From Salisapilia sapeloensis CBS 127946 (lineage: Eukaryota > Protista > Oomycota): a stretch of 64,000 bases of DNA. How positions within the stretch are numbered: position 1 is the first letter of the stretch; each line of letters starts with the position of its first letter. The notes beneath the pieces were generated by a model. It was not told where the DNA came from. It saw only the letters and a program-made list of their open reading frames with translations, and made no database searches. The position numbers were made by a program, and so were the translations under genes. This document shows, in pieces, positions 1 to 64,000 of the stretch. The stretch spans positions 1-64,000 of the forward strand of contig JAADVB010000071.1 in the NCBI GenBank assembly GCA_023334545.1, read 5' to 3'.

Positions 1-600
1 GTAATCCAGAACGTCGTTTGCAGGTCGAAGAAGGAATGACGCTTTGCGCAAGAAGGATTTCTTTCGAACAATTTGATGCTGTTGCTTAAAGATCGACTTT
101 GTCGCGCTTCGGAACACGAGCAAAACCAATGCTTTCGCATACAGTAAGGTGACCAGTATCAAACCGATTACACTCACTACCGTGAGTTCTAGATTTGGCT
201 TTCCGATTAGCCAAAACTCTCCATCGTCATAGTTTGAAGTACCCGTCAAAATGTTGGCGGTCTCGTTCGGATAAATGTTTAGTGCGATGAGCCAAACGAC
301 CCAAAGAATAGATGTCCCGGCAAGAGCTAGAAGTGGAGGCCCATACAGTCCAAAGATACCGAAGAAAGTAAAGTTGGCTTGGCGGGTGACGACGGTCTGA
401 CTCAGTGTTTGTTGAGCGATGTTCGCGTTTGGTCCGACATTCGCCGGTAATGGTGCCACGACAGACCTTTTAATAAATGACGAATCATCTTTTAACTCTT
501 CCTCATATAATGGACTTCCTGAATCTGGTTTTTTGTTTGAGGACGATCTCCACTTTGCACTTCCTTTCGCGTTTGTAGTATTATCATCAGAACCAGACAT
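1..600 (-). CDS. Oomycete-type multi-pass transmembrane protein, 5' part; runs off the window edge and is absent from the ORF track
   Basis: Manual translation from the ATG at 600 gives 200 open codons (MSGSDDNTTNAK...GLYGPPLLALAGTSILWVVWLIALNIYPNETANILTGTSNYDDGEFWLIGKPNLELTVVSVIGLILVTLLYAKALVLL...). It has two hydrophobic helices flanking the N-x-T-A-N...D-D-G-E-F-W-L motif typical of an expanded oomycete TM family. Confidence 0.75.
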   Translation of the reverse strand, partial: MSGSDDNTTNAKGSAKWRSSSNKKPDSGSPLYEEELKDDSSFIKRSVVAPLPANVGPNANIAQQTLSQTVVTRQANFTFFGIFGLYGPPLLALAGTSILWVVWLIALNIYPNETANILTGTSNYDDGEFWLIGKPNLELTVVSVIGLILVTLLYAKALVLLVFRSATKSIFKQQHQIVRKKSFLRKASFLLRPANDVLDY

Positions 601-1931
601 TCTGAAAAGCAAAATATGATTTTTACTAGTCTTAGAGACTTACTTAAAGCATTCAGGTCGCAAAGCTAAATTCTGAATGAATAGCTGTTTCAGAAGCAAC
701 CGCAAGTTTTCCTTTAAAAAATAACTGAAGCCGAAACAACCAATTGAATTTGAGAGCTACGATGTATGGAGTTTAATCTGGGGTGATAAAATGAAGTTCG
801 AGCACCACGTAGAACTATAGGATGCCCCACGTAGACTATAAATAGACCAAAAGTAGTTTGCGTTGGATCGTTACAGGTCCTCTACTCTGCATCGGATCTC
901 ATATCCTCATACGTGTGAATCTACAGTGTACCCGAAAAAGATGTGCTTCGCTTTGTGTGGAATTGAGCACGTCCAATGCATCCATAATTAGCTTTCTAGC
1001 ATAATTCTATGTTTCAATTGAAATCGTGTCTTTCGGCTCTCAGAGTTCGATGACTTCCAGTAAATTGTCGTTTTATACACTCGTATCACATCAACTCGTG
1101 ATTTGGGAAGTGCAGAGCAGAATGAAATGATGATTAAAACCGCTCCTAGATTTACAATTTAGGCTTTATTAGAAAGTCACTTGTGGATTAATTCATAGTC
1201 GATGGTCATCTACCGAGCGAGGATCATCATACTCATGCTAAGTGCTATAGAAAACTTTTGTGAGAACCCAGCGGTCAGTCATACGATCTTTAACTCTTCC
1301 AGTGTAGATACGGTACGTGCTCTTCACAGTAAAAGCTTATCAGCCCAATAGGATAAGCGCCGACTCGACCTATAGCTTTTCATTTATAGAGCATACCTTG
1401 CTCATTGTAAACGAGTTCGACATTGGAAAGGTATATAATAGAAAGCAGAAGTAAATGCTTCAGACCAGACTGCCACAGTTTAACCCTTTAAAGTTCGTTT
1501 TACGCTCAAATTTAGTACAACTATTTAGAAATAACTAAGCGTGAGGATGAGATCATAACTTGCCTGCGTTTTCGGAAAATATGGCAAACAACGCAACGAT
1601 TTCAGACGGCTAAGGTCTACTCCTAAGTCATATCTTTTTTATAATGCCGTACTTGAGGGATGGTGTATGTCTCTCGCCTTTTGGTATGGAAGATGAGATA
1701 TTGATAAATTCTATTAGTATACGTACCGGCGGTGACAGCCCAAAGCTGTACGAGTGCTTCGTAGGCAAACGTTTTACAAAATTTCATACTCAAGTCAAAA
1801 ATTAGTGTAATACGGCGAGATAATCCTGTGTATTCAGCTTAGTCGATCTTCCATAGGGATGCTCACGATAGGCATTCAGGCACCTTGTTTAATCAGCTAT
1901 AGCCTCAACTTCTCCTGTCAGCATATTAGGG

Positions 1932-4593
1932 TCAATTAACGTAGGTGCAGCCAGCAAGTGTCATGAGCAGTCCGGGGTATTCAAACAGGAATGCTTGTAG
2001 ATCATTTTTAAAGATGTAGAATACAATCCCAGTCGAGGAACATGTCAGCGTCGTTCCATGAAAGTTGGCTGTTTGGTCTGCTGAGCCCTCTGGTGTTGGA
2101 TTTATACAACTAAGTTTATCAACATCGCCAACAAAAGAACCTCTTCCTAATGTAATTTCTTCAGCTTCCTCTGATAAAGTTGATGCGTCGAGAGGAACAA
2201 TTCTCTATCGTATAAAATTGATAACATGAGTAAACTGCGAACAAAACGCAAACTATAATCAAACTTACATTGCCAGATCCACGCGTTTTTCGTCCAATGC
2301 GTGATGCTGAAGACGGCGGTGATGACTTTACTGAGCACAACTGCTTGCTTGGGCTTTGGGATCCGGGGGTTTGAGTCAATATAAACTCTCCACTATCAAT
2401 AAGAATCGCAAATTCCCATGAATCTCCTGATTTCCATACCGTACTCCCATTTTCAATTTTCCTCTGGTCCAGTATTAGCTCCAGTGCCGTGCGTTGAGAT
2501 GATGTTAGCTTTCGAAATACGCTATTTGCTTCTAGAATATCATGTGAAAAGTTTAATCGACTTTCAGCTAGTCTATGAATGCGACCAAACGCTGTGGTGT
2601 GGCGCAGAAACCAGTTGAATGCAGACGCGTTAAACGCAAGTGCAGACACGTTGGTCACGGCAGTCATGCGATATGGTATTTTCCAATGCGGAGTAAGGAG
2701 ACTTTGTAAGTCAAAGTAATCCCCAGGTATGTAGCTTTTGGCGATTGCCAACAATGACGGTCGCTTGGCCTCCCCTCTTGTTTGGTGGTGAGCTGACATA
2801 TGTGAAGAGTGAGTTGGGATGGGTACAGCTCCGTCATCATTAGAACCTGCACTGTAGTCATGAACTAAATTAGTCTGTTCATTATCAACAGCACGGCTTG
2901 AACGGGCTTGCTCACTTTGATACACAGCCTGTGCTTCACCAAGGATAATAATATAAAAAGTATCTCCATCTTCTTCTACATCCTGAATCATACTTCCTTT
3001 CGCAAACTTCACTTTACGCGCCATTTGTAAGATTTCATAAGCATGGTTCAGTGTCAAACCTGCAAAGAGATCGATTTTTCGCACGAGGTCAAGAATTTCC
3101 AACGCACCAGCATTCTCAGGTAGACGTCCAGGAACCGTAATCGTATTATGTACACCTTCTGTAGCACCTTTTAACCCACTATCACTTGGAACGTCTTTTG
3201 CAGCAGTATGAACCACATACAACCGTTGTCGGATGGACTCGTCCAGGGCCATAAGAGTTTTTAATGGTGTATGAATAGGAGGTACCCCAGCTTCATGAAG
3301 TATAACATCACCATGCCAAGGAAAATTAAGAAGCTCATGACATCGAGAAGCGGATATCACACCATCTGAATGAAGCTGCTCAATACGTTCTGGATCATTT
3401 AGGTGATCTCCAGAGAATACTACCTTTTTATCTCCGTATGCGACTTCAAAGCCAACACAAGGGATGGAGTGTAGCGAATAAAAGAATCGAAAGTCAGCTC
3501 CTCGAATGGTTGATATCTCGTTAATGCGCACAAGACGATGGTCTAAAACCCGTTCTAGGAAAGAGGGAGCAAATCCTGAAAGGGCCGAGTACTTACGCAA
3601 AAATGATTGATAGATCGTGTGAGTAGTAATTAATGCCACGCGACCCTCTTGTAAGATTTTTTGGAACGTTCCTGCGTCATGGTCAGCATGGCAATGGGTA
3701 AGGATGACTCCATCGATCATAAGAGCGGGGATGTTATTTGCCAATAGAATAGAGGAAGAGAAAGGAGGCGGGTCGATCATAATCCCGCGATGGTTGATCC
3801 AGAGGACATAGCCAGAGGTTTTGCCCGCAGGGTCAAAGCCGTGGGAGCTACCAAGGACAGTGACACCAAACGCAGGAGGGTAGAATGTGTCTAGTGTGTA
3901 TTCAGGTTGAGGCGGGCTAGGCAGATCGACACTATCTGCAAGCGTGATCGCTTTGGGTCCATCTTGTATCGTAAACGTGCTATCTGGACCTTTTCGAATG
4001 ACCACATCGTGCTCTTCACCGTTGTCTGCATTTGCTGCTGTAATATGCGCTTCTCCTTTTTCATCAAAATGTGTAAAATTTAAGAGCATGTTGATTGTCA
4101 TGAGAGTATCACCAAACTTGCGAAAATATTTGAGCTCTTTATCCAAGTCTGGAATGTCTGACGCTGGAGTTGCGTGAGGATAGTCACATGTAAGGTCAAG
4201 TTCAACCGGTCCAAAGAGAGTTTCTTGAAAGACCTGTCGAATGCGCCGTTCGACGTCTTCGGAAGCAACAATGAGATTTATGCTCTGTCGCTTAAAGAAA
4301 AAGTTACAGTAGGCTGGAAACTCAAATTCAGCGACGTTTACACCCATGTTTGCACCCAGACTCTTCGTAAACGGTTCAGACGGCACAATAAAATGACGAG
4401 GGACTGGTAGTCCAAGTTTCATCGAGTCTTTGATAGTTTCTGGGGGCATGCCAAGTTGGACGGGACCGACGGATGTTGAGACCAACACACCTCCTCGAGG
4501 CAGTTTAATGGACTCCAACGTCCCTCCTGGAGGTTTCGACTCCAGCTTAGCAGGAGAAGGAGAATGCATGATACAATTACGAATCCTGCACAC
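1932..4593 (-). CDS. Metallo-beta-lactamase-fold hydrolase with two C-terminal cyclic-nucleotide-binding domains (2 exons; intron 2205-2268)
   Basis: MBL motifs GSSHGFDP, THCHADHDAG, HSIP, FSGDH, HEAG..IHT. CNB-like segments LFAGL...GDTFYIIILGE...GDYF and VFRKL...WKSGD. Splicing GTAAGT..TAG (2268-2205) continues in frame to RIVPLD...GSFVGDVD...FLFEYPGLLMTLAGCTYVN-TGA at 1932. The start codon is uncertain (4593 or the next Met). Confidence 0.85.
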
Positions 4594-5385
4594 TTCAGTT
4601 TAGGGATGCTGTTTTTGCTTATAAACTTTTGTCGAAGATTAGGAAGCACACGTTGCGAGGGTTGACAATAGAATTCTCCCTTCACTAATATGGCCTTATC
4701 CGTTTCAACGAATCGCCAATTCATATATCGCGCATCCAGGCAGGAGTTTCAATTCCGTACCTTCATGCATTCGGTACATAGCATATCACCGTTTATAAAC
4801 GCACTTCTAATCATCAATGTTTATAAATAAAATAGGACTCAGAGGTGCAAAACTTTCATTGTGGCTTTACTCATGCTGAGTTCTACCCAACTCTGCTTGT
4901 CCATAGATAGAATTAAAGTGAGAGTAGCGACTATGCAAGCGGAAGGTTTACGATTTTCGCGATACGAAACACAAAAATGAGCAGTTGAAATTGTCCTGGA
5001 AACTTCGTGCGCCCAAGTTTCCACTGGAGTTTAGTGGTATATGAAAAATCTCTGACAGCTCGCCAAAAGGCTGCTTGACGGCAAGTGCCAAGGTCTGGTT
5101 CAATTTTATGGCTATACTTGTCCAAAATCTTATATGTGAACTAACGAGGCTTCGTGTTGTAGAAAGCCAACCTGGAATTTAACCCTTCATAGTACTCTCA
5201 GGCAAGGTCTAAGTTACCACATGTGAGCAAAAATGTAAATTAAAGGACAAATGCATAATTTATGACCGCAGACATAGACAACTCGTCGATTTTGTAACTG
5301 CACTTAGCTACTCCCACTAGTGCGGTTAGAAAAAGATTTACGCATAGAGGCTACGGTCGAGTTTGTGCTCATCTTCGCTCGAATA

Positions 5386-6496
5386 TCATCGCTTCTCAGC
5401 GCTTCTCAGTGCCTTGGCATCCATCCGCACCGCTTCATACAGACAAGGAAAGCACAAGAACACGTTCAGCTTGCTCATTACATTGTCTCGAGTGATCTCG
5501 TACATGCGCTTCACTTGGCAATCGTAACAGAGCAGATGGTAGCAAAGTCGACAGAACTTAGCGTTTGATAGTAGCTTGGAGTCACAGACGGCACAGCTTT
5601 GATTGTTAGTTACCGTATACCGCTCCTCCTTGCTGCGTACATGCACCAGCCATGTCAGTTTTTCATGATTCCGCGTTTGACATGCCGGGATGCTGTGTTC
5701 GCTATCACTTTTCCATACGCATTCAGTACAATAGGACGGACAATCTTTTCCAATGAATTTGCGAGCCCTCGACTGAATGTTTCCAAAACACCGTCACTCT
5801 CTTGTCGCGCCATGTAACACAAGGCAATGTTACTCCAAGAAGCTCCTTCAAGATATGATGTTTCGGGAAAGCTGACGCTGTGCGCGAGTAAGAACCCGAC
5901 CCTTTCGCCACTTCGAAGTGTTCGGAAGCCTGTCAAGTCCATGTAGACAAAGCACAGATCTTTGGCAACTTAATTGACTTAACCATCAAAGTCATTTTCC
6001 GATACTTGACGACGAATGTGTCGTAAGGATCCTCCGGTGTCGGTGGCTTGATCGTTGATAAGATGCATTTCTTCTTGGCACTGTCCTCGACGTATGCCGT
6101 CTTCAACCGGAAGCCCTCAAATGTACTCGCTTTTACTCCATTTATGAAATCCTCTAGAGTACCATCGATCGTACCGACGCCTCTCATGTCAATCAGACCT
6201 TCCGTTTCGTCCGCCATACCCACCTTGATACCAGACTTGTTGCTCATACCAAATAAGCTGCTCAAAAGAGTTGTATCTTGACGACGTGCGCATACGTGGA
6301 CGTTTTTATTTTGACGGACATGCTTCCATTTTGAATTATCGCTAAAATCATTGCCAGAGTTGGCGAGGTAGTCTTCGTAAGCTTCGAGGTTAATCGGGAA
6401 AAACACTTCTGCATTGTCGCGTCGTTTGGTTTTGTCCGCCTCGGACAGGTTTAACGATGGGAATGGGTTTGTAAACAGGTTATCTGAATTAGGCAT
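5386..6496 (-). pseudogene. Oomycete START-like + FYVE-type zinc-finger protein, interrupted by two single-base frameshifts (pseudogene or assembly error)
   Basis: Three consecutive ORFs (5933-6565, 5655-5942, 5386-5646) carry family motifs NPFPSLNL, WKHVRQNKNVHV, GTIDGTLED, TGFRTLRSGERVGFLLAHSV, and CAVC..CRLC..LLCYDC. Adding one A to each of two A-runs (plus-strand T runs at 5961-5963 and 5659-5663) gives a continuous 370-aa protein. I found no GT-AG intron that restores the frame. Confidence 0.75.
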
Positions 6497-7627
6497 CGCA
6501 CGCTCATGTATTGAGTAAGGAAATTGACAAAAATGAGCTTGATAGCGGCCCAAGACTGGTCTCAATGCGTTATGTTACCAATTAAAAGCATTATTCTCAT
6601 GCGCACGCCCCACAGTTTTCTCTTACATCATCCATAGTCGTGACGGCGATGTATCACTACGTATGGTTTTCGCTTTATAGAGTAGAAATGAGGCAATGCT
6701 ATTCACCCAGAATCCTCGCTGTCATTGTTGCGGCGTTATAATGCCTCCAAGTAATGCTTTTGCTTCTTTTAGCATACATAATATGGCCTCTGACCCGACC
6801 TAGGGCAGATAAGTGCTTATGTATTCCCCATTTGCTGCAGGAAGCTAAATGTAAAACCGCTGAAAACTAGTAAAGACATGTGGTGTTACCCTGACAAATG
6901 ATTCAGGCACATCCTTGTGGAAACTTGAATAGATTGTGTACGTTCCTGTAGAATCTGCCAAAGTGGAGCGTTTGCTGACGAGTGTGAAACTCTACCACAG
7001 TCGACAAGGTCTGTTTAGAGGTTGTCGCTCAAATAATAAATTTAGTCTGGAGAATGCACGCCATCTCTGAGCGACGCTATAGCGTGTCTGACTCTTTGAC
7101 GAGTACCTATGGTCATGTTAATAAGGAATGCAAAGCAATGCTCTTCTGTAGATTGAATATCGGTACTGTTTCCATGAGAGTCAATGTGGGCATGTTGGTC
7201 TATAGATTAGTTCATGTCGCTGTCAAGCACTTGCCTTTGAAGTCATGTCTGCATTGAAGCAATTAAAACTTCTGTACATGACCATTGTCTTATATGGTCG
7301 AGGTCGGACTGGTTCATTCGATCCATGGAAGCAATCAGCTTTGTAAATAAAAGTATCTTTCACAACATTTAAAATATCTTTCCAAAATTTCAGAAATAAT
7401 ACCTAATTTCAGTGTAAAAAAATATTCATAATATTTATCTTTTTAAATTGGCTATTTTTGTTAATGCCTTATATTCCGCGGAATTCGATGCCTCTTTAGA
7501 TGCACAACATACTTTCATCCAATTAAAACTTACGAAATTGAATACTAGCCAATCAAAATCCTTGAAACTTCAACTTTTTAACCACAAATATTTTTAAGCA
7601 TCTTAGCGTCCGACACAGCTGCCCGTC

Positions 7628-8911
7628 ATGGCAATCGTGGAGAGCGCTCGCTGTGCCATCAAGGCTCTCGTCTTCTACTACGCTTCCTTGGCACACTATT
7701 GGCTTCGTCCGAATGCTACATATTCGAATTGCCCATTTTTCAAGGATGACCTGCATGCCAAAACGATGGTCTACGGCATCGCTCTGCTGCTGCCACTGTG
7801 GAGTAAGCCACACTACCGCCACCCGTCTTTCCAAACAGACTTGGTCACGAACCTGCGCAATGTTGCCGTGCCAGGAACAGGCCTGCCTCTCTCGTACGTC
7901 ACTTGCTCCCGCTTCCTACTCGTTCCATTCTTGCTTGTCGCGTATCCAGTCTTGTGCATCCTCGGTGCTCTCGTTGAAAATACCGATACGCTCACTCGAT
8001 CCGCTAGTGGAAGCGTTTCTTTCGCTGACTGCATCAGTCAGTTCTTCTTTCGCTTCCGCCAGTTGCTAGTGAACCCTCAGCATTGGTTTGGTTTCTGGCG
8101 TCTCAACTGCCACGCCGTCAGTCTCCACAGTCTAATGACCAATGCTGCTGGATATACTATGGAGAACAAGTGGGATTTCCTAGTTGAATGTGAAAAGCGA
8201 GGTATTGCCATTTCACCATTCATGAAAGAACCCAAGGCACTTGTGATTAAAGACCGGAATGAAGAAGGTGGCATGGGCATTTGCCAATTTGAGAATGCGT
8301 TCAGTGGAGGGGACTGGATCATTCAAGAGAAACTAGAGAACAGCTCTTTCTTGTCCGAATTGCTACCTGAGAATGCTCCTCTATCCACCTTCCGTCTCAT
8401 CACGGCTTCTAACAAGGCCGCTGGCTCGGATGGAGGCATCAAGACGCTCAGTTGTGTCTTCCGAGCAGGCATGCGGAATGCATCCACTGATCACAAGTCA
8501 GTGATGTTTGACGTGGACATGGATACGGGCGCCATCAAGCTCGGAACGACAAATACGCACTGGTATCGCCTCGGGCTTTTCCAGTTCGACACAAACGAGC
8601 TGTCAGTCGGACACGATCTGGAGATGCATCCGGACAACAATATCCAAATGACTGGTGTGACTATCCCAGTCATGCAAGAGATGAAGGAACTGTGTGAACG
8701 CGCCCACGCAGAGCTGATGGATGACGTTCCACTATGTGGCTGGGATGTTGCGCTAACCGACGACGGTCCGATGTTGTTGGAAGTGAACATATCGTGCAAT
8801 TTCTTCCGTGGCACTTTCGATCAGGACTATTACTTCAACTACATGGATAAACTCTTCCGTCATTGTGATGCTCTCCAGAGTGAAATAGTCGTAGAGAAGA
8901 AGGAAGCTTAG
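7628..8911 (+). CDS. ATP-grasp protein of the alpha-L-glutamate-ligase-related / sugar-transfer-associated (ATPgrasp_ST-like) family, with an N-terminal hydrophobic region
   Basis: Intronless 427-aa ORF with ATP-grasp motifs LVIKDRNEEGGMGI, WIIQEKLENSSFLSEL..LSTFRLIT, IPVMQEMKELCERAH..CGWDVALTDDGPMLLEVN. The hydrophobic stretch FLLVPFLLVAYPVLCILGALV lies at about aa 96-116. Confidence 0.8.
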   Translation: MAIVESARCAIKALVFYYASLAHYWLRPNATYSNCPFFKDDLHAKTMVYGIALLLPLWSKPHYRHPSFQTDLVTNLRNVAVPGTGLPLSYVTCSRFLLVPFLLVAYPVLCILGALVENTDTLTRSASGSVSFADCISQFFFRFRQLLVNPQHWFGFWRLNCHAVSLHSLMTNAAGYTMENKWDFLVECEKRGIAISPFMKEPKALVIKDRNEEGGMGICQFENAFSGGDWIIQEKLENSSFLSELLPENAPLSTFRLITASNKAAGSDGGIKTLSCVFRAGMRNASTDHKSVMFDVDMDTGAIKLGTTNTHWYRLGLFQFDTNELSVGHDLEMHPDNNIQMTGVTIPVMQEMKELCERAHAELMDDVPLCGWDVALTDDGPMLLEVNISCNFFRGTFDQDYYFNYMDKLFRHCDALQSEIVVEKKEA

Positions 8912-9387
8912 AAAATATAAATCCAACCATTGCAACAGCATCCGAATCAGTTTTGGGACAATGTAGCGAAACGTCATAAAGTAGCATAGCATTCTTTTTG
9001 TTTATACTACATGCCTTTTCCGTCTACTACAGATCTCGACTACAAGATGGCTATATACTCAATATTACTACCTTTCTTTTGATGGCAGGAAGGAGGTGTC
9101 TGAAGCTACGACTCGCATGACACAGGCTGACGCCTGTCAAATCGCTTTACGTCATAAGTAATGTCCGAGAAGCACCAAAAGAAAGCCGTTAGTGTCCAAG
9201 ACTAGTGCTACAGCTTCAGTAGCCGCCACCACAGATTCACATCCGGCAGTCCGTCGTGGAGGGATTATAGCAGTGCAGTGTGGAAACGCCTGCAAGAACT
9301 TGTTTATCAAAGACTTTAGCGGGTCTGCATTATAGCTACTAGAACTTTACGTCCATCGTATCACATCGGATTGAACGCAACGCCAGG

Positions 9388-10838
9388 ATGTTTGCAAGGA
9401 GAGGTCGGCAAATGAGTACGCTCGCAGAGCGTGCTGCCCAGCGCGTCATTAAACGGATGAAGCCGACAATTGAGAACAACCCGAACCTGTGGCTCGGTGC
9501 TGATGCCATTGTAATATTTGCTTACTTGTGCTCTCAGTGCCACGACTTACGGCTTGCATGGAACTAGAACGAACCGACGATCTCGATTTTGGACCCAGCT
9601 CCTGGATACGCAGAGTTACTCGGTAGCAGTGCATCCAACAGTCAAGCCGATCCGTACGTACCATTGGAAGCATCCTGTCGCCTAATTATTCTCACACATG
9701 TACAGGGCAGTAGGAAACGAACCGAACGTGGCAATCAAGCATCTCCACGTGCCGTCGAATGAGCTCACGGATCCATTCTACCGTGTCCAAGAAGATCTGT
9801 CCGACATCTCATCTAGCATCCGCTCCATCCTCACTTCTGATGGCTCGGACCACCCAGTCCTGTCGGCCGTCTCGAGCTACTTTTTCGAACATGATGGCGG
9901 GAAGAAAGTGAGACCAGCGATGGTCCTACTCGTATCCAAAGCCGCCGAAGCCCATCGCAAGCAGATCGTCTCCAATGACCTTCCGTCCGAATTTTCGCCA
10001 GAGTTCGCCACAGCAGCACAGCGTCGACTAGCCGAGATCACCGAGATGATCCACACGGCGAGTCTGCTGCATGATGACGTGATTGACGAGGCAGATACTC
10101 GTCGTGGCGTGAAATCCGTGAACCGAGTCTTTGGTACCAAGCTGTCGATCTTGGCTGGAGACTTTTTACTCGCTCGATCGTCCGTCAGTCTAGCTCGCCT
10201 CCGGTCTTTAGAAACCGTAGAGCTCATGTCGACTGCGATTGAACACTTGGTAAAGGGAGAAGTGATGCAGATGAAGGACGTGGATGAAGACGGAGACATT
10301 TCGTTCTTTGAATACTACCTTCGAAAGAATTATTACAAGACCGGATCGCTCATGTCGAACAGTTGCCGAGCTGCTCTCGTCCTCGGTCATCATGATGATG
10401 CAGTCTGTGACCTCGGGTTTGCCTATGGGCGCCACATTGGTCTTGCTTTCCAGGTACGATACACGACGACCAGGAGAGGACATAACGACTGACTTTTGTC
10501 TGGAATAGTTGATCGATGATGTCTTGGACTACGAAGGCACGCAGACGGGAAAGCCGATGCTGGCGGACCTAAAGGCCGGGTTAGCGACTGCCCCGGTCAT
10601 TCTAGCCCAGGAAGAGTACCCTGTCCTTCGAAAACTTATTTCACGAAAGTTTAAGGAAGATGGTGACATTGAACAAGCGTCGGAGCTAGTGGAGAAGAGC
10701 TCTGGGCTTGAACGATCGAGGAGGTTGGCGACTGCCCAGGCAGAGTTGGCGTGTCAGGCAGCGATGCAATTCGCTCCATCAACTGCTCGGGATGCGCTCG
10801 TGCGACTTGCTCAAATTGTAGTCGAGCGATCCAAATAG
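9388..10838 (+). CDS. COQ1: Trans-polyprenyl (solanesyl/decaprenyl) diphosphate synthase for the ubiquinone side chain, spliced
   Basis: GGKKVRP, the first aspartate-rich motif LLHDDVIDEADTRRG, KTGSL, and the second motif FQ|LIDDVLDY across intron 10454-10508. A mitochondrial-type N-terminus (MFARRGRQMSTLAERAAQR) is reconstructed from the ATG at 9388; the 5' introns are less certain. Confidence 0.9.
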
Positions 10839-12917
10839 ATAGGGAAAATGCACAATCGTTTTTCTTGTTTTATGCGCTTGGTAGTGCTCGTCAAGTAGGA
10901 AAGTTTGTCGAGTTGGAAAGAGAAGCTCTTTGCCGTTGTCTTGATGAAGCAGACTTTTCAATTATTTATCTGAGGTTGTTATAGCAATGGCATTCCAGTT
11001 TGACGACACGATCGTCGATAAGGATGACAGTATCCTCTTTTATTACCTGCCACATGAGGCTATGATAGTCTAGTGTACATGGCTCTTGCTGAGCAGAGTC
11101 TACTTGGTTTGAATAGAAACTTGTATCGCTTGCTTCTGTTGTCGTAATGAATATACTATTGCTTTGATTGTGAATGAGCGAGATGAGTATTGCTTTAGCT
11201 GTTAAAGATATGAGGTATACTCCGTCCATTTAGATTATACGCGTGTGCTGCGAGTACTGGTCTGAAGTAGAAAGTACTTGTTTCACGCTTTCCATGAAGA
11301 TGCGAGTGAGAGATAAGTATGAAGCGGTATTAATTGGATTGTCAAGACATGAGCTACCTCAAAGAATGCCATGTTTTCCGTATCAACAGACTACTGAAAG
11401 TTACTTCTTCAGCATGGGAGCTGCATAGGCACCACTCCTGAAGAGAGCATTTCAAAAGGTATGTCACGCCCTCACCTCGTTCTGTTGACCCTTTCCACCT
11501 TGCAGGAAGTTGAGCACGAGTAGAAGACTGGCAAGGTAGGACAGAGTGTTTGCAACGTTAAAACGTTATTGCTGTTGCGTTATGACCGAAGTCTTTGTCA
11601 AGTTTCTACGTGACCATGTTCAACTTGTCAAGATATGATACTGATAATGTAGATGAGTGAGAACAAGAGCAAGCCAATTTCATAGCTCGTATAGAGAATC
11701 TGTAGAAGCTTACAAGAGAAGATTTGACGGCAGCAGGTATCCTACCAACCTAGTGTGGTTTTAGGTAGAATCTTGTTATGCCTTTAGCATGTTTTTCGTG
11801 AGCTTTGATGCCAAGGATGCCTACCTCATAATGACCAGCGTTATTGTAGCAAAGCTCCTCATGTTTCGGAAGTAGTGCAGTCTGATGGTAAGAAAATCGT
11901 GACTCTGTTCATCTTTCCATTGAGCTTGTAAGGCACGTGCGTCTTAAAAGTTGAAGGTTCATTCCTGTCTATCAGATCACTCATCTGGACTTCGCTTTTT
12001 TTAAAAGTTGCACCATCATTCATGTGTTTCTGCAAGCAGATCACTGCTTAGTTCCAAGCTAAAATCCACGAAAAGATGACAGTGTCTTCCATCCTTGTTT
12101 GGTTTTACGTGGGGGTTCCATCAAAGTTCGATGTAAGTCTACTCGATCGGATGGAGCCGATACGAGTACTTGTTGGATAAACTATAAGGCCATTTAAAAA
12201 GGGCTTTCTAGCGTGCTTTCGTAGTGTGCTGTCGTATGCGTATTATTCGTTTTCGTGTACGAGTGCGACGTTGCCAGACAGTTTCATATTTAAACAGAGT
12301 ATCTGCCCCATGGTGGGTGCATCTACTGCCAAAAGCCGGATGTGCTTTAAATTGGAAACGAACTATTGTCATAGAATACTGAAACGAAGTATTTCGCTGC
12401 ATCCCACAAAAATGCGCCGGCGTTGGCCTGTGCTGAGCCCACTCACACCAGGCAAGTAGTCAATTCCTCTCCTTCCCACTAGTATACATATAAAGGTTAT
12501 TGGAGGAATTCTTTTCATGATGCAGAGATTGTGTCGCACCGGAATGCTTGTACTCACCTACTACTTGCCAGATACCTTCGGCAGCTTTACTCCAACTCTG
12601 AGCGGACAAGATTTTATGCACGCAGATTGCTTGTGCTCGAAAAGGTTAGCAAGCAAACTCCAAGTTACCATACGGTTCGGATTGGTCCATAATCCAGCAT
12701 GCAGAGACGATCATTGGTACAAAACCAACATTTTCCATCACTGATTACGTTTAGACTTTCAACCCTATCCCCATCGATCGATCGAATCCACCTTTTGGCA
12801 TTTGGAAGAGCAATCGAATTTCCACTTCATTCTTGATCTTGCTGTGTTTCGCCAAAGCTCCAGCACAGCAGACGCCTCGATCACAACGCCCACGGCAGCT
12901 CTTCATTTGAATCGGAT

Positions 12918-15263
12918 ATGCTCTCGATTACCCAATTTCCTCGTCGATTCCCAGCGGTCAACAAGCGCCCGTTGGGCTCAAGTCTTGCACGCCGTGCCAC
13001 CCAGGCCGTCACGTGCACCTGGATGCGTCAAGAAGCCGCCTTGACTGATGGCTCATCCCACATGCCTTTTTCCACCCTTCGTAATCCTCCTAAGCAAGTG
13101 ATTGCAACGAAAGACTTGTCGACATCGCCCGTGTCTAGCATTGCTGTCAAGAATGCATGTCGCAAGAATGTTGGTTCATTGATACCAAACTTAACTTATT
13201 CCAGGTCGCGCTCGTCCACGGCGTCTCCATCCGCTGTTGCTTCCGAAGACGACACGTACCTCTATGGTGAACGTAGCGAGGACTGGTACACCACGTCCTC
13301 TAGCCCGAAAAGTAACCCAAACTTTCCTGGCATCGTCGATGGACACCTCACATCATTAAATATGCCCAATCTGGCAACCTGCTCTCGTCAGGAGATGCTA
13401 AACTACTTTGATAATACATGGGCGCTCACGGACGCGCTTTTCGCCAGTCTCCAAGGTGAAGAGGCGTTCCTCTCCGCTCCACCGCACGGTCTTCGTCATC
13501 CTCTCATCTTCTACTACGGCCATGCCACGAGCTTTTATGTGAACAAATTTCTTGTTTCTGGACTCATCGAGGAGCCTGTGAATGCCCACTACGAACATAT
13601 CTTTGAAGTTGGCGTTGACGAAATGCGGTGGGACGATATGAGCAAGAATGAAATGAACTGGCCAAAGGTTAGTGAAGTGCACGCGTATCGTAAGACCGTG
13701 TACAAATTGATTCGAGACATCATTGAGACTCATCCTGGTTTGAACGACGGACATGAGCTGATTGACGAAAACCACCCGCTGTGGGCACTTAACATGACGC
13801 TGGAGCACGACCGTATTCACCTCGAAACGTCTTCCATGCTCATGCAAGAGCACCCGCTGCACTTTGTCCGCAAGCCAGAGCTCCTTCCAGACTACCACAA
13901 GACTGCGTACCGGATGTCAGTAGCCAAGCACCCAACAGTCGGCGAAGACTACCCTGCGAATGAACTCATCCCTGTGCAAGGTGGACAAGTCAAGGTCGGA
14001 AAGCCTCGAGACTACCCGTCCTACGGATGGGACAATGAATACGGAGAGCGCACCGTTGATGCTCCCTCCTGCCACGCCACAAGAGACCTCATTTCGAACG
14101 GTCAGTTCTGGGAGTTCGTCGCTGATGGAGGCTACCTTGAGCGCTCCTACTGGAGTGAAGAAGGCTGGGGCTGGAGATGTTTCCGTAACACCAAGTGGCC
14201 GCAGTTCTGGATTGCAGATGGACCTGCGGGCAGCCACCAGTACAAGCTCCGAGCGTTGTTCGATGAGATTGAAATGCAGTGGGACTGGCCAGCACAAGTG
14301 AACTATCACGAAGCACAAGCTTTCTGTCGATGGAAGAACTTGCAGGATGGAAATACGCAAGAAAAGTTCTATCATGTGAACACGGAACCGATTCATCAAC
14401 TCATGCGCAATGGGTACGACAAGTCCGAGAATACCCAAAATGACATGAGTCTGCAGTCGTTGGAAAAGAACAAGTCTGTTGCCACACAACACCAGCGAAA
14501 TCTAAGTGTCTCCCACCTGTCATTCACACCTGTAGACTCTTTCCCAGCATCTGACAATGGGTTCCGTGACGTATTTGGTAACGCGTGGGAGTGGTGTGAA
14601 GACAGCTTCGCACCGTTGCATGGCTTCCGTGTTCACAAGTACTATGATGACTTTAGCTCCCCGTGTTTCGATGGCGAACACCAGGTGATCATGGGTGGAT
14701 CGTTCATCAGCAGTGGTGATAATGGCAGTAGCAAATTTGCTCGCTACCACTTCCGTCCACACTTTTTCCAACACGCTTCCTTCCGTCTCGTGTCACAGGA
14801 CATTGATGAGAAACACTTCATTACTTTGGCTACTACCGACGTGAATGCTCCTGAGCCTCACACCAAACCCGATCCGTTCCGTACGAGTGAACAAGTGCGT
14901 GTGGGTGTCACGGAAGATGAGCGACACAGCTACGAAACGCTCGTGGATGAAGTCCAGCGTCGCTCTGAGATGGCATTGAATGCCTTTGTACAGTCCATTG
15001 GTGATGCAGGCAATGACGAAAGTAGCTTCTTGGTTCGTGACGGCCTTGCAGGAGTGCAGCAACTGCGCGACCAGGTCGCTCCTGGTGAGTACCTCGTCGT
15101 CATCGTACCGGATGATGAAGTGTCCGAGATCGAATCCGTGCTTTCGGGTGAGTTCGACAAAGGCAAAGTGCAACGTGTTCCTGTCTTCCAGCCAGAGGAA
15201 GGTCAAGGCGGCGTGCTTTCTGCCCAGACTGCCATGGCTTGGAAAAGAAAAACCGTCGCGTAA
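12918..15263 (+). CDS. ovoA: 5-histidylcysteine sulfoxide synthase OvoA (ovothiol biosynthesis): DinB_2 + FGE-sulfatase domains with a degenerate C-terminal methyltransferase remnant
   Basis: OvoA-type signatures LRHPLIFYYGH, GVDEMRWDD, the iron motif HDRIHLETSS, YPSYGWDNEYG, GNAWEWCED, GGSFIS, RYHFRPHFFQHASFR. The N-terminal extension is rich in Arg/Ser. Confidence 0.9.
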   Translation: MLSITQFPRRFPAVNKRPLGSSLARRATQAVTCTWMRQEAALTDGSSHMPFSTLRNPPKQVIATKDLSTSPVSSIAVKNACRKNVGSLIPNLTYSRSRSSTASPSAVASEDDTYLYGERSEDWYTTSSSPKSNPNFPGIVDGHLTSLNMPNLATCSRQEMLNYFDNTWALTDALFASLQGEEAFLSAPPHGLRHPLIFYYGHATSFYVNKFLVSGLIEEPVNAHYEHIFEVGVDEMRWDDMSKNEMNWPKVSEVHAYRKTVYKLIRDIIETHPGLNDGHELIDENHPLWALNMTLEHDRIHLETSSMLMQEHPLHFVRKPELLPDYHKTAYRMSVAKHPTVGEDYPANELIPVQGGQVKVGKPRDYPSYGWDNEYGERTVDAPSCHATRDLISNGQFWEFVADGGYLERSYWSEEGWGWRCFRNTKWPQFWIADGPAGSHQYKLRALFDEIEMQWDWPAQVNYHEAQAFCRWKNLQDGNTQEKFYHVNTEPIHQLMRNGYDKSENTQNDMSLQSLEKNKSVATQHQRNLSVSHLSFTPVDSFPASDNGFRDVFGNAWEWCEDSFAPLHGFRVHKYYDDFSSPCFDGEHQVIMGGSFISSGDNGSSKFARYHFRPHFFQHASFRLVSQDIDEKHFITLATTDVNAPEPHTKPDPFRTSEQVRVGVTEDERHSYETLVDEVQRRSEMALNAFVQSIGDAGNDESSFLVRDGLAGVQQLRDQVAPGEYLVVIVPDDEVSEIESVLSGEFDKGKVQRVPVFQPEEGQGGVLSAQTAMAWKRKTVA

Positions 15264-15375
15264 AGCGTACTAACGTCCTACTGACAGACATTCTTGCTCT
15301 TTCATAACACGACCTTGCAAAACAATGATGCTTTTACTCTACTTTATCATCTTTATACTTGCCAACCACGTTCAG

Positions 15376-18300
15376 TTAAGCATCTACACTTTCTCTTCCA
15401 GCAGGACATGCAGAGCTAGCGAATGGGCAGAATGCACATTCGATGAACTGAGGCTCTGGTGCAAACTCACCTCGACGCATACGCTTGACGATATCCTCTA
15501 CCATTGTTTCCACTTCCTCAGCAAGATGAGGTTCATGCTCAATTCGATCATTTGCCTTTCCTAAGCTCTCGTCCTGCCTTCCAATAACTTCGACTGTTGC
15601 TGCATGAGGTGCTTGGCCGAATACTTTTTCGTACGCATACATATACAGCTTTAGCTGCAGTCGATCCTTACGGATGGCAGCTGCCCCTCTTGCCGTGCCG
15701 TTCATGCTTGTCTTGAATTCCTGGATAAATGCTTTGCCAGTTTTGCGATCACGATCTACGCGGTCCCATACGCCTTTCAATTGGACACCTGCTGCATCTA
15801 TGTCGACCGTAAAAGGTTCTTCCACTAGCTCCACGTGTGCATCTCGATGACGAGTACAAAAGGATAGAATATCACTCTCTCCTTGCTGCACCATCGTATC
15901 CACTTGATCTGGACCCCAGAGCAAGTAGTTATCTGTTTCCAGTGTCTTACGGAAGGTGCTAAAGGCTGCGTCAACTGCTTGATCAAAATCGGAATTTTCA
16001 AGCGAAAACATAGATGAAAACGTTGCAACACCTTCATGTACAGCTCGACCATACATCATGGCAGTGTTAGGTGGCGTCGGTAGCTTCATCACTCGACTCA
16101 GATAGTACCGATGAGGACATCGCAAGTACTCTTGTACTTGTGTAAAAGACAAATGGGACGGTTCATAGCTATCAAAGTGTCTACATCGTTGGTCCATTTC
16201 GTCCTTACTTTCAATATCCTTTGGCACGTGGATTAACTCTTGGTCTTGTAGAAAGTAATCTTGAAAGTATCGACTCACTTGCTCCTTCTTCGACTTACCA
16301 TTCGAAATATCTGCATAGGACACAACTACGCGTTTCGTTGGAAGCAAAAGTGCTTGTGCTAGTAGATCGTCACAACTGTTTAAAAGTTGCTGCCGATTCT
16401 GAATCGGCTTTGGTGCTTTCATCAAAGCCTCTGGAAGTGGTAACGTTACGCGACTTAACCGACCAGGGAACTTGTTGTCCTTCATACACGCTAGAAACAG
16501 CGTCGACGTTTTCTCTACCACCGTTAACATCGATCGCATGGATAGAGGCAACACACGAATCGTCGGATATGTCGATTTTTCCACTGATGACGAGTCGTAT
16601 AGAGGAGCTGGTACCCAAGCTGAGCGTAGTTTCATGAGGTACGGAACTACCAGCGGTGACTGATTACTTTGCACCATCCTCTCCGCAGTTTCAATTTCAC
16701 GAAGAAAGTCAGCAACAGCCACAACCTCCCGTTCTTCTTCACTGGTCGATGGGTCCAGAAGTTCTTTCGTACCACCTACACTGTCTGTGAGTAGACTAGA
16801 GATACAACATTAGAGATAGAAAGACGTACCGGTGGCATCCAAGAAGGTTTGAATGATCTCCTGAACAGACATTTGATGACACTTATCTCTTAAGTCGTCA
16901 ATTAGAGACAGAAACGCCGATGTTTTTTGTACTCCATCTTGAATCACATCTTCACCGAGTGCTAATCGTCCATCATTCGAGTACGAAGAGTACTTAATAG
17001 AAGCTCCGTTACTTTTGACAAATTTAGATAGTACGACTGACAGATCGACAGAGCTTTTGCTCTCGTGTTCCATCAGTACTGACAAGAGACTTGGTGGAAA
17101 GCTAAAGGATGGTGATCGGAGGACGTTGTATAGATAACTAGAGTCACTTGGATAACAAAGAGCGACGAGAAGAGAGTAAATCGTGTTCACACGAGGCTAT
17201 GAAAAGTAGATTTAGCATTCTCAAGACCAGAATAGAGTAATGTAAACGTACCTCATCGAAAAGGTGATTGTCACCACGAAGACCATAGCCTTCTACGTGA
17301 ATACCCTGCTGGACTAAACTTCTCGAGACTCTCCGCACGTCCGGAAAACTCGGACACATGACCACCATCGATGCGTCATCACCTTTTCCATCATCCCATA
17401 GTTCCTTTATACGCTTTACGATGCCTCTTACTTCGTCCTCTGGTGTTGCATACGCAGAATATTCTACTCTAGGTCGATGCGAACTGTTATCGTCCATCAG
17501 ATCTTGAGTGGTACGAATCTGATGCTTCTCTTGAAGTACTGAAGCAAGCCTTGTCCCATTGGATTGATCTGTTTCAGACTCCACTTCAAACGTCGTAAGC
17601 TGTTGGATAGTCTTTGCTGAAGTTATATCTGCTATCAGATCGATCATGGCAGGAGTCATGGCCTGTAGATGTTCCACGGCGATATCTGTGTACTCTGTCA
17701 TGACAGCCTTTAATAGCTCTTGCTCCTGTAATGTCTGAAGCACTACTCCATCCCATGTCGTTAGATTCTGATCATCTAGTAACGTACTAAGAGCATGATA
17801 AGCTGCAGCTAACTTTGCATCGTCCAGTCCATTGTCCGTGCTCTGCAAGTCTTTCGATTCGGACGCGAAGGAGCTATAGGCCGACGGAGAGATACCCTGC
17901 TGCTGTAGCAGCTGGAAGAATTTGACTAGTTCCTGTACAAAGCGACGCGTCTGCATCGAATCAGGAGATGTCCGGAAGCTTGGATGAAGGTCATGAAAGG
18001 CAGGTAAGGACTGCAGATTGTGAAGTATGAAGGCGCCAAGCTTGGAACTTGATACCATACGCTAAAAACAAATGAGTCGTGGAATCGATAGCGTGGTAAG
18101 CAAGAAGGAATGTACCCTATTTCGTCCACCTTCCTCCAATATCAATTGACACCACTCATGTAGTCCGAGAACGGTGTGTCCCTGTCGTTCAAGTGCATAC
18201 AGTGGCATACGATCTTCTAGAGAGCGAGAAAGCGGTGCATCCTCACTGGACGTAGCTGTCAGCACTAGCCACCGCTTCTTATCTGCCTTTATTTCGTCTG

Positions 18301-18490
18301 TCTCCAACAACTCAGGAAGCATCCGAGCATTCACTTGCTTCTGCACCGCTGAAATGGATGCTGCTTGCACCTGAACATGCTTGCAACTTTCTCTAGCATT
18401 TCCAGCATACTCTCTACTTCTCAAAACCACAGAACGCAGCACATATCCACCATGCTTGGCGCTCCATCCCTGCCGGCCGACCCGAAGCAT
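15376..18490 (-). CDS. UvrD/AddB/AdnA-like helicase-fold protein (motifs degenerate) with a C-terminal Fe-S PD-(D/E)XK RecB-family nuclease; 4 exons, about 983 aa
   Basis: Exons 18490-18116, 18061-17252, 17196-16830 and 16775-15376 are joined by 54-55-nt GTAC..AG introns and stay in frame (2952 nt). Nuclease motifs: LSFTQVQEYLRCPHRYY, YGRAVH, GVWDRVD, IQEFKT, QLKLY, CAFCPFASSAC. UvrD-like remnants: LVLTAT, LHEWCQLIL, PEDEVRGI, LYNVLRSP. Confidence 0.85.
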
Positions 18491-18596
18491 GAATAATTGC
18501 AAAATATCATGTGGAAGCGTAAATTACAAATATATTTCCAAGTACAGTTGTGGTACAGAACGATTGGCTGCCAACCACTACGCTCGCATCAAAGTA

Positions 18597-18614
18597 GCTC
18601 ACTCCATATTTTTC
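18597..18614 (+). promoter_or_regulatory. Oomycete INR+FPR core promoter element upstream of RPS13
   Basis: GCTCACTCCATATTTTTC, 16 nt before the RPS13 ATG, matches the oomycete initiator TCAYTY followed by the FPR W-T-T-Y element. Confidence 0.7.
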
Positions 18615-18630
18615 ATCCACTCGAGCAACC

Positions 18631-19283
18631 ATGGGACGCATGCACAGTCGTGGAAAGGGTATCTCCAAGTCGGCCAAGCCGTACAAGCGTACGCCTCCTT
18701 CGTGGCTGAAGGTGACGGCTGACGACGTCGAAGACCAGATCTGCAAGTTCGCCAAGAAGGGTCTTACGCCGTCGCAGATCGGTGTCATCCTCCGTGACTC
18801 GCACGGCATTGCCCAGGTCAAGAGCGTTACGGGCACCAAGATCGTCCGTCTTCTCAAGAAGAACGGTAAACTCTTTATTCTTTGCTAGCGTACTATACAC
18901 GAACTGACCAGCGTTATGTCTGTTTATCCACTTGGATTATCCCCACCCCACTCGATTGCATTGTGTTCATGCTCGGTATTACCTGGACGCACGATAATTT
19001 CTAAAAATTATTCGTTTGACGTGGGGATATGCGGGTATTATGCAACTCAAACATCTTCTCAGGCCTTGCCCCGGAAATCCCGGAAGACCTTTACATGCTC
19101 ATCAAGAAGGCTGTGGCCGTCCGCAAGCACCTTGAGCGCAACCGTCAGGACAAGGACTCTAAGTTCCGTCTGATTCTTATCGAGTCGCGTATCCACCGTC
19201 TCGGACGTTACTACCGTCAGACGCGTAAGCTTTCGCCGAACTGGAAGTACGAGTCCGCCACGGCCTCGACGCTTGTCGCCTAA
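18631..19283 (+). CDS. RPS13: 40S ribosomal protein S13 (uS15); one 197-nt intron at 18866-19062
   Basis: [20 protein letters not shown]...[21 protein letters not shown]...KKNG|[10 protein letters not shown]...[16 protein letters not shown]...[13 protein letters not shown], canonical S13. Confidence 0.98.
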
Positions 19284-19320
19284 GTCTTTCACTTTCTAAG
19301 AAATGAAACGCTGTCCCATT

Positions 19321-22287
19321 TCACCGGGTGATCATTCCCTTTTCGTGTTGTCTCTTTCGTGCGTTTTGAACCATCTCAATCTCTCGTCGCATCAATCGAC
19401 TTTTACAATCTAGTGCCAAATGTCTTCCGACTGCCTTCGCCTTCACAGACTCTGGACAGTCTAGCTGTGGACACTCAACGAGTCGATTGGGGCACTCAGC
19501 TCTGTAGTGCTCACGCATGAATCTGTTCTTGACCATTACGCCACAACCTAATTCGCACTCCTCGAGCTCTTCCTTCGCGTGATACCTGTCGACTAAAAGT
19601 TCTCGATATCGCTTTCGTTCACATCGATTCTTGTTGTGCTGACTTTGGTCGCAGAATCGATACAATCGTCCACAACCTACTTCTCGGCAAGCGACCATCC
19701 GATGAGGACATTCCAACCGATGATGCTTTTCCAAGTGGACCATCAAAACGTCCGCTTGGCACTGCTGTCGACATGGAACTTTTACATGTAAGCGATCGGA
19801 AGCACGTTGTGCCAAGTGTTGTAGTCGTTGATTAATGACACAGCTCGATGATTCTCGTAGTGATGGTGTTGGCAACGCACCGAACTTGTGGCGAAGTTCT
19901 GGGGTGTCCAGTGCGACCCATTTTGTATAAATACAGGCTACTCGAGGACGTGAGAGCGACATATCGTCAACGGCATCTCCCATAGCTTCTTCTAGTGTCC
20001 AATACCCGAGCATTCGACCGGTATTGTAGAGTGTTGTGACTGGTAGGACAGTCGATGCAAACTGTTGTATTTTACTAACTGTCCTCACTTCCTTCCAATA
20101 CCGGATTTCTTTGATAAAGCCTTGGAAGGACTCGGATGGAGCTGATGAACCAATATATTCCAAGGGCAGTTGAAACGTGCCTGCTTTCGTTGCCTTTAAA
20201 ACGCCATCAACGTAGACTTGGAGCTCCGTAGCGGAAGCAGAGAGGGTCAAATGGGTCCATTGATTCCTCGGTAACTTGACCTTGAGATCAACTGCCCCTC
20301 TCTTGCGAGATGTCTGTCGGAAGAAAACGAGACTACCTTTATGTGAAAGAGAGATGGCGTTGCTGTAAGAAGAAGCAATGACGTGTCGACCACGCCTTGC
20401 TAGTAATTCCACTGGCATTGAGTCTGATAGAATAGCGAGCTTGCTATCCACTTTAGCCAATTCTCTCTCATACTTTCTACGCAAGCGCACGGCATCGTCA
20501 GCATCCTCAACGACATTTTCAAGCTGCTCTTGGATTTGAGAACGCTTTCGAAGAGCTACTTGCTGCTTCTTTTGTGTCGATGCCGTATTAGAGCTAGATG
20601 CAGGTCGAATGCGTGCGCACCACTTTTGAGTACTTGCAACCATCTCCTTCGCTTCTTCATCCAGCAGACTAGCTAAGGATGAACGCTGCTCAAGAATCTT
20701 CATTGTTTGATCCTTTACAGCCGCCTGTATTGCTTCTTTCTCCTCTTTCGTTTTGACAGATAAAAGTAGTTGATTTGCTTCTTGGACATAAACTTCTACC
20801 CATCCTTTTGCAAGCTCACTGGTTTTACGAGCGGTTGATACTCCTTTTTCAGCAGCACCAGACTCTTCTGCTAATGCTTTTGCTGTCACAGTCATTGCAG
20901 CAGATAAAGCTTTTCCTTTAGCCTTCCGTTGTGTCGACTTGATTGCTCTAAATTTCTTGTTGCACTCTTCTGCTTGCACCTTCCATTTTACTAGTTCGTT
21001 TTGGCTATTTAGTTGTACTTCGTACTGCTTTAATGCCGCATACATCAAGCCTAGCACATCTTCTTGTTCGTCTATCATCCACAAGTAATATTCTGCTGTC
21101 CAAGGTGGAGCTTCATCCTTCTTACTAGATATCTCGTCTACATCTAGACTAGTACGTAGATTTATCCGAGCATCGGCATTGACTGGAAACTGCAATAGTG
21201 TACGATGTTTTGCCAAAGCTGTGAAGTCTTCGTGTAGGTGCCTTTCACGCCATCGTAACTGAACTTTGCAGCCATGGAGGCTGTTCTTGCAACGCACCAC
21301 TCTACTGATGCATTCCTCTTTCCAATGCTTCGGCATCTTCCCCCTTTTAATGCTCTCGCCACACTCCGGGCATGCAACAGCTTCATTTTGACGCCGAGCA
21401 CGCTCGGCGAGATCATTCCGGAGCAGTGTGACGCTGCATTCAGTCTTGACATGATGATCGAAATCCTCGACAGGCACCCATTCGACACAGCCTCTCTCTG
21501 CATTCGGACAAGGTCGTTCTCGCTTTGGACACTCATCCTCTTGATGATCTAGCAACTTACGTTTGGGAACAATGTTTTCACACCAGTCACACACTGTTGT
21601 CTCACTAAGTTTCTCCGCATCTCGAGCGATAGCTGCACGACGCTGGGCAACGATGCATTCGTTCTGCATATGTAAGTCGGTGCTATCGGCTGGAAAGGTC
21701 ATCTCGCATCCCCATTCCGCAAAAGAGCATGGTACAATACGCTTTGGACAATCGTGCAGCTGATGTTGTCTTAGCTGTTTTTTACTTAGTAACGGAGACG
21801 AGCCTGTATCTCCTTGACACCTTTCACACTGATGAATTGGATCCAGGCCGGATGCGTGATTCTGTAGAATCTGCCTCGTCTTTTTAGCAGTGAGGCAGTC
21901 TAAAAGTTCATGCTTTCTTCGCTCATACGCTGGAAATGACTTCCCACAACCAGGTTTCAAGCATCGGATCCTTCTATACGTGCACAACGTTTCTTTATGG
22001 CGTTGATATTGAGTTACCAAAACCTCTTCGCCGCATTCGCAAAACAGTACACTTTGGTTTGAAGAGTTTGGAGGTGACAGCTTCTGTAGGTAGAATATTC
22101 AGAGAGGTGATCAGTTTAATATGAAGGTTAGTCGTATAGGAAATCAGAAAGAAATTACAGGGGACGAGCGTAGTTTTATAGACGGCGGCTTTTTGACTGG
22201 AGTAGTTTCTATCTTGTTCAATAGATCACGACGCTGTCTTTCAATTTGTTCCAAGGATTGAGCAATTGCACGTCTACATGAACGCAT
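19321..22287 (-). CDS. Protein with multiple TRAF-type zinc fingers flanking a coiled coil and a LamG/concanavalin-A-like domain
   Basis: Repeated H-x3-C-x-x-R-x-V-x-C fingers (HDCPKRIVPC, DECPKRERPC, EECISRVVRC, LECPHRMVAC, AECPNRLVEC). LamG_3-like WTHLTLS...LQVYVDG...FQGFIKEIRYW. A 5' exon from the ATG at 22287 splices in frame to the ORF. Confidence 0.8.
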
Positions 22288-23043
22288 CGATTTTATTTAG
22301 TCTCCTTGTTCGTATACGATCGTATTCCGAAACTGTACAGCTCAGCATCCTTCGTGGAAGTATCATCTAGAGTTGATTTTTTTGTGGGGGATTGAATCAA
22401 TGGCTTTGTGAATGCTACCCATTCTACTCGACCCCCTTCACTGTTAGAGGTCATGGTACTTGTACAAGAATCGCAGCATCTTTTTTCGAGCAAGAAGTTA
22501 CCATAGCTATTTTTGACACATTAAATTCGCCGTTTTATCCGGAATGCCTTAGTTGTTCATCGTACGAAACTTTAGAGCTTGTAGAAGCCATTGCATTCTC
22601 ATCTTGTCAACTACATGCGTAACTTTCAACGTAGTTTTCTATCGCGGATGCTACTTGGCAATCGAACGATGTCTTTCTGAATAGTGTCGCCTCGTAGGAA
22701 TCAGGTATGAATAAGCGGCTATGCAAAGTCGCTCATGAGATGATGCAGAGAACATTAAGAGGCCAATAGCTTGTTCATCCCGCTTCACGCCACTGTCGTC
22801 ATGTTCCCACCCCAATTCTCATTCGCGCTCGCACTATCACACATAGACAAGCTACTGGGATTGTTTTTTCGTGTAACCTCCAGCGGCTCGTGAGAGATAA
22901 AGCGCCATTTCCTTCTACTTTTAAACAAGGAATATGAGCATGTCACACTCCTCAATCTCCTCGGTCGATCAAGAATCGAAGCTTATCTCGGCCTGCTTGC
23001 TCGATCAGTTGTCAACTTCTCTTGTGCTGATAAAAATACTTTC

Positions 23044-23766
23044 TTGCCAGTTTCGACATTCAACAATCCCGATTGCCGCATTAACGTAGCTATGGATACT
23101 TCTGCCGGTAAGACAGCTCGACTGCAACGATGGCAGTTCAAGCTAAAGTGTGCCTTTAGTCGTCGATATTCGAACAACCATTGCAAGTCGAACGGATTTG
23201 ATAGTCTCAGAAAAGACCCTATCGTGACGCAAGAGAGTTTGACCAGGAATGAAAGCGAGACTCTGTTATACAAAGACTCGGACAGCGAAGAGTCTAGCGG
23301 TTCATTTTATGAACCTTTTCCCCGTCAAACTTTTCATGCGCATGAGCAAGCAGAAACTTTCCACGAACATGAAGAGGACAAAAATGAAGTGGCTAGCCGT
23401 GAGAGTCTACCTGAAGAATCTTCATCCGTGCCAACTACTCGTAGCTCGCTTTCAAGTGTACTCTTAAAAGGAAAATCGCTGGCGATGAACAGTGGCACGA
23501 ATGTCAAGACTTGGAGTGTCCAAGCTGGAAATGCTGTGGTGTCCGCTGCCAGCAAAGCCTCAGTTACCACTAGAGCTTCCTTACCTTCTCTACCCGGTGG
23601 TCGCAATAGTTCCCTTCAGGATGAACTAGATCGGTTTCATCGACAACATGAGGAAGACATCGGTGCCATCGCGAAGAGCGGACCGGAAGACGTTCTACTC
23701 CAGCAGGACATTCTAGATCAGTGGTACGATGAACCAGAGATGCAGGATGGTGTTTGGGAATATTAA
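23044..23766 (+). CDS. Hypothetical low-complexity protein (5' end uncertain)
   Basis: 240-codon ORF, Ser/Glu-rich, with no recognisable motif. It ends 79 nt from the convergent neighbour. Confidence 0.5.
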   Translation: MPVSTFNNPDCRINVAMDTSAGKTARLQRWQFKLKCAFSRRYSNNHCKSNGFDSLRKDPIVTQESLTRNESETLLYKDSDSEESSGSFYEPFPRQTFHAHEQAETFHEHEEDKNEVASRESLPEESSSVPTTRSSLSSVLLKGKSLAMNSGTNVKTWSVQAGNAVVSAASKASVTTRASLPSLPGGRNSSLQDELDRFHRQHEEDIGAIAKSGPEDVLLQQDILDQWYDEPEMQDGVWEY

Positions 23767-23844
23767 AACAATATCCAATACGATCAACAGCAAGACTAGT
23801 CATGAATGCAAAAAGCAAACGTTATTACGAAAATTACTCTTTTC

Positions 23845-26079
23845 TCATAATTCCTGTTCCATCTGATTGCCCGCTGTCAAGTCAGTCTCTCGTGGTGATC
23901 GCGTCGCTGTGCCAAGAAAAATGCTGTAGACACTACTCATCTCTCGCGCCCAATCCTCTAATTCCAACGGCATTATCTCAATCAGCTCTTCCACATCCTG
24001 CATGGCAGGCCAGTCTACCTCACGTCCGACGTTTGATTCGTAAGCTTGCATGGAAAATGTAATTGCCTTCTGCACGACACTCTGCGGCCAATATCCCACC
24101 TCTGCAAACAACCTGTCGCGAGCCTCTGTCTTTGCATCAACTTGGTCGAATGCAATCATTTTACCTTCTTCGACATTGTCCTGTAACGTATCCAACGCTT
24201 CGTCCATTGTCACGAGCGAACTGTAGACATTAAACGTCCGTCCACGATGCAGAGGAAACGTCCATGCCATGGTTGCTACAGCTTTTGCAGCGTCGTTCAT
24301 TGAGATAAAGTATTGTAGTGTGTTGGCCAGTGTTAGTTCCGATAGAGGAAGCTCTGGAGTACCTTTGTTCTCGACTTGAGGTTCCCTCTCCTCAATTGCA
24401 TCATTAGTCTTTGCCGCCTTATCGCCTTCATGTTCCTCGTCACCGGCACCAAAGAACGCAGAGTCAATCGGACCTTCAGGTGACGGCGTCCGAGTCTTGG
24501 TGCTTGACAAGGCACAGAAATATTCCATGAAAAGCGGAAAGCGGATGATGGTATGAGCCACCTGTGCGTTTACAAGGTATTGCTCCATCTCGTACAATCG
24601 ACCGAGCTCATCCTCCGCGCCTTCCTTGGCAAAGATGGAGCTTACCATGACGATGCCGCATACTTTCGCCGACACACAAGCGTTGATAACTAGTTCCACG
24701 ATCTCTTGGCAGTACTCACCACCGAGACATAATGGTGGCACTAAGAGCACTACGTCCATCGTATGCAATTGAGGTCCGAGTCCAGGTCGTATTCCCAATG
24801 GAGCCGACGGTTGCCCTGCAATCTCAAACAAGTGACGATAATTAGTTCCTTCCGAGGCCGCTCGTATAGAGCACAATGTCACTTGTCGATGATCTATGCT
24901 TTCTTCCTCACCCCTCTCTTCCTTGTCTCCAAATGCACTCGCCATTTCCTTCAATTCTAACTGTGCAATCTCTTGAAACAAAGCATCCGCCCGGTCTCCC
25001 AAGACAAAGAGCTGCAAGTCATTCTGAGATGTAGCTTCGAAGTAATGGGCGTGACTGTTGATCCAGTCCGTGACAGAAGTCGGCTCCTTGTTCGTTATCG
25101 TTTGGTAGTGGTTGGACGCCCAAATGTCGTTCGGGATTTCCATATTCTGGTGACCGCCGTATCCACGTGCCCACTCCAAGTACGCTTCCAACTGGACGAG
25201 TGACTGGACAAATGCCATCGCTTTTAAGCCATCTCGTTTCGCTCGATATAAGAATTCAGGTGCAGGAACATATCGGTATCGGATCCTATGGTCGAGTGCA
25301 TTTGACAGAAAATGCGCCACTTCACTTGGACTCGTCGTTAGCTCGGAGCTCGTGAGTGTATACACCTTGTCAAAGTCTTGCTTCCATCGCATCAGCACTT
25401 CTGCTGCTGCGGTTGCAACGTCTTGCATGGAAATACAGGGTATTTTATATGCATCTTCAAAGCATCCAGTGATCCGATTCGCGTAGATAACTTCCGATCG
25501 GCATTCCAACAGCGTTTCCATGAGAAGAGGAACACGTAGCGAAACGCTATTGCGTAGTTGTTCCGCCGCGTATTCTTCCAGAGCTTTGTAGCTTTGTGCT
25601 CGCATCGTATTGAGGCTTATTTCGTCAATATTTCTAGAGCTATGTTCGTCTCGGTACGCATCATGATCGTCTTTCATGTGGAGCATCCACAGATCCGTGG
25701 ACGCCGTGACACTACTGATCATGACAAACCGGATGGGTGATTGTGCAGTCGAAGCACTTTGGACAGCATCAATAACACGTCTCGAGAGTTCAATACCTGC
25801 AGGTGTAATGTCCGAGATGAGCAGAACGGAATGAGCTCGCTGGACTATCTTGTAAATGGACTCGGGGCGATTAAGATCGCATTCCCTCACGATGCACTTG
25901 GTTGACCGTTGTAAACTCTTGGCGTTCATATTTGTCGGATCTGGAACTGGAAGAACGACTTTGCATCTACCTTTTTCGCCGTTGGAAAGACCTCGAATGA
26001 CGCATCGACCAAGGCGTGTTGTCCCGCCAAACACGACAATGATACGTACACCCACGAGCTTTCGTAAGGATACACCCAT
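23845..26079 (-). CDS. Protein with tandem NmrA-like NAD(P)-binding Rossmann domains
   Basis: First domain: IVVFGGTTRLG...LRVPLLMETL...CISMQDVATAAAEVL...YTLTS. Second domain: LFVLG...VMVSS...HTIIRFPLFME...ISMNDAAKAVA. The likely start is MGVSLRK (ATG 26079), just downstream of an INR/FPR motif. Confidence 0.75.
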   Translation of the reverse strand: MGVSLRKLVGVRIIVVFGGTTRLGRCVIRGLSNGEKGRCKVVLPVPDPTNMNAKSLQRSTKCIVRECDLNRPESIYKIVQRAHSVLLISDITPAGIELSRRVIDAVQSASTAQSPIRFVMISSVTASTDLWMLHMKDDHDAYRDEHSSRNIDEISLNTMRAQSYKALEEYAAEQLRNSVSLRVPLLMETLLECRSEVIYANRITGCFEDAYKIPCISMQDVATAAAEVLMRWKQDFDKVYTLTSSELTTSPSEVAHFLSNALDHRIRYRYVPAPEFLYRAKRDGLKAMAFVQSLVQLEAYLEWARGYGGHQNMEIPNDIWASNHYQTITNKEPTSVTDWINSHAHYFEATSQNDLQLFVLGDRADALFQEIAQLELKEMASAFGDKEERGEEESIDHRQVTLCSIRAASEGTNYRHLFEIAGQPSAPLGIRPGLGPQLHTMDVVLLVPPLCLGGEYCQEIVELVINACVSAKVCGIVMVSSIFAKEGAEDELGRLYEMEQYLVNAQVAHTIIRFPLFMEYFCALSSTKTRTPSPEGPIDSAFFGAGDEEHEGDKAAKTNDAIEEREPQVENKGTPELPLSELTLANTLQYFISMNDAAKAVATMAWTFPLHRGRTFNVYSSLVTMDEALDTLQDNVEEGKMIAFDQVDAKTEARDRLFAEVGYWPQSVVQKAITFSMQAYESNVGREVDWPAMQDVEELIEIMPLELEDWAREMSSVYSIFLGTATRSPRETDLTAGNQMEQEL

Positions 26080-26108
26080 GAAAGCTCCGAGGTGGTAGTA
26101 GCAGAGAC

Positions 26109-26127
26109 GAAAAAGCTTAAATGAGTG
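26109..26127 (-). promoter_or_regulatory. Oomycete INR+FPR core promoter element for the NmrA-like gene
   Basis: Minus-strand CACTCATTTAAGCTTTTTC, about 30 nt upstream of the ATG at 26079. Confidence 0.65.
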
Positions 26128-26754
26128 TCGATGCAACGAAAGAGGCCAAGAATAGTGCTTGGAGCAGCGAAAGAAATCGACTGACTAGTGTCTCAATGGT
26201 CTCGGCACATCATGGATGCTTCGTCATATTGAAGTACTCGCGACCTTTCATGCTCAGATCGATCTGTCAAGGGTCACTATCCACTGTCCAACTCCGCAAC
26301 AGAAAGCTCCTTGCGAGAGATGGCTAGTAAGGGCAATGACAGGTTCTCCAAGACAGTCGTATATGCAGAAGATATGACGGATCTTATGCTTGAAAAGGTG
26401 CTGGCGACAGCTAGGGAAGGCTTCCAACTACAAATCACAGTACGTCCATTTGTACTGGTGACAGGAAGAGACCGCAGGATACTAACATAAGCAATGGCTA
26501 GTCTGGCAAAACGTACTCGAAGATTGCTGACTTTGTACGATACAGCATCGAAAAGGAGTATGGAAGAGGTTGGAACTGTGTCGTGGGGTCGTCCTTTGGT
26601 GCGTACGTGACTCATGAGATCAAAACGTACGTCTACTTTAGCGTTGCAGCGGGGGTATCCGTCCTCGTATGGAAGACCTAGAGATACAAGTAGACTCGAA
26701 AGATCGTTTAATTTCTTGCAAACTTGTCATTCGTTTTAATCTATCAACGCAATT

Positions 26755-29592
26755 TTACGCCACATCGTCACGCGGTCTTTTCAGCCGCTGGAGAATCCCG
26801 ATCGATGCTTGTTCGTCGTACTCTTCATTCACAGAAGCTGGCGCAAGAGAAGGTCGAGGTGAATGCACAATCTGTCTTCCACCTGCAGCCATCTCAATCA
26901 GCATATCCGCTGCATTCGCTGGATCAATTGTCACAACATCAATCGCATCCAAATGATCTTCCGTCCATTCCGTTTCAATCGACTGACTCCGTAGGACATT
27001 CCACATGGGTGACTCCTGTCTAAACTTCGTTCCAGACAATCGTACGATGACTTTCAGGACTCTCGATCGCTTCAACTTGTGGCAGACGTGGGCCAATGCT
27101 CGTATCACAAGACCACTCGCTTCATCATCATCCATCACAACCACGACGGCATCCACCGCCCGTTGCGACGGTTCCAAGTACGCTTGAACTTGAGTCATGT
27201 ACCGTTCGATACCTTCTCTCCTATCCTCTTTACTCTGTTCATCATCCAATTCTCTTGACAGAACACTCCACCCGCATGCTTCCAATCGACCTAACGTACC
27301 AAGGTGCTTCTCCGTCTGCCCAGCAGCACAGAGCACCACGGCCGTAAGTCCATCGACCCTTCCTTTTATAAGCTTCTTGGCATCGCCATTGTATCTCAAT
27401 GCGATACGTAGCAACGGTGGTCCAAGTATTTGATTCAGGACGACAACTGTGACGATCAATGTGGAAAAGTAGGTCCCCCAGCCTGGGTACAGTAGCTGCA
27501 CTTGCTTGGCTAGGCCAAGTGTCACTCCTGCTTGCGTCACATATGCCATCCACCCCGTGTATCTCATACGTTTCTCTTCTCTCGCGAGTACATTGGCAAA
27601 GCCGTTGCCAAGAACGATCGCAACGATGTGGACACAGCAAAGTGCTAGTGCTAGAACCAAGGCACTGCCCATGGTCTCCAGCTCTAATGAAGCACCAGTC
27701 AACGTAAAGAAACAGACATACACGATATCACTTAAAGCATGCAGCAACGAGCTAACGTCTTCTGTCACTCCGCCACTACCTTTACCCTGCAGTGCCCGTT
27801 TGTCGAGAGTATTGTACATGACGACGCCTGTCATCATACAGCAGAGGAGTGGCTCGAGATACGGATGAAAAGCATGTCCAGCAGTGAAGAGAGCCCATCC
27901 AAGGGCAAGTAGTAGAGCCTCCTTACTCCACTGTAAGACTAGCGTACCCTTTCCTTTCCTCTTGAAGCGTGCAGGTCGCCATGATATAATAAAAGCAAAG
28001 ACATAGCCTAGGATGAAGCCACCAGCGACAGCACTCGATAGTTGAATGAACAGCGTGAGAAAGTCGCCGGAAGATGCTTCATGGTCCTTTAGGAAGCTTT
28101 CTGTAATGTGCGAATTGATGTTGAATAGAACGATGACCAACAAGTCACAGACGACCGTGACGGTGAACACAAGTGTCGTGAAGTAGCCTCGTGACTTTGT
28201 CTCTTGGATCACTGCGAGGGCAGAGGAAGGACTACGTGCAGTCATGAGACATCCAGCTAAGAGTGCAATGGCGACGGTCTCTCCACTTGTCGTTCCGTCT
28301 AGAAAGTCAATCATACTACTCAAAGCGAAGATGGCTGCAGCGATCATCGCGTATTCAATCGCAGTCAATAGTAAAGTGAAAATGATGATGCTACGTTTCA
28401 TATGCTTCATCTGTCGTAGATGCAGCTTGGCGCCTGCAGAGAGTCCGATGATTGCTAAGGAAATTTCATCGACGACACGAAGGTGGGAGATCTGGTCCTT
28501 GTGGATAAATCCCAACAAGTATGGACCTACTAGGACACCAGTGAAGATATATCCTGTGATTAGGGGCAAGCCGACGAATGGAAAAAGGTGGGCAATGGTT
28601 CGAGACGCGAGTGAAACGATGATAAAGGTGAGTGCTAGCTGTAGGTCTGGGTAGTACTCGTTGCTTAAAACAGCGTTTGGATCGACGTACACAGGTTCTA
28701 ATTCTCGTGCTTGAAGACTGTTGTCATCTGTAAAGTGGTCTACAACGACAGAACGTCCTGCTCCATTTTCCAACATGCAATAGATGGATAGTTCACCTGC
28801 TTTCCATGAATTATCCTTTTCGCCTACAATGTACGTAAGGATATAATCTGTGTCTGTGGAAGCAATGAGACTGTCTCCGACGGATACATTGTTGATGACA
28901 CAAAAAGACTGATTCGAGACATCTAAACGGTACTGAGGCTGCTGAAATGAGACCTGGACTTCAATTACTGATCCAGCATGTGCTGGCCGGTCAGAGGATA
29001 GCAGGATACTAGTGGAAGCAATCTGTGGTGTGTCTGTATCGATTTCAAAGTCGAGTGACACATTTCTCTGTAGTAATTTGGTCCGATTCGTGTCTGAGCT
29101 TTCGATCTCACAACTTATTGGAAGCAGCGAGCTACCATTTCTATTTACCGTAAAGAGACTTGCATCTGATTTGGATACAACGTACTGGACGCTATAAACG
29201 TCCAATGTGTCATCAAAGGCATGGCTGTCATCCGTAGTAATATTATACGGATCCAATGAACCACTCACTGTACTCAGAAAAAGATCATCAGCACCATTAA
29301 TTGCGCAAAGGCCGGAAGCATTCGCTGGTATGTCAGGTGACTGCATGAAGATGGTTACGACCGAGTTAATGGTCGCTGGCTCGTCCGAAGACTGCACCAC
29401 TAAGCGGACATCATCTACCATATCACCCCCAGCAGATCCACTAGTAGTCGAACCAGTGTGTTGGGCGATTGCAAGAGCGTATAACAAGCTCAGTAGCGTC
29501 AACGCTAGTAAAGGCACCGTCATGCTCGCCATGAGTACCCAAAAGACGTTTTGGATCTGAGTTGGTCGTCTTGGGTGCACTTTTTGTACCAT
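26755..29592 (-). CDS. Cation/H+ antiporter (CPA2/Kef-like) with an N-terminal TM segment, a duplicated extracellular beta-domain and a C-terminal RCK/KTN-like remnant
   Basis: About 12 hydrophobic helices with CPA motifs GLPLITGYIFTGVLVGP, IGLSAGAKL, ARSPSSALAVIQE, FFTLTGASL, QAGVTLGLA, NQILGPPLL. The C-terminus VDAVVVVMDDDEA...VIVRL resembles TrkA_N. Intronless ORF; first ATG at 29592. Confidence 0.88.
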   Translation of the reverse strand: MVQKVHPRRPTQIQNVFWVLMASMTVPLLALTLLSLLYALAIAQHTGSTTSGSAGGDMVDDVRLVVQSSDEPATINSVVTIFMQSPDIPANASGLCAINGADDLFLSTVSGSLDPYNITTDDSHAFDDTLDVYSVQYVVSKSDASLFTVNRNGSSLLPISCEIESSDTNRTKLLQRNVSLDFEIDTDTPQIASTSILLSSDRPAHAGSVIEVQVSFQQPQYRLDVSNQSFCVINNVSVGDSLIASTDTDYILTYIVGEKDNSWKAGELSIYCMLENGAGRSVVVDHFTDDNSLQARELEPVYVDPNAVLSNEYYPDLQLALTFIIVSLASRTIAHLFPFVGLPLITGYIFTGVLVGPYLLGFIHKDQISHLRVVDEISLAIIGLSAGAKLHLRQMKHMKRSIIIFTLLLTAIEYAMIAAAIFALSSMIDFLDGTTSGETVAIALLAGCLMTARSPSSALAVIQETKSRGYFTTLVFTVTVVCDLLVIVLFNINSHITESFLKDHEASSGDFLTLFIQLSSAVAGGFILGYVFAFIISWRPARFKRKGKGTLVLQWSKEALLLALGWALFTAGHAFHPYLEPLLCCMMTGVVMYNTLDKRALQGKGSGGVTEDVSSLLHALSDIVYVCFFTLTGASLELETMGSALVLALALCCVHIVAIVLGNGFANVLAREEKRMRYTGWMAYVTQAGVTLGLAKQVQLLYPGWGTYFSTLIVTVVVLNQILGPPLLRIALRYNGDAKKLIKGRVDGLTAVVLCAAGQTEKHLGTLGRLEACGWSVLSRELDDEQSKEDRREGIERYMTQVQAYLEPSQRAVDAVVVVMDDDEASGLVIRALAHVCHKLKRSRVLKVIVRLSGTKFRQESPMWNVLRSQSIETEWTEDHLDAIDVVTIDPANAADMLIEMAAGGRQIVHSPRPSLAPASVNEEYDEQASIGILQRLKRPRDDVA

Positions 29593-29660
29593 TTCGGTGG
29601 TACTATAACGGTACAATTTTGCGGACAGCACTTCATCTAGCTTTCGAATACTCAGCTATA

Positions 29661-30775
29661 ATGTGGTCTCGTCGAGGTTTTCGTGCCTTCACGACGACGT
29701 CTAGAAGTATAGCTGGACTCCAAAGCACACGTATTGATTTGGCGGGTGAGACATCACTTCATGCATTGGCACCTGCGTCCAAAAGTGATCGTCATGCCAT
29801 CCTGTGTCTTCCATCCGCATTCGGTACGCATTGACAAGCATTTGCTATTGGACAAGGTTGTCATCTTAAGTTTATTATGCTTTGCAATTGAGTAGGATCT
29901 GCAGCAACGGACTTTGCGCCACAATTGGAAGAGCTAAGTATGGACTATGACATGATTGCCATTGACCCCCGTGGCTATGGCGACTCTCGTCCACCAGAGC
30001 GCAGCTTCTCGGATAATTTCTTAGAGAGAGATGCTGACGATGCCGCACAAGTAATGCAGTCTTTGGGATACAACCAAGTAGGTTTCACTCCGTTCCAAAT
30101 GCAGCCAAATCCCACTAATGTGTGTCATAGTTCTCCGTCCTCGGGTGGAGTGCAGGTGCCAACGTCGCCGCCATCCTCGCTGGAAAGTATCCGGACCTCG
30201 TGTCTCGACTCGTCCTTGTAAATGGAAACGTATACTCTGTCCATCTCCCATCACTCTTGCCAAGGTATTAAATGCTGTTTATATGTAGGCTTTTGTTGCA
30301 GAGGAAGACTTGGAAGCTATGGAAGAATACGAAAATCCAAGTCAGTGGGCAGCTGACAGTCGCAGGCGTCGAGAGCAGATCTACGGAGAAGACCAGCTCC
30401 GATCTGGCTGGTTCGGTACGTCCTTCTATTCAACTCTCATCGCATAAGTCACCTAACTTTCGTATAGAATTGCTGTCTGTGATGCGAGGCATCTACGATA
30501 AAGACGGCGACCTCTGCTGTGGCTGGCTACCTCAAATCCACTGCAAGACACTGGTCGTAAAAGGAGAGGACGATGACAATATTGCCGAGTATCATAGTGA
30601 ATACCTAAGCGAACGCATCCTTCACTCTCGACTGCACATTGTCCCGGAAGGTCATCACGACTTGCACTTGTCTCAATCTCACGACTTTCACAAAGTCCTT
30701 CGAGAGTTTCTAGAAGAACCAGACGATAAGATGACCCAAAGCCGTGAATACGTCGCTATCCCATCTAAAAAATAA
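29661..30775 (+). CDS. BPHL: Valacyclovir-hydrolase/BPHL-like alpha/beta hydrolase, multi-exon, probable mitochondrial presequence
   Basis: MWSRRGFRAFTTTSRS...ILCLPSAFG|...DFAPQL...DPRGYGDSRPPER...ERDADDA...|FSVLGWSAGANVA (nucleophile elbow)...LPQIHCKTLVVKG...GHHDLHL. Confidence 0.8.
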
Positions 30776-30901
30776 CCAAGTCACTTTACTTGTAATCGTT
30801 TGTATTTTTGAATTTGACTGCTCTTGCGGTCGCTACTTTTTCTTTCGAATTTACACACCTTTCCATCCAAAGGTATTAACCATCTTCATGATAAGCTCGT
30901 C

Positions 30902-32146
30902 TTAAATCTCTCGAGACGTCGGGTGGCCATGCCAAGGATGTAGTTCGCTGCCACTTTCATCCAAGTAACGTCGCGGTTCGAGTCCTTGCATCCGGTAGGA
31001 CGCGTCCGACGGATTCGAATTCACTGGCGTCGGTCCATACGACATCGTCCTACCGTCCTGGCTCATACAGCTTATTCCATGGTCCATATACTGCGGAGGC
31101 GGTGGGAGGTGCATCCTCCCTTCGACCTTCATCCGCTCTTCCATTGACTTGTGCACCAAAGGGTATGTCTGCGACTGCATCTGCTGTCGTTGTGGCGGAT
31201 CCTCGAGTATATTTTGCAAAATATCTTGGAAGTTCTCATCCATGGCGGCATTCGGCTGGTCGTACATGCCAGGACCGATGGGAAGAGAAGGGTATGTGTA
31301 CTGATACGGTATCGGCATCGGACTCGCGTAGCCGTACTCTGCCTTTTCACCTGTACCGAACGATACGTCCTCCGGGGGAGGAGGAAGCGTGTTATATTGA
31401 CTAGCTACGTCCCGTCGAGGTATCAAGTCGGACTTGACAGAACCCGGATGCCGGTCGTTCAAGGCTAGATGCTTCATATCTGGATTCTGATCCATCGCCT
31501 TATAACGTGCGACGGCATTGGCCTCGGACATCCCGGCCTCTCGCAGCTTGTCGACTGCGTCGTCATACCGCATCCCTCCGACGGCCTTGCTAATGTCCAT
31601 CCGACGATTGTATTCGTTCTCCTCGATCGTCTTGGCAAGATGCCATTCGTCACGTCCGCACGAGCAATGGGTCCCGTCAGCTCCCTTGTACCTCGTCGTG
31701 GCGGTCGGGTCCCCTTCGGCGGCAAGCGCTTGGACAGCACACTCGCAGCAAGTGAACATTTGTTTGGACCGGTAGGATCCGAGCCAATTGGACTTGAAGC
31801 GAGGGAACCAGTACTTGCGGTCTCTGGTCTTTTCCGGTCCGTCGCCAGCGCTATTGGAGCTGTACTGGGGTCCTATCTGTCGAAGACCGTCACTAGGGTG
31901 CTGGTGAGCCATCGTAGTGACTAACGTTCGCCGCTGTAACTCGTTGACATCGTCAGTATAGCAAACGTCTTGGTGATCCGTGGCCTGTCCGTCGTCGTCA
32001 TCCATCTCTCGTGCCAAGCTAAGAAAGAAAGTGGACGGCAAGCACGAGGTTCCCATCAAGAGAAAAATTAGTCTGTTCGTCACGCTGGTCTGATTCGGGA
32101 CTGGCGTCAATGTATGAACGTTGTGGCTACACTGCATGTCCTGCAT
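30902..32146 (-). CDS. Hypothetical protein with a Cys/His-containing N-terminal domain and a Pro/Gln/Tyr-rich C-terminus
   Basis: 414-codon ORF; the likely coding core starts at MDDDDG (32005), and upstream exons are possible. No family was recognised. Confidence 0.65.
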   Translation of the reverse strand: MQDMQCSHNVHTLTPVPNQTSVTNRLIFLLMGTSCLPSTFFLSLAREMDDDDGQATDHQDVCYTDDVNELQRRTLVTTMAHQHPSDGLRQIGPQYSSNSAGDGPEKTRDRKYWFPRFKSNWLGSYRSKQMFTCCECAVQALAAEGDPTATTRYKGADGTHCSCGRDEWHLAKTIEENEYNRRMDISKAVGGMRYDDAVDKLREAGMSEANAVARYKAMDQNPDMKHLALNDRHPGSVKSDLIPRRDVASQYNTLPPPPEDVSFGTGEKAEYGYASPMPIPYQYTYPSLPIGPGMYDQPNAAMDENFQDILQNILEDPPQRQQMQSQTYPLVHKSMEERMKVEGRMHLPPPPQYMDHGISCMSQDGRTMSYGPTPVNSNPSDASYRMQGLEPRRYLDESGSELHPWHGHPTSREI

Positions 32147-32793
32147 CTACGACTACACCTCTTTGCTTTCCCCTGTGAGTCGTTTTTCTTGAAATGAAAC
32201 CTTGAGCGCAAGCACCGAAGCACTCATCTGGTCCTGTGTCGGCGTTTCTCCAAGTGCCCGTGCAGCAGGTGGCATCCAGAAACACGAGGACAGGTCATTC
32301 CGAATTGACGTAGATCTGGACTCACTTCCACAAACGTCATCTGGGGCGTATTAAATAGCCAGGTTACAACCCGCGACCACCTTAAACATCCTCTCGACTG
32401 CCTTGAGTGTGCTGTCGTCCATCATCGAATAGAGACGTGATACGAGGCTGCTGTAAAGGCGGAAAGCACGTTCGTTTCACAACGAGGCAACACACCACCT
32501 GACGAGGCCATCAGTCGCACGTACCACGAATTCAAGTCCTAGATCGACTCGTATCCTTGCTTATCAAGTCCAAACGTCTTTGTCGTCAACTCTCGTAACG
32601 AGATGCTGTCTTCCTAAAAGGCACATCCACGTCATGTTGCGCAAAGTAGATGCTACAACTGACTTGCCATCCGCTACCACATTGCATGTAACGTTATGGC
32701 GTCATACGTACAGCGCATCCTACATCCAAGATCCCACTACCTCGATACAAGCATATATTCACGCTACTTTAAAATCCATCTACTAGCTTCCAC

Positions 32794-35700
32794 TTAGCAT
32801 CTCTTCCGGCTCACGCCGTCTTCTTGCTCCGTGCCGTGGATCGAGGCAGACCAAATCTTCCCGCCATCTTGTACACCGTCTTGCAGTACCAGTTTCTGCG
32901 CAACAAAAAGACTCGCATCGCGGTTCGTCCAATAGATCACGTGCGCCGTCAACGCAAACAAGTACTCGTTCGTGATCTCAATCTCATTCTCCTGGAGCGT
33001 ATAGTCGATCGGCTGGCCTTCACACAGATTCCCAAACGTACGAATGTCCTTTGCAAACGCATCGGCACCGTGTTGACTCATTGGAGGCGAGTCGAGGCCC
33101 GATACAGGTCGATCCGACGTCGTGTACCGGAAGGATCCAGTGCTGTACTCGCTATTCGTCCGCTCCAGCTCGACACTCGCGTCCCCTGTTTCATCCAGCG
33201 GCTCTTGGACATACGGATCTGCTGGATGTTCACTACCTTCCACCAGTCCCACTCGTCTCGCATTGCTCTCGACGGCATGCTCAAAGTCTCTTCGCCACCG
33301 TCGTAACGTCTGGACGAAATGTCGAAAGGAATTGCGCACTTGGTACTGGAATCGCAGCCTCCCTTCAAACGTCCCGATGATCGCAGCCTTCGACTTGGCG
33401 CGTGCAGGATTGATGATCGGTTCGAGTCGATACGCCACTGGATCGTACGGATGATAAATATTGTACAGTCGACGGCAATTCGGAAGTGTAAACGCTCGAT
33501 CCAGTGTCTGTCCTCGGACTCTCAGAAAGAGTCCAACGGGCGAACCAAAGCAAAAGAGGTTGTCCACTTCAAAGCGTAGGCGAGGTACAGACATACCAGT
33601 CGCATTCACTTGCCCTCGACGCGGTGTCGGTGGAGGTACGAAGGAACTTTCCGATTCCGACCGATGTTTCAATTGTTCTGTGAACATCGTTTCAAACTCT
33701 TCAGCGTTGGATCGAACGACATGTGCATCATCGTCACTGTCGCTCTCATTCTCCGAACAAAAGTGCTGTCCACTCATCCGCGTCTTCTGTTTCAAATGCA
33801 CCTTTTGCAACTCTAAAATATCAAACGAAATGATTGCACCGAGAGAATGCGCCAGGATAGATACTTTCTTCTGAGGTGGGAGCATCCCATCATCATCATC
33901 TCTCAGCCATCCTTTATTCCGTTGCTGGAAGAGACTCACGATACGATTCATCTCGCCTGCTACTTGTTCCAGAATCACTTGGTGGAACATTGGAGACATG
34001 AAGAAGAGGACATCGAGCACCGTCTCGTTATTAAATTCACGAAGCTTCGGGATCGCAGGGAGCGTCACGTCTCGGATCTTCTTATCCAGCTCTTCCATAT
34101 GCAGCTTCGAATGCCATTCCACAGGTAGAAACTCGACCTTCTTCAGCTTCTTCCCTGACGCTCGGGCCGAATCAAAGTGCGGAGACGCCAGCGCTTCTTT
34201 ATGCAGCAGACGGAGGTTCGCGGCACAGTCGATGATCGACCGGAGCGTCACAACGTTGATCAAGTCGATCGTCTTGAGAGCGTCGCCGATACCATGGACG
34301 ATCAGCACAAGCTCATCCACCTCCTCTTCAATGTCCGCGTCGTCTTCATTCGGCACACATCCCACCTCTTCCTCCACTTTAATCGCATCCTTCCACTTCC
34401 GCAACGTCTCTTCATCCGATCGGACACGAGGATCACCGCGATACACTCGTCGCTTACTCGTAAACGCAGTCGTACCTGCAAGTAGTTTTTTAAACTGCAT
34501 CATGTCGTTCCCTCCTTTGATCTCGACCAAATGTCCGTCCACAGGAACGCTCAAACTACATTTCGACGACACGCGACTCGAAAACACACTTCGTTGCCGC
34601 CGTTCTCGTTCTAGTCGTTCCTTTTCTTCCTCCTGATGCGCGACAAAGTACGTAAAAGCATCTTCCAAGAAGGACGCAGCTACTGGATTGTACGGTGCAA
34701 GACCATAGTTGCGTTTCGCAAAGAGCCACGTGGACCGACAGACGATGAAACGATCTAGCACCGGCCAATAGACTGGTGTCATTTCCATCGAGTCAAAAGA
34801 CACTTCGTACCGACCTTCATCGACAAGCACGACACGATATGGCGTCGGACGCTTACCTGCCTTCTTCTGCTTCTCGTACCATCGAAAGTGTCTTTCTAAC
34901 CGACGATTCTCATGCACTGGGAACTCCATCCACTTGCCGTTACCTGTCGCGTTATTCGAGCTCGGAGGCGATTCTCCGACCATCTGTGCTGCTTTCGACG
35001 CTGCTTTTGACCTTGTCGACTCTTCTGTCGGTCGAACTGACTCGTACGACGTCTTGTCCCCTTGGAGTTTCATGTAGAACCAACAGGGAAAGGTAGATTC
35101 ATTCTGTTCGTCTAGTTTCTCCATCAAACAAGCGTTCGAAGTGACCTGCTCGGATGTTAAAGGAACGCCTCGATCTACTTCTGGCACTCGTTCTCGATCA
35201 GCAGTGTCCAATACGTCAAAGTATAGCATCTCGTTGTGCAGACGGATGGTCGCCATGAACTCAAAGCGTTGGAGTCTCGATTGGAGGACTCGAAGACGCT
35301 GCAGGATACTATTCACGACATCTGCACGACGTTCTGGAGATAGTGACTCGTACGGTCCTCTGCCCAAGATATTCCACTGGACCATGCCCCAATGCTGCTC
35401 TAGTACGACAGTCGCAGAGTATAGATTCTCCACAACATGCTGGACGCGAGAAGTAGAGACAGTTAAAAATAAGTCTGTACGATGTTCTACTTCTTCTCTT
35501 GATGGAAACACGAGTTGAGACGGGAGAATGACAGCCCATCGTACCACACTTTCAGCTGCACCGAGCGGCGGGAGAACGAGATGACGTAGTAAGAACCGTC
35601 GACGCATACTGTTTTTTGCGACAAAATACAACTCTGGTAGCTCTTCACTCGTAACGAATTGGGCAAATCCTTCCACGGCGTTGAATGCAGGTACAGCGAG

Positions 35701-36033
35701 ACGTGTCTGCAGCGGCGCAAGTGGACCTAGCGGCACATTTTCCACCGTGCTTTTCGTCAAGTAAAAGACGCGCTGACCTTGTCTTGTAAATGCTACTCGC
35801 CACTCAAACACAGACTGCTGTGCTGATGAAACTGTATCAACAACACAGTCACGAGAGCGCCCGACGGCGCGTTTCAATAGCTCTGGCGCCTTTCGCTGCA
35901 TGGTCAGCGAGACTTGTCCGCCAAGCGACAACAGAAACGGGAACGGCGTGTACGCAGCCCAGGTCGAGTGGCCGTCATATCGCTCATGCATATCCCGCTG
36001 TGCATCCCGTACGATCTCCGCGATGTGGTACAT
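32794..36033 (-). CDS. DDHD-domain phospholipase A1 (PA-PLA1/SEC23IP-like) with a WWE-like segment
   Basis: LVLIVHGIG, FLPVEWH, TVLDVLFF, lipase motif AHSLG, FCFGSPVGLF, NIYHPYDPVAYRLEP, IDYTLQ, TAHVIYW. WWE-like segment WFYM...WMEF...RYEVSFDSM...PVYW. Confidence 0.92.
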   Translation of the reverse strand: MYHIAEIVRDAQRDMHERYDGHSTWAAYTPFPFLLSLGGQVSLTMQRKAPELLKRAVGRSRDCVVDTVSSAQQSVFEWRVAFTRQGQRVFYLTKSTVENVPLGPLAPLQTRLAVPAFNAVEGFAQFVTSEELPELYFVAKNSMRRRFLLRHLVLPPLGAAESVVRWAVILPSQLVFPSREEVEHRTDLFLTVSTSRVQHVVENLYSATVVLEQHWGMVQWNILGRGPYESLSPERRADVVNSILQRLRVLQSRLQRFEFMATIRLHNEMLYFDVLDTADRERVPEVDRGVPLTSEQVTSNACLMEKLDEQNESTFPCWFYMKLQGDKTSYESVRPTEESTRSKAASKAAQMVGESPPSSNNATGNGKWMEFPVHENRRLERHFRWYEKQKKAGKRPTPYRVVLVDEGRYEVSFDSMEMTPVYWPVLDRFIVCRSTWLFAKRNYGLAPYNPVAASFLEDAFTYFVAHQEEEKERLERERRQRSVFSSRVSSKCSLSVPVDGHLVEIKGGNDMMQFKKLLAGTTAFTSKRRVYRGDPRVRSDEETLRKWKDAIKVEEEVGCVPNEDDADIEEEVDELVLIVHGIGDALKTIDLINVVTLRSIIDCAANLRLLHKEALASPHFDSARASGKKLKKVEFLPVEWHSKLHMEELDKKIRDVTLPAIPKLREFNNETVLDVLFFMSPMFHQVILEQVAGEMNRIVSLFQQRNKGWLRDDDDGMLPPQKKVSILAHSLGAIISFDILELQKVHLKQKTRMSGQHFCSENESDSDDDAHVVRSNAEEFETMFTEQLKHRSESESSFVPPPTPRRGQVNATGMSVPRLRFEVDNLFCFGSPVGLFLRVRGQTLDRAFTLPNCRRLYNIYHPYDPVAYRLEPIINPARAKSKAAIIGTFEGRLRFQYQVRNSFRHFVQTLRRWRRDFEHAVESNARRVGLVEGSEHPADPYVQEPLDETGDASVELERTNSEYSTGSFRYTTSDRPVSGLDSPPMSQHGADAFAKDIRTFGNLCEGQPIDYTLQENEIEITNEYLFALTAHVIYWTNRDASLFVAQKLVLQDGVQDGGKIWSASIHGTEQEDGVSRKRC

Positions 36034-36474
36034 GCCACTCGAGAAGCCGCCGAGTGGGAGCTGCTGGTCGGTAAAATTAGATCTGTTCCAAACACAGGAA
36101 AAACAAAGTGTGGCTCGAAATAGTTACGACGATTCAGAATCGAAGGTGAATGGAAATGTGAGTAAGTGACGTCATGAAGTCGAAATGTACAGTATGAAAG
36201 ATAGATCTCGCTCTTTTCGAAAGAGATGACAGGAAGGAATGTACTTGCGTACAAGTATCAAACGATGCGATACTTGGATGAAATGTCGTATTGAAGTTGA
36301 GATCTGAACATCTTGTCCAATCAAAAGTGGAAAGTTTTTGATTTCAACCAATGAAAAGCTACCAAGGTACCTTTTTCATGCGTTGGGTGGAACGAGGCAT
36401 GTCATAGGCTCGAGTAGAATGGTCGAGGAGGTCATGGCTCTGGACCCACATCTCGTATTCTTCTTGTGTCGGCT

Positions 36475-37464
36475 ATGGCGAGCATCGTACAGACTCGACT
36501 GCCGGTGGTCCATATCCCACAACGAGTAGCAAAGTCGTCGCCTCTGCCTCAGTCGTCTCTGGAGCAAGCACTGCCAGATGCGGTGCTGGAGCACATGCTC
36601 CAGTACCTGTCGCTACCAGACTTGCTGCAGGCCGAAGCAGTGAATCGCGATTGGAAGCAGCTAGTGTCCGACTCTCGTGAATGGCACCACGTTACTTTCT
36701 CCGACGACAATACGAGCAAGTGGCTACAGACTCTTCTCGTCATCACTAGGCGCCATGGAGCTCAAGTCCAGACGCTTTCCATCCACAACTGTAGCTTCAT
36801 GAATAGCTCAGTGCTATCTATGGTAGCATCCAACTTGGTACATGTGCACAGCTTGACCATTCGATCGTGCAAGACACTTACAGATGAAGCGTTAGCGTCC
36901 TTCTTACTTGGCTCCAGTCGTAGTCTGGAACGCCTCGAGCTTCCTGCATGCCCACAACTGTCGGACATTTCTATCGACATGATCTGCAAAGCCAATTCTC
37001 CTTTAGAAGCTGTGAACTTTAGCTTTAACCGCCTGATCTCTCCTTTGTCGATCATGAAGCTCACACACCACTTGCGTTCGACCTTGAAAGCGGTTAATTT
37101 CAAGTCCACTCGCGTGACAGATGAAGCGGTGGTAGCGATGAGCTCCACTTGCTCTCAGCTAATGTCCATTCGAGTTGGAGGCAGTGGACTCATGTCCGAT
37201 ACAACGCTCTATGCGCTGGCGAATAATTGCGGAGATCGATTGGAAGTGCTGGATGTCGCTCACAGCAATCCCTTTGGCGTCGGTCGTTGTGCTATGACAG
37301 ACGACGGGGTCAAGTATATAGCGTCCAAGTGTCCACAGCTGAGGGAAATCTGCCTCCGAGGCCAAGGATTGTTGACGAAAGAGTCGGAAATAGCGTTAAA
37401 GCAGCACTGTCCGAAACTGACGCGAGTAGGTACTAGTGGGTGTAGGCAGATGCGTGCCAAGTGA
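36475..37464 (+). CDS. F-box/leucine-rich-repeat protein (FBXL)
   Basis: F-box LPDAVLEHMLQYLSLPDLLQAEAVNRDWKQL, followed by cysteine-containing LRRs (C..LTDEAL, CPQLSD, VTDEAV, MSDTTL, MTDDGV). Confidence 0.92.
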   Translation: MASIVQTRLPVVHIPQRVAKSSPLPQSSLEQALPDAVLEHMLQYLSLPDLLQAEAVNRDWKQLVSDSREWHHVTFSDDNTSKWLQTLLVITRRHGAQVQTLSIHNCSFMNSSVLSMVASNLVHVHSLTIRSCKTLTDEALASFLLGSSRSLERLELPACPQLSDISIDMICKANSPLEAVNFSFNRLISPLSIMKLTHHLRSTLKAVNFKSTRVTDEAVVAMSSTCSQLMSIRVGGSGLMSDTTLYALANNCGDRLEVLDVAHSNPFGVGRCAMTDDGVKYIASKCPQLREICLRGQGLLTKESEIALKQHCPKLTRVGTSGCRQMRAK

Positions 37465-38174
37465 TTTATTTCGATTCAAAATTTATTTTCTTTATGTCAG
37501 AATTTGGAGTATTCGTTTTGTGAATGATGTCTTCCAGGTAGCATGTATGTTGCCAAAATTAGGGCACCTAGGGATGCATGAACAGCAATGTCTCCGTCTA
37601 TCTGGCAGCAAGGAGCTACGGAAGTCGAACGACTTGAATCAGAAAGCATACTTCAAATTAGATCAACACGTCAGGTACGTGCTCTACATGGACACGATCG
37701 AGCGAAGGAATGGGCTTCATCCGCTTGTCCATGCACCTTTATCAGATCTTCAAGTTGATTTGAATACTGGCGCCTGCCAAGATAAAAGGGCCATGCGCGC
37801 TACGTATCGTTTCAATTGCTCTGCCATCTGACCTTGAAGTGAATGCGCCGAAAAGATTTCAAACTTTCCCCTCGAATGATAATAAATAGATACATGTAGC
37901 AAACTTTGCACTCTATCGCCGTTACATTAGACTATTATCTCCCTAACACACATGTCCTCCATAAGCTCTTTAAACAAGAAAAGGTGAGTGCCTTGCAACA
38001 TGATCAGTTTGATTCACGACTCTTGACAGTACATTCACATTCAAACGCAACTTCAAATAGGGTTTTCCAAAAGTAGAGGCTATTCCGCGAATTAGGACAA
38101 AAGTAGCCCCACTTGTAAAAAAGCTCACTTCATATATCCACTCCAGTCGCACAGTCAAAGAACATTCCGATAAA

Positions 38175-40096
38175 ATGACCTCCGTACTTGACCAGGCGAA
38201 GCAATGGATCGAATGGGATGTCAATGATGGCACCAAGTCTGCCGTTAAGGCCCTCGTCGATGCGAATGACACGGAAGCATTGCAAAAGCTCTTTGCATCT
38301 CGTGTTGAATTTGGGACTGCCGGGCTTAGGGCCTGCATGCGTCCCGGCCCGAACGGCATGAACGACCTCGTGGTCATTCAGACGACGCAAGGCTTATGCA
38401 AATACCTCTTCGAATCGTTTGGAGAAGAAATTGCCAAGGAAAAAGGTATTGCAATCGGTTATGACCACCGAGCCATTGACTCGCTCTCTTCGAAACGCTT
38501 TGCTGAGCTCGCTACGGCTGTCTGCGTCCATGTCGGAATGAAAGTGTACCTCTACGAAGGTTTTGCAGCCACACCACTCGTGGTATGTCCATCACTACCT
38601 CTCCTTATAGCAAGAATGTTAAACCACAATCATATAGCCATTTTGTGTGGAGGAGAAGTCAACTGCTGCAGGAATTGTTATCACTGCATCACACAACCCA
38701 AAGGTACATATTCCTCCTCCAACTTTCCTGCATGATAGGTACTTATTATATACCTAATGAGTAGCAAGACAATGGGTACAAGCTCTACTGGGCCAATGGT
38801 AGTCAAATCATTCCTCCGCACGACGCTGCAATCGCGTCTCTCATCGAAAAAAACCTCGAGCCATGGACAGACTTCAGTGCTACATCCCAATCGACGCTCC
38901 GTTCTAATCCTCTAGTGCATGATCCGACAAAGGATGTCGGTGACGCCTACTTTGCACATCTAAAACAGAAACTATGCCGTTATCCGGAAGACAACGCGAA
39001 ATCTCCTCTTCGCATCGCCTACACCGCCATGCACGGTGTTGGCCACGCGTTCACCTCTCGTTCCTTTGCTGCATTCAGTCTTCCGCCGTACATTCCTGTC
39101 GAGTCTCAGCTCCATCCGGATCCAGCTTTCCCGACCGTCACATTTCCCAATCCGGAAGAAGGCAAAGGTGCATTAAAGGAAGCTATGAAGACTGCTGCAG
39201 AGCACAATGCCACTTTGATCTTGGCGAATGATCCGGATGCAGACCGTCTCGCTATTGCTGAATGGGACGAAGCGAACGATCAATGGTACATCTTCTCCGG
39301 GAATGAGATTGGCGCCATGCTTGGCCACTGGAGTTTCGTACAATGGCAAGAGAGCTCTAGTACGACCAATATCAAGGACGTCTGGTTCGTAGCGTCTACC
39401 GTGTCGTCCAAGATGCTGAAAGCTGTTGCCGAAAAGGAAGGATGCAACTTTGCCGAGACCTTGACTGGCTTCAAGTGGATGGGGAATAAGACGGCTGACT
39501 TACGAGGTCAAGGTCAAACAGTAGTCTTTTCGTTTGAAGAAGCCATTGGCTTTTGTGTCGGTGACGTCGTGAAAGACAAGGATGGTGTGAGTGCAGCTGC
39601 ATTTGCAGCAGAGATGGCAACGCAGCTCCAGTTGAAACGCAACCAGACACTGAAACAGTACTTGGAAACTCTGTACGCTAAGTATGGTGAATTCGTGACG
39701 AACAACCACTATGTTATCTGTCATGAACCCTCGACGATCGCGGCGATTTTCAAACGTCTGCGGAATGGCGGCGAGTACTGGACCCACTGTGGCGACTTTG
39801 AGATTGCACACGTTCGAGACTTGACGACTGGATACGACAGTGAACAGCCAGATAAGAAGGCTATTCTCCCCGTAAGCAGTAGCTCTCAGATGATCACGTA
39901 TACCTTCACGAACGGATGCGTGGCAACGTTGCGAACGAGCGGGACGGAGCCAAAGCTCAAGTACTACGTCGAGCTCGCGGGTAAAGTCGGTCAGAAGCGG
40001 GGTGAAGTGGAGAATGTACTAGCTACGCAAGTCAGTCAGATCGTGTCGGAGATGCTCGAGCCGGAGAAGAACGGACTGCAGTTGCCGGAAGCCTAG
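38175..40096 (+). CDS. PGM2: Phosphoglucomutase-2/phosphopentomutase family protein, multi-exon
   Basis: EFGTAGLRA, GYDHR, the phospho-Ser motif ITASHNPK in a short internal exon, FPNPEEG, ANDPDADR, GFKWMG, FSFEEAIG, DKDG, RTSGTEPKLKYY. Confidence 0.95.
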
Positions 40097-40264
40097 CTCG
40101 CCTAAGTTGAAGTTCGTCCGTCGATTCAAGATCCAATACACTTTGATTGGCTTTAAATCATCCTTTGCATCCAATCACTAGTCGTACTCGTTCAAAACCA
40201 GTCATCCGTAGCAAAACCATCAGCAAAGACTCGTTGGCATTGCCACCGGTACGTTCGGTTCATC

Positions 40265-41168
40265 ATGCAGCATGACGAAGTGATTTGGAGCGTTCTTTCG
40301 AACCAGTTCTGTTCCTTCAAGACCAAGTATGTTTTTATCCATTCTCTTCACTCTATTGCAATCGAGTACTAAAGTATGTACCAATGGTAGATTGCCAGAC
40401 ACCAAGAATGAGTTTTGTCGAAACGAGTATAACGTCTCTGGTCTTTGCAATCGCGGTGCATGCCCACTCGCGAATAGTCGATACGCTACCATTCGTGAAC
40501 ATGATGGCGTCTGTTACTTGTACACCAAGACAATCGAACGTGCTCACTCGCCCAAGAACTTATGGGAAAAGAAAAAATTGTCGAAAAACTATACGAAAGC
40601 ATTAGCCCAAGTGGATGAAGAGCTCCAATTCTGGCCAAAGAACCTCATCCATAAGAACAAGCAGCGTCTCACGAAAATCCATCAGTACCTCATGCGTATG
40701 CGAAAGCTACGTATGAAGACCAAGCCACGTATGGAAGTCGTCAAGAAGAAACTCGACAGACGAGAAGCTCGTCGTGAGAAGAAGGCAGAGGACGCTGCCA
40801 AGCTCGATACAGCCATTGAAAAGGAATTGCTTGAGCGTCTTAAGAACGGAACGTACGGTGATATCTACAACTTCCCGTCGCAACAGTTCTCGAACGTCTT
40901 GGAGAATGGCGACGATGCACAAGTAGAGGACGGAGAAGACTATGAAGATGAAGAGGAAAGTGAAGATGAAGTGGAGTATGTGGAAGATTTAGAAGAAGAA
41001 GAGAGCGACTTGGAGAGTCTCGCGGACGATATGGAGCGTACGGGTGGCACGAAACGCAAGAAGGATACCTCGGACGAACGACCGACGAAGAAGAACCGAT
41101 CGGGACCGTACGTCGAGATCGAGTACGAACAGGAAGAGGAGACAGAACCTACGGAAACGTCGTGGTAA
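40265..41168 (+). CDS. MAK16: Ribosome biogenesis protein MAK16 (one 5' intron)
   Basis: [15 protein letters not shown]|...[26 protein letters not shown]...[11 protein letters not shown]...[13 protein letters not shown], acidic tail ending VEIEYE. Confidence 0.95.
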
Positions 41169-41200
41169 TTGCTATACAACCTACATTTTGCCATCCAACA

Positions 41201-43840
41201 CTATTGCTGCGCACATTCCGACGAGTGCTCTGCCTCTGGCTCTTGCTCCTGCACTCGTCGTCGTAGCTCATCTCGTTCTTTCTTGATACGTTGGTAGATG
41301 CTCCACGCTTCTTTCGTCATTTTCACTTTTTCCAGCTTATTAATCCGAAGTCGTTGCGCCTCGATCAGTTCCTCCATCTCGTGCATCTTTCTCGTTTCTT
41401 CCTCTTGAGACGATAGAAGAGCTTCCAACTGTCGACATCGTTCATCACTTTCCTCCAACTGATGCTGACTGTCTTCCAACTGAGCTTGTAGATCTTGATC
41501 GGAAGACGCCTGGTCTTTCGCATACAACTCCTGTAGCTGATACTTCATCTCGTCCTTTTCTTCCAGAGCATACGCTAGCTTCTCCTCCACCTTGTTCTTC
41601 TCTAAACGCACGCCTTGTAGCTCTTGCTCGAGCATCTCCTTCTCGCTCGTGACGATGTACAATTGTTCCTGTGCACCCTTCACTTCCTCACGACTGTCCT
41701 GCAGCTCCGACTGAACAGACGATAGCATCTCTTTATACGACGCCACGTCTTTCTCTAGGCTCTCCTTCTCCTCGTTCGTCCACGTCGAGCTCTGGTCTTC
41801 CGATATCCCATCCAGCATCTTCTTCCCTCGTGTTCCTTGCCTTAAAAGCGCCTGCTGCACCTCTTTCTTGAGCTCCTCTGCCTCTTGGTTCTTGGTATCC
41901 AAAAGCTGCTTCAACGTCTCCTTCTCCCTCTTCTCTCTCTCCACTTCTTCCGACGGCAAGTCGATCACTTCCCCTCGTACCATCTTCCTCAACTCTTCAT
42001 TTTCCTTTTCTTTCTCGATGAATTGTCCCTGTAACGTCTGTAGCTCTTCCATGACTTCAGCTAATTCCGTACGAACGTTCTCTTTCATACGTTCCACTTG
42101 ACTCTGCGCCGATAGCTTTTCACAGATTGCTGTCTGTTTTTCCATCGCTAGTTCCTGTACACGACGTTTTAATACCGATTCGTCATGATCTTCTAATTGC
42201 ATCTGTAGCAACTGATTGTCATGCTCAAGCTGCTCGCATAGTTGCCATGCACGACCTAATGCACGAAGGTTACGCAGCACTTCGGTCACGCGTTTATACT
42301 CGACGGAAAAGCTTTCAGGATCTACGGATGGGAATTCTTCAGATAAGAAACTGTCGTTCCCTTCGTCTGATGACAAGCTCATGTCCTTTCCATAGTGTGC
42401 GACGGCAGCTTCGATCATTTCTAAGAGTAATTCGGAGCGAGACTTCTTTGCATAGTTACGAGAAGAAGACAGCTTCTTCCCTCGACGTGACGTGACGTGA
42501 CTGAATTCAGACGCAGCGATGTTCACGTCAATCGTCATCGGATCATTCTCCTTATCCGCCACATCTTTCTTGGCATGCATTGGCGATAACGACAGTCGAC
42601 GACGTTTACTCGGTTGTTTCCACTCACCCAACAACTTTCCCAGCACCTGTGTCATCTCTTGCTTGCGTTTTCCATGATCCTTCAACGCTTGTTTCAATTC
42701 TTCCAACTCATTCCCTTCCTTTGTACTCACTTCATTCACATGCACAGACGTCTGGACGCTCTTGGCACGAGACGCGAACTGTAACGTACTTCTCGTCTCG
42801 TCTTCATATCGACTCGACGGTGTCACACAGCAGATGATCAGCGTACGCGTATTCCCACCGAGTGAAGGCTGGAGTAGTCGTGTCAGCTTCGAGTCTCGAT
42901 ACGGTGGAGCTGATGTGGAACCGCTTGGAGGAGCGGCTGGAAGTGCGCTGTCTGGTTGATGCAGCTGTAGGATCTGTTGCTGTAGGTATTGAGCATGCCG
43001 ACTGCGTGCTGCGAGCGAGTGGATGACTCGAGATAGTGTCAACAAGGACCGATTGATACTACCAGCTTCCCGTTGTCGCTTGCCTTCTGCATTCGTATGT
43101 CTTACACTCTCGGATCCAGCCAGATCCACCAGGTTTAAGACTGCCACTAGCTTTTTTGACGGCGTATTCTCTTCGTCCTCGACCTTGGGTGAGCTTTCAA
43201 TGTATAACCGACAGATTGTGTGCGAACGAGAACTTCGGTCGTTCATTTTAGTGGCACTAATCGCTCTTCTTTCTTTTCCACGTTCCAGGAGCTCATATAG
43301 ATCTTCTGGCGTGTGAATGTCATGCTCTTTGCACTCGAGAAAGACTCCTTTCACCGGATCCTCTCGTATTTTAATGACATTTGGCTCCTCTTCTTCACCA
43401 AACAGGTCATGAATGACCTCATTGTATATCTCGGCAAACGAAGCACGTAATGTATACTCTCGCGTTTCATCATTCTTCATGTAAGAAAAGAGTTCGGCGA
43501 TCGATAGCTGCAATATCCCGCGTTCACCAAACGTATCGTCGCCGTGCATCGTAAATGTCTTGCCACTAGATGTCTGTCCGTAGGCAAAGATCGTGCCATT
43601 GATACCGGCTAAAGCAGATTGGATGATCCGCTGTGCGCTTTCCGCATAGATCGTGTCGGTGGCAACGTCTGCTGCGAACACGACGTCATAGAGGTACCTA
43701 TTGCCATGCAAAGCTATTTGTCGTGCGTGGGAGACCTCGAGGACGTTCGAGTCGCCTTGCGCTGTCTCTCGCTCGTTTAGCGGTCGCACACGTACGCAGA
43801 CAGAGACGTTCTCGGCACCGCCCGCCTCCATTCTTGCCAT
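41201..43840 (-). CDS. N-terminal-motor kinesin with a long coiled coil (kinesin-7/CENP-E-like)
   Basis: VCVRVRP, P-loop FAYGQTSSGKT, switch I NDRSSRSH, switch II LVDLAGSE, INRSLLTL, PYRDSKLTRLLQPSLGGN, ETRSTLQFA, then an E/K/Q-rich coiled coil. Confidence 0.93.
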   Translation of the reverse strand: MARMEAGGAENVSVCVRVRPLNERETAQGDSNVLEVSHARQIALHGNRYLYDVVFAADVATDTIYAESAQRIIQSALAGINGTIFAYGQTSSGKTFTMHGDDTFGERGILQLSIAELFSYMKNDETREYTLRASFAEIYNEVIHDLFGEEEEPNVIKIREDPVKGVFLECKEHDIHTPEDLYELLERGKERRAISATKMNDRSSRSHTICRLYIESSPKVEDEENTPSKKLVAVLNLVDLAGSESVRHTNAEGKRQREAGSINRSLLTLSRVIHSLAARSRHAQYLQQQILQLHQPDSALPAAPPSGSTSAPPYRDSKLTRLLQPSLGGNTRTLIICCVTPSSRYEDETRSTLQFASRAKSVQTSVHVNEVSTKEGNELEELKQALKDHGKRKQEMTQVLGKLLGEWKQPSKRRRLSLSPMHAKKDVADKENDPMTIDVNIAASEFSHVTSRRGKKLSSSRNYAKKSRSELLLEMIEAAVAHYGKDMSLSSDEGNDSFLSEEFPSVDPESFSVEYKRVTEVLRNLRALGRAWQLCEQLEHDNQLLQMQLEDHDESVLKRRVQELAMEKQTAICEKLSAQSQVERMKENVRTELAEVMEELQTLQGQFIEKEKENEELRKMVRGEVIDLPSEEVEREKREKETLKQLLDTKNQEAEELKKEVQQALLRQGTRGKKMLDGISEDQSSTWTNEEKESLEKDVASYKEMLSSVQSELQDSREEVKGAQEQLYIVTSEKEMLEQELQGVRLEKNKVEEKLAYALEEKDEMKYQLQELYAKDQASSDQDLQAQLEDSQHQLEESDERCRQLEALLSSQEEETRKMHEMEELIEAQRLRINKLEKVKMTKEAWSIYQRIKKERDELRRRVQEQEPEAEHSSECAQQ

Positions 43841-43897
43841 TGCTGTGTTTATCTTGATGTTTGTATGCAAAGACGCGAGAAAATTTAGGCGGGAAAC

Positions 43898-44314
43898 TCA
43901 ACTTGTATTCTTTTGTTTATTCTTTTTCTTTCGCCGTTTCGCCTTGGCGTTTTTCGCGTGGCTGCGTGCCTCTTGCTCCCGAAGTTGTCGCAGTAGCTCG
44001 TCGTGCGCGCTCTCTGGCTTTTTCCGTTTTCGACTTGATACTTGCCCCTTGGATTGGTCTACCGCATCATTATCCGTTGGAATGGCTTCGGTCGTGTCTT
44101 CCACCTCGGATTTCTTTGTTAACTTCCGTCGGAGCTTCTTTTCTTCTGGCGTTAGATCTTGGCCAGTTGGCACCGAATCCTGGCGTGCGGGCTTATAGAG
44201 CTGGACTTGCGTGGTTTTTTTCTTCTCCTGATTTTCCACCTCCTCCTCTACTTGGAACCAGGCATTGACAACGTCCAAGGCATTAGCCTTGAATGTTAAT
44301 TCGTCCTCCTCCAT
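43898..44314 (-). CDS. Small basic, probably nucleolar protein
   Basis: 138-codon ORF (MEEDELTFKANALDVVNAWF...) with a Lys/Arg-rich C-terminus (KAKRRKKKNKQK). No family was firmly recognised. Confidence 0.6.
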   Translation of the reverse strand: MEEDELTFKANALDVVNAWFQVEEEVENQEKKKTTQVQLYKPARQDSVPTGQDLTPEEKKLRRKLTKKSEVEDTTEAIPTDNDAVDQSKGQVSSRKRKKPESAHDELLRQLREQEARSHAKNAKAKRRKKKNKQKNTS

Positions 44315-44629
44315 TCGCCAACGTCGGGACGAATTAGTTGATCCATATTGTCTGCATCTGATCCCCGGCCCGTGCAACCGTTCTTTTGTCACCCACTGTA
44401 CATGCCTCGTTTACGAGACATGCGCAAAATGGCCAATGAATGGCCGGCACCACGTCTCATGTGCTCTGGAATCCAGGCAATAAATCGAGATTTTCGCCTC
44501 CCCTTCGAAAAACTGATTTAAAGAGCGTGTGAATAACTAAACCGCGAACGCGACTTGACGGACGCACGACACTTGCAGTCCCTTCGCTCCGTTCGGCACC
44601 AAGGTGCTCATTCCAGCTTTCGCAGTCGT

Positions 44630-45427
44630 ATGGGGTGCAGCAACAACGGCGGAATGAATGCCAATGGCTCCCGCGATCTCCGCATCACTGGCGTGTCGCG
44701 TCGGGAAGGCTGTTGGCAATACCACATCGACGTCCTGGATGCGCGATCCTGCCGGCAACTGCGCTCACCGTCTATGGAATCCGTCGGGAGTAACTCGTAC
44801 AGTGAAGGAAATCATGAAGCCATGCCGCCTGTTGTCCGATATTCCGTCATGCGCCGATATAATGACTTTCGCGTCTTGCATGAAGGTTTAGTAATGCAAT
44901 ATGGTGTCGAGAAAATGCAAGAGCTGCCAGCATTTCCGGAAGGCGGATTCCTATCCTACTTGAGAGCACATGATACCAAGTTGCTGCAATATCGTCAGCA
45001 CCAACTGAACAAGTACATTCGCGCAGTCGATGACAACTGCGACCTGCACGCCAGCACGCAATTCGTCGAGTTCCTCCAACCGGACGCCACGGACCGAGCA
45101 GCCGACTGCCTCAGTCTCATGAGCAGCGCTAGTCAGCCGCACTCGTGGCATTCAATGGAGAAACTGGACCTCGCGTCGAGTGACAGCGGCCAGAATGGCG
45201 GCTACGTCTCTCTCTCCTATATTAAATCACCGGACATTTCTTTCACCTTGCCGTCGAAGGAGGCAAAGTCCCCGGTGCTCAACTTTTTAAGCCAAAGCGG
45301 TAGTCATGTCAGTGACGACGCAGACGAGTCGGATTCTGACGATGAAAACGATGAAGTCCAAGGCACGCGGTATCGTCGAGAGCTTCGGAAGCTATTTTCC
45401 TTCAGCTCGCGGCAAGATTCGTCGTAA
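44630..45427 (+). CDS. PX (phox homology) domain protein
   Basis: YHIDV...VMRRYNDFRVLHEGL...LPAFP...RQHQLNKYI...FVEFL. The likely start is MGCS, a lipidation-type N-terminus. Confidence 0.88.
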   Translation: MGCSNNGGMNANGSRDLRITGVSRREGCWQYHIDVLDARSCRQLRSPSMESVGSNSYSEGNHEAMPPVVRYSVMRRYNDFRVLHEGLVMQYGVEKMQELPAFPEGGFLSYLRAHDTKLLQYRQHQLNKYIRAVDDNCDLHASTQFVEFLQPDATDRAADCLSLMSSASQPHSWHSMEKLDLASSDSGQNGGYVSLSYIKSPDISFTLPSKEAKSPVLNFLSQSGSHVSDDADESDSDDENDEVQGTRYRRELRKLFSFSSRQDSS

Positions 45428-45682
45428 CGCAGTATATAAATATTTTTGGCCGCTTTTCTTTTCTTTGGCACTACTCTTTCTGTCATTTGTGTGGAAATGT
45501 CTCGTATTATGGCAACGACAGCTATCGCTTGAAAAGGAGCACGGACTGTCTTCCACTTGACCACTTGATTGCCGACTCCAACCTACCTGCTTCCTAGTAT
45601 CCGTTTGCTCTATACTAACGTCAAGTCAATACAACCAAGTGGAGCCACAAGTGACATCAGAGAAATCAATTTCAATTAACCA

Positions 45683-47016
45683 ATGGAACGATCAAGTCGT
45701 CGGAGTGCAGCGAAGCGAAATGCTCCTGCGACAACGTCCAGGTCAAGGAGGCAGCGAGAAGATTCTGATGAACAGGCTCCTCCGACGAAACAGCCTCGTA
45801 GCAGCGGTCGTACCACTCGCAAGTCATCAAAGGAAATGAGTGACAATGAACAATCGGATAAAGTGGATGAGGATCGCTCGAAGCCATCGACGCCACAACG
45901 ACAGACACGGAGTAGCAGGCGCGACCGGTCTTCGTCAATAAACTCCAATACATCGTCCAGTGCTTCTGACCATCGAAAGCCACCTGCAGATGACCAGGAT
46001 GACCAGGATAACGGAAATGAAGAGGAGGAAGAGAAGGAGGAGGAGACGTCCCAGTCGTCGGAAGAAAAGCTACAAGAGCTAGAGCAAAAGAAACGCATGC
46101 TTGAGGAAGGCACTTTGTCTGAGTACTGTCGTCGAGTGGCTGAGTTCAAGGAAAATCGAGATCGGTTGTTGGCACTCGCCGAGCGTCACAAGTCCCTCCA
46201 GGTGCGGAATATCCAAGACCTGCATGACTTTAGCGTCCAGCGAGCACATCATCTCTACCAAGTAGTTCCATGCATCTTCATTACTATCGATAGTCACTAA
46301 TACGTAGTTGTAGGACGGGAAGGAAGAGGTGAAGAAGGAGATGATGCAGCGATTTGATGTGTTGCTGGACAAGTGCACAAAGGAGATACAGGCGTTGGAT
46401 AAGAGTGCTGAAGCAAGTAAAGCGACGAGCAAGGACGAGTCGAAAGCGTCGGAAGAATTAAAAGACGGACACACGGACGAGTCGAATGGGACGGACGGAG
46501 AAGCTCCGACCAGTCCGGAGCTTCCGGAGGAGTCCGTCCGTCTCCAAGTCAACGACGTCACTTCCGATCTAGCCAGTATCCTACAGACAAGGGAAGAATG
46601 CGCCAAAGATGCCACTTCTTCCGTGCCGAAACCCACACTCGGTATGCTCCTACATCTTACTCTATCTTTTTGTATACTCAAGGATGGATAGAACCAGTCC
46701 GCTGCGATCATAAGCGTCTGGTGTGTGGCAAGTACATTTACGAATACGGGGATGAAGTCGTCTTGTCCTCTCCGCTGCTGCAAGAGAGTTACGTCGGCTG
46801 TGTATCATCCGTCGCATCAGACGCTGTACGTCTACTTCCTTCCTGATATTCCAAAGTACATACTCACATTTTACGTAGCTGTACATTCACTTATCTTCCG
46901 GACAAAAAGTTCGCATCTATCTGGATCTACTACGCACGCGACGTTGTGTCTTGACTCCATTCCTTCGAGGGGCTGCGTCCACTGGCAACCTACAGGCGAA
47001 CGGGTGGGCGTTCTAG
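45683..47016 (+). CDS. SDS3: Sin3/HDAC complex subunit SDS3-like (coiled coil + C-terminal capped-Tudor-like domain), multi-exon
   Basis: Coiled coil LQELEQKKRMLEEGTLSEYCRRVAEFKENRDRLL. The spliced C-terminus RLVCGKYIYEYGDEVVLSS...VGCVSSVASDA|LYIHLSSGQKVRIYLDLLR parallels the SUDS3 C-terminus (..VISSVG..EIWV...KMRIYLGQL). Confidence 0.8.
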
Positions 47017-47103
47017 GCATAGATAACAGCTCTTTCTTGTTGCCTTTGATTGCATAAGATAATGTCAAGCGACTTGAAACTAACTTGAAACTATTTTCTT
47101 TTC

Positions 47104-47433
47104 TTATTCATCCATATTGACTCGAGGAGGGAGCGACACTGCTACTGTACGATCCTTGTCTTCGGAGGAAAGGTTCGAGATCACTAGTGTGCGAGCAGAC
47201 GTTTCCAGACGGACGACTGGTGCACTTGCCACGGATTCATTCTCACCATCCTCTTCGCTCGGTGTCTTCTCGTCCTCCCCTTCGTGAAGTCGACTGAGGG
47301 AAGACGCGTGCGAAACGATGGACGTGAAAAACCCACTCGTGTGCATACGCGCAGTATCAGCAAGAGATCCCTCTGCTTTCAGGCACAAACCCTGGCTGTC
47401 CGTGACCACAACACCTTGTACGTCGTCGCTCAT
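47104..47433 (-). CDS. LAMTOR5: Ragulator subunit LAMTOR5/HBXIP-like (roadblock fold)
   Basis: VQGVVVTDSQGLCLKAEG...SGFFTSIVSHASSL...PVVRLETSARTLVI...TVAV matches the LAMTOR5 pattern GVLCTDSQGL...PVVCLES. The 5' end may extend upstream. Confidence 0.8.
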   Translation of the reverse strand: MSDDVQGVVVTDSQGLCLKAEGSLADTARMHTSGFFTSIVSHASSLSRLHEGEDEKTPSEEDGENESVASAPVVRLETSARTLVISNLSSEDKDRTVAVSLPPRVNMDE

Positions 47434-48773
47434 TCTTCTCTTCGTGCTATTTGTCGCTAAGATTTCGATTTGCAGCTCTTTTCCCACAAAATGCCATACT
47501 CTAATGAAAGCAAAAGGAAAGACTCCTCGTATGGAAACCTGGACTAGATGACCGGCTTCATGCAGCGTACATTTCGCCACGTTTCATATTCGTTCTGGGG
47601 ATCGATATAGGTAGGAAATAGTATGCGTACGCTCTCAACTAACTGAATGTGTATACGAATTAAACGCGCTGGTAACTTGTACGATCACATTACCGATTTG
47701 GTTAGTCGTTGAAGATGCACCTGTACAAGCGTTCGTTTTTCCCTCCCTCTTCCGTCCTTGACTTTTCCGACTCGCTGCACGAATACAGTACATGGCTTTG
47801 AGCCAACGTAGCGCCTTCGATATCTTTGCTCGACTTCCCATTCGTCTCAAATCCCATGATATCGGTATTTGTAGGTATCGACAACTAGAACCATTTAGCT
47901 TGGATATGAGCTGCTTGATTTCTTATGATTTTCGTCCATCTTTAACTACCGGCTACACAATGACGTTCGAGGGAAGAGAAGCGACGAAACGAGCATAAAT
48001 GCTTCATGTGTGTCAAAGCAGCGATGGTAAGTCTACGATGCGTGTGAAGTTTGTACATGCGTTGGTAAAAGTAGAAATTGCAAACGTATGGGGTATGTCT
48101 CGACACGTCGTCCTTGACAACTCCGTATCAGTCGCCAGCGCCTCTCCCTTTTCGAGCTGTACCATTTAAGTCGAGCCCACTTGTGCGACATGATCAGCCA
48201 TGGTGCGCGGCAAGAAAGTCTCGCGAAATGTTTACTAAAAGCATTACCTTTAATAGTAAAAACTAGCTACTTTCGGTACATCGATGCTTGCTTCGTAGTT
48301 GCTGGCGTGCCATTTCTAATCTGATAAATGGATCGTTTAGACTCTTAATCTTATCACGATGTGCATGCTCTGACGCATAAAGGTTCTGCATTCCTACGGT
48401 AAATGGCGTTTCCACATCTATCGGAGCAAGACACTTGCATGCTACGGACGGGAAAGAAGTAATCAGAGAGAAGCACTTGATTTCTTTGCGCGTCGAGCAC
48501 AAGACGGAGACGAGCCTAGTGTCGCTCTTTGCAGCGTCCTTTTTCTCGACCAAAGTCGACCCACCTGCCACACAGTCTAAGTTACACATTTATGACTTGA
48601 TGGACTGCGATCGTGATCAGTGGGACCTTATCGATTTTTTCGCTCATGATGGCACCATTTTACTTTTCCCGGGCATGGCGCAAGCCTTTTCACGCACCTA
48701 ACTGCTTGGCAATCCGCATTTTACTTCCCACCACCCACTGTCCATTCCCCACTTGTACGACCGGGTATACACC

Positions 48774-50006
48774 ATGAGCCGTCCCTTGCCACAAGATCGA
48801 CCAATTACCACGTCAGCGACACCCGACGAGCATCAAGTCTGTGAACGGTCTGAGGGCAATATCAAGGTCGACGTGACCAATTATGAATGGTCCTATCAGC
48901 CGACGATGCACGTCACCCAATTCCTGCCGCAACTGTCGCTGCAATGTCTATGCCAACCAGAGGCCATGAGCAACATCACGCACCAGCTCATGCAGCTCGG
49001 GTTCGACACGCCAGAGTCCATTGCACTGGCAAAGCCAAATGAACTTGCCCACGCTGGTATCACCAACCAAAACGACCAGTCCACCTTGCTCTCTTACGCA
49101 CGGCAGCACGAGCAGCAAGTTGCCGAGATGAACCGCAGCCAAAGAGACGGAGCCTCGACAATCTCCCACTGGTTGCACGGCTGCGGCATACCTCTTAATG
49201 CGTGCTATGAATACTCGGAGGCACTACGTCGTCTCAACTACTGCGATCCACTGGACTTATGGTCACTCCAACACGATCGTGAAGCCCTCATGTGCTTTCG
49301 ACATGGCCACGCTCGCCTCGTGGCCTGTCGAGTGGCATCGCTCGATTATCCACAGGAGCCTATTTACGACGTTGGATCGACCCAAACATCATTGCAACCG
49401 GTAGACTTGCACGCATCTGTATTGCATGAGTTCGACAATGAGCTCGACGATAAGCTGGTGGATGCGTTCCTACACCAAATGCCAACAGTGTCTTATGCAC
49501 GAAGCAGTAACTCTGCGTCCGAGACGGCGTATGCACCAGGATCAAACGTCCCAATGGAAATTATCTACCTCATCGACGAAGCCGTGAATCAAGCGCATCC
49601 AAACCCATGCCGTAACCGTCAGAAGATTCAATGGAAAGCGCTATCTAATGGCAAGATGAAAGGATCTCAATTTGCACCTCTGACGCAGTACACAGCGGAA
49701 GAGTTGGAAAGTGCGTACCGGCAAACTCGACCGAGTGGACGCGATTGCCGTGGTGGGTCGACCTTCTGGAGCACCGAGAATCGTCTGCTCTTGTACAACG
49801 CAGTTGAAGACCCTCGTTGCAGGCATCTCGGAAAAGTGTGTTGGGAAATGATTGCTAATGGCGACACAGGCGTGAAAGAGTACGAACCTCTGCGTCATTT
49901 CAGTGCCTCCCAACTACGTTCTCGCCATCGCTCTCTCTGGGGGGACAAACGTCCCCAGCGTCTACGTGAACAGAAAGCGGCCAAGCGACGAAAGACGTCT
50001 AGTTGA
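48774..50006 (+). CDS. Protein with two SAM-like domains and two Myb/SANT-like repeats
   Basis: SAM-like: LMQLGFDTPESIALAKPNELAHAGIT and ISHWLHGCGI..YSEALRRLNY. Myb-like: IQWKALS...YTAEELESAY and FWSTENRLLLYNAV...CWEMIA...FSASQLRSRH. Basic NLS-like end. Confidence 0.65.
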   Translation: MSRPLPQDRPITTSATPDEHQVCERSEGNIKVDVTNYEWSYQPTMHVTQFLPQLSLQCLCQPEAMSNITHQLMQLGFDTPESIALAKPNELAHAGITNQNDQSTLLSYARQHEQQVAEMNRSQRDGASTISHWLHGCGIPLNACYEYSEALRRLNYCDPLDLWSLQHDREALMCFRHGHARLVACRVASLDYPQEPIYDVGSTQTSLQPVDLHASVLHEFDNELDDKLVDAFLHQMPTVSYARSSNSASETAYAPGSNVPMEIIYLIDEAVNQAHPNPCRNRQKIQWKALSNGKMKGSQFAPLTQYTAEELESAYRQTRPSGRDCRGGSTFWSTENRLLLYNAVEDPRCRHLGKVCWEMIANGDTGVKEYEPLRHFSASQLRSRHRSLWGDKRPQRLREQKAAKRRKTSS

Positions 50007-50079
50007 TAAAGTGCTTGTATTTTTAAATCAAAGACGGCAACGAGTCCATTTTCATTTGTTATCATGCTCCATGAGATAC

Positions 50080-51339
50080 TCATCGACCATCCTTTTCATG
50101 CGTCTTCTTATGACGAGCAAAGTTACTCACTTGTGTAAACTTCTTTTCACAACCTTCAAAAGGACACACGTACGGTTGGAAGCCTGCGTGCATCCAAATG
50201 TGTTCTTTTAAAGACACAGAGTGCGCGAACTTCTTGCCACAGCCGTCGTAATGGCAAGCATATGGCTTGACACCAGCATGAGTACGTTCGTGAGCACGTA
50301 GATTCGAGCTATGTGCATATCGTTTCGTGCAACCTTCGTACGAACACTCGTACGGTTTTTCCCCCGTATGTGTCCGAATGTGGTTCTGCAGCTCCGATCG
50401 ACCACGAAACTGCTTTTGACAGTGCGGACACTCGTGCTTTTTACTCGGCTGAACACGCGACTTGGTCACTTTCGGCTTCGAGTACATCTCCACTTGCTCC
50501 AAGAATTTGGACTGCATCTCGTTCGAAGACAATTGCGCTAGTCGAGCAGTGGACATGCCACGAGACGGCTCGTGCGTACGCTTCGTACCGGTGTTCGGCA
50601 AACTCTCAGATGTAGACAGCAAGTCCGTTTGTAAATTCGAGTTACTAAGGTTGCGAATGTACCCGTCGAGCTCACGCATGGCATCGTGGACGTAATCTGC
50701 GATGGCCCAGACTGTGTTTTCATGCATCAGACCAAGGTCGAAAGCGTACCCGTCGTCATCAATCTCGCGTACCATATCTGGCTGGTACTTGCTGATGACA
50801 TCCATCAGTCCACGCAAGTATTGCGACGGCAACAAGGTAATTTTCTGCACTAGCAATTGCTTTTCGCCGAATGGCATCGGCTGCACGCCAGTTGGGTACA
50901 CATATTCTCCCGTCGATGCATCCCGTACTTTGCCATTAGAAGTGGCCGTTTCACTGTTCACATGAGGTCTTCTGTGGGTATCCATATCATCTTCATCTTC
51001 CGTATGCGTCGCCTCGGACTCGTTCGATTCATGGACAGATGGGGCTTTGGCATTCGTCTGGCCGATCGTCGACGGTAGTAGCGACCCGATGGAAAATTGG
51101 CTACTAGTGCGCTTGTCCAGGACGGCGCTCATGGACGGCATCGGGCCCAAGTTCGATACGTGCGCATCCGAATCGTTAAACGACGTGTTCCAAGAAGCTT
51201 CCTTAGTCATGGACGGTGTGAAGGATGGGAACGACGAGGCTGGTGGTAACGGCGCCGGCGTCGTCTCAGCGTTGGCGTCAACACGCCGGCGTTTCATCGG
51301 TGGTGTATTAGAAGGGTAGGGAGCGGTCTCGGTGCTCAT
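50080..51339 (-). CDS. ET (extra-terminal/NET)-like domain + four C2H2 zinc fingers, putative transcription factor
   Basis: Four Kruppel fingers with HTGEKPY-type linkers (CPHC..H..H, CSYEGC, CHYDGC, CPFEGC). ET-like EKQLLVQKITLLPSQYLRGLMDVI...YAFDLGLMHENTVWAIADYV. The first ATG of the coding core is at 51339. Confidence 0.88.
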   Translation of the reverse strand: MSTETAPYPSNTPPMKRRRVDANAETTPAPLPPASSFPSFTPSMTKEASWNTSFNDSDAHVSNLGPMPSMSAVLDKRTSSQFSIGSLLPSTIGQTNAKAPSVHESNESEATHTEDEDDMDTHRRPHVNSETATSNGKVRDASTGEYVYPTGVQPMPFGEKQLLVQKITLLPSQYLRGLMDVISKYQPDMVREIDDDGYAFDLGLMHENTVWAIADYVHDAMRELDGYIRNLSNSNLQTDLLSTSESLPNTGTKRTHEPSRGMSTARLAQLSSNEMQSKFLEQVEMYSKPKVTKSRVQPSKKHECPHCQKQFRGRSELQNHIRTHTGEKPYECSYEGCTKRYAHSSNLRAHERTHAGVKPYACHYDGCGKKFAHSVSLKEHIWMHAGFQPYVCPFEGCEKKFTQVSNFARHKKTHEKDGR

Positions 51340-53114
51340 GTCTGGGCAAGCAGTAGTCTCCTGATGGCGATAACGAGCTTGATTTCTTTCCTGCGGATTG
51401 ACTTCTGAGCAAGCATTCGCTAAAATGTTGGTCGTACACAAGAGATAATAGGATTGGCTGAAAAGGCTTGAAGTTTTTTGTCTTTCTACCAATAGAAAAA
51501 AGGTTGAACTGGTCGAATCAGGGTTGGGAGTGCCTGAGCTCAAGGCGTTTTGTGCAAAATTGCGAGGGGATACGTTTTCATCGACAGTGCGATGCGATAC
51601 GTACTTGGTATTGCTGTTTGTAGCCTTGAGATAGGTTTGATATAAGATGATGAAGTGGTGAAAGTATGTGATATAAAGCTTGAACACGATGCTAAGGTTA
51701 TCATTCAAACCGTGTTCGCGCTGAGTAACGATTCGGCAACATTGGGGATTCACATTTTGTAGCTCTATTAACGATAATCGAATCAGGCAATTTCGCGTTC
51801 GCTGACAATAGACAATTTTGCTTTGCCACTTACCACTGGAAACCTAAGGAAGCACTTCAACATAACCTTCCCACTAAACTCGGAGTACAAAAGCAATTGA
51901 TCGCTCGTTTTTGATGCAATCAGGAAGAAACGATCTTCGGGACGACTTTAAGTCACGCCTGGTTCCCAATGTGTGCAAATTTAAAAAAGCGCGCGAAACA
52001 GTCGCTTCACTTGCTGAGCTCTTCGCTTTACTTGCGCTATTTAGCTCTTCGCTATTATCTTATAACAGACGTAGTACAGTGGTGGACGAAATAATTGAGA
52101 GACTTTGCAACTCGCACTGTACCCGTCCCAGTAAAATGGCGAAGAGCTCAATATTGCAAGTAAATCGAATGACACTTCAACCTGGAGGGCTTCTGAGGAT
52201 CAACCACAATACGCTCGACACTATGCTCCGCCAAGGCATGAGAGAGGAATGGACGATATACGACTATACGAATGGAAAGGTGGAAAGCGACGCACGAGGA
52301 GGACGAGCCGCCAAAAACTTATGCCTTGAACCCTATTCCAACATTCCGTAGTTGTTCACAACGCCTACTATTCCTTGCATATACTCGATTATCTGCTCAA
52401 GGGATACGGTCTTAAATCTCGATAAGTAATCTGGCTGCATCTTTCTATTTCGCTTCGCTTCTATCATGGTTGTTCAGTCGTCCACTTCTTGTTATCAGGC
52501 ACACGCAAGCAGTCACTAGATGAATAGTAGAGTAATTAGAATATGACATTTGAAGTGATCGACAACGGTCATGCCCAATTCGCAATTATCGTTGCTCCCT
52601 ATTCAAACGGTGGAGTTATTCGATGCGTGCAGTACCTAGATCACGCTGCTAGGTTTTCATGCCCTGGTAAAGTGTCGCGTCTGCGTTGCAATTCGCACAC
52701 CGATCATTTGCAACGAGCATGGAATTGGAAGCAGCAATTGTAGTAGTGGTGGAATAGTGAGCTGAACTAAGACAGGAAGCAAGGTCTTCATCGGCAGGTT
52801 CGATTGCTTGCCTTCAGATTTCAAGTATGATATCAATTTGTTATGAGAGTATTTTCATGGCTTTCGATAGATTCGGCGGTTTCGACGAACAAAGCGATGA
52901 CGGGTTCAGACATCCATAAAGACTTTCACGTGTGGATACAGATACAGCGAGCTGTGGCGTAAACCGACCAGATCTATCAGAACAGGCGGCAGGTGTTTAC
53001 GCCATTTGATCTTTCCACTTCAATTTCCGTGGGACTTAGTCACTTCCAGCTCTCTGGATGCATATTTCGTCACTGAGTGCTATAGTAGGAGCTATTTAAA
53101 AGAACGTTTTCACA

Positions 53115-54958
53115 ATGCTGGACCTCCGAAAGCGAGCTCAGGATTCCCTCATTCTGCAATTTTCGATCAACCTCACAAGGCAGCTTTCTACACCACAATC
53201 GGTGGCCGTCATAGCGCTTCCACTTGCCGCAGGATACATGCTCTTGTCATACTATCAAAAGCCTCGTGCCTACACTCCTGCTGGTCAAACATTGCCTCGC
53301 CCAGATGGAGCGATACCACTGTTGGGTAGCACCCTACAGCTTGCTCGTAACCGTAATCGGTACATTTTGATCTCCGATCGAGTAACTCTACAAGTCCAAT
53401 AACTGATATATTGGATATGATAGGATGGGTGAATGACTTGCCGAAGTATGTGAGGATAAGGAAGGAAAACCTTGGATGCTGGATGTTCTGAATCGTCCGA
53501 TAATGGTTGTTGTATCATCCCCTGAACACATCGAAGATATTTTTAATACTCAAAGTGACATCTTTATCAAAAACCCAGCGTCACTTGACCGCAACTATGA
53601 TTTTCTCGGGCATGGCATTGTCAACAGCAATGGCAGTCATTGGAAAGTCCAACGGAAAACAGCTTCCTATTTGTTTAGCATGAAAATGATGAAGGATGTC
53701 ATGTATACAACGATTCGAGAACGCAGTCGTGAATTCATCCAAGTCTTAAATGAGCATGCAAAGCGCGGATCAGTTGTTTCAGCTCGAGTTGCATTCGTGG
53801 AATTTACAACGGACGTCTTTACGCAGGTAATAAATCATATTTGTTATCTGTATCTAGGTCATCGGTCAAACTCACACGCTATCAGATCGGGTTTGGCATT
53901 GATTTAGAAAGCATGCAGAAAGGATTGCGAGGAGAGACGAATGACTTTATAAAAAGTATTCGCGTCATGTTCTGCGGACTATTTCATCGGTTTTCACAGC
54001 CGTACTGGTACTGGAATCTCAGGCGGATGCTCGGTATTGGTGAAGAAGCGGAGCTCGCCAAAAGTAAAAAATACTTGGATGGGTTGACCTACAGTATCAT
54101 CCAAAAATCTATCGATCGAAAGAAACAAGAGTTGCAAAGTGGTCGCGCTGATGACAGCTCTGCTTCGCATGCAAAGGACTTGATCACTCTCTTCTTGGAC
54201 AGTCAAGTCAAGGAGGCTGAAAAAACAGGAAGGTTGGATGTGGACCCTACTTCGATGCGCGATATGGTTTTCAATTTCTTCTTCGCTGGATCCGCGACAA
54301 CAAGCACCACTATGGCCTGGATCCTTGTCGAATTGAATCGTCACCCGGATGTTGTGACTAAAATCCGCGCCGAGATCCGGGTCAAGTTACCACACCTTTT
54401 GAAACAGGGAGCAGACGCTCCGACCATAGAAGAGGTTGGTCAACTTCATTACTTGGAAGCTATAATTCGAGAGACACTTCGTTTAAACTCGACATTTCCT
54501 CTTGCCGGGCGATATGCCGTCCAGTCGACTACACTGAGAGATGGAACGTACGTAAGCAAAGGTACTACTGTCTTGGCTTCCTTACGAGGAACAGGATATT
54601 TGTCTAGTGTCTGGGGAGAAGACGCTCACGATTTTAAGCCCGAGCGCTGGATTGATCCGTCGACGGGAGTCATTGTTGCTTTGAGGCCATCCCAGTTCCC
54701 AGTCTTCGTACGTAAATTTCTACTATTTAGTCTAGTTTACTTTATTAACAGCGTCGTTTGTGATGGTAGCTCGCTGGGCCAAGACGATGCATTGGACAGC
54801 GCATGGCGATAGTTGAACTGCAGGTCGTAATGTGCTCCATGCTCAGCAAGTTTGATTTGAAGATGCTCGAGGACCCGTACCAAATCATCTCCACGCCTGG
54901 AGTGGAGTTTTCTGTGAACAGCGAGTTGCCAATAAAGATAAAACCGTTTCAAGATTAA
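53115..54958 (+). CDS. Cytochrome P450 (oomycete type, CYP86/CYP704-like features), 4 exons
   Basis: N-terminal TM, I-helix FFFAGSATTST, K-helix ETLR, PERW, and the spliced heme motif F|LAGPRRCIG. Stop at 54956-54958. Confidence 0.93.
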
Positions 54959-56218
54959 TTGAGAGCGCACGAAGATGCTCTAGATGACACAATTGCAAAT
55001 GAAATGAAAAAGAACCGAAAATAAAAGAAATAAAAAATCCTTTAATGTGTTTGCTTCTATACAAATGCATGCTGAGCATGATCAAATTGAGCATGCAGTG
55101 GTAAATGTGTTCTAAGTTTGGTCACGTCTTATCACTTTATTTTTAAGCTGAGGCATTGGGTAAGTGGCTCTCGGATAACTTAATATCGTTGAGGAAGTTT
55201 GGAGGAGGTTTTCTTCTGGCATAAATGTCCATCGAAGCACGAGGACAATAAAAAGTGTATTTATATACTTAGATTAAGCCAAGTAGAAAGCTCTTGGTGT
55301 GCAGGATGAGAGAGGAAGCACGTGATGGATCTAAATCGAACCTATGTCAATTAAATCTGAATTTTTACGAAGCGCATCTGTATAGCTACACATCTGAGCA
55401 CTTGACATCAATGTAACTCACCTATAATTCAATCTAATTCATCTCAGCGACTGCATCAATGCCAAATCTCTTATATTGAGGTTGAGATCAGCTTCCTCTA
55501 GACCGTTTTTTACAATATAATTCGCGGTCGTGCAAGGCATAACCAATACGTAAAACCGAACAGATACAAGCTGTAGCTGGGTTCATATCCGGATAATAGT
55601 TCTTTAAAGCGGCAAAAAGGCAGATTATAGCAAAGTTCGTCTTACCCCTAGGTTTCCATATTCTTAAATACGTGGTCGAACTGTTGCAATTCTCAACTCG
55701 ATGGTGCTGCAAACTGCATGGCGTTGAGAATAGCAATTTTAGTATATTAAAGACCACCAGCGATGAACTAGATCGAGGATATGGTGCATCATCTCTACGG
55801 AGATCAATCATCACTTGATCTTGTATTCTTAGTTTGGTTGGAAAGCTACATCGGCCATGTATACAAGCATTTCCATGGCATGTGATAGAGTCAAATACGC
55901 AAATCGCAACGGGCACAGGGTTGGCTGACTTAGGGTATTAAGAATAGTATTCACAAATGTGAATCTTGATGTCACTGCATGCGGATGCTATGCAAGTTTT
56001 CTTTTGAACTACACGTATGTTCCTGCCTCTTGAGTTGTGTCCTTTAGTTCTATATCTTATCAATTTTGTCAATGTTGGATCCACCAGACATAAAGCCAGG
56101 ATAAAACGGAATGTCTATCTTTCAAGTTAATTTCTTCTGTATATGAGACGTTTATGAGCATGAAACGTACCGTTGACCCGGAAGCATCAGATCCGCCTCT
56201 TCATCTTCTAATAAAAGC

Positions 56219-56953
56219 ATGACCTACCAAGGGTATTTAATCCAACACTTGCATCGCCAACCTTCGCGAGTACTCTTCTTCTCGATAGAAGACGGATATT
56301 TACGAGCGTATACATCAAGCGACAGTGACCAAGTGGTGGAAGAAATGAAACTTACGGGATGCCGCATCAACGTCAAAGCACAAAGACGAGGAGATGGGAT
56401 CCCAAATAGCTTTTACGTCGAGACTCGCTACGTCATTGTGAAGGACCGAACCTACACGCTAGATAAACCAGTAAGACTCGAGCTTTCTGCTGTATCCAAT
56501 ACGCAACGACAAGAGTGGGGCAAAGCATTGCATTCGTGGCACCGGTACTATTGGCGTGATCCAAGTCAGCGGTTGTCGGATACAAGCGAATCTGGATCCA
56601 CTTCATCCATTAGCTCCACCAGTGTATCTACTTCGGAGTTGTTGGTACTTGAAGACGCCATCACGAAGGCAAAACTGCTCGATGCCTTACAAAGATACCA
56701 GCGGACTGCTCAATCAAGCAATATGAGCTCCATATCATTATCAAAGCAACCCCTTGCGTTTTTAAAACGGACGCTATCGATGTCGATCTCGACACGACAC
56801 AGTGATGAGGACAACCAAGAAGAGAAAGAGGAAGCTGCAAGTGAGAATAACAAAAAGGAAGTACAATCCGCTCGATCTTTTCTGTCGTTCGGAAAACCTT
56901 CGTGCACTTCGAAATCCGCCAACTTAAACAACCAAAAGGAGTATGTGCTTTAA
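56219..56953 (+). CDS. PH-domain protein with a Ser-rich tail
   Basis: YQGYLI...VLFFSIEDGYLRAY...NSFYVE...LELSAVSNTQRQEWGKAL, a PH-domain pattern. Confidence 0.8.
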   Translation: MTYQGYLIQHLHRQPSRVLFFSIEDGYLRAYTSSDSDQVVEEMKLTGCRINVKAQRRGDGIPNSFYVETRYVIVKDRTYTLDKPVRLELSAVSNTQRQEWGKALHSWHRYYWRDPSQRLSDTSESGSTSSISSTSVSTSELLVLEDAITKAKLLDALQRYQRTAQSSNMSSISLSKQPLAFLKRTLSMSISTRHSDEDNQEEKEEAASENNKKEVQSARSFLSFGKPSCTSKSANLNNQKEYVL

Positions 56954-57463
56954 ATTAAATTGTCATACAAAAATTTATAAATCGTCGTGTTTGAGTACTG
57001 AGCAGGAGAAAGTATTATCATATGAAATGCATGAAAACAATACTATGGTAAGCTACTACATTGGAGATCCACGCAGTGCTGCTTGACCCTCGGGCCAATT
57101 AACAAAAGTAACTACTGACCTAAATCCTATAAAGTCTACTTCTGTAATATCCTTATTTTCGGACAATTGACTAAAGCTAATGAATTTCCGTGCTGAGGTT
57201 TCCAGATGAATCACCGGTGCATTGCTGTGAATCTACTTCACCGTCTAGCTTTCCGTTCATTGTTTTGTTCATGCATCCGGCTGAGTAAATGAGCATGAAA
57301 TATTCAGGCGGATGATTGAGTTAAATTACATATTTATCGCAATGTCAAGAAGAGCATGTCTTTTGGTACCCAACAGCGCAGCATCCTAGATCAGTTCCAT
57401 GTTGAAATATTTAATTTGTAATCTTATGTTTTATATACTATAAAAGGGAGAATCCGCTTAAGT

Positions 57464-57566
57464 CCGAGTGTAGCTCAGTTGGTAGAGCGATTGACTGTAG
57501 TGGTACATACTCATCTGAGTATACTTGGAAATCAATTGGTCACCGGTTCGATTCCGGTCACTCGGA
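57464..57566 (+). tRNA. tRNA-Tyr(GUA) with a 30-nt intron (57501-57530), copy 1
   Basis: Acceptor stem CCGAGTG/CACTCGG, D-arm GCTC..GAGC, anticodon stem ATTGA/TCAAT with GTA at 57497-57499, T-arm ACCGG-TTCGATT-CCGGT. Upstream TATA-like sequence and a downstream T6 terminator. Confidence 0.95.
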
Positions 57567-58596
57567 TACTTTTTTCGATTGCGAATTGGCTAGAGCTCTT
57601 ACATGTCATGACGCAAATGAGCACGCACAACTTCATTTTTTCTCTGTAAGGCAGTACTCTACCCCAGTGGCTTTTGCGTGTCTGCAAGGAGTGTACCAAA
57701 CGTTATATTGCCAGCTTTCACACCGAAAGGGCCGTCCGATAACCTATCATATTATGATCAAAACACATTCAATTCTCAGACGAGCGTCCGTTCCAGCTCT
57801 TCTTGCCAACATGTAGAGACCAAAATGGCCAATAAGTAAACGTCACAAACACATTTTCGACATGCTCTGTATGTCAACCAATAACGTATTTTACAACGTA
57901 AGCTTTGCTCGAATCGTAGAGGTACAACAATATCTGTTTCTGCATTTAATGACCAGTGGGCAAAGACAATGTTCGGGTCACTACTAAAAACTGTTTTATT
58001 CCTTACTTCATTTGTAGGTTGCTCGGAGCATGATGCTAGATTATTGAACAGAATTTCTTGCATGCACGCCAGTGATGTATGTCGCTATGTGAAAAATAAA
58101 CAAATTACCGTGTTAGCAAAGATATTCTTGCTACTATCCGGGTAAAGCGATGGTAGAACACAATCTCAGTGTTGGACTATAGTTTTGGATGACGTATATT
58201 GTTCAGTCGTGTCAAGCTCAACTTTGTCTTTGAAGATAATACTGTGGCATTCGACGTTTGTTGTAGAAAGCATATTACTTTCGGCCACACAATCGGTGGA
58301 ATTAACTATCATAAACATGAAAAACATATTCAATGGTCATCACATCCCTACATTCCCTGATAGCCAAACATTAAAGTTTATAAGTACATATACTCCTTGT
58401 ATCAATATTGTATTATGAGCACGGATCAGTTAAAATGTGAGCATAAAGCTTGTTCGCTCAAAGCACATTACCATGGCCAACATATTGAACATTGCATAGT
58501 AACGCAGTTAAAGATCACTTTCAAAGCAACTTGCTGTTCATAACGTCTATATATATAAACTGTTTATATATTACATAAGATTGTTGCCAATCAAGC

Positions 58597-58699
58597 CCGA
58601 GTGTAGCTCAGTTGGTAGAGCGATTGACTGTAGTGGTACATACTCATCTGAGTATACTTGGAAATCAATTGGTCACCGGTTCGATTCCGGTCACTCGGA
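58597..58699 (+). tRNA. tRNA-Tyr(GUA) with a 30-nt intron, copy 2
   Basis: Identical over 103 nt to copy 1, with a T-rich Pol III terminator. Confidence 0.95.
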
Positions 58700-59776
58700 T
58701 TTCTTTTTCAACTATTTTTTTTACAGATTGTAGCCGCGTTTGTTTCTGTTTCCACACTTTTGGAAGAAGGGCTTCAATAGAAGGCTGTGTTGAGGGTATG
58801 TATAGCAACTTTTACTCTTAGTTCTTTATAGTTGTGAATGATCTACAAGAAGGAATTGATTAGTCTGACAGTGTTGCCATATATCTAAATCTGGATGCTG
58901 TCAATTCATATCTGTACGATATGGTATGTGATTGCTACTATTAAAGCAATTCCTATGCTTCCATTATACTTCTAAGCTGTGATAGATTCTCCATCAACCT
59001 TCAGGAACAAAGGTAAAATACCAACGCGCAGAAATTGAAGTGGAGTCTACTCAACATAGAAATGCTGTGTATAAAGCTCCATTGCTTTCTACTTAGCATG
59101 CTTCTACTAACGGCGTACTCGTGCTCGTTGCTTGAAAAACTGAACTCACACGATGTGAATCTGCTTCAATGTGGATGGGTAATTTGTTAGTTTGATTGTG
59201 AATATCACACGCCTGCAAATGTCTTGCCACAGTTTCGATTTTCGCACTAATGTATAGATCGAATAGAAATAGAATGAAGCCTGGTGATAGATTTAAGTCG
59301 ACACAGGGCAAGATTCCGGCTAGCTCATACGTACGCTCTCTTGAACCAAAACGCCATGACTGTGCACAACTAAGCCTTAGCAAGCCTAATGCATTGTGAG
59401 TTCTGGTGCATACGCAAGCAGTATATCTAATTGTTACATTTTTAAAGGATACAAGTACACTTCATTGCGTATTTGTGTCTGGAGCACCACTTAACAAGCA
59501 ATCCCACCATAAAGGTACTCTTTTCAGCACAACTTGGTATACATGGTCAGTAGCCGTAGTGCGCATTCTTCCTCAAATACGTGTCATCCTAGTCATTTGA
59601 TCAGCACACCTCTACGTCAACTCTATCGACTTTGTAACCAAGAAAAGTAAAGCAATATATGTAGAAAAGTATATTTTACGATAGATTACACAGGCATATA
59701 TTGAGCTTCGCAACAGAGCTGTAGTTGTAATCTTTAAGACAAAAAGCATTGTCCAAAAGGTAAGTTGAAAAAGAAA

Positions 59777-59879
59777 TCCGAGTGACCGGAATCGAACCGG
59801 TGACCAATTGATTTCCAAGTATACTCAGATGAGTATGTACCACTACAGTCAATCGCTCTACCAACTGAGCTACACTCGG
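59777..59879 (-). tRNA. tRNA-Tyr(GUA) with a 30-nt intron, copy 3 (inverted)
   Basis: Exact reverse complement of copies 1 and 2. Confidence 0.95.
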
Positions 59880-59998
59880 GCTTATCTGTTAATCACTCTA
59901 TGTTATATAAAAAATAATATTTTTGTATACAAAGATACTCGTTTCGATGTGTTGTGGTGCGTGTCGAGGTACCAAAGTTCAATCAACAATCCGAGGGA

Positions 59999-60952
59999 AT
60001 GAGCAAAATCGTCACGCTTATCATCACTCACGCCGGCAGTTACTGCCCCGAAGTTTGGGATCCCGTGATCGCGCGACTTCGGCAATCCCCTTTATATAGC
60101 CAGGAAGATATTTCGATTGACATCGTGCCATTTACCAATAAGTACCATGGAAAGCGATACGAAAACTCTACTCCCGTCGAGCTCGATTTAAGTGATCCCG
60201 AGAATCCACGCGCATGGGCTTCAATAACTGAGTACCAAGAGTGGGCGCCTGATGATATATACGCTGAGTTAGAGCGAATCTGGAAACAAGATGACGAGGC
60301 AAACAAACCCAGACGTGACATCATTGGTGTCGGCCACTCCTTCGGTGGTGCATCGTTATGGCTCACAGAAGTGCGTTATCCGGGTACATTCGCTGGCTTG
60401 GCACTGTTCGAGCCAGTGACATCACGCGACCAAGCCTTGCTCGACTATATCGCTCGCTTTTACATTCCAGTGACACTTAAACGTAAATGGAAATGGGATT
60501 CTCGTGAAGAAGCGGAAGCTTACTTTGCCAATTATCGCGGCTTTCGAAAGTGGGATAAAGACGCCATCAAAGGTTATGTGAAAGGAGCGATTGTGAAAGC
60601 GAATGAGGACCCGTCCGACTCGACAGTAATGCTGGCACTACACCCTCACGTGGAAGCTGCAGGTTACTGCAGTCGACAGGTCGATATAAATGACGAGGAA
60701 GCTTCGCGAGTTCAATGTCGTGTGATTTTCCACGGCGGTGACAAGTCACAATTGTATCAAAAAGATACGGTCTTCCGTCAGTTGGAAGCGCAGATGCCGG
60801 ACAAGTACTCTGTCGGGGAAGATGTCGCCAACACCGGCCATTTGCTCGTCATGGAGGACCCAGAGACGGTAAGCCGTCGCGTACTCCAAGCCTTGGAAAG
60901 GTTCCCACCCTTCCAGAAAACGCCATTGACATCTCGACTTCCTAACCTCTAA
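59999..60952 (+). CDS. Alpha/beta hydrolase (Abhydrolase_6-like)
   Basis: THAGSYCPEVWDPV, nucleophile GVGHSFGG, LALFEPV, and the catalytic His in TGHLLVMEDP. First ATG at 59999. Confidence 0.9.
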   Translation: MSKIVTLIITHAGSYCPEVWDPVIARLRQSPLYSQEDISIDIVPFTNKYHGKRYENSTPVELDLSDPENPRAWASITEYQEWAPDDIYAELERIWKQDDEANKPRRDIIGVGHSFGGASLWLTEVRYPGTFAGLALFEPVTSRDQALLDYIARFYIPVTLKRKWKWDSREEAEAYFANYRGFRKWDKDAIKGYVKGAIVKANEDPSDSTVMLALHPHVEAAGYCSRQVDINDEEASRVQCRVIFHGGDKSQLYQKDTVFRQLEAQMPDKYSVGEDVANTGHLLVMEDPETVSRRVLQALERFPPFQKTPLTSRLPNL

Positions 60953-61069
60953 ATACACATACGAAAGTTGCTCTGTCCACTCTATCATCCACCTACTGAA
61001 CCCACTCGTTTTCATCTTGCTCTTTGTATGCTGACAAAACATGAAGACACTCGCCTTTTCGACTGAAAC

Positions 61070-61258
61070 ATGCTCGAAGAGTGCTGTGATAGTATTTGTC
61101 GGTCCTGCAGCTTCTTTCTATGCTACTGCTGCACGACAGGATGCTGCGAGATCGGAGCCACAGCGGCAGGGTCCCACAGTCGTCGACACCACGGACGGTA
61201 CCCTCCAACACAACCTGTGAACGTCACGCCCGTGGCGATTCCATCTCGACGCAAGTAA
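61070..61258 (+). CDS. Small cysteine-rich protein (62 aa)
   Basis: 9 Cys in the first 26 residues, then His/Pro-rich. Good start context (AAACATG) in its own intergenic slot. Confidence 0.55.
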   Translation: MLEECCDSICRSCSFFLCYCCTTGCCEIGATAAGSHSRRHHGRYPPTQPVNVTPVAIPSRRK

Positions 61259-61330
61259 CTAAGAGCGTAAAACGAAAAAAAAGCATGCTTGTTTCTACCT
61301 CTTATCCATTCCTCCGACGCTTTGTCTAAA

Positions 61331-62730
61331 TTAGATGAACACATCGTCGTCAAAGTCGTCGTCATCATCATCGTCAAAGTCGAACTCTTCATAGTCCATG
61401 TCCATAAAGTCGACTTGCCAGCGCAAGATACCGCCAATGCCACCAAAACCTTTGCAGAACTGACTACCTTCCTGACTCTTGTCCGTCACAAACTCCAAGG
61501 TTGTTCCGAATTCCTTGTAGTGGTTTGCGAACCATTCGACCAGTGGCTCCTTCTCGACAATCTCCAACTTGGCTTGCGTCTCCTTGTCGATAAAGTTCGA
61601 GTCCACCGTTTCTTCCGACGGAGACAAGTTCTTCACTTCCGTCGCGCCAGTGCTTTCATTGCGCAGCTCAAAGCGATGGTGCGGAAGGTCCTCCCAAATG
61701 ATCAAAGTTTCCACTGCACCTAGATCCAACGCGTGCATCGTATCGGTGATACCGAAACAGTACTTGCCAGAGTCTTGCGCGATCTCTTCCATGTACTTGC
61801 AAATGAGCTTCTTTTCCTGGACGAACTTGACGTTCGACAGCGTTTCCGCCGAAAGCTCAATAGCTTGGTTAAAGCCATTCTCGCCACCGTACGACACATC
61901 CACGACCTTGACGACGATCTCTCCGAGACGTTTGTCGAACATGTCAGACTGGTTCAATTCGTTCTTAAAGTCAGCCGAACCAGCGAGCACGAGGTTCGAG
62001 ATGTTCGGCTTGTCGCTCGTGATAAAGAGCTGCGTCGCAGTCTCCGCCACCTTTCGAATGTAGTTATGACGCTTTTCCATACGCAGACGAGCGAAACGGA
62101 GAGCGGACTGACCACCTCGACCGTGCTTCTTGGGCAGATCGACGCTGAAGCGATGGAGGATTTCACGCGTGTTACCGGCGACGGTACCGAAGAGGGCTCC
62201 GTTACCATCGACGACGATGAATCCGAAGCGGTCATTGTCCTGCAGCAGTTCATTCAGGGCTTCCGTGTGGAACTTGTTGTCACACATGTAGAGACTCGTG
62301 TTGATCGGACGGAAGGGCTCGAAATCAATGTTCACCTTCTTCTCCTTGCCTTCATCCGTCACGATCGTACCACAGTAGATGATCAGACCATTCGGAGGAC
62401 ATTTGCTGTACTGCTTAAGACGTTGCTGCGTGGACGTGATAGCACCGAGGACCGAGAGACGGTTGACACGAGACTTGATGTTCGAGGCCGTGCCGAGCTC
62501 ATCCGTAAGCATCTTGTTGACACGAGAGATCTGGTCTTTGGGCGGGATGATGAGAGAAATCATGCTTGTTCCGTTGCTATAAGTACAATATGTTAGTGCT
62601 ATAGCATGGCGGTACGAAATGAATCGACGTACCCACGCGCGGCTTGGAGTGACTTGATGAGCTTCTTCACCTTAAACAGCTCGACCTGGTCGTCTGTCAT
62701 ATTGGGGTTGTTCTCTGGGTTCGACGGCAT
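61331..62730 (-). CDS. ETF1: Eukaryotic peptide chain release factor 1 (one 5' intron)
   Basis: [10 protein letters not shown]|[44 protein letters not shown]. Confidence 0.98.
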
Positions 62731-63007
62731 CGTTGCTCTGCTTTATACGCTCAAAGGAAAGTCGCAAAGGGAAGAGGGAGGAGATCGAGGCGAACTTCGG
62801 ATGGAATGTAGCTCTCGGCCAGCCAAACGGATTCGATATGTGATGGACACGATTTATCGGAACACAGTCGAGCAAGTCGTGTTTATCAAAATATTACAAC
62901 TATTCATGCTTTCCACCAATGACAGAGCAGAGAAATGAAAATTACGCGAAAGGACGATAACAGACGAATGTATAGTGCAACCTATAATGGACCGTGTATA
63001 GCTAGAG

Positions 63008-64000
63008 TCAAGGATGCGGCCGGTGATGGTCGTGCGCGGCGTCTTGGGCGAGGTGGAGAGCGTGCGGCAATACAGTTTCCACTGCTTGAAAGTTCTCTTT
63101 CACTGCCTTGGGTTTGCCTGGTAAAGTTACGATGATCGAGTGTTTCCGTATGCCAGCGATAGGTCGTGAAAGCAGTGCCATGGGTGTCACGACGATTCCA
63201 GCCTGCAGCATCGCCATGACGAATCCAGGAATCTCTTTTTCTAGCAACGGCTACAAATACGTTAGAATCTTCGTATCAAGTGTCCCTATTGAACTTTCAA
63301 GTACTTTGATTGCCTCTGGTGTGACGTCCCGAGGGGTGAATCCCGTTCCGCCTGACGTGAGGATAAAGTCGATATGATCATGATCGGTCCATTGCTGGAT
63401 AACACGCTGTATGTCGTGCATTTCATCCGGTACAACTGCCGAGGCGATGACTTCCATATCGACATTCGTCATGTTTTCCAACAAGTGCCGCATCGCAGGC
63501 CCACTCAAGTCTTCCGTCTCGCCTTTCGACACACGATCACTCACCTACTTTTCCTTAGTCATGCATACAAATCTATTCTATACACAACATACAGTCAAGA
63601 TAGCAGCTCGAAAGCTCTTTCTGTTCGTCGTCTTGGACTCGTTTGACACTTGTGTCTTTTGATTCAAGAACGATCGATCAAGTAACAGCGCTTCCACGAA
63701 CTCTCCACCAGAGATCGACTCTCCTTTTGGTAAACACAAGAAAGCATTTGAATCTACACAACTCAGCAGGCGAGAGCTGATCTGTCGACCTGTACTCTTC
63801 GCTATAAATTGTCCACTAGAGACATCAAAGGAGACGATTGCGCGATGGTACTCTGGTCTCTCTTTATCAAGTTTCAAATCATGGTCGAGCTTAGCATGCA
63901 CGATGGCCTGTCGACATTCAGACGAAGTGACACCTCGCAGACGATTGACAGCCGGATGCACTAGCAAGTGGCACGTTGTGAAGGCGCTCACTGGATTTCC
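63008..64000 (-). CDS. CNX1: Molybdopterin biosynthesis MoeA(E)-MogA(G) fusion (CNX1/gephyrin family), 3' part; runs off the window
   Basis: MoeA C-terminus (RPEYHRA...STGRQISSRLLS), followed by MogA motifs AAILT|VSDR...DLSGP...LTSGGTGFTPRDVTPEA...R..AGIR...TLPGKPKAVKE. Confidence 0.92.

Follow-up and report, generated by a model that had tools for sequence, protein, structure and literature searches.

Ovothiol-type thiols protect pathogens and eggs from oxidative stress. Canonical OvoA, exemplified by the enzymes of Erwinia tasmaniensis and Hydrogenimonas thermophila (OvoA_Th2, PDB 8KHQ), is bifunctional, with a DinB and FGE synthase part followed by a methyltransferase (MT) domain. Other synthases lack an active MT domain, and in these systems methylation is either outsourced or omitted: MT-less OvoA can be accompanied by a stand-alone OvoM/OvsM (PDB 9BXL, 9BXH), and MT-less OvoA-like proteins of Bacteroidetes (Proteiniphilum) belong to a 5-thiohistidine N-acetyltransferase pathway. 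AshA of Amycolatopsis, from the actinothioneine pathway, is reported to have a vestigial OvoA-like MT domain, and methylation by it was not observed (J Am Chem Soc 2026, PMC13674229). The same C-terminal domain is described as divergent, and AshA has a new active-site motif, a 2-thiohistidine product and a clustered RimK-type ATP-grasp (PMC13674229). EgtB-IV (PDB 8VIH/8VIG) offers a further structural match, with an OvoA-like catalytic domain but no MT domain, its chain ending directly after the FGE domain.

Oomycetes, including Phytophthora, Pythium, Saprolegnia and Aphanomyces, form a clade whose thiohistidine metabolism is unstudied in the literature searched, in which nothing relevant was found on ovothiol or mercaptohistidine in these organisms, nor any biochemistry of an oomycete OvoA. 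Database entries for their OvoAs go no further than "sulfatase-modifying-factor domain protein" or "hypothetical protein". The window analysed here, a stretch of 64,000 nucleotides from Salisapilia sapeloensis CBS 127946, encodes one of them. It resembles canonical OvoA in its DinB and FGE domains, metal triad, catalytic tyrosine and cysteine-binding residues, and its linker and the last four MT secondary-structure elements are colinear with those of the canonical enzyme, but it is without the SAM-binding half of the MT domain and a 23-aa dimer hairpin (8KHQ 640-662), and has an added, disordered N-terminal extension of ~115 aa. As a synthase without an active MT domain (the inactivity being predicted for the oomycete form), it is comparable to the OvoAs that work alongside OvoM/OvsM and to the Bacteroidetes proteins. 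The bacterial MT-less OvoAs are, however, described as having no MT domain, whereas the oomycete form is eukaryotic, is fixed across the class, and keeps a selected remnant with a predicted fold. With AshA it shares the combination of an OvoA-derived NHISS and an MT-derived C-terminal domain, but going by the description of AshA the two differ, in that the oomycete protein has kept the pocket residues of OvoA, together with only one half of the MT fold.

The reading favoured here, to which we assign a probability of roughly 0.7, is that oomycete OvoA consists of an intact synthase and an MT domain that was reduced once, anciently, to a selected, structural pseudo-methyltransferase of ~115 aa that does not methylate. 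The surprise is moderate and not deep, because MT-less OvoAs and the vestigial MT domain of AshA were already known in bacteria.

The sulfoxide synthase and its active site

The coding sequence (12918..15263, forward strand, as are all features below) was taken from the list of open reading frames and specifies 781 aa plus a stop codon; oomycete orthologues span 99-100% of its length. A first-pass annotation had named the product OvoA, and profile searches agreed: TIGR04344 (ovoA_Nterm), with a cut-off of 400 bits, scored 568 bits over aa 149-625 and model positions 2-444 of 444, and Pfam placed DinB_2 at 13407-13829 and FGE-sulfatase at 13959-14762, within a 5-histidylcysteine sulfoxide synthase region at 13362..14792. 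Ahead of this region lies the N-terminal extension (aa 1-115, 12918..13262), predicted to be disordered (pLDDT ~33 for aa 1-108), although its first ~17 residues, with the pattern MLxITxFPRRF, are conserved across all oomycetes compared.

Transcriptome contigs gave good coverage of an unspliced mRNA with approximate ends at 12777..15338. The individual contigs extended over 12777-15328 (X2), 12802-15338 (X4) and 12847-15287 (X5), the last from a ~94% identical relative, and they matched the genome without joints or indels, ending ~70 nt past the stop. They are RNA-derived, since a 54-nt intron of the adjoining gene was spliced out in the same contigs. Because they represent a single unspliced and colinear mRNA, OvoA has no missing exon, and the possibility raised earlier, that one might restore SAM motif I, was thereby closed. 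An assembly error as the cause of the short tail was likewise ruled out by the colinear RNA contigs, together with the start of a convergent gene 113 nt downstream.

The catalytic part matched the structure of OvoA_Th2 with a VIA Z-score of 43.2, and that of EgtB-IV with scores of about 42.7-42.9. Active-site residues were located by phmmer alignment to 8KHQ, the residue numbering of which agrees with the published numbers for OvoA_Th2. The iron triad had been recognised in the first reading and is indeed retained, as H202 in YGH (13521..13523) and H297 (13806-13808) and H301 (13818-13820) in HDRIH, equivalent to H71, H162 and H166 of OvoA_Th2, while the cysteine-binding residues R62 and Y68 correspond to R193 and Y199. 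A candidate catalytic tyrosine had been placed in the motif RYHF, but Y406 of OvoA_Th2 aligns with Y576 (14643..14645), in YYDDF, and the tyrosine of RYHF, Y610, occupies a pocket position instead. All six residues (H202, H297, H301, Y576, R193 and Y199) are invariant in the 85 OvoAs aligned, 31 from oomycetes and 54 from other organisms. Judged by these residues and by its transcripts, the window gene is expressed and encodes an intact 5-histidylcysteine sulfoxide synthase (OvoA) that depends on iron and for which C5 coupling is predicted.

Residues Y610-H611-F612 (14745..14753) fall at the histidine-pocket positions, and are equivalent to Y439-A440-F441 of OvoA_Th2 and to N-W-F in the hercynine pocket of EgtB-IV. 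These positions are Y/F-H-F in oomycete and MT-bearing OvoAs, diatoms included, and no OvoA aligned has anything other than Y or F at the first of them. On alignment, the pocket is of the histidine type and not the hercynine type, where we infer how these positions map onto the published composite motif. The pocket bears on the proposal that the protein is not a C5 synthase but a 2-thio enzyme similar to EgtB-IV or AshA, possibly feeding a nearby ATP-grasp ligase to yield a thiohistidine dipeptide. That proposal draws on the near equality of the EgtB-IV and OvoA_Th2 matches (312 vs 324 bits; Z 42.9 vs 43.2), on the likewise vestigial MT domain of AshA, on bacterial NHISS-ATP-grasp clusters that yield thiohistidine dipeptides, and on an ATP-grasp gene 4 kb upstream of OvoA in the window. 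It is nevertheless improbable, given a pocket that matches the MT-bearing OvoAs and not EgtB-IV, an ATP-grasp protein in the window that belongs to PF14397 and is not RimK-like, and the lack, in Pythium oligandrum, Phytophthora ramorum and Aphanomyces astaci, of any ATP-grasp gene less than 10 kb from OvoA. Identity with EgtB-IV itself was rejected on the pocket residues plus the presence of a 158-aa tail.

Origin of the C-terminal domain

The FGE domain ends at aa 623 (..QHASFR), after which the window protein continues for 158 aa, and the tails of oomycete OvoAs range from 137 to 173 aa, compared with 268-318 aa in canonical OvoAs. The first-pass annotation had remarked on how little follows the FGE domain, and the span it singled out, 14860-15263, corresponds to aa 648-781. 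The tail begins with a linker (aa 624-665, 14787..14912; LATTDVNAPxP..PFR in the oomycete alignment) in which T639, P647 and R655 do not vary from one oomycete to another, and which in alignment resembles the linker of Monosiga OvoA.

Homology to the OvoA MT domain was found in one segment of 64 residues, aa 716-779 (15063..15254), equivalent to beta5-alphaE-beta6-beta7 and to 8KHQ 625-639 plus 663-707. In hhalign comparisons this segment (tail positions 93-156) aligned to positions 190-277 of the canonical MT domain with a probability of 94.2%, an E-value of 1.1e-7 and a P-value of 7e-8, and with a score of 55.8; the reversed alignment scored 15.1, and none of 30 column shuffles exceeded 19.5. 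Three of the matches previously drawn by eye, LRDQVAPGEYLVVIVP, IESVLSGEF and RVPVF...AMAWKRK, lie inside this segment. The fourth, which took HSYETLVDE for the start of the MT domain, did not hold up: no relative was detected for the first ~95 residues of the tail by local, sub-alignment or global hhalign (E 0.09-0.36), and other oomycetes do not conserve Y-E-T. Among 34 orthologous tails, 16 gave weak matches to TIGR04345 (ovoA_Cterm; best E 0.0021), the only family to recur, any other being matched by at most one of the 34; the window's own tail gave no match to it at E-values up to 10. Residues G723, P755, E760 and W775 are common to oomycete tails and canonical OvoAs, at colinear positions. 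Descent of the C-terminal domain from the OvoA MT domain is supported by these profile and residue comparisons.

AF2 models and structural searches delimited a pseudo-methyltransferase domain at aa 666-781 (14913..15260). Its ~115 residues are predicted to form an alpha/beta fold with three helices (669-695, 709-719 and 732-742) and four strands (703-706, 725-730, 746-760 and 764-777). The tail model had a pLDDT of 85.4, exceeding 90 from tail residue 45 onward, and the full-length model reproduced the same elements. Strand 703-706 was assigned to strand 1, 3 or 4 in three alignments, depending on which was used. In an exhaustive VIA search of 48,161 chains, the MT domain of OvoA_Th2 was joint best match for the tail (Z 7.5, 115 residues aligned) and the top 50 were mostly class I MTs, OvsM included; OvoM was among the top matches in Foldseek-based searches, and TRM6-TRM61, a pair of inactive and active MTs, was also among the structural matches. 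These Z-scores are middling (7.5-7.9), level with those of small alpha/beta folds of the TusA/YeeD-like and Alba-like kinds.

The tail might accordingly be read as unrelated to MTs, as a small alpha/beta domain of one of these kinds that was acquired once the MT domain had been lost entirely: YeeD/TusA-like chains tie for best Z (7.5-7.8) and have the lowest rmsd (1.9 A over 70 residues), and Alba holds Foldseek rank 1. We regard this as very improbable, since the controlled profile homology is specific to the C-terminus of the OvoA MT domain, TIGR04345 recurs among the tails, the four shared residues are colinear with those of canonical OvoAs, and there is no conserved cysteine, hence no TusA-type CPxP. 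A role as a TusA-like sulfur carrier was ruled out by the lack of a conserved cysteine in all 34 tails, the likeness to TusA/YeeD being one of fold only.

The absence of SAM motif I, noted at first inspection, was upheld: G-x-G-x-G does not occur in the tail; where motif I would align, the window protein has FLVRDGLAG and the Saprolegniales have a gap; and Pfam searches of the protein and of the tail returned no methyltransferase family. The strand 2 region, which in class I MTs ends in an acidic residue, is deleted. A complete Rossmann fold, which the AlphaFold model might have revealed, was not seen, as the four predicted strands fall short of the seven-stranded class I sheet (order 3-2-1-4-5-7-6). 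A single internal deletion, as first proposed, does not account for this, since at least two gaps are required relative to canonical MT domains, one over the motif I-II half and another of 23 aa equivalent to 8KHQ 640-662, the hairpin after strand 5. Within the SAM-binding half, strand 1 (motif I), strand 2 (with the acidic residue that binds the ribose), the lid insertion and strands 3 and 4 (motif II) are gone or unrecognisable. The retained elements are strand 5, helix E and strands 6-7, preceded by a long helix and a strand-helix unit whose origin is uncertain. From its sequence the window OvoA is not bifunctional, a complete C-terminal SAM-dependent MT domain being absent. Since motifs I and II, with the rest of the SAM-binding half, and the 23-aa hairpin have been lost, methyl transfer by this protein is very unlikely, in line with the earlier expectation that, with an MT-derived domain lacking its SAM-binding half, window OvoA alone should not methylate.

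Age, selection and proposed role of the remnant

The same short tail was present in all 31 oomycete OvoAs, from Saprolegniales to Phytophthora, and these proteins formed one clade, Saprolegniales included, with an SH-aLRT of 100. Among five Phytophthora species, dN/dS was 0.07-0.18 for the tail, 0.05-0.07 for the catalytic part, 0.04-0.16 for the linker and 0.28-0.57 for the N-terminal extension. The tail is under purifying selection. A single reduction of the MT domain, predating the split between Saprolegniales and Peronosporales, is the probable history, and the remnant would have been maintained by purifying selection ever since. The first-pass annotation had called the domain vestigial and caught mid-loss, which would make the tail a decaying vestige in a lineage midway through losing its MT. 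Motifs I and II are missing, the tail is half the normal length, and that of the window is too diverged to match TIGR04345, all of which such decay would explain. It would not explain a shared architecture in 31 of 31 orthologues forming one clade, a confidently predicted fold, a tail dN/dS near that of the catalytic domain and far under that of the N-terminal extension, or a ~94% identical relative without indels, and there is very little to recommend it as the true account.

A selected pseudo-methyltransferase may have been retained in a structural capacity, with dimerisation as the likeliest function. The dimer interface of 8KHQ comprises T690-Q700 and the hairpin G653-K662; 690-700 is the stretch matched by aa 761-771 of the window protein, and residues 640-662 are those missing in the oomycetes. 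We infer a structural role because the last strand, which is retained, is the subunit-pairing strand in the OvoA_Th2 crystal; dimerisation through the remnant is not assured, because the hairpin that forms the other half of that interface is deleted. These proteins provide a natural experiment on which part of the class I MT fold survives alone under selection, and bear on the retention of pseudoenzyme domains for assembly.

Pathway product and gene neighbourhood

A class-wide synthase with a SAM-blind MT remnant predicts either that 5-thiohistidine or a derivative is the product, or that there is a separate MT. If N-pi methylation of 5-thiohistidine occurs in oomycetes, it would be carried out by another enzyme; otherwise the pathway may stop at 5-thiohistidine or a derivative. 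The former case amounts to a split pathway, in which ovothiol A is still made, a free OvoM-like MT performs the methylation and the pseudo-MT tail is perhaps its docking partner, such docking being conceivable because canonical MT domains pair via the last strand, which is retained. There is precedent in the MT-less OvoAs with stand-alone OvoM/OvsM, stand-alone OvoA-type MTs of diatoms, sharks and a sea urchin were among the profile-search matches listed, and inactive/active MT pairs (TRM6-TRM61) were among the structural matches of the tail. Against it, Pythium oligandrum, Phytophthora ramorum and Aphanomyces astaci have no MT gene less than 10 kb from OvoA. Profile word searches for a stand-alone MT returned no oomycete in the best 120 of 350 matches to the full MT domain or in the best 120 of 1402 to its core (a query of 153-179 aa, chosen to narrow the length window), and an Atlas search returned only bacterial and green-algal clusters. 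The odds of a split pathway seem somewhat below even.

More tentatively still, the ovothiol pathway might be split or shortened with the tail acting as a selected docking and dimerisation module, which would either recruit an OvoM-like MT through the old strand-7 interface, as a pair like TRM6-TRM61, or have no partner, leaving unmethylated 5-thiohistidine or a new derivative as the redox thiol. Should there be no partner MT, a whole class of plant and animal pathogens would accumulate one or other of these compounds.

Two clusters considered for the locus were set aside. One was an NHISS-ATP-grasp dipeptide cluster, for which conserved adjacency of a RimK-type ATP-grasp was not found, and the other a mini-cluster of ATP-grasp, polyprenyl synthase and OvoA, in which the ATP-grasp linkage is not kept in the three other oomycetes compared. 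The polyprenyl synthase gene does stay linked to OvoA, being adjacent in Pythium oligandrum and 3 kb off in Phytophthora ramorum.

Gene structure, expression and the sulfoxide synthase

The OvoA gene is a single plus-strand ORF (12918-15263) specifying 781 aa. The protein scored 568 bits (cut-off, 400 bits) over aa 149-625 against the NCBIfam equivalog domain TIGR04344 (ovoA_Nterm, 5-histidylcysteine sulfoxide synthase), and carried Pfam domains DinB_2 (aa 164-304) and FGE-sulfatase (aa 348-615), while beyond aa 625 the NCBIfam and Pfam scans returned no family match. Its closest database relatives were exclusively oomycete proteins of ~770-790 aa and 47-59% identity, from Globisporangium, Pythium, Phytophthora, Lagenidium, Bremia, Peronospora, Aphanomyces, Saprolegnia, Achlya and Thraustotheca, with full-length models covering 99-100% of the query and having DinB_2 and FGE-sulfatase as their only Pfam content. 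Next in rank were canonical OvoAs from bacteria, diatoms, dinoflagellates and choanoflagellates, with ~67% query coverage and methyltransferase (MT) Pfam families present.

Transcript contigs of this stretch were present in four sequencing runs from one organism. Two that span OvoA (12777-15328 and 12802-15338) had no joints or indels when compared over 11800-16900, and reached a word depth of 160-220, compared with 21-23 in the gene next to OvoA. They are RNA-derived, since a 54-nt intron of that neighbour (16774-16827) is spliced out in the same contigs. A contig from a relative of ~94% identity spanned 12847-15287, differing by 137 substitutions without any indel. The stop codon (15261-15263) lies 113 nt upstream of the end of a convergent gene, and the Phytophthora orthologues are also ORFs that lack introns and have a convergent gene after them. 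With RNA contigs colinear with the genome, and the convergent gene so close, there can be no missing exon that restores a SAM-binding motif I. The intron-bearing neighbour is helicase/nuclease-like (15376-18058, minus strand), with a contig depth about 1/8 that of OvoA. On the 5' side of OvoA, a low-depth (2.5) RNA contig at 12309-12597 joined 12447 to 12568, skipping 120 nt, and represents either a minor unannotated transcript or noise.

The catalytic part (aa 157-632) aligned by phmmer (E 2e-95) to OvoA_Th2 of Hydrogenimonas thermophila (PDB 8KHQ), whose chain numbering agrees with that of the residues cited in its structure paper. In this alignment H202/H297/H301 correspond to metal ligands H71/H162/H166, R193 and Y199 to the cysteine-binding R62 and Y68, and F579 to F409. 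The catalytic tyrosine is Y576, within YYDDF (Y406 of OvoA_Th2), and not the one in RYHF proposed by the first-pass annotation, which is Y610 and aligns with Y439. All of the metal, catalytic and cysteine-binding residues, as well as F579, were invariant across 31 oomycete and 54 other OvoAs, and the sulfoxide synthase is intact. An AlphaFold model of the full-length protein (pLDDT 84.3, pTM 0.80) matched 8KHQ with a Z of 43.2 over 558 residues (model 137-780 on chain 9-709). The triplet Y610-H611-F612 occupies the positions of Y-A-F in OvoA_Th2 and N-W-F in EgtB-IV, the latter differing from the Y-H-F found here. Y/F-H-F was present in oomycete and MT-bearing OvoAs alike in the alignment of 85 sequences, which, under an inferred mapping of positions, points to a substrate pocket of the histidine/OvoA type of published composite motifs rather than the hercynine type. 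Acting alone, the enzyme should produce 5-histidylcysteine sulfoxide, which a C-S lyase would convert to 5-thiohistidine.

Origin of the C-terminal tail

The final FGE motif is ..QHASFR (aa 623), and the tail that follows it has 137-173 residues in oomycete proteins with a complete C-terminus, compared to 268-318 in canonical OvoAs. When 34 oomycete tails were compared with 73 canonical MT domains by hhalign, a single match was returned (Prob 94.2%, E 1.1e-7), linking tail residues 93-156 (aa 716-779) to MT 190-277, with a 23-residue gap on the oomycete side. The score was 55.8, against 15.1 for the reversed alignment and at most 19.5 in thirty column shuffles. In an NCBIfam scan, 16 of the 34 tails weakly matched TIGR04345 (ovoA_Cterm, putative 4-mercaptohistidine N1-methyltransferase; best E 0.0021), and any other family matched at most one tail. 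The tail encoded in the window is too diverged to match TIGR04345, and MT Pfam families were matched by none of the 34. Residues G723, P755, E760 and W775 are common to oomycete tails and canonical OvoAs. The homology is real and the tail derives from the OvoA MT domain; the first-pass observation of a reduced MT was largely right. Its match of a Y-E-T to the MT start was not supported: Y-E-T is not kept in other oomycetes, and over the initial ~95 residues of the tail hhalign detected no relative (E 0.09-0.36).

Modelled alone with the oomycete alignment, the tail reached a pLDDT of 85.4 (>90 from about tail residue 45 onward), and comprised, from its N-terminal end, a helix of 30 residues and a short strand, a second helix followed by the strand YLVVIV, and a third helix leading into a long beta-hairpin, elements that the full-length model reproduced. 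Its four strands and three helices fall short of the complete seven-stranded, Rossmann-like MT fold. Foldseek returned nothing below E 1e-3, with 8KHQ chains at ranks 2, 4 and 5 and the stand-alone ovothiol methyltransferase OvoM at rank 6. VIA, run exhaustively against 48,161 chains, ranked two matches equal first, the OvoA_Th2 MT domain (Z 7.5 over 115 residues, chain 464-708) and a YeeD domain of TusA-like fold (Z 7.5 over 70 residues, 1.9 A), and the next 48 matches were mostly class I methyltransferases, including OvsM. As these Z values are middling on the tool's own scale, the modelled structure supports MT descent but does not prove it. Residues 69-156 of the tail model superpose on the TusA/YeeD sulfur-carrier domains and on Alba, and half of the class I methyltransferase fold is itself a TusA/Alba-like beta-alpha-beta-alpha-beta-beta sandwich. 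A sulfur-carrier identity for the tail was rejected, there being no conserved cysteine among the oomycete tails.

Transfer of the hhalign columns to 8KHQ numbering, through database protein P0042, identified the retained piece as 625-639 (motif III, strand 5) and 663-707 (helix E, strands 6 and 7), and the 23-residue gap as W640-K662. The ancestry of the strand at 703-706 differed among alignments (strand 1, 3 or 4). Motif I, noted as missing in the first reading, belongs to a longer stretch of ~125 residues, through motif II (strand 1 to strand 4, plus the lid insertion), that is deleted or unrecognisable. Canonical SAM binding by class I methyltransferases requires the glycine loop, the acidic residue of strand 2 and the strand 4 region; with these gone, it would not be possible for the tail, and we infer that MT activity has been lost.

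Age, selection and possible role of the remnant

When 85 sequences were placed on a maximum-likelihood tree from 517 columns of the catalytic region, the 31 oomycete OvoAs formed one clade (SH-aLRT 100), all with the short tail. Saprolegniales were sister to the remainder, and the window OvoA was an early, long branch on the peronosporalean side. Four further short-tailed sequences were dispersed among MT-bearing OvoAs, and look like fragments or independent events. Pairwise Nei-Gojobori dN/dS values among five Phytophthora species were 0.05-0.07 for the catalytic region, 0.04-0.16 for the linker, 0.07-0.18 for the folded tail and 0.28-0.57 for the N-terminal extension, and indicate that the folded tail is a selected domain rather than debris. 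Rather than being caught mid-loss, as originally suggested, the tail is a pseudo-methyltransferase domain that is ancient, conserved and expressed, attached to an intact OvoA and common to all oomycetes. No description of it was found in the searchable open-access literature.

The centre of the OvoA_Th2 dimer in the crystal is made by its two MT domains (PDB 8KHQ). At one interface the C-terminal strands T690-Q700 pair in antiparallel fashion, with salt bridge R692-D682', and the other consists of hairpin G653-K662 and its flanks, inserted in the partner's catalytic domain. The hairpin is exactly the part deleted in the oomycete tail. Strand T690-Q700 is kept, aligning to aa 761-771, which the model puts within and immediately ahead of the final predicted strand (764-777), and we therefore propose that the remnant is retained as a dimerisation or stability module.

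At the other end of the protein, aa 1-17 (12918-12970) read MLxITxFPRRFPTxxKR in all aligned oomycete orthologues, from Saprolegnia to Phytophthora. This motif looks like a targeting signal, and is followed by ~90 disordered (pLDDT ~33), fast-evolving residues.

Possible methyltransferase partners and genomic neighbourhood

The 5-thiohistidine may be methylated by a separate enzyme or left unmethylated. Known cases of comparison are MT-less OvoAs that work with a stand-alone OvoM, MT-less OvoAs of Bacteroidetes, and AshA, the MT domain of which was termed vestigial by its authors (PMC13674229). Among the profile matches listed, stand-alone OvoA-type MTs were found in diatoms, cartilaginous fishes and one sea urchin, but no oomycete example occurred among the best 120 of 350 or the best 120 of 1402. 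These proteins are ~275-308 aa and annotated in sharks/rays, diatoms and the sea urchin (database proteins P0301, P0317, P0328, P0335, P0340, P0265, P0274 and P0319); some are encoded on very long contigs, and hence may not be fragments. Pythium oligandrum, Phytophthora ramorum and Aphanomyces astaci all lacked an MT gene within 10 kb of OvoA.

Upstream of OvoA is a polyprenyl synthase gene (PF00348; 9698-10838), the ORF of which is interrupted at 10492/10509, where a short intron is probable. The corresponding gene is directly upstream of OvoA in P. oligandrum (locus L001, 7249-8841) and at a distance of 3 kb in P. ramorum (locus L002, 15211-16880); one Pythium brassicae gene model (P0019) fuses it with OvoA. 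The gene at 7628-8911 encodes a sugar-transfer-associated ATP-grasp protein (PF14397, E 2e-14) and was not found near OvoA in P. oligandrum, P. ramorum and A. astaci, so an analogy to bacterial NHISS-ATP-grasp dipeptide clusters is unsupported. A. astaci has two OvoA genes, both of 774 aa, inverted and 2 kb apart (locus L003, 10001-12325, plus strand; 14265-16589, minus strand). The convergent neighbour of OvoA in five Phytophthora species specifies an NmrA/NAD_binding_10 protein of ~770-790 aa, in conserved synteny (L002, 12512-14887; just downstream in loci L004-L007).

What the first reader, a model, noticed from the sequence alone, without database searches (positions are those of the whole stretch)
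15376..18490. Helicase-dead, nuclease-intact AddB/AdnA-like enzyme with a mitochondrial-type presequence: candidate bacterial-style DNA end-processing system in an oomycete
Seen: four exons splice into one 983-aa frame that follows the UvrD/PcrA domain order, but no Walker A (GxxGxGKT) is visible. Walker B (ILVDEFQD) is replaced by IAVEHLQA, motif V (TVHKAKGLEF) by PLSMRSM, and motif VI (ERRLFYVAMTRA) by CDDLLAQALLLP. In contrast the nuclease keeps D..E-x-K (WDRVD, QEFKT), QxxxY (QLKLY) and all four Fe-S cysteines (RCP; CAFCPFASSAC). The N-terminus MLRVGRQGWSAKHGGYVLRSVVLRSR is Arg-rich and lacks acidic residues. Established: an inactive motor plus an Fe-S RecB-family nuclease is the design of bacterial AddB and resembles AdnA, which work with an active motor subunit in double-strand-break resection; standard eukaryotic resection uses other enzymes. 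Inference: an intron-bearing, domesticated bacterial gene acting in mtDNA repair or replication, alone as an exonuclease or with an unidentified UvrD motor partner encoded elsewhere.
Basis: partly seen in the sequence, partly recalled or inferred. Interest (0 to 1): 0.82.

Follow-up and report, generated by a model that had tools for sequence, protein, structure and literature searches.

The report
Dead-helicase Fe-S nuclease of oomycetes
This oomycete gene is real, spliced and expressed, and encodes a bacterial-type DNA helicase whose motor has decayed while its iron-sulfur DNA-cutting domain stays intact; it probably trims DNA ends in mitochondria, but that role is untested.

Summary
A four-exon, 983-aa gene lies on the minus strand at 15376-18490. 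RNA contigs from three runs confirm all three introns. Walker A, Walker B and helicase motifs III-VI are degenerate. The C-terminal PD-(D/E)XK nuclease (Pfam 2.3e-27), its catalytic residues and its four cysteines are intact and invariant across 15 oomycetes.

A model of a full-length ortholog matches AdnA and AddB best over the whole chain, with a UvrD/PcrA core. But the gene is not an AddB or AdnA ortholog. It belongs to one eukaryotic clade (oomycetes, ochrophyte algae, unnamed protists) nested among solitary single-chain bacterial PcrA-like/Cas4-like helicase-nucleases.

Some unnamed eukaryotes in this clade keep every helicase motif. Ochrophytes, Saprolegniales and Pythium keep only Walker A and B, as AddB keeps Walker A. 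This window's lineage has lost those too.

I found no active paralogous partner. Mitochondrial targeting is plausible from the Arg-rich N-termini of all orthologs, but unproven, and the RNA contigs stop 15-26 nt short of the ATG. I found no literature on the family.

The same stretch was noted before in this scan (s1-303230, s1-303500).

The parts
15376..18490 (-). Whole coding region: four exons, three introns, 983 aa, stop TAA at 15376-15378
   Evidence: Splice joints are confirmed by RNA contigs of X1, X2 and X3.
18116..18490 (-). Exon 1 (aa 1-125): N-terminal extension plus the remnants of strand beta-1, the P-loop and motif Ia
18380..18490 (-). Candidate mitochondrial presequence (aa 1 to about 37). 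It is Arg-rich, its first acidic residue is at position 27, and it holds an R-x-Y/A motif (REY/AG, aa 25-29).
   Evidence: Composition compared with orthologs and bacteria. The equivalent residues 1-41 of ortholog P0004 are disordered in the AlphaFold2 model. This is inference only, and the RNA contigs end at 18464-18475.
18341..18364 (-). Walker A remnant AASISAVQ (aa 43-50): no G-K-T/S
   Evidence: Alignment with intact homologs
18062..18115 (-). Intron 1, 54 nt, GT..AG
   Evidence: RNA joint 18061/18116 in three runs
17252..18061 (-). Exon 2 (aa 126-395): domains 1A/1B and the start of 2A of the UvrD-like fold
   Evidence: Family profile against PcrA.
17654..17683 (-). Walker B remnant IAVEHLQAMT (aa 252-261). 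The D-E of the VDEFQD motif is replaced by E-H.
17197..17251 (-). Intron 2, 55 nt, GT..AG
   Evidence: RNA joint 17196/17252
16830..17196 (-). Exon 3 (aa 396-518). With the end of exon 2 it holds the clade's most conserved block of the motor-like part, HLFDEP...YSLLVALC.PSDS..LYNVLRS.
   Evidence: Weak addA_Gpos hit, E=0.025.
16776..16829 (-). Intron 3, 54 nt, GT..AG
   Evidence: RNA joint that skips 54 nt
15376..16775 (-). Exon 4 (aa 518-983): the end of the 2A-like domain, a linker and the nuclease domain
   Evidence: AlphaFold2 model with mean pLDDT 85.6, above 90 in the nuclease
16528..16548 (-). Motif V remnant PLSMRSM (aa 594-600)
16339..16374 (-). Motif VI remnant CDDLLAQALLLP (aa 652-663): the arginine finger is lost
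15379..16122 (-). PD-(D/E)XK Fe-S nuclease domain (aa 736-983). It holds Cys737 (RCP), His764, Asp855 (WDRVD), Glu870-x-Lys872 (EFK), Gln891/Tyr895 (QLKLY) and Cys964/967/974 (CX2CX6C).
   Evidence: Pfam PF12705 E=2.3e-27. The residues are invariant in 15 oomycetes. Foldseek matches AdnA, ACE1/Cas4, AddB, EXO5 and Dna2.

Best explanation
The gene encodes a nuclear-encoded DNA-end nuclease that is probably imported into mitochondria. It descends from a bacterial single-chain PcrA/UvrD-type helicase fused to a Cas4/RecB-type [4Fe-4S] nuclease.

Shown:
- The gene is spliced and expressed.
- The whole chain is colinear with intact bacterial and eukaryotic helicase-nucleases.
- The ATP-binding and motor motifs (I, II, III, IV, V, VI) are destroyed.
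- The nuclease catalytic residues and the four cluster cysteines are invariant.
- The motor-like region is as conserved among oomycetes as the nuclease.

Inferred:
- The protein cannot hydrolyse ATP or translocate.
- Its UvrD-like body serves as a passive DNA-holding or strand-splitting scaffold, as in AddB, AdnA and RecC.
- This scaffold feeds a 5'-ended strand into the Fe-S nuclease, so the enzyme trims or resects 5' ends.
- The likely setting is recombination-dependent repair or replication of mitochondrial DNA.
- It acts alone or with an unrelated mitochondrial motor.
For: - Splicing and expression.
- End-to-end homology: 36% identity over 974 aa to Globisporangium P0004, and alignment to intact bacterial P0022.
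- Motif decay table.
- Pfam and NCBIfam nuclease hits.
- Invariant catalytic and Cys residues, and 36-41% identity in the 2A/2B-like region against 36-43% in the nuclease.
- The family profile hits PcrA at 2.7e-24 across the whole core and the AdnA nuclease at 8e-18.
- AlphaFold2 models reach pLDDT 85.6 and 86.9.
- Foldseek puts AdnA and AddB on top.
- VIA-align gives UvrD/Rep/PcrA Z about 25, AddB Z 23 (833 residues aligned) and AdnA Z 22.
- The eukaryotic clade is one group (SH-aLRT 100) nested in bacteria.
- Bacterial homologs are solitary genes.
- All oomycete orthologs have R/K-rich, acid-poor N-termini, unlike the bacterial ones. The N-terminal 41 residues of P0004 are disordered.
- From the literature: the AdnA Fe-S nuclease takes the 5' strand (PMC8789073), and the dead helicase of AddB is a DNA-scanning module (PMC3321194).
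Against: - No biochemical or localisation data exist.
- No dedicated targeting predictor was available.
- The RNA contigs stop 15-26 nt downstream of the proposed ATG. A start at Met57, without a presequence, is therefore not excluded.
- The polarity of the nuclease and its substrate are taken from analogy only.
- The global superposition on AddB and AdnA is loose (rmsd 16-18 A), so the domain arrangement may differ.
- The partner search was limited to proteins that share sequence words with the queries.
Confidence: 0.5

Rival explanations
1. It is the inactive subunit of a two-protein resection machine, as AddB is to AddA or AdnA to AdnB. An active motor encoded elsewhere (a UvrD-type, PIF1-type or Twinkle-type helicase) would pull DNA through it.
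For: - The best whole-chain structural matches are the partner-dependent subunits AdnA and AddB.
- The dead motor region is strongly conserved, which would fit a protein-protein interface.
Against: - Searches with the ortholog P0004 and with the intact eukaryotic member P0032 found no second oomycete paralog with a UvrD plus PDDEXK architecture.
- The bacterial relatives are solitary genes with no adjacent paralog.
- The ancestral form of the eukaryotic clade was therefore a stand-alone enzyme.
Confidence: 0.2
2. It is a nuclear or cytosolic DNA repair or replication nuclease, a Dna2/EXO5-like helper, and the basic N-terminus is not an import signal.
For: - The RNA contigs do not reach the ATG at 18490, so the N-terminal 56 residues are not proven to be translated.
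- No targeting predictor was run.
- Structurally related Fe-S nucleases (Dna2, EXO5) also act in nuclei (general knowledge).
Against: - Every full-length oomycete ortholog starts with an R/K-rich, acid-poor stretch, often with R-x-(Y/F/L)-(A/S/C). Bacterial homologs start acidic.
- The stretch lies outside the folded core.
- Residues 38-56 align with strand beta-1 and helix alpha-1 of domain 1A, which a start at Met57 would delete.
Confidence: 0.22
3. It is a decaying gene or a non-catalytic relic: a pseudoenzyme kept only as a DNA binder, or on its way to being lost.
For: - Helicase motifs are lost step by step along the stramenopile lineage.
- The branch leading to this window's protein is long, at 1.18 changes per site.
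Against: - The reading frame is intact over 983 codons across four exons and is correctly spliced at word depths of 33-381.
- Orthologs exist in all sampled oomycete orders.
- All nuclease catalytic and cluster residues are invariant.
Confidence: 0.05

Closest known systems
AddB (RexB), the inactive-helicase and nuclease subunit of bacterial AddAB
   Same: It shares the four-subdomain UvrD-like body without working helicase motifs, followed by a RecB-family nuclease stapled by one N-terminal and three C-terminal cysteines. VIA-align gives Z 23 with 833 residues aligned, and Foldseek gives E=1.4e-23. Saprolegniales, Pythium and ochrophyte orthologs keep only Walker A and B, much as AddB keeps only Walker A (PMC3321194).
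   Different: There is no sequence membership: 30.9 bits against the 486.5 cutoff, and profile E=1e-5 only. No AddA partner was found. This window's protein has lost Walker A as well. Its origin is separate, from a single-chain helicase-nuclease.
AdnA of mycobacterial AdnAB
   Same: It is the top Foldseek match for both models (7sjr_A, E=1.6e-9 and 4.2e-24). Among solved structures it is also the best sequence match for the nuclease (E=8e-18). It has a motor-like domain plus an Fe-S nuclease that takes the 5' strand (PMC8789073).
   Different: AdnA keeps Walker A and B and binds AMPPNP (PMC8789073, PMC3321194). It works as an obligate heterodimer with AdnB, which is encoded next to it. Neither holds here.
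Bacterial single-chain PcrA-like helicase fused to a Cas4-like Fe-S nuclease (unnamed family, about 950-1000 aa; examples are P0060 of Candidatus Limnocylindria and P0022 of WOR-3)
   Same: These are true homologs. They are colinear over the full length. The eukaryotic clade nests among them. The nuclease motifs and the FPGR..R..LP block are the same. An AlphaFold DB bacterial model superposes globally (TM 0.66-0.71, rmsd 7 A).
   Different: The bacterial proteins have all helicase motifs intact (pcrA model 440-500 bits) and no N-terminal extension. As far as I could find, the family itself is uncharacterised.
RecC of RecBCD
   Same: It has a dead SF1 helicase fold with no NTP site at all, used as a DNA-scanning scaffold. 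It is a structural match.
   Different: The nuclease-like domain of RecC is also dead, whereas here the nuclease is intact. There is no sequence relation beyond the fold.
EXO5, DNA2 and MGME1: eukaryotic PD-(D/E)XK nucleases that process 5' ends, partly in mitochondria
   Same: The nuclease fold is the same, and EXO5 and DNA2 share the same four-cysteine cluster arrangement (Foldseek E=4e-6 to 1e-5; Pfam Dna2 E=1.3e-6). The proposed role is similar.
   Different: EXO5 and MGME1 have no UvrD-like body. DNA2 carries an SF1B helicase C-terminal to the nuclease. They are different families.

Membership tests
PD-(D/E)XK nuclease superfamily, PDDEXK_1 (PF12705) | Score above the curated Pfam cutoff over the whole domain | tested here: met
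   97 bits against a cutoff of 22, profile positions 1-244 of 247
PD-(D/E)XK nuclease superfamily, PDDEXK_1 (PF12705) | Catalytic D ... (D/E)xK plus the QxxxY motif | tested here: met
   D855, E870-F-K872 and Q891...Y895 are invariant in 15 oomycetes
Fe-S 'iron staple' nucleases (AddB/Cas4/Dna2/EXO5 type) | One Cys before the nuclease core plus a CX2CX5-6C after it | tested here: met
   C737 plus C964/C967/C974 are invariant. Cluster binding itself cannot be tested with these tools.
Cas4 (TIGR00372) | Score above the curated equivalog cutoff | tested here: not met
   57.5 bits against a cutoff of 65. The protein also carries a 720-aa helicase-like body that Cas4 lacks.
AddB (TIGR02773 / TIGR02786) | Score above the curated equivalog cutoff | tested here: not met
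   addB_alphas 30.9 bits against 486.5. addB_Gpos was not reported.
AddB (TIGR02773 / TIGR02786) | A UvrD-like fold that lacks helicase motifs but keeps a Walker A NTP site | tested here: not met
   The fold is present, but Walker A is gone in this protein (AASISAVQ). It is kept in Saprolegniales, Pythium and ochrophyte orthologs.
AddB (TIGR02773 / TIGR02786) | Works with an AddA partner that is an active helicase-nuclease | tested here: inconclusive
   No such paralog was found in oomycete proteins, but the searches are pre-filtered on shared words and this genome was not scanned whole.
AdnA (AdnAB) | A motor-like domain that keeps Walker A and B and binds nucleotide | tested here: not met
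   Both motifs are degenerate. The AdnA features are taken from PMC8789073 and PMC3321194.
AdnA (AdnAB) | Encoded beside, and forms a heterodimer with, a paralogous active subunit | tested here: not met
   The neighbours are an OvoA-like gene and RPS13. The bacterial relatives are also solitary.
UvrD/PcrA/Rep SF1A helicases (PF00580 + PF13361) | Four-subdomain 1A/1B/2A/2B fold | tested here: met
   Ortholog model against UvrD, Rep and PcrA gives Z 24-26 over residues 37-717. The family profile hits PcrA at E=2.7e-24.
UvrD/PcrA/Rep SF1A helicases (PF00580 + PF13361) | Conserved motifs I, Ia, II, III, IV, V and VI for ATP hydrolysis and translocation | tested here: not met
   All are degenerate. 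There is no Pfam UvrD hit for this protein's exon pieces.
Single-chain PcrA-like/Cas4-like helicase-nuclease clade (bacteria plus one eukaryotic subclade) | Full-length colinearity and phylogenetic nesting | tested here: met
   BLAST is colinear over about 900 aa. The eukaryotic group forms one branch (SH-aLRT 100) inside the bacterial rows.
Mitochondrial matrix proteins with a cleavable presequence | A basic, acid-poor, amphipathic N-terminal extension that is cleaved on import | tested here: inconclusive
   The composition and the R-x-Y/A motif fit, and they recur in the orthologs. There is no predictor and no experiment, and the 5' end of the mRNA is unresolved.

The most novel reading that the evidence does not exclude
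Stramenopiles have independently re-run the evolution that produced AddB and RecC in bacteria. A stand-alone helicase-nuclease, inherited once by eukaryotes, was turned step by step into a motor-less DNA-scanning Fe-S nuclease. The steps run from an intact motor, to Walker A and B only, to no NTP site at all. This protein would be the missing 5'-end resection factor that feeds bacterial-type RecA in mitochondrial DNA recombination. It might read specific mtDNA sequences through its dead motor, as AddB reads Chi.
Probability: 0.25. Interest if true: 0.8.

Novelty: new variant of a known kind. Interest (0 to 1): 0.58.

Why it matters
The enzymes that resect DNA ends for recombination in organelles are still unidentified, at least in plant mitochondria (PMC6981420). 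This family is an unstudied, conserved candidate for that step in oomycetes and related algae.

It also offers a natural series of motor decay in one protein family: all motifs intact, then Walker A and B only, then nothing. That series could show how dead helicases such as AddB and RecC arise and what they are kept for.

Animals, plants and fungi did not appear among the relatives recovered here, so the family could be of practical interest in oomycete biology. That absence was not tested systematically.

Tried and rejected
- A single-sequence search of the nuclease half against PDB sequences found nothing. Only the family profile did.
- AddB, AdnA and Cas4 membership were tested and not met.
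- An upstream exon that supplies a Walker A is rejected. The RNA contigs show no further joint. The region towards the divergent RPS13 gene is about 130 nt long. The Walker A position aligns inside exon 1.
- Searches for a partner or paralog with P0004 and P0032 returned only orthologs and bacteria.
- The donor could not be named. The alignment-based scan of bacterial genomes failed for lack of a conserved stretch. A scan with P0060 showed only that the nearest sampled bacterial row is from Candidatus Limnocylindria (Chloroflexota). One row is too thin to name a donor, and there is no alphaproteobacterial signal.
- AlphaFold DB clusters gave no organism names.
- The 13 differences in a 95%-identical transcript of a related organism split 7 synonymous to 6 non-synonymous. 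They lie in the poorly conserved linker and say little about selection.
- Five literature searches, one of them on ortholog locus tags, found no description of the family.
- The full-length window protein could not be folded, because a spliced sequence has no reference. I folded exon 4 and the ortholog P0004 instead.
Full report
**Observation**

The minus strand between 15376 and 18490 carries four open pieces. Short GT..AG introns of 54, 55 and 54 nt join them into a 2952-nt, 983-codon frame with a single terminal stop. Contigs from three RNA runs of the same organism (X1, X2, X3) lie on the stretch without a mismatch. They skip exactly 18062-18115, 17197-17251 and 16776-16829.

The contigs end at 18472, 18464 and 18475. 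That is 15-26 nt inside the coding region, so the ATG at 18490 is not itself covered. A 375-nt contig from a second organism (X5) is 95% identical to 16049-16423.

**Domains**

Only the last exon hits curated families: PDDEXK_1 at E=2.3e-27, Dna2 at 1.3e-6, cas4 at 57.5 bits (cutoff 65) and addB_alphas at 30.9 bits (cutoff 486.5). The three upstream exons hit no UvrD model. Exon 3 gives only a faint AddA match (E=0.025).

The whole protein nevertheless aligns end to end with homologs. Identity is 36% over 974 residues to Globisporangium splendens P0004, 33% to Pythium oligandrum P0006, 27% to Saprolegniales proteins, and 21% over 933 residues to an intact bacterial helicase-nuclease, P0022.

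A profile of 18 eukaryotic members hits several solved structures:
- PcrA across profile positions 39-711, at E=2.7e-24.
- The AdnA nuclease domain, at 8e-18.
- The AdnB motor, at 1e-12.
- AddA and AddB, only at 1e-5 to 1e-6.

**Motifs**

In a 29-sequence alignment anchored on intact bacterial proteins, this window's protein reads as follows:
- AASISAVQ in place of AGAGTGKT (motif I).
- IAVEHLQAMT in place of LVDEFQDTN (motif II).
- Nothing recognisable at motifs III and IV.
- PLSMRSM at motif V.
- CDDLLAQALLLP at motif VI.

The phosphate-binding lysine, the Mg-binding aspartate, the catalytic glutamate and both arginine fingers are gone, so ATP hydrolysis is not expected. This is inferred from sequence.

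In contrast, C737, H764, D855, E870, K872, Q891, Y895, C964, C967 and C974 are among 64 positions invariant in all 15 oomycete sequences. The dead 2A/2B-like region is 36-41% identical to Peronosporales and Pythiales orthologs. That is as conserved as the nuclease, at 36-43%. The motor-like body is therefore under constraint and is not drifting.

**Structure**

AlphaFold2 on exon 4 of the window, with a 90-sequence alignment, gave mean pLDDT 85.6, and above 90 through the nuclease. Its best Foldseek matches in the PDB are AdnA (E=1.6e-9), the Cas4-family ACE1, AddB, RecC, Cas4, EXO5 and Dna2.

The spliced window protein has no reference, so I folded the full-length ortholog P0004 instead. It gave pLDDT 86.9 and pTM 0.87, with residues 1-41 disordered.

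Foldseek ranks AdnA (4.2e-24) and AddB (1.4e-23) first over more than 1000 columns. VIA-align gives UvrD, Rep and PcrA Z 24-26 for residues 37-717. It gives AddB Z 23 with 833 aligned residues and AdnA Z 22. The global rmsd to AddB and AdnA is 16-18 A. A bacterial single-chain homolog in AlphaFold DB superposes much better, at TM 0.66-0.71 and rmsd 7 A.

**Relatives and history**

Orthologs occur in every sampled oomycete order: Globisporangium, Pythium, Phytophthora, Nothophytophthora, Peronospora, Hyaloperonospora, Plasmopara, Peronosclerospora, Lagenidium, Aphanomyces, Saprolegnia, Achlya and Thraustotheca. All are annotated as hypothetical or by domain name only.

More distant members come from the ochrophyte algae Choristocarpus, Hapterophycus, Chrysoparadoxa and Tribonema. 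Others lie on unnamed metagenome or SRA contigs whose neighbours are eukaryotic genes: FAP206 and TIG/TRP next to P0032, 14-3-3 and PIG-V next to P0047, UFD1 next to P0330, and importin-5 next to P0099.

All 27 such rows form one group, in FastTree and in IQ-TREE (LG+C20 PMSF, SH-aLRT 100). The group is nested among bacterial rows. Its nearest bacterial row, P0060, is 100% identical to a Candidatus Limnocylindria (Chloroflexota) MAG. One row is too little to name a donor.

Within the clade the motor decays stepwise:
- P0032, P0047, P0083 and P0045 keep every motif.
- Ochrophytes, Saprolegniales and Pythium sensu stricto keep only Walker A and a VDD/VDE Walker B. This is close to the state described for AddB, which keeps Walker A only (PMC3321194).
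- Globisporangium, the Phytophthora/downy-mildew group and this window have lost Walker A.
- This window (VEH) and Plasmopara (IEN) have lost Walker B as well.

The bacterial relatives score 370-500 bits on the PcrA model but reach no curated equivalog cutoff. In the four contexts I examined they are solitary genes without an adjacent paralog.

The protein therefore resembles AddB and AdnA by parallel decay, not by descent from them.

**Partner**

Searches of 5.8 billion proteins with P0004 and with the intact eukaryotic P0032 returned orthologs and bacteria only. They found no second oomycete protein with a UvrD plus PDDEXK architecture. This is negative evidence from word-filtered searches. 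It does not exclude an unrelated motor.

**Location**

All full-length oomycete orthologs begin with 4-8 Arg/Lys and 0-2 acidic residues in the first 30 positions. Many carry R-x-(Y/F/L)-(A/S/C), for example RLY/AT, RLF/CS, and REY/AG in this window. Bacterial homologs begin acidic. The extension lies outside the folded core.

Residues 38-56 of this protein align with strand beta-1 and helix alpha-1 of domain 1A. This argues that translation starts at the ATG at 18490 rather than at Met57.

All this fits a mitochondrial presequence, but it remains an inference. An earlier unchecked note of this scan reports a bacterial-type RecA with a presequence in the same genome (s1-308340). If true, it would be the natural consumer of resected ends. 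I did not test it.

**Mechanism proposed**

The protein would be an ATP-independent nuclease. Its UvrD-like body holds a DNA end or fork and steers the 5'-ended strand into the Fe-S nuclease. The AdnA and AddB nuclease domains work this way (PMC8789073, PMC3321194). The likely setting is mtDNA recombination-dependent repair or replication.

The steps shown are expression, homology, motif loss and nuclease conservation. The steps inferred are lack of ATPase, strand polarity, location and biological role.

**Known or new**

Five full-text searches, including one on ortholog locus tags, found no description of the family. Resection factors of organellar recombination are stated to be unidentified in plants (PMC6981420).

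I rate this a new variant of a known kind: a eukaryotic, partner-less, motor-dead member of the UvrD-nuclease fusions. Its interest is moderate to high for specialists in organelle genome maintenance and in helicase evolution.

Noticed in passing
window 15200-15375 and 12918-15263: RNA contig X1 (5347 nt) runs from this gene straight into the convergent OvoA-like gene. The 3' ends of the two transcripts therefore abut or overlap within about 110 nt.
   Followed up: no
window 18464-18631: The RPS13 gene (ATG at 18631, plus strand) is divergent. Its RNA contigs begin at 18609-18621 and this gene's contigs end at 18464-18475. The two genes thus share a promoter region of at most about 135-145 nt.
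   Followed up: partly
L001:8001-11537 (protein P0032): An unnamed flagellate eukaryote, on a metagenome contig with FAP206 and TIG/TRP neighbours, carries a member of the same clade. This member is intronless, 1178 aa long and has every helicase motif intact. It is a natural active counterpart for comparison.
   Followed up: partly
protein P0174 (Lagenidium giganteum, 1444 aa): This gene model fuses the ortholog with a polyprenyl synthase domain (PF00348). This suggests conserved synteny or a mis-fused model.
   Followed up: no
window 16049-16423: Run X5 of a second organism holds a contig 95% identical to this stretch. Of the 13 listed differences, 7 are synonymous and 6 are not. All lie in the poorly conserved linker before the nuclease.
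   Followed up: partly
L019:3001-5955, L004, L005, L006: The bacterial single-chain PcrA-like/Cas4-like helicase-nucleases reach no curated NCBIfam equivalog and stand alone in their neighbourhoods. They come from Limnocylindria, WOR-3, Patescibacteria and other groups. They appear to be an uncharacterised family in their own right.
   Followed up: partly
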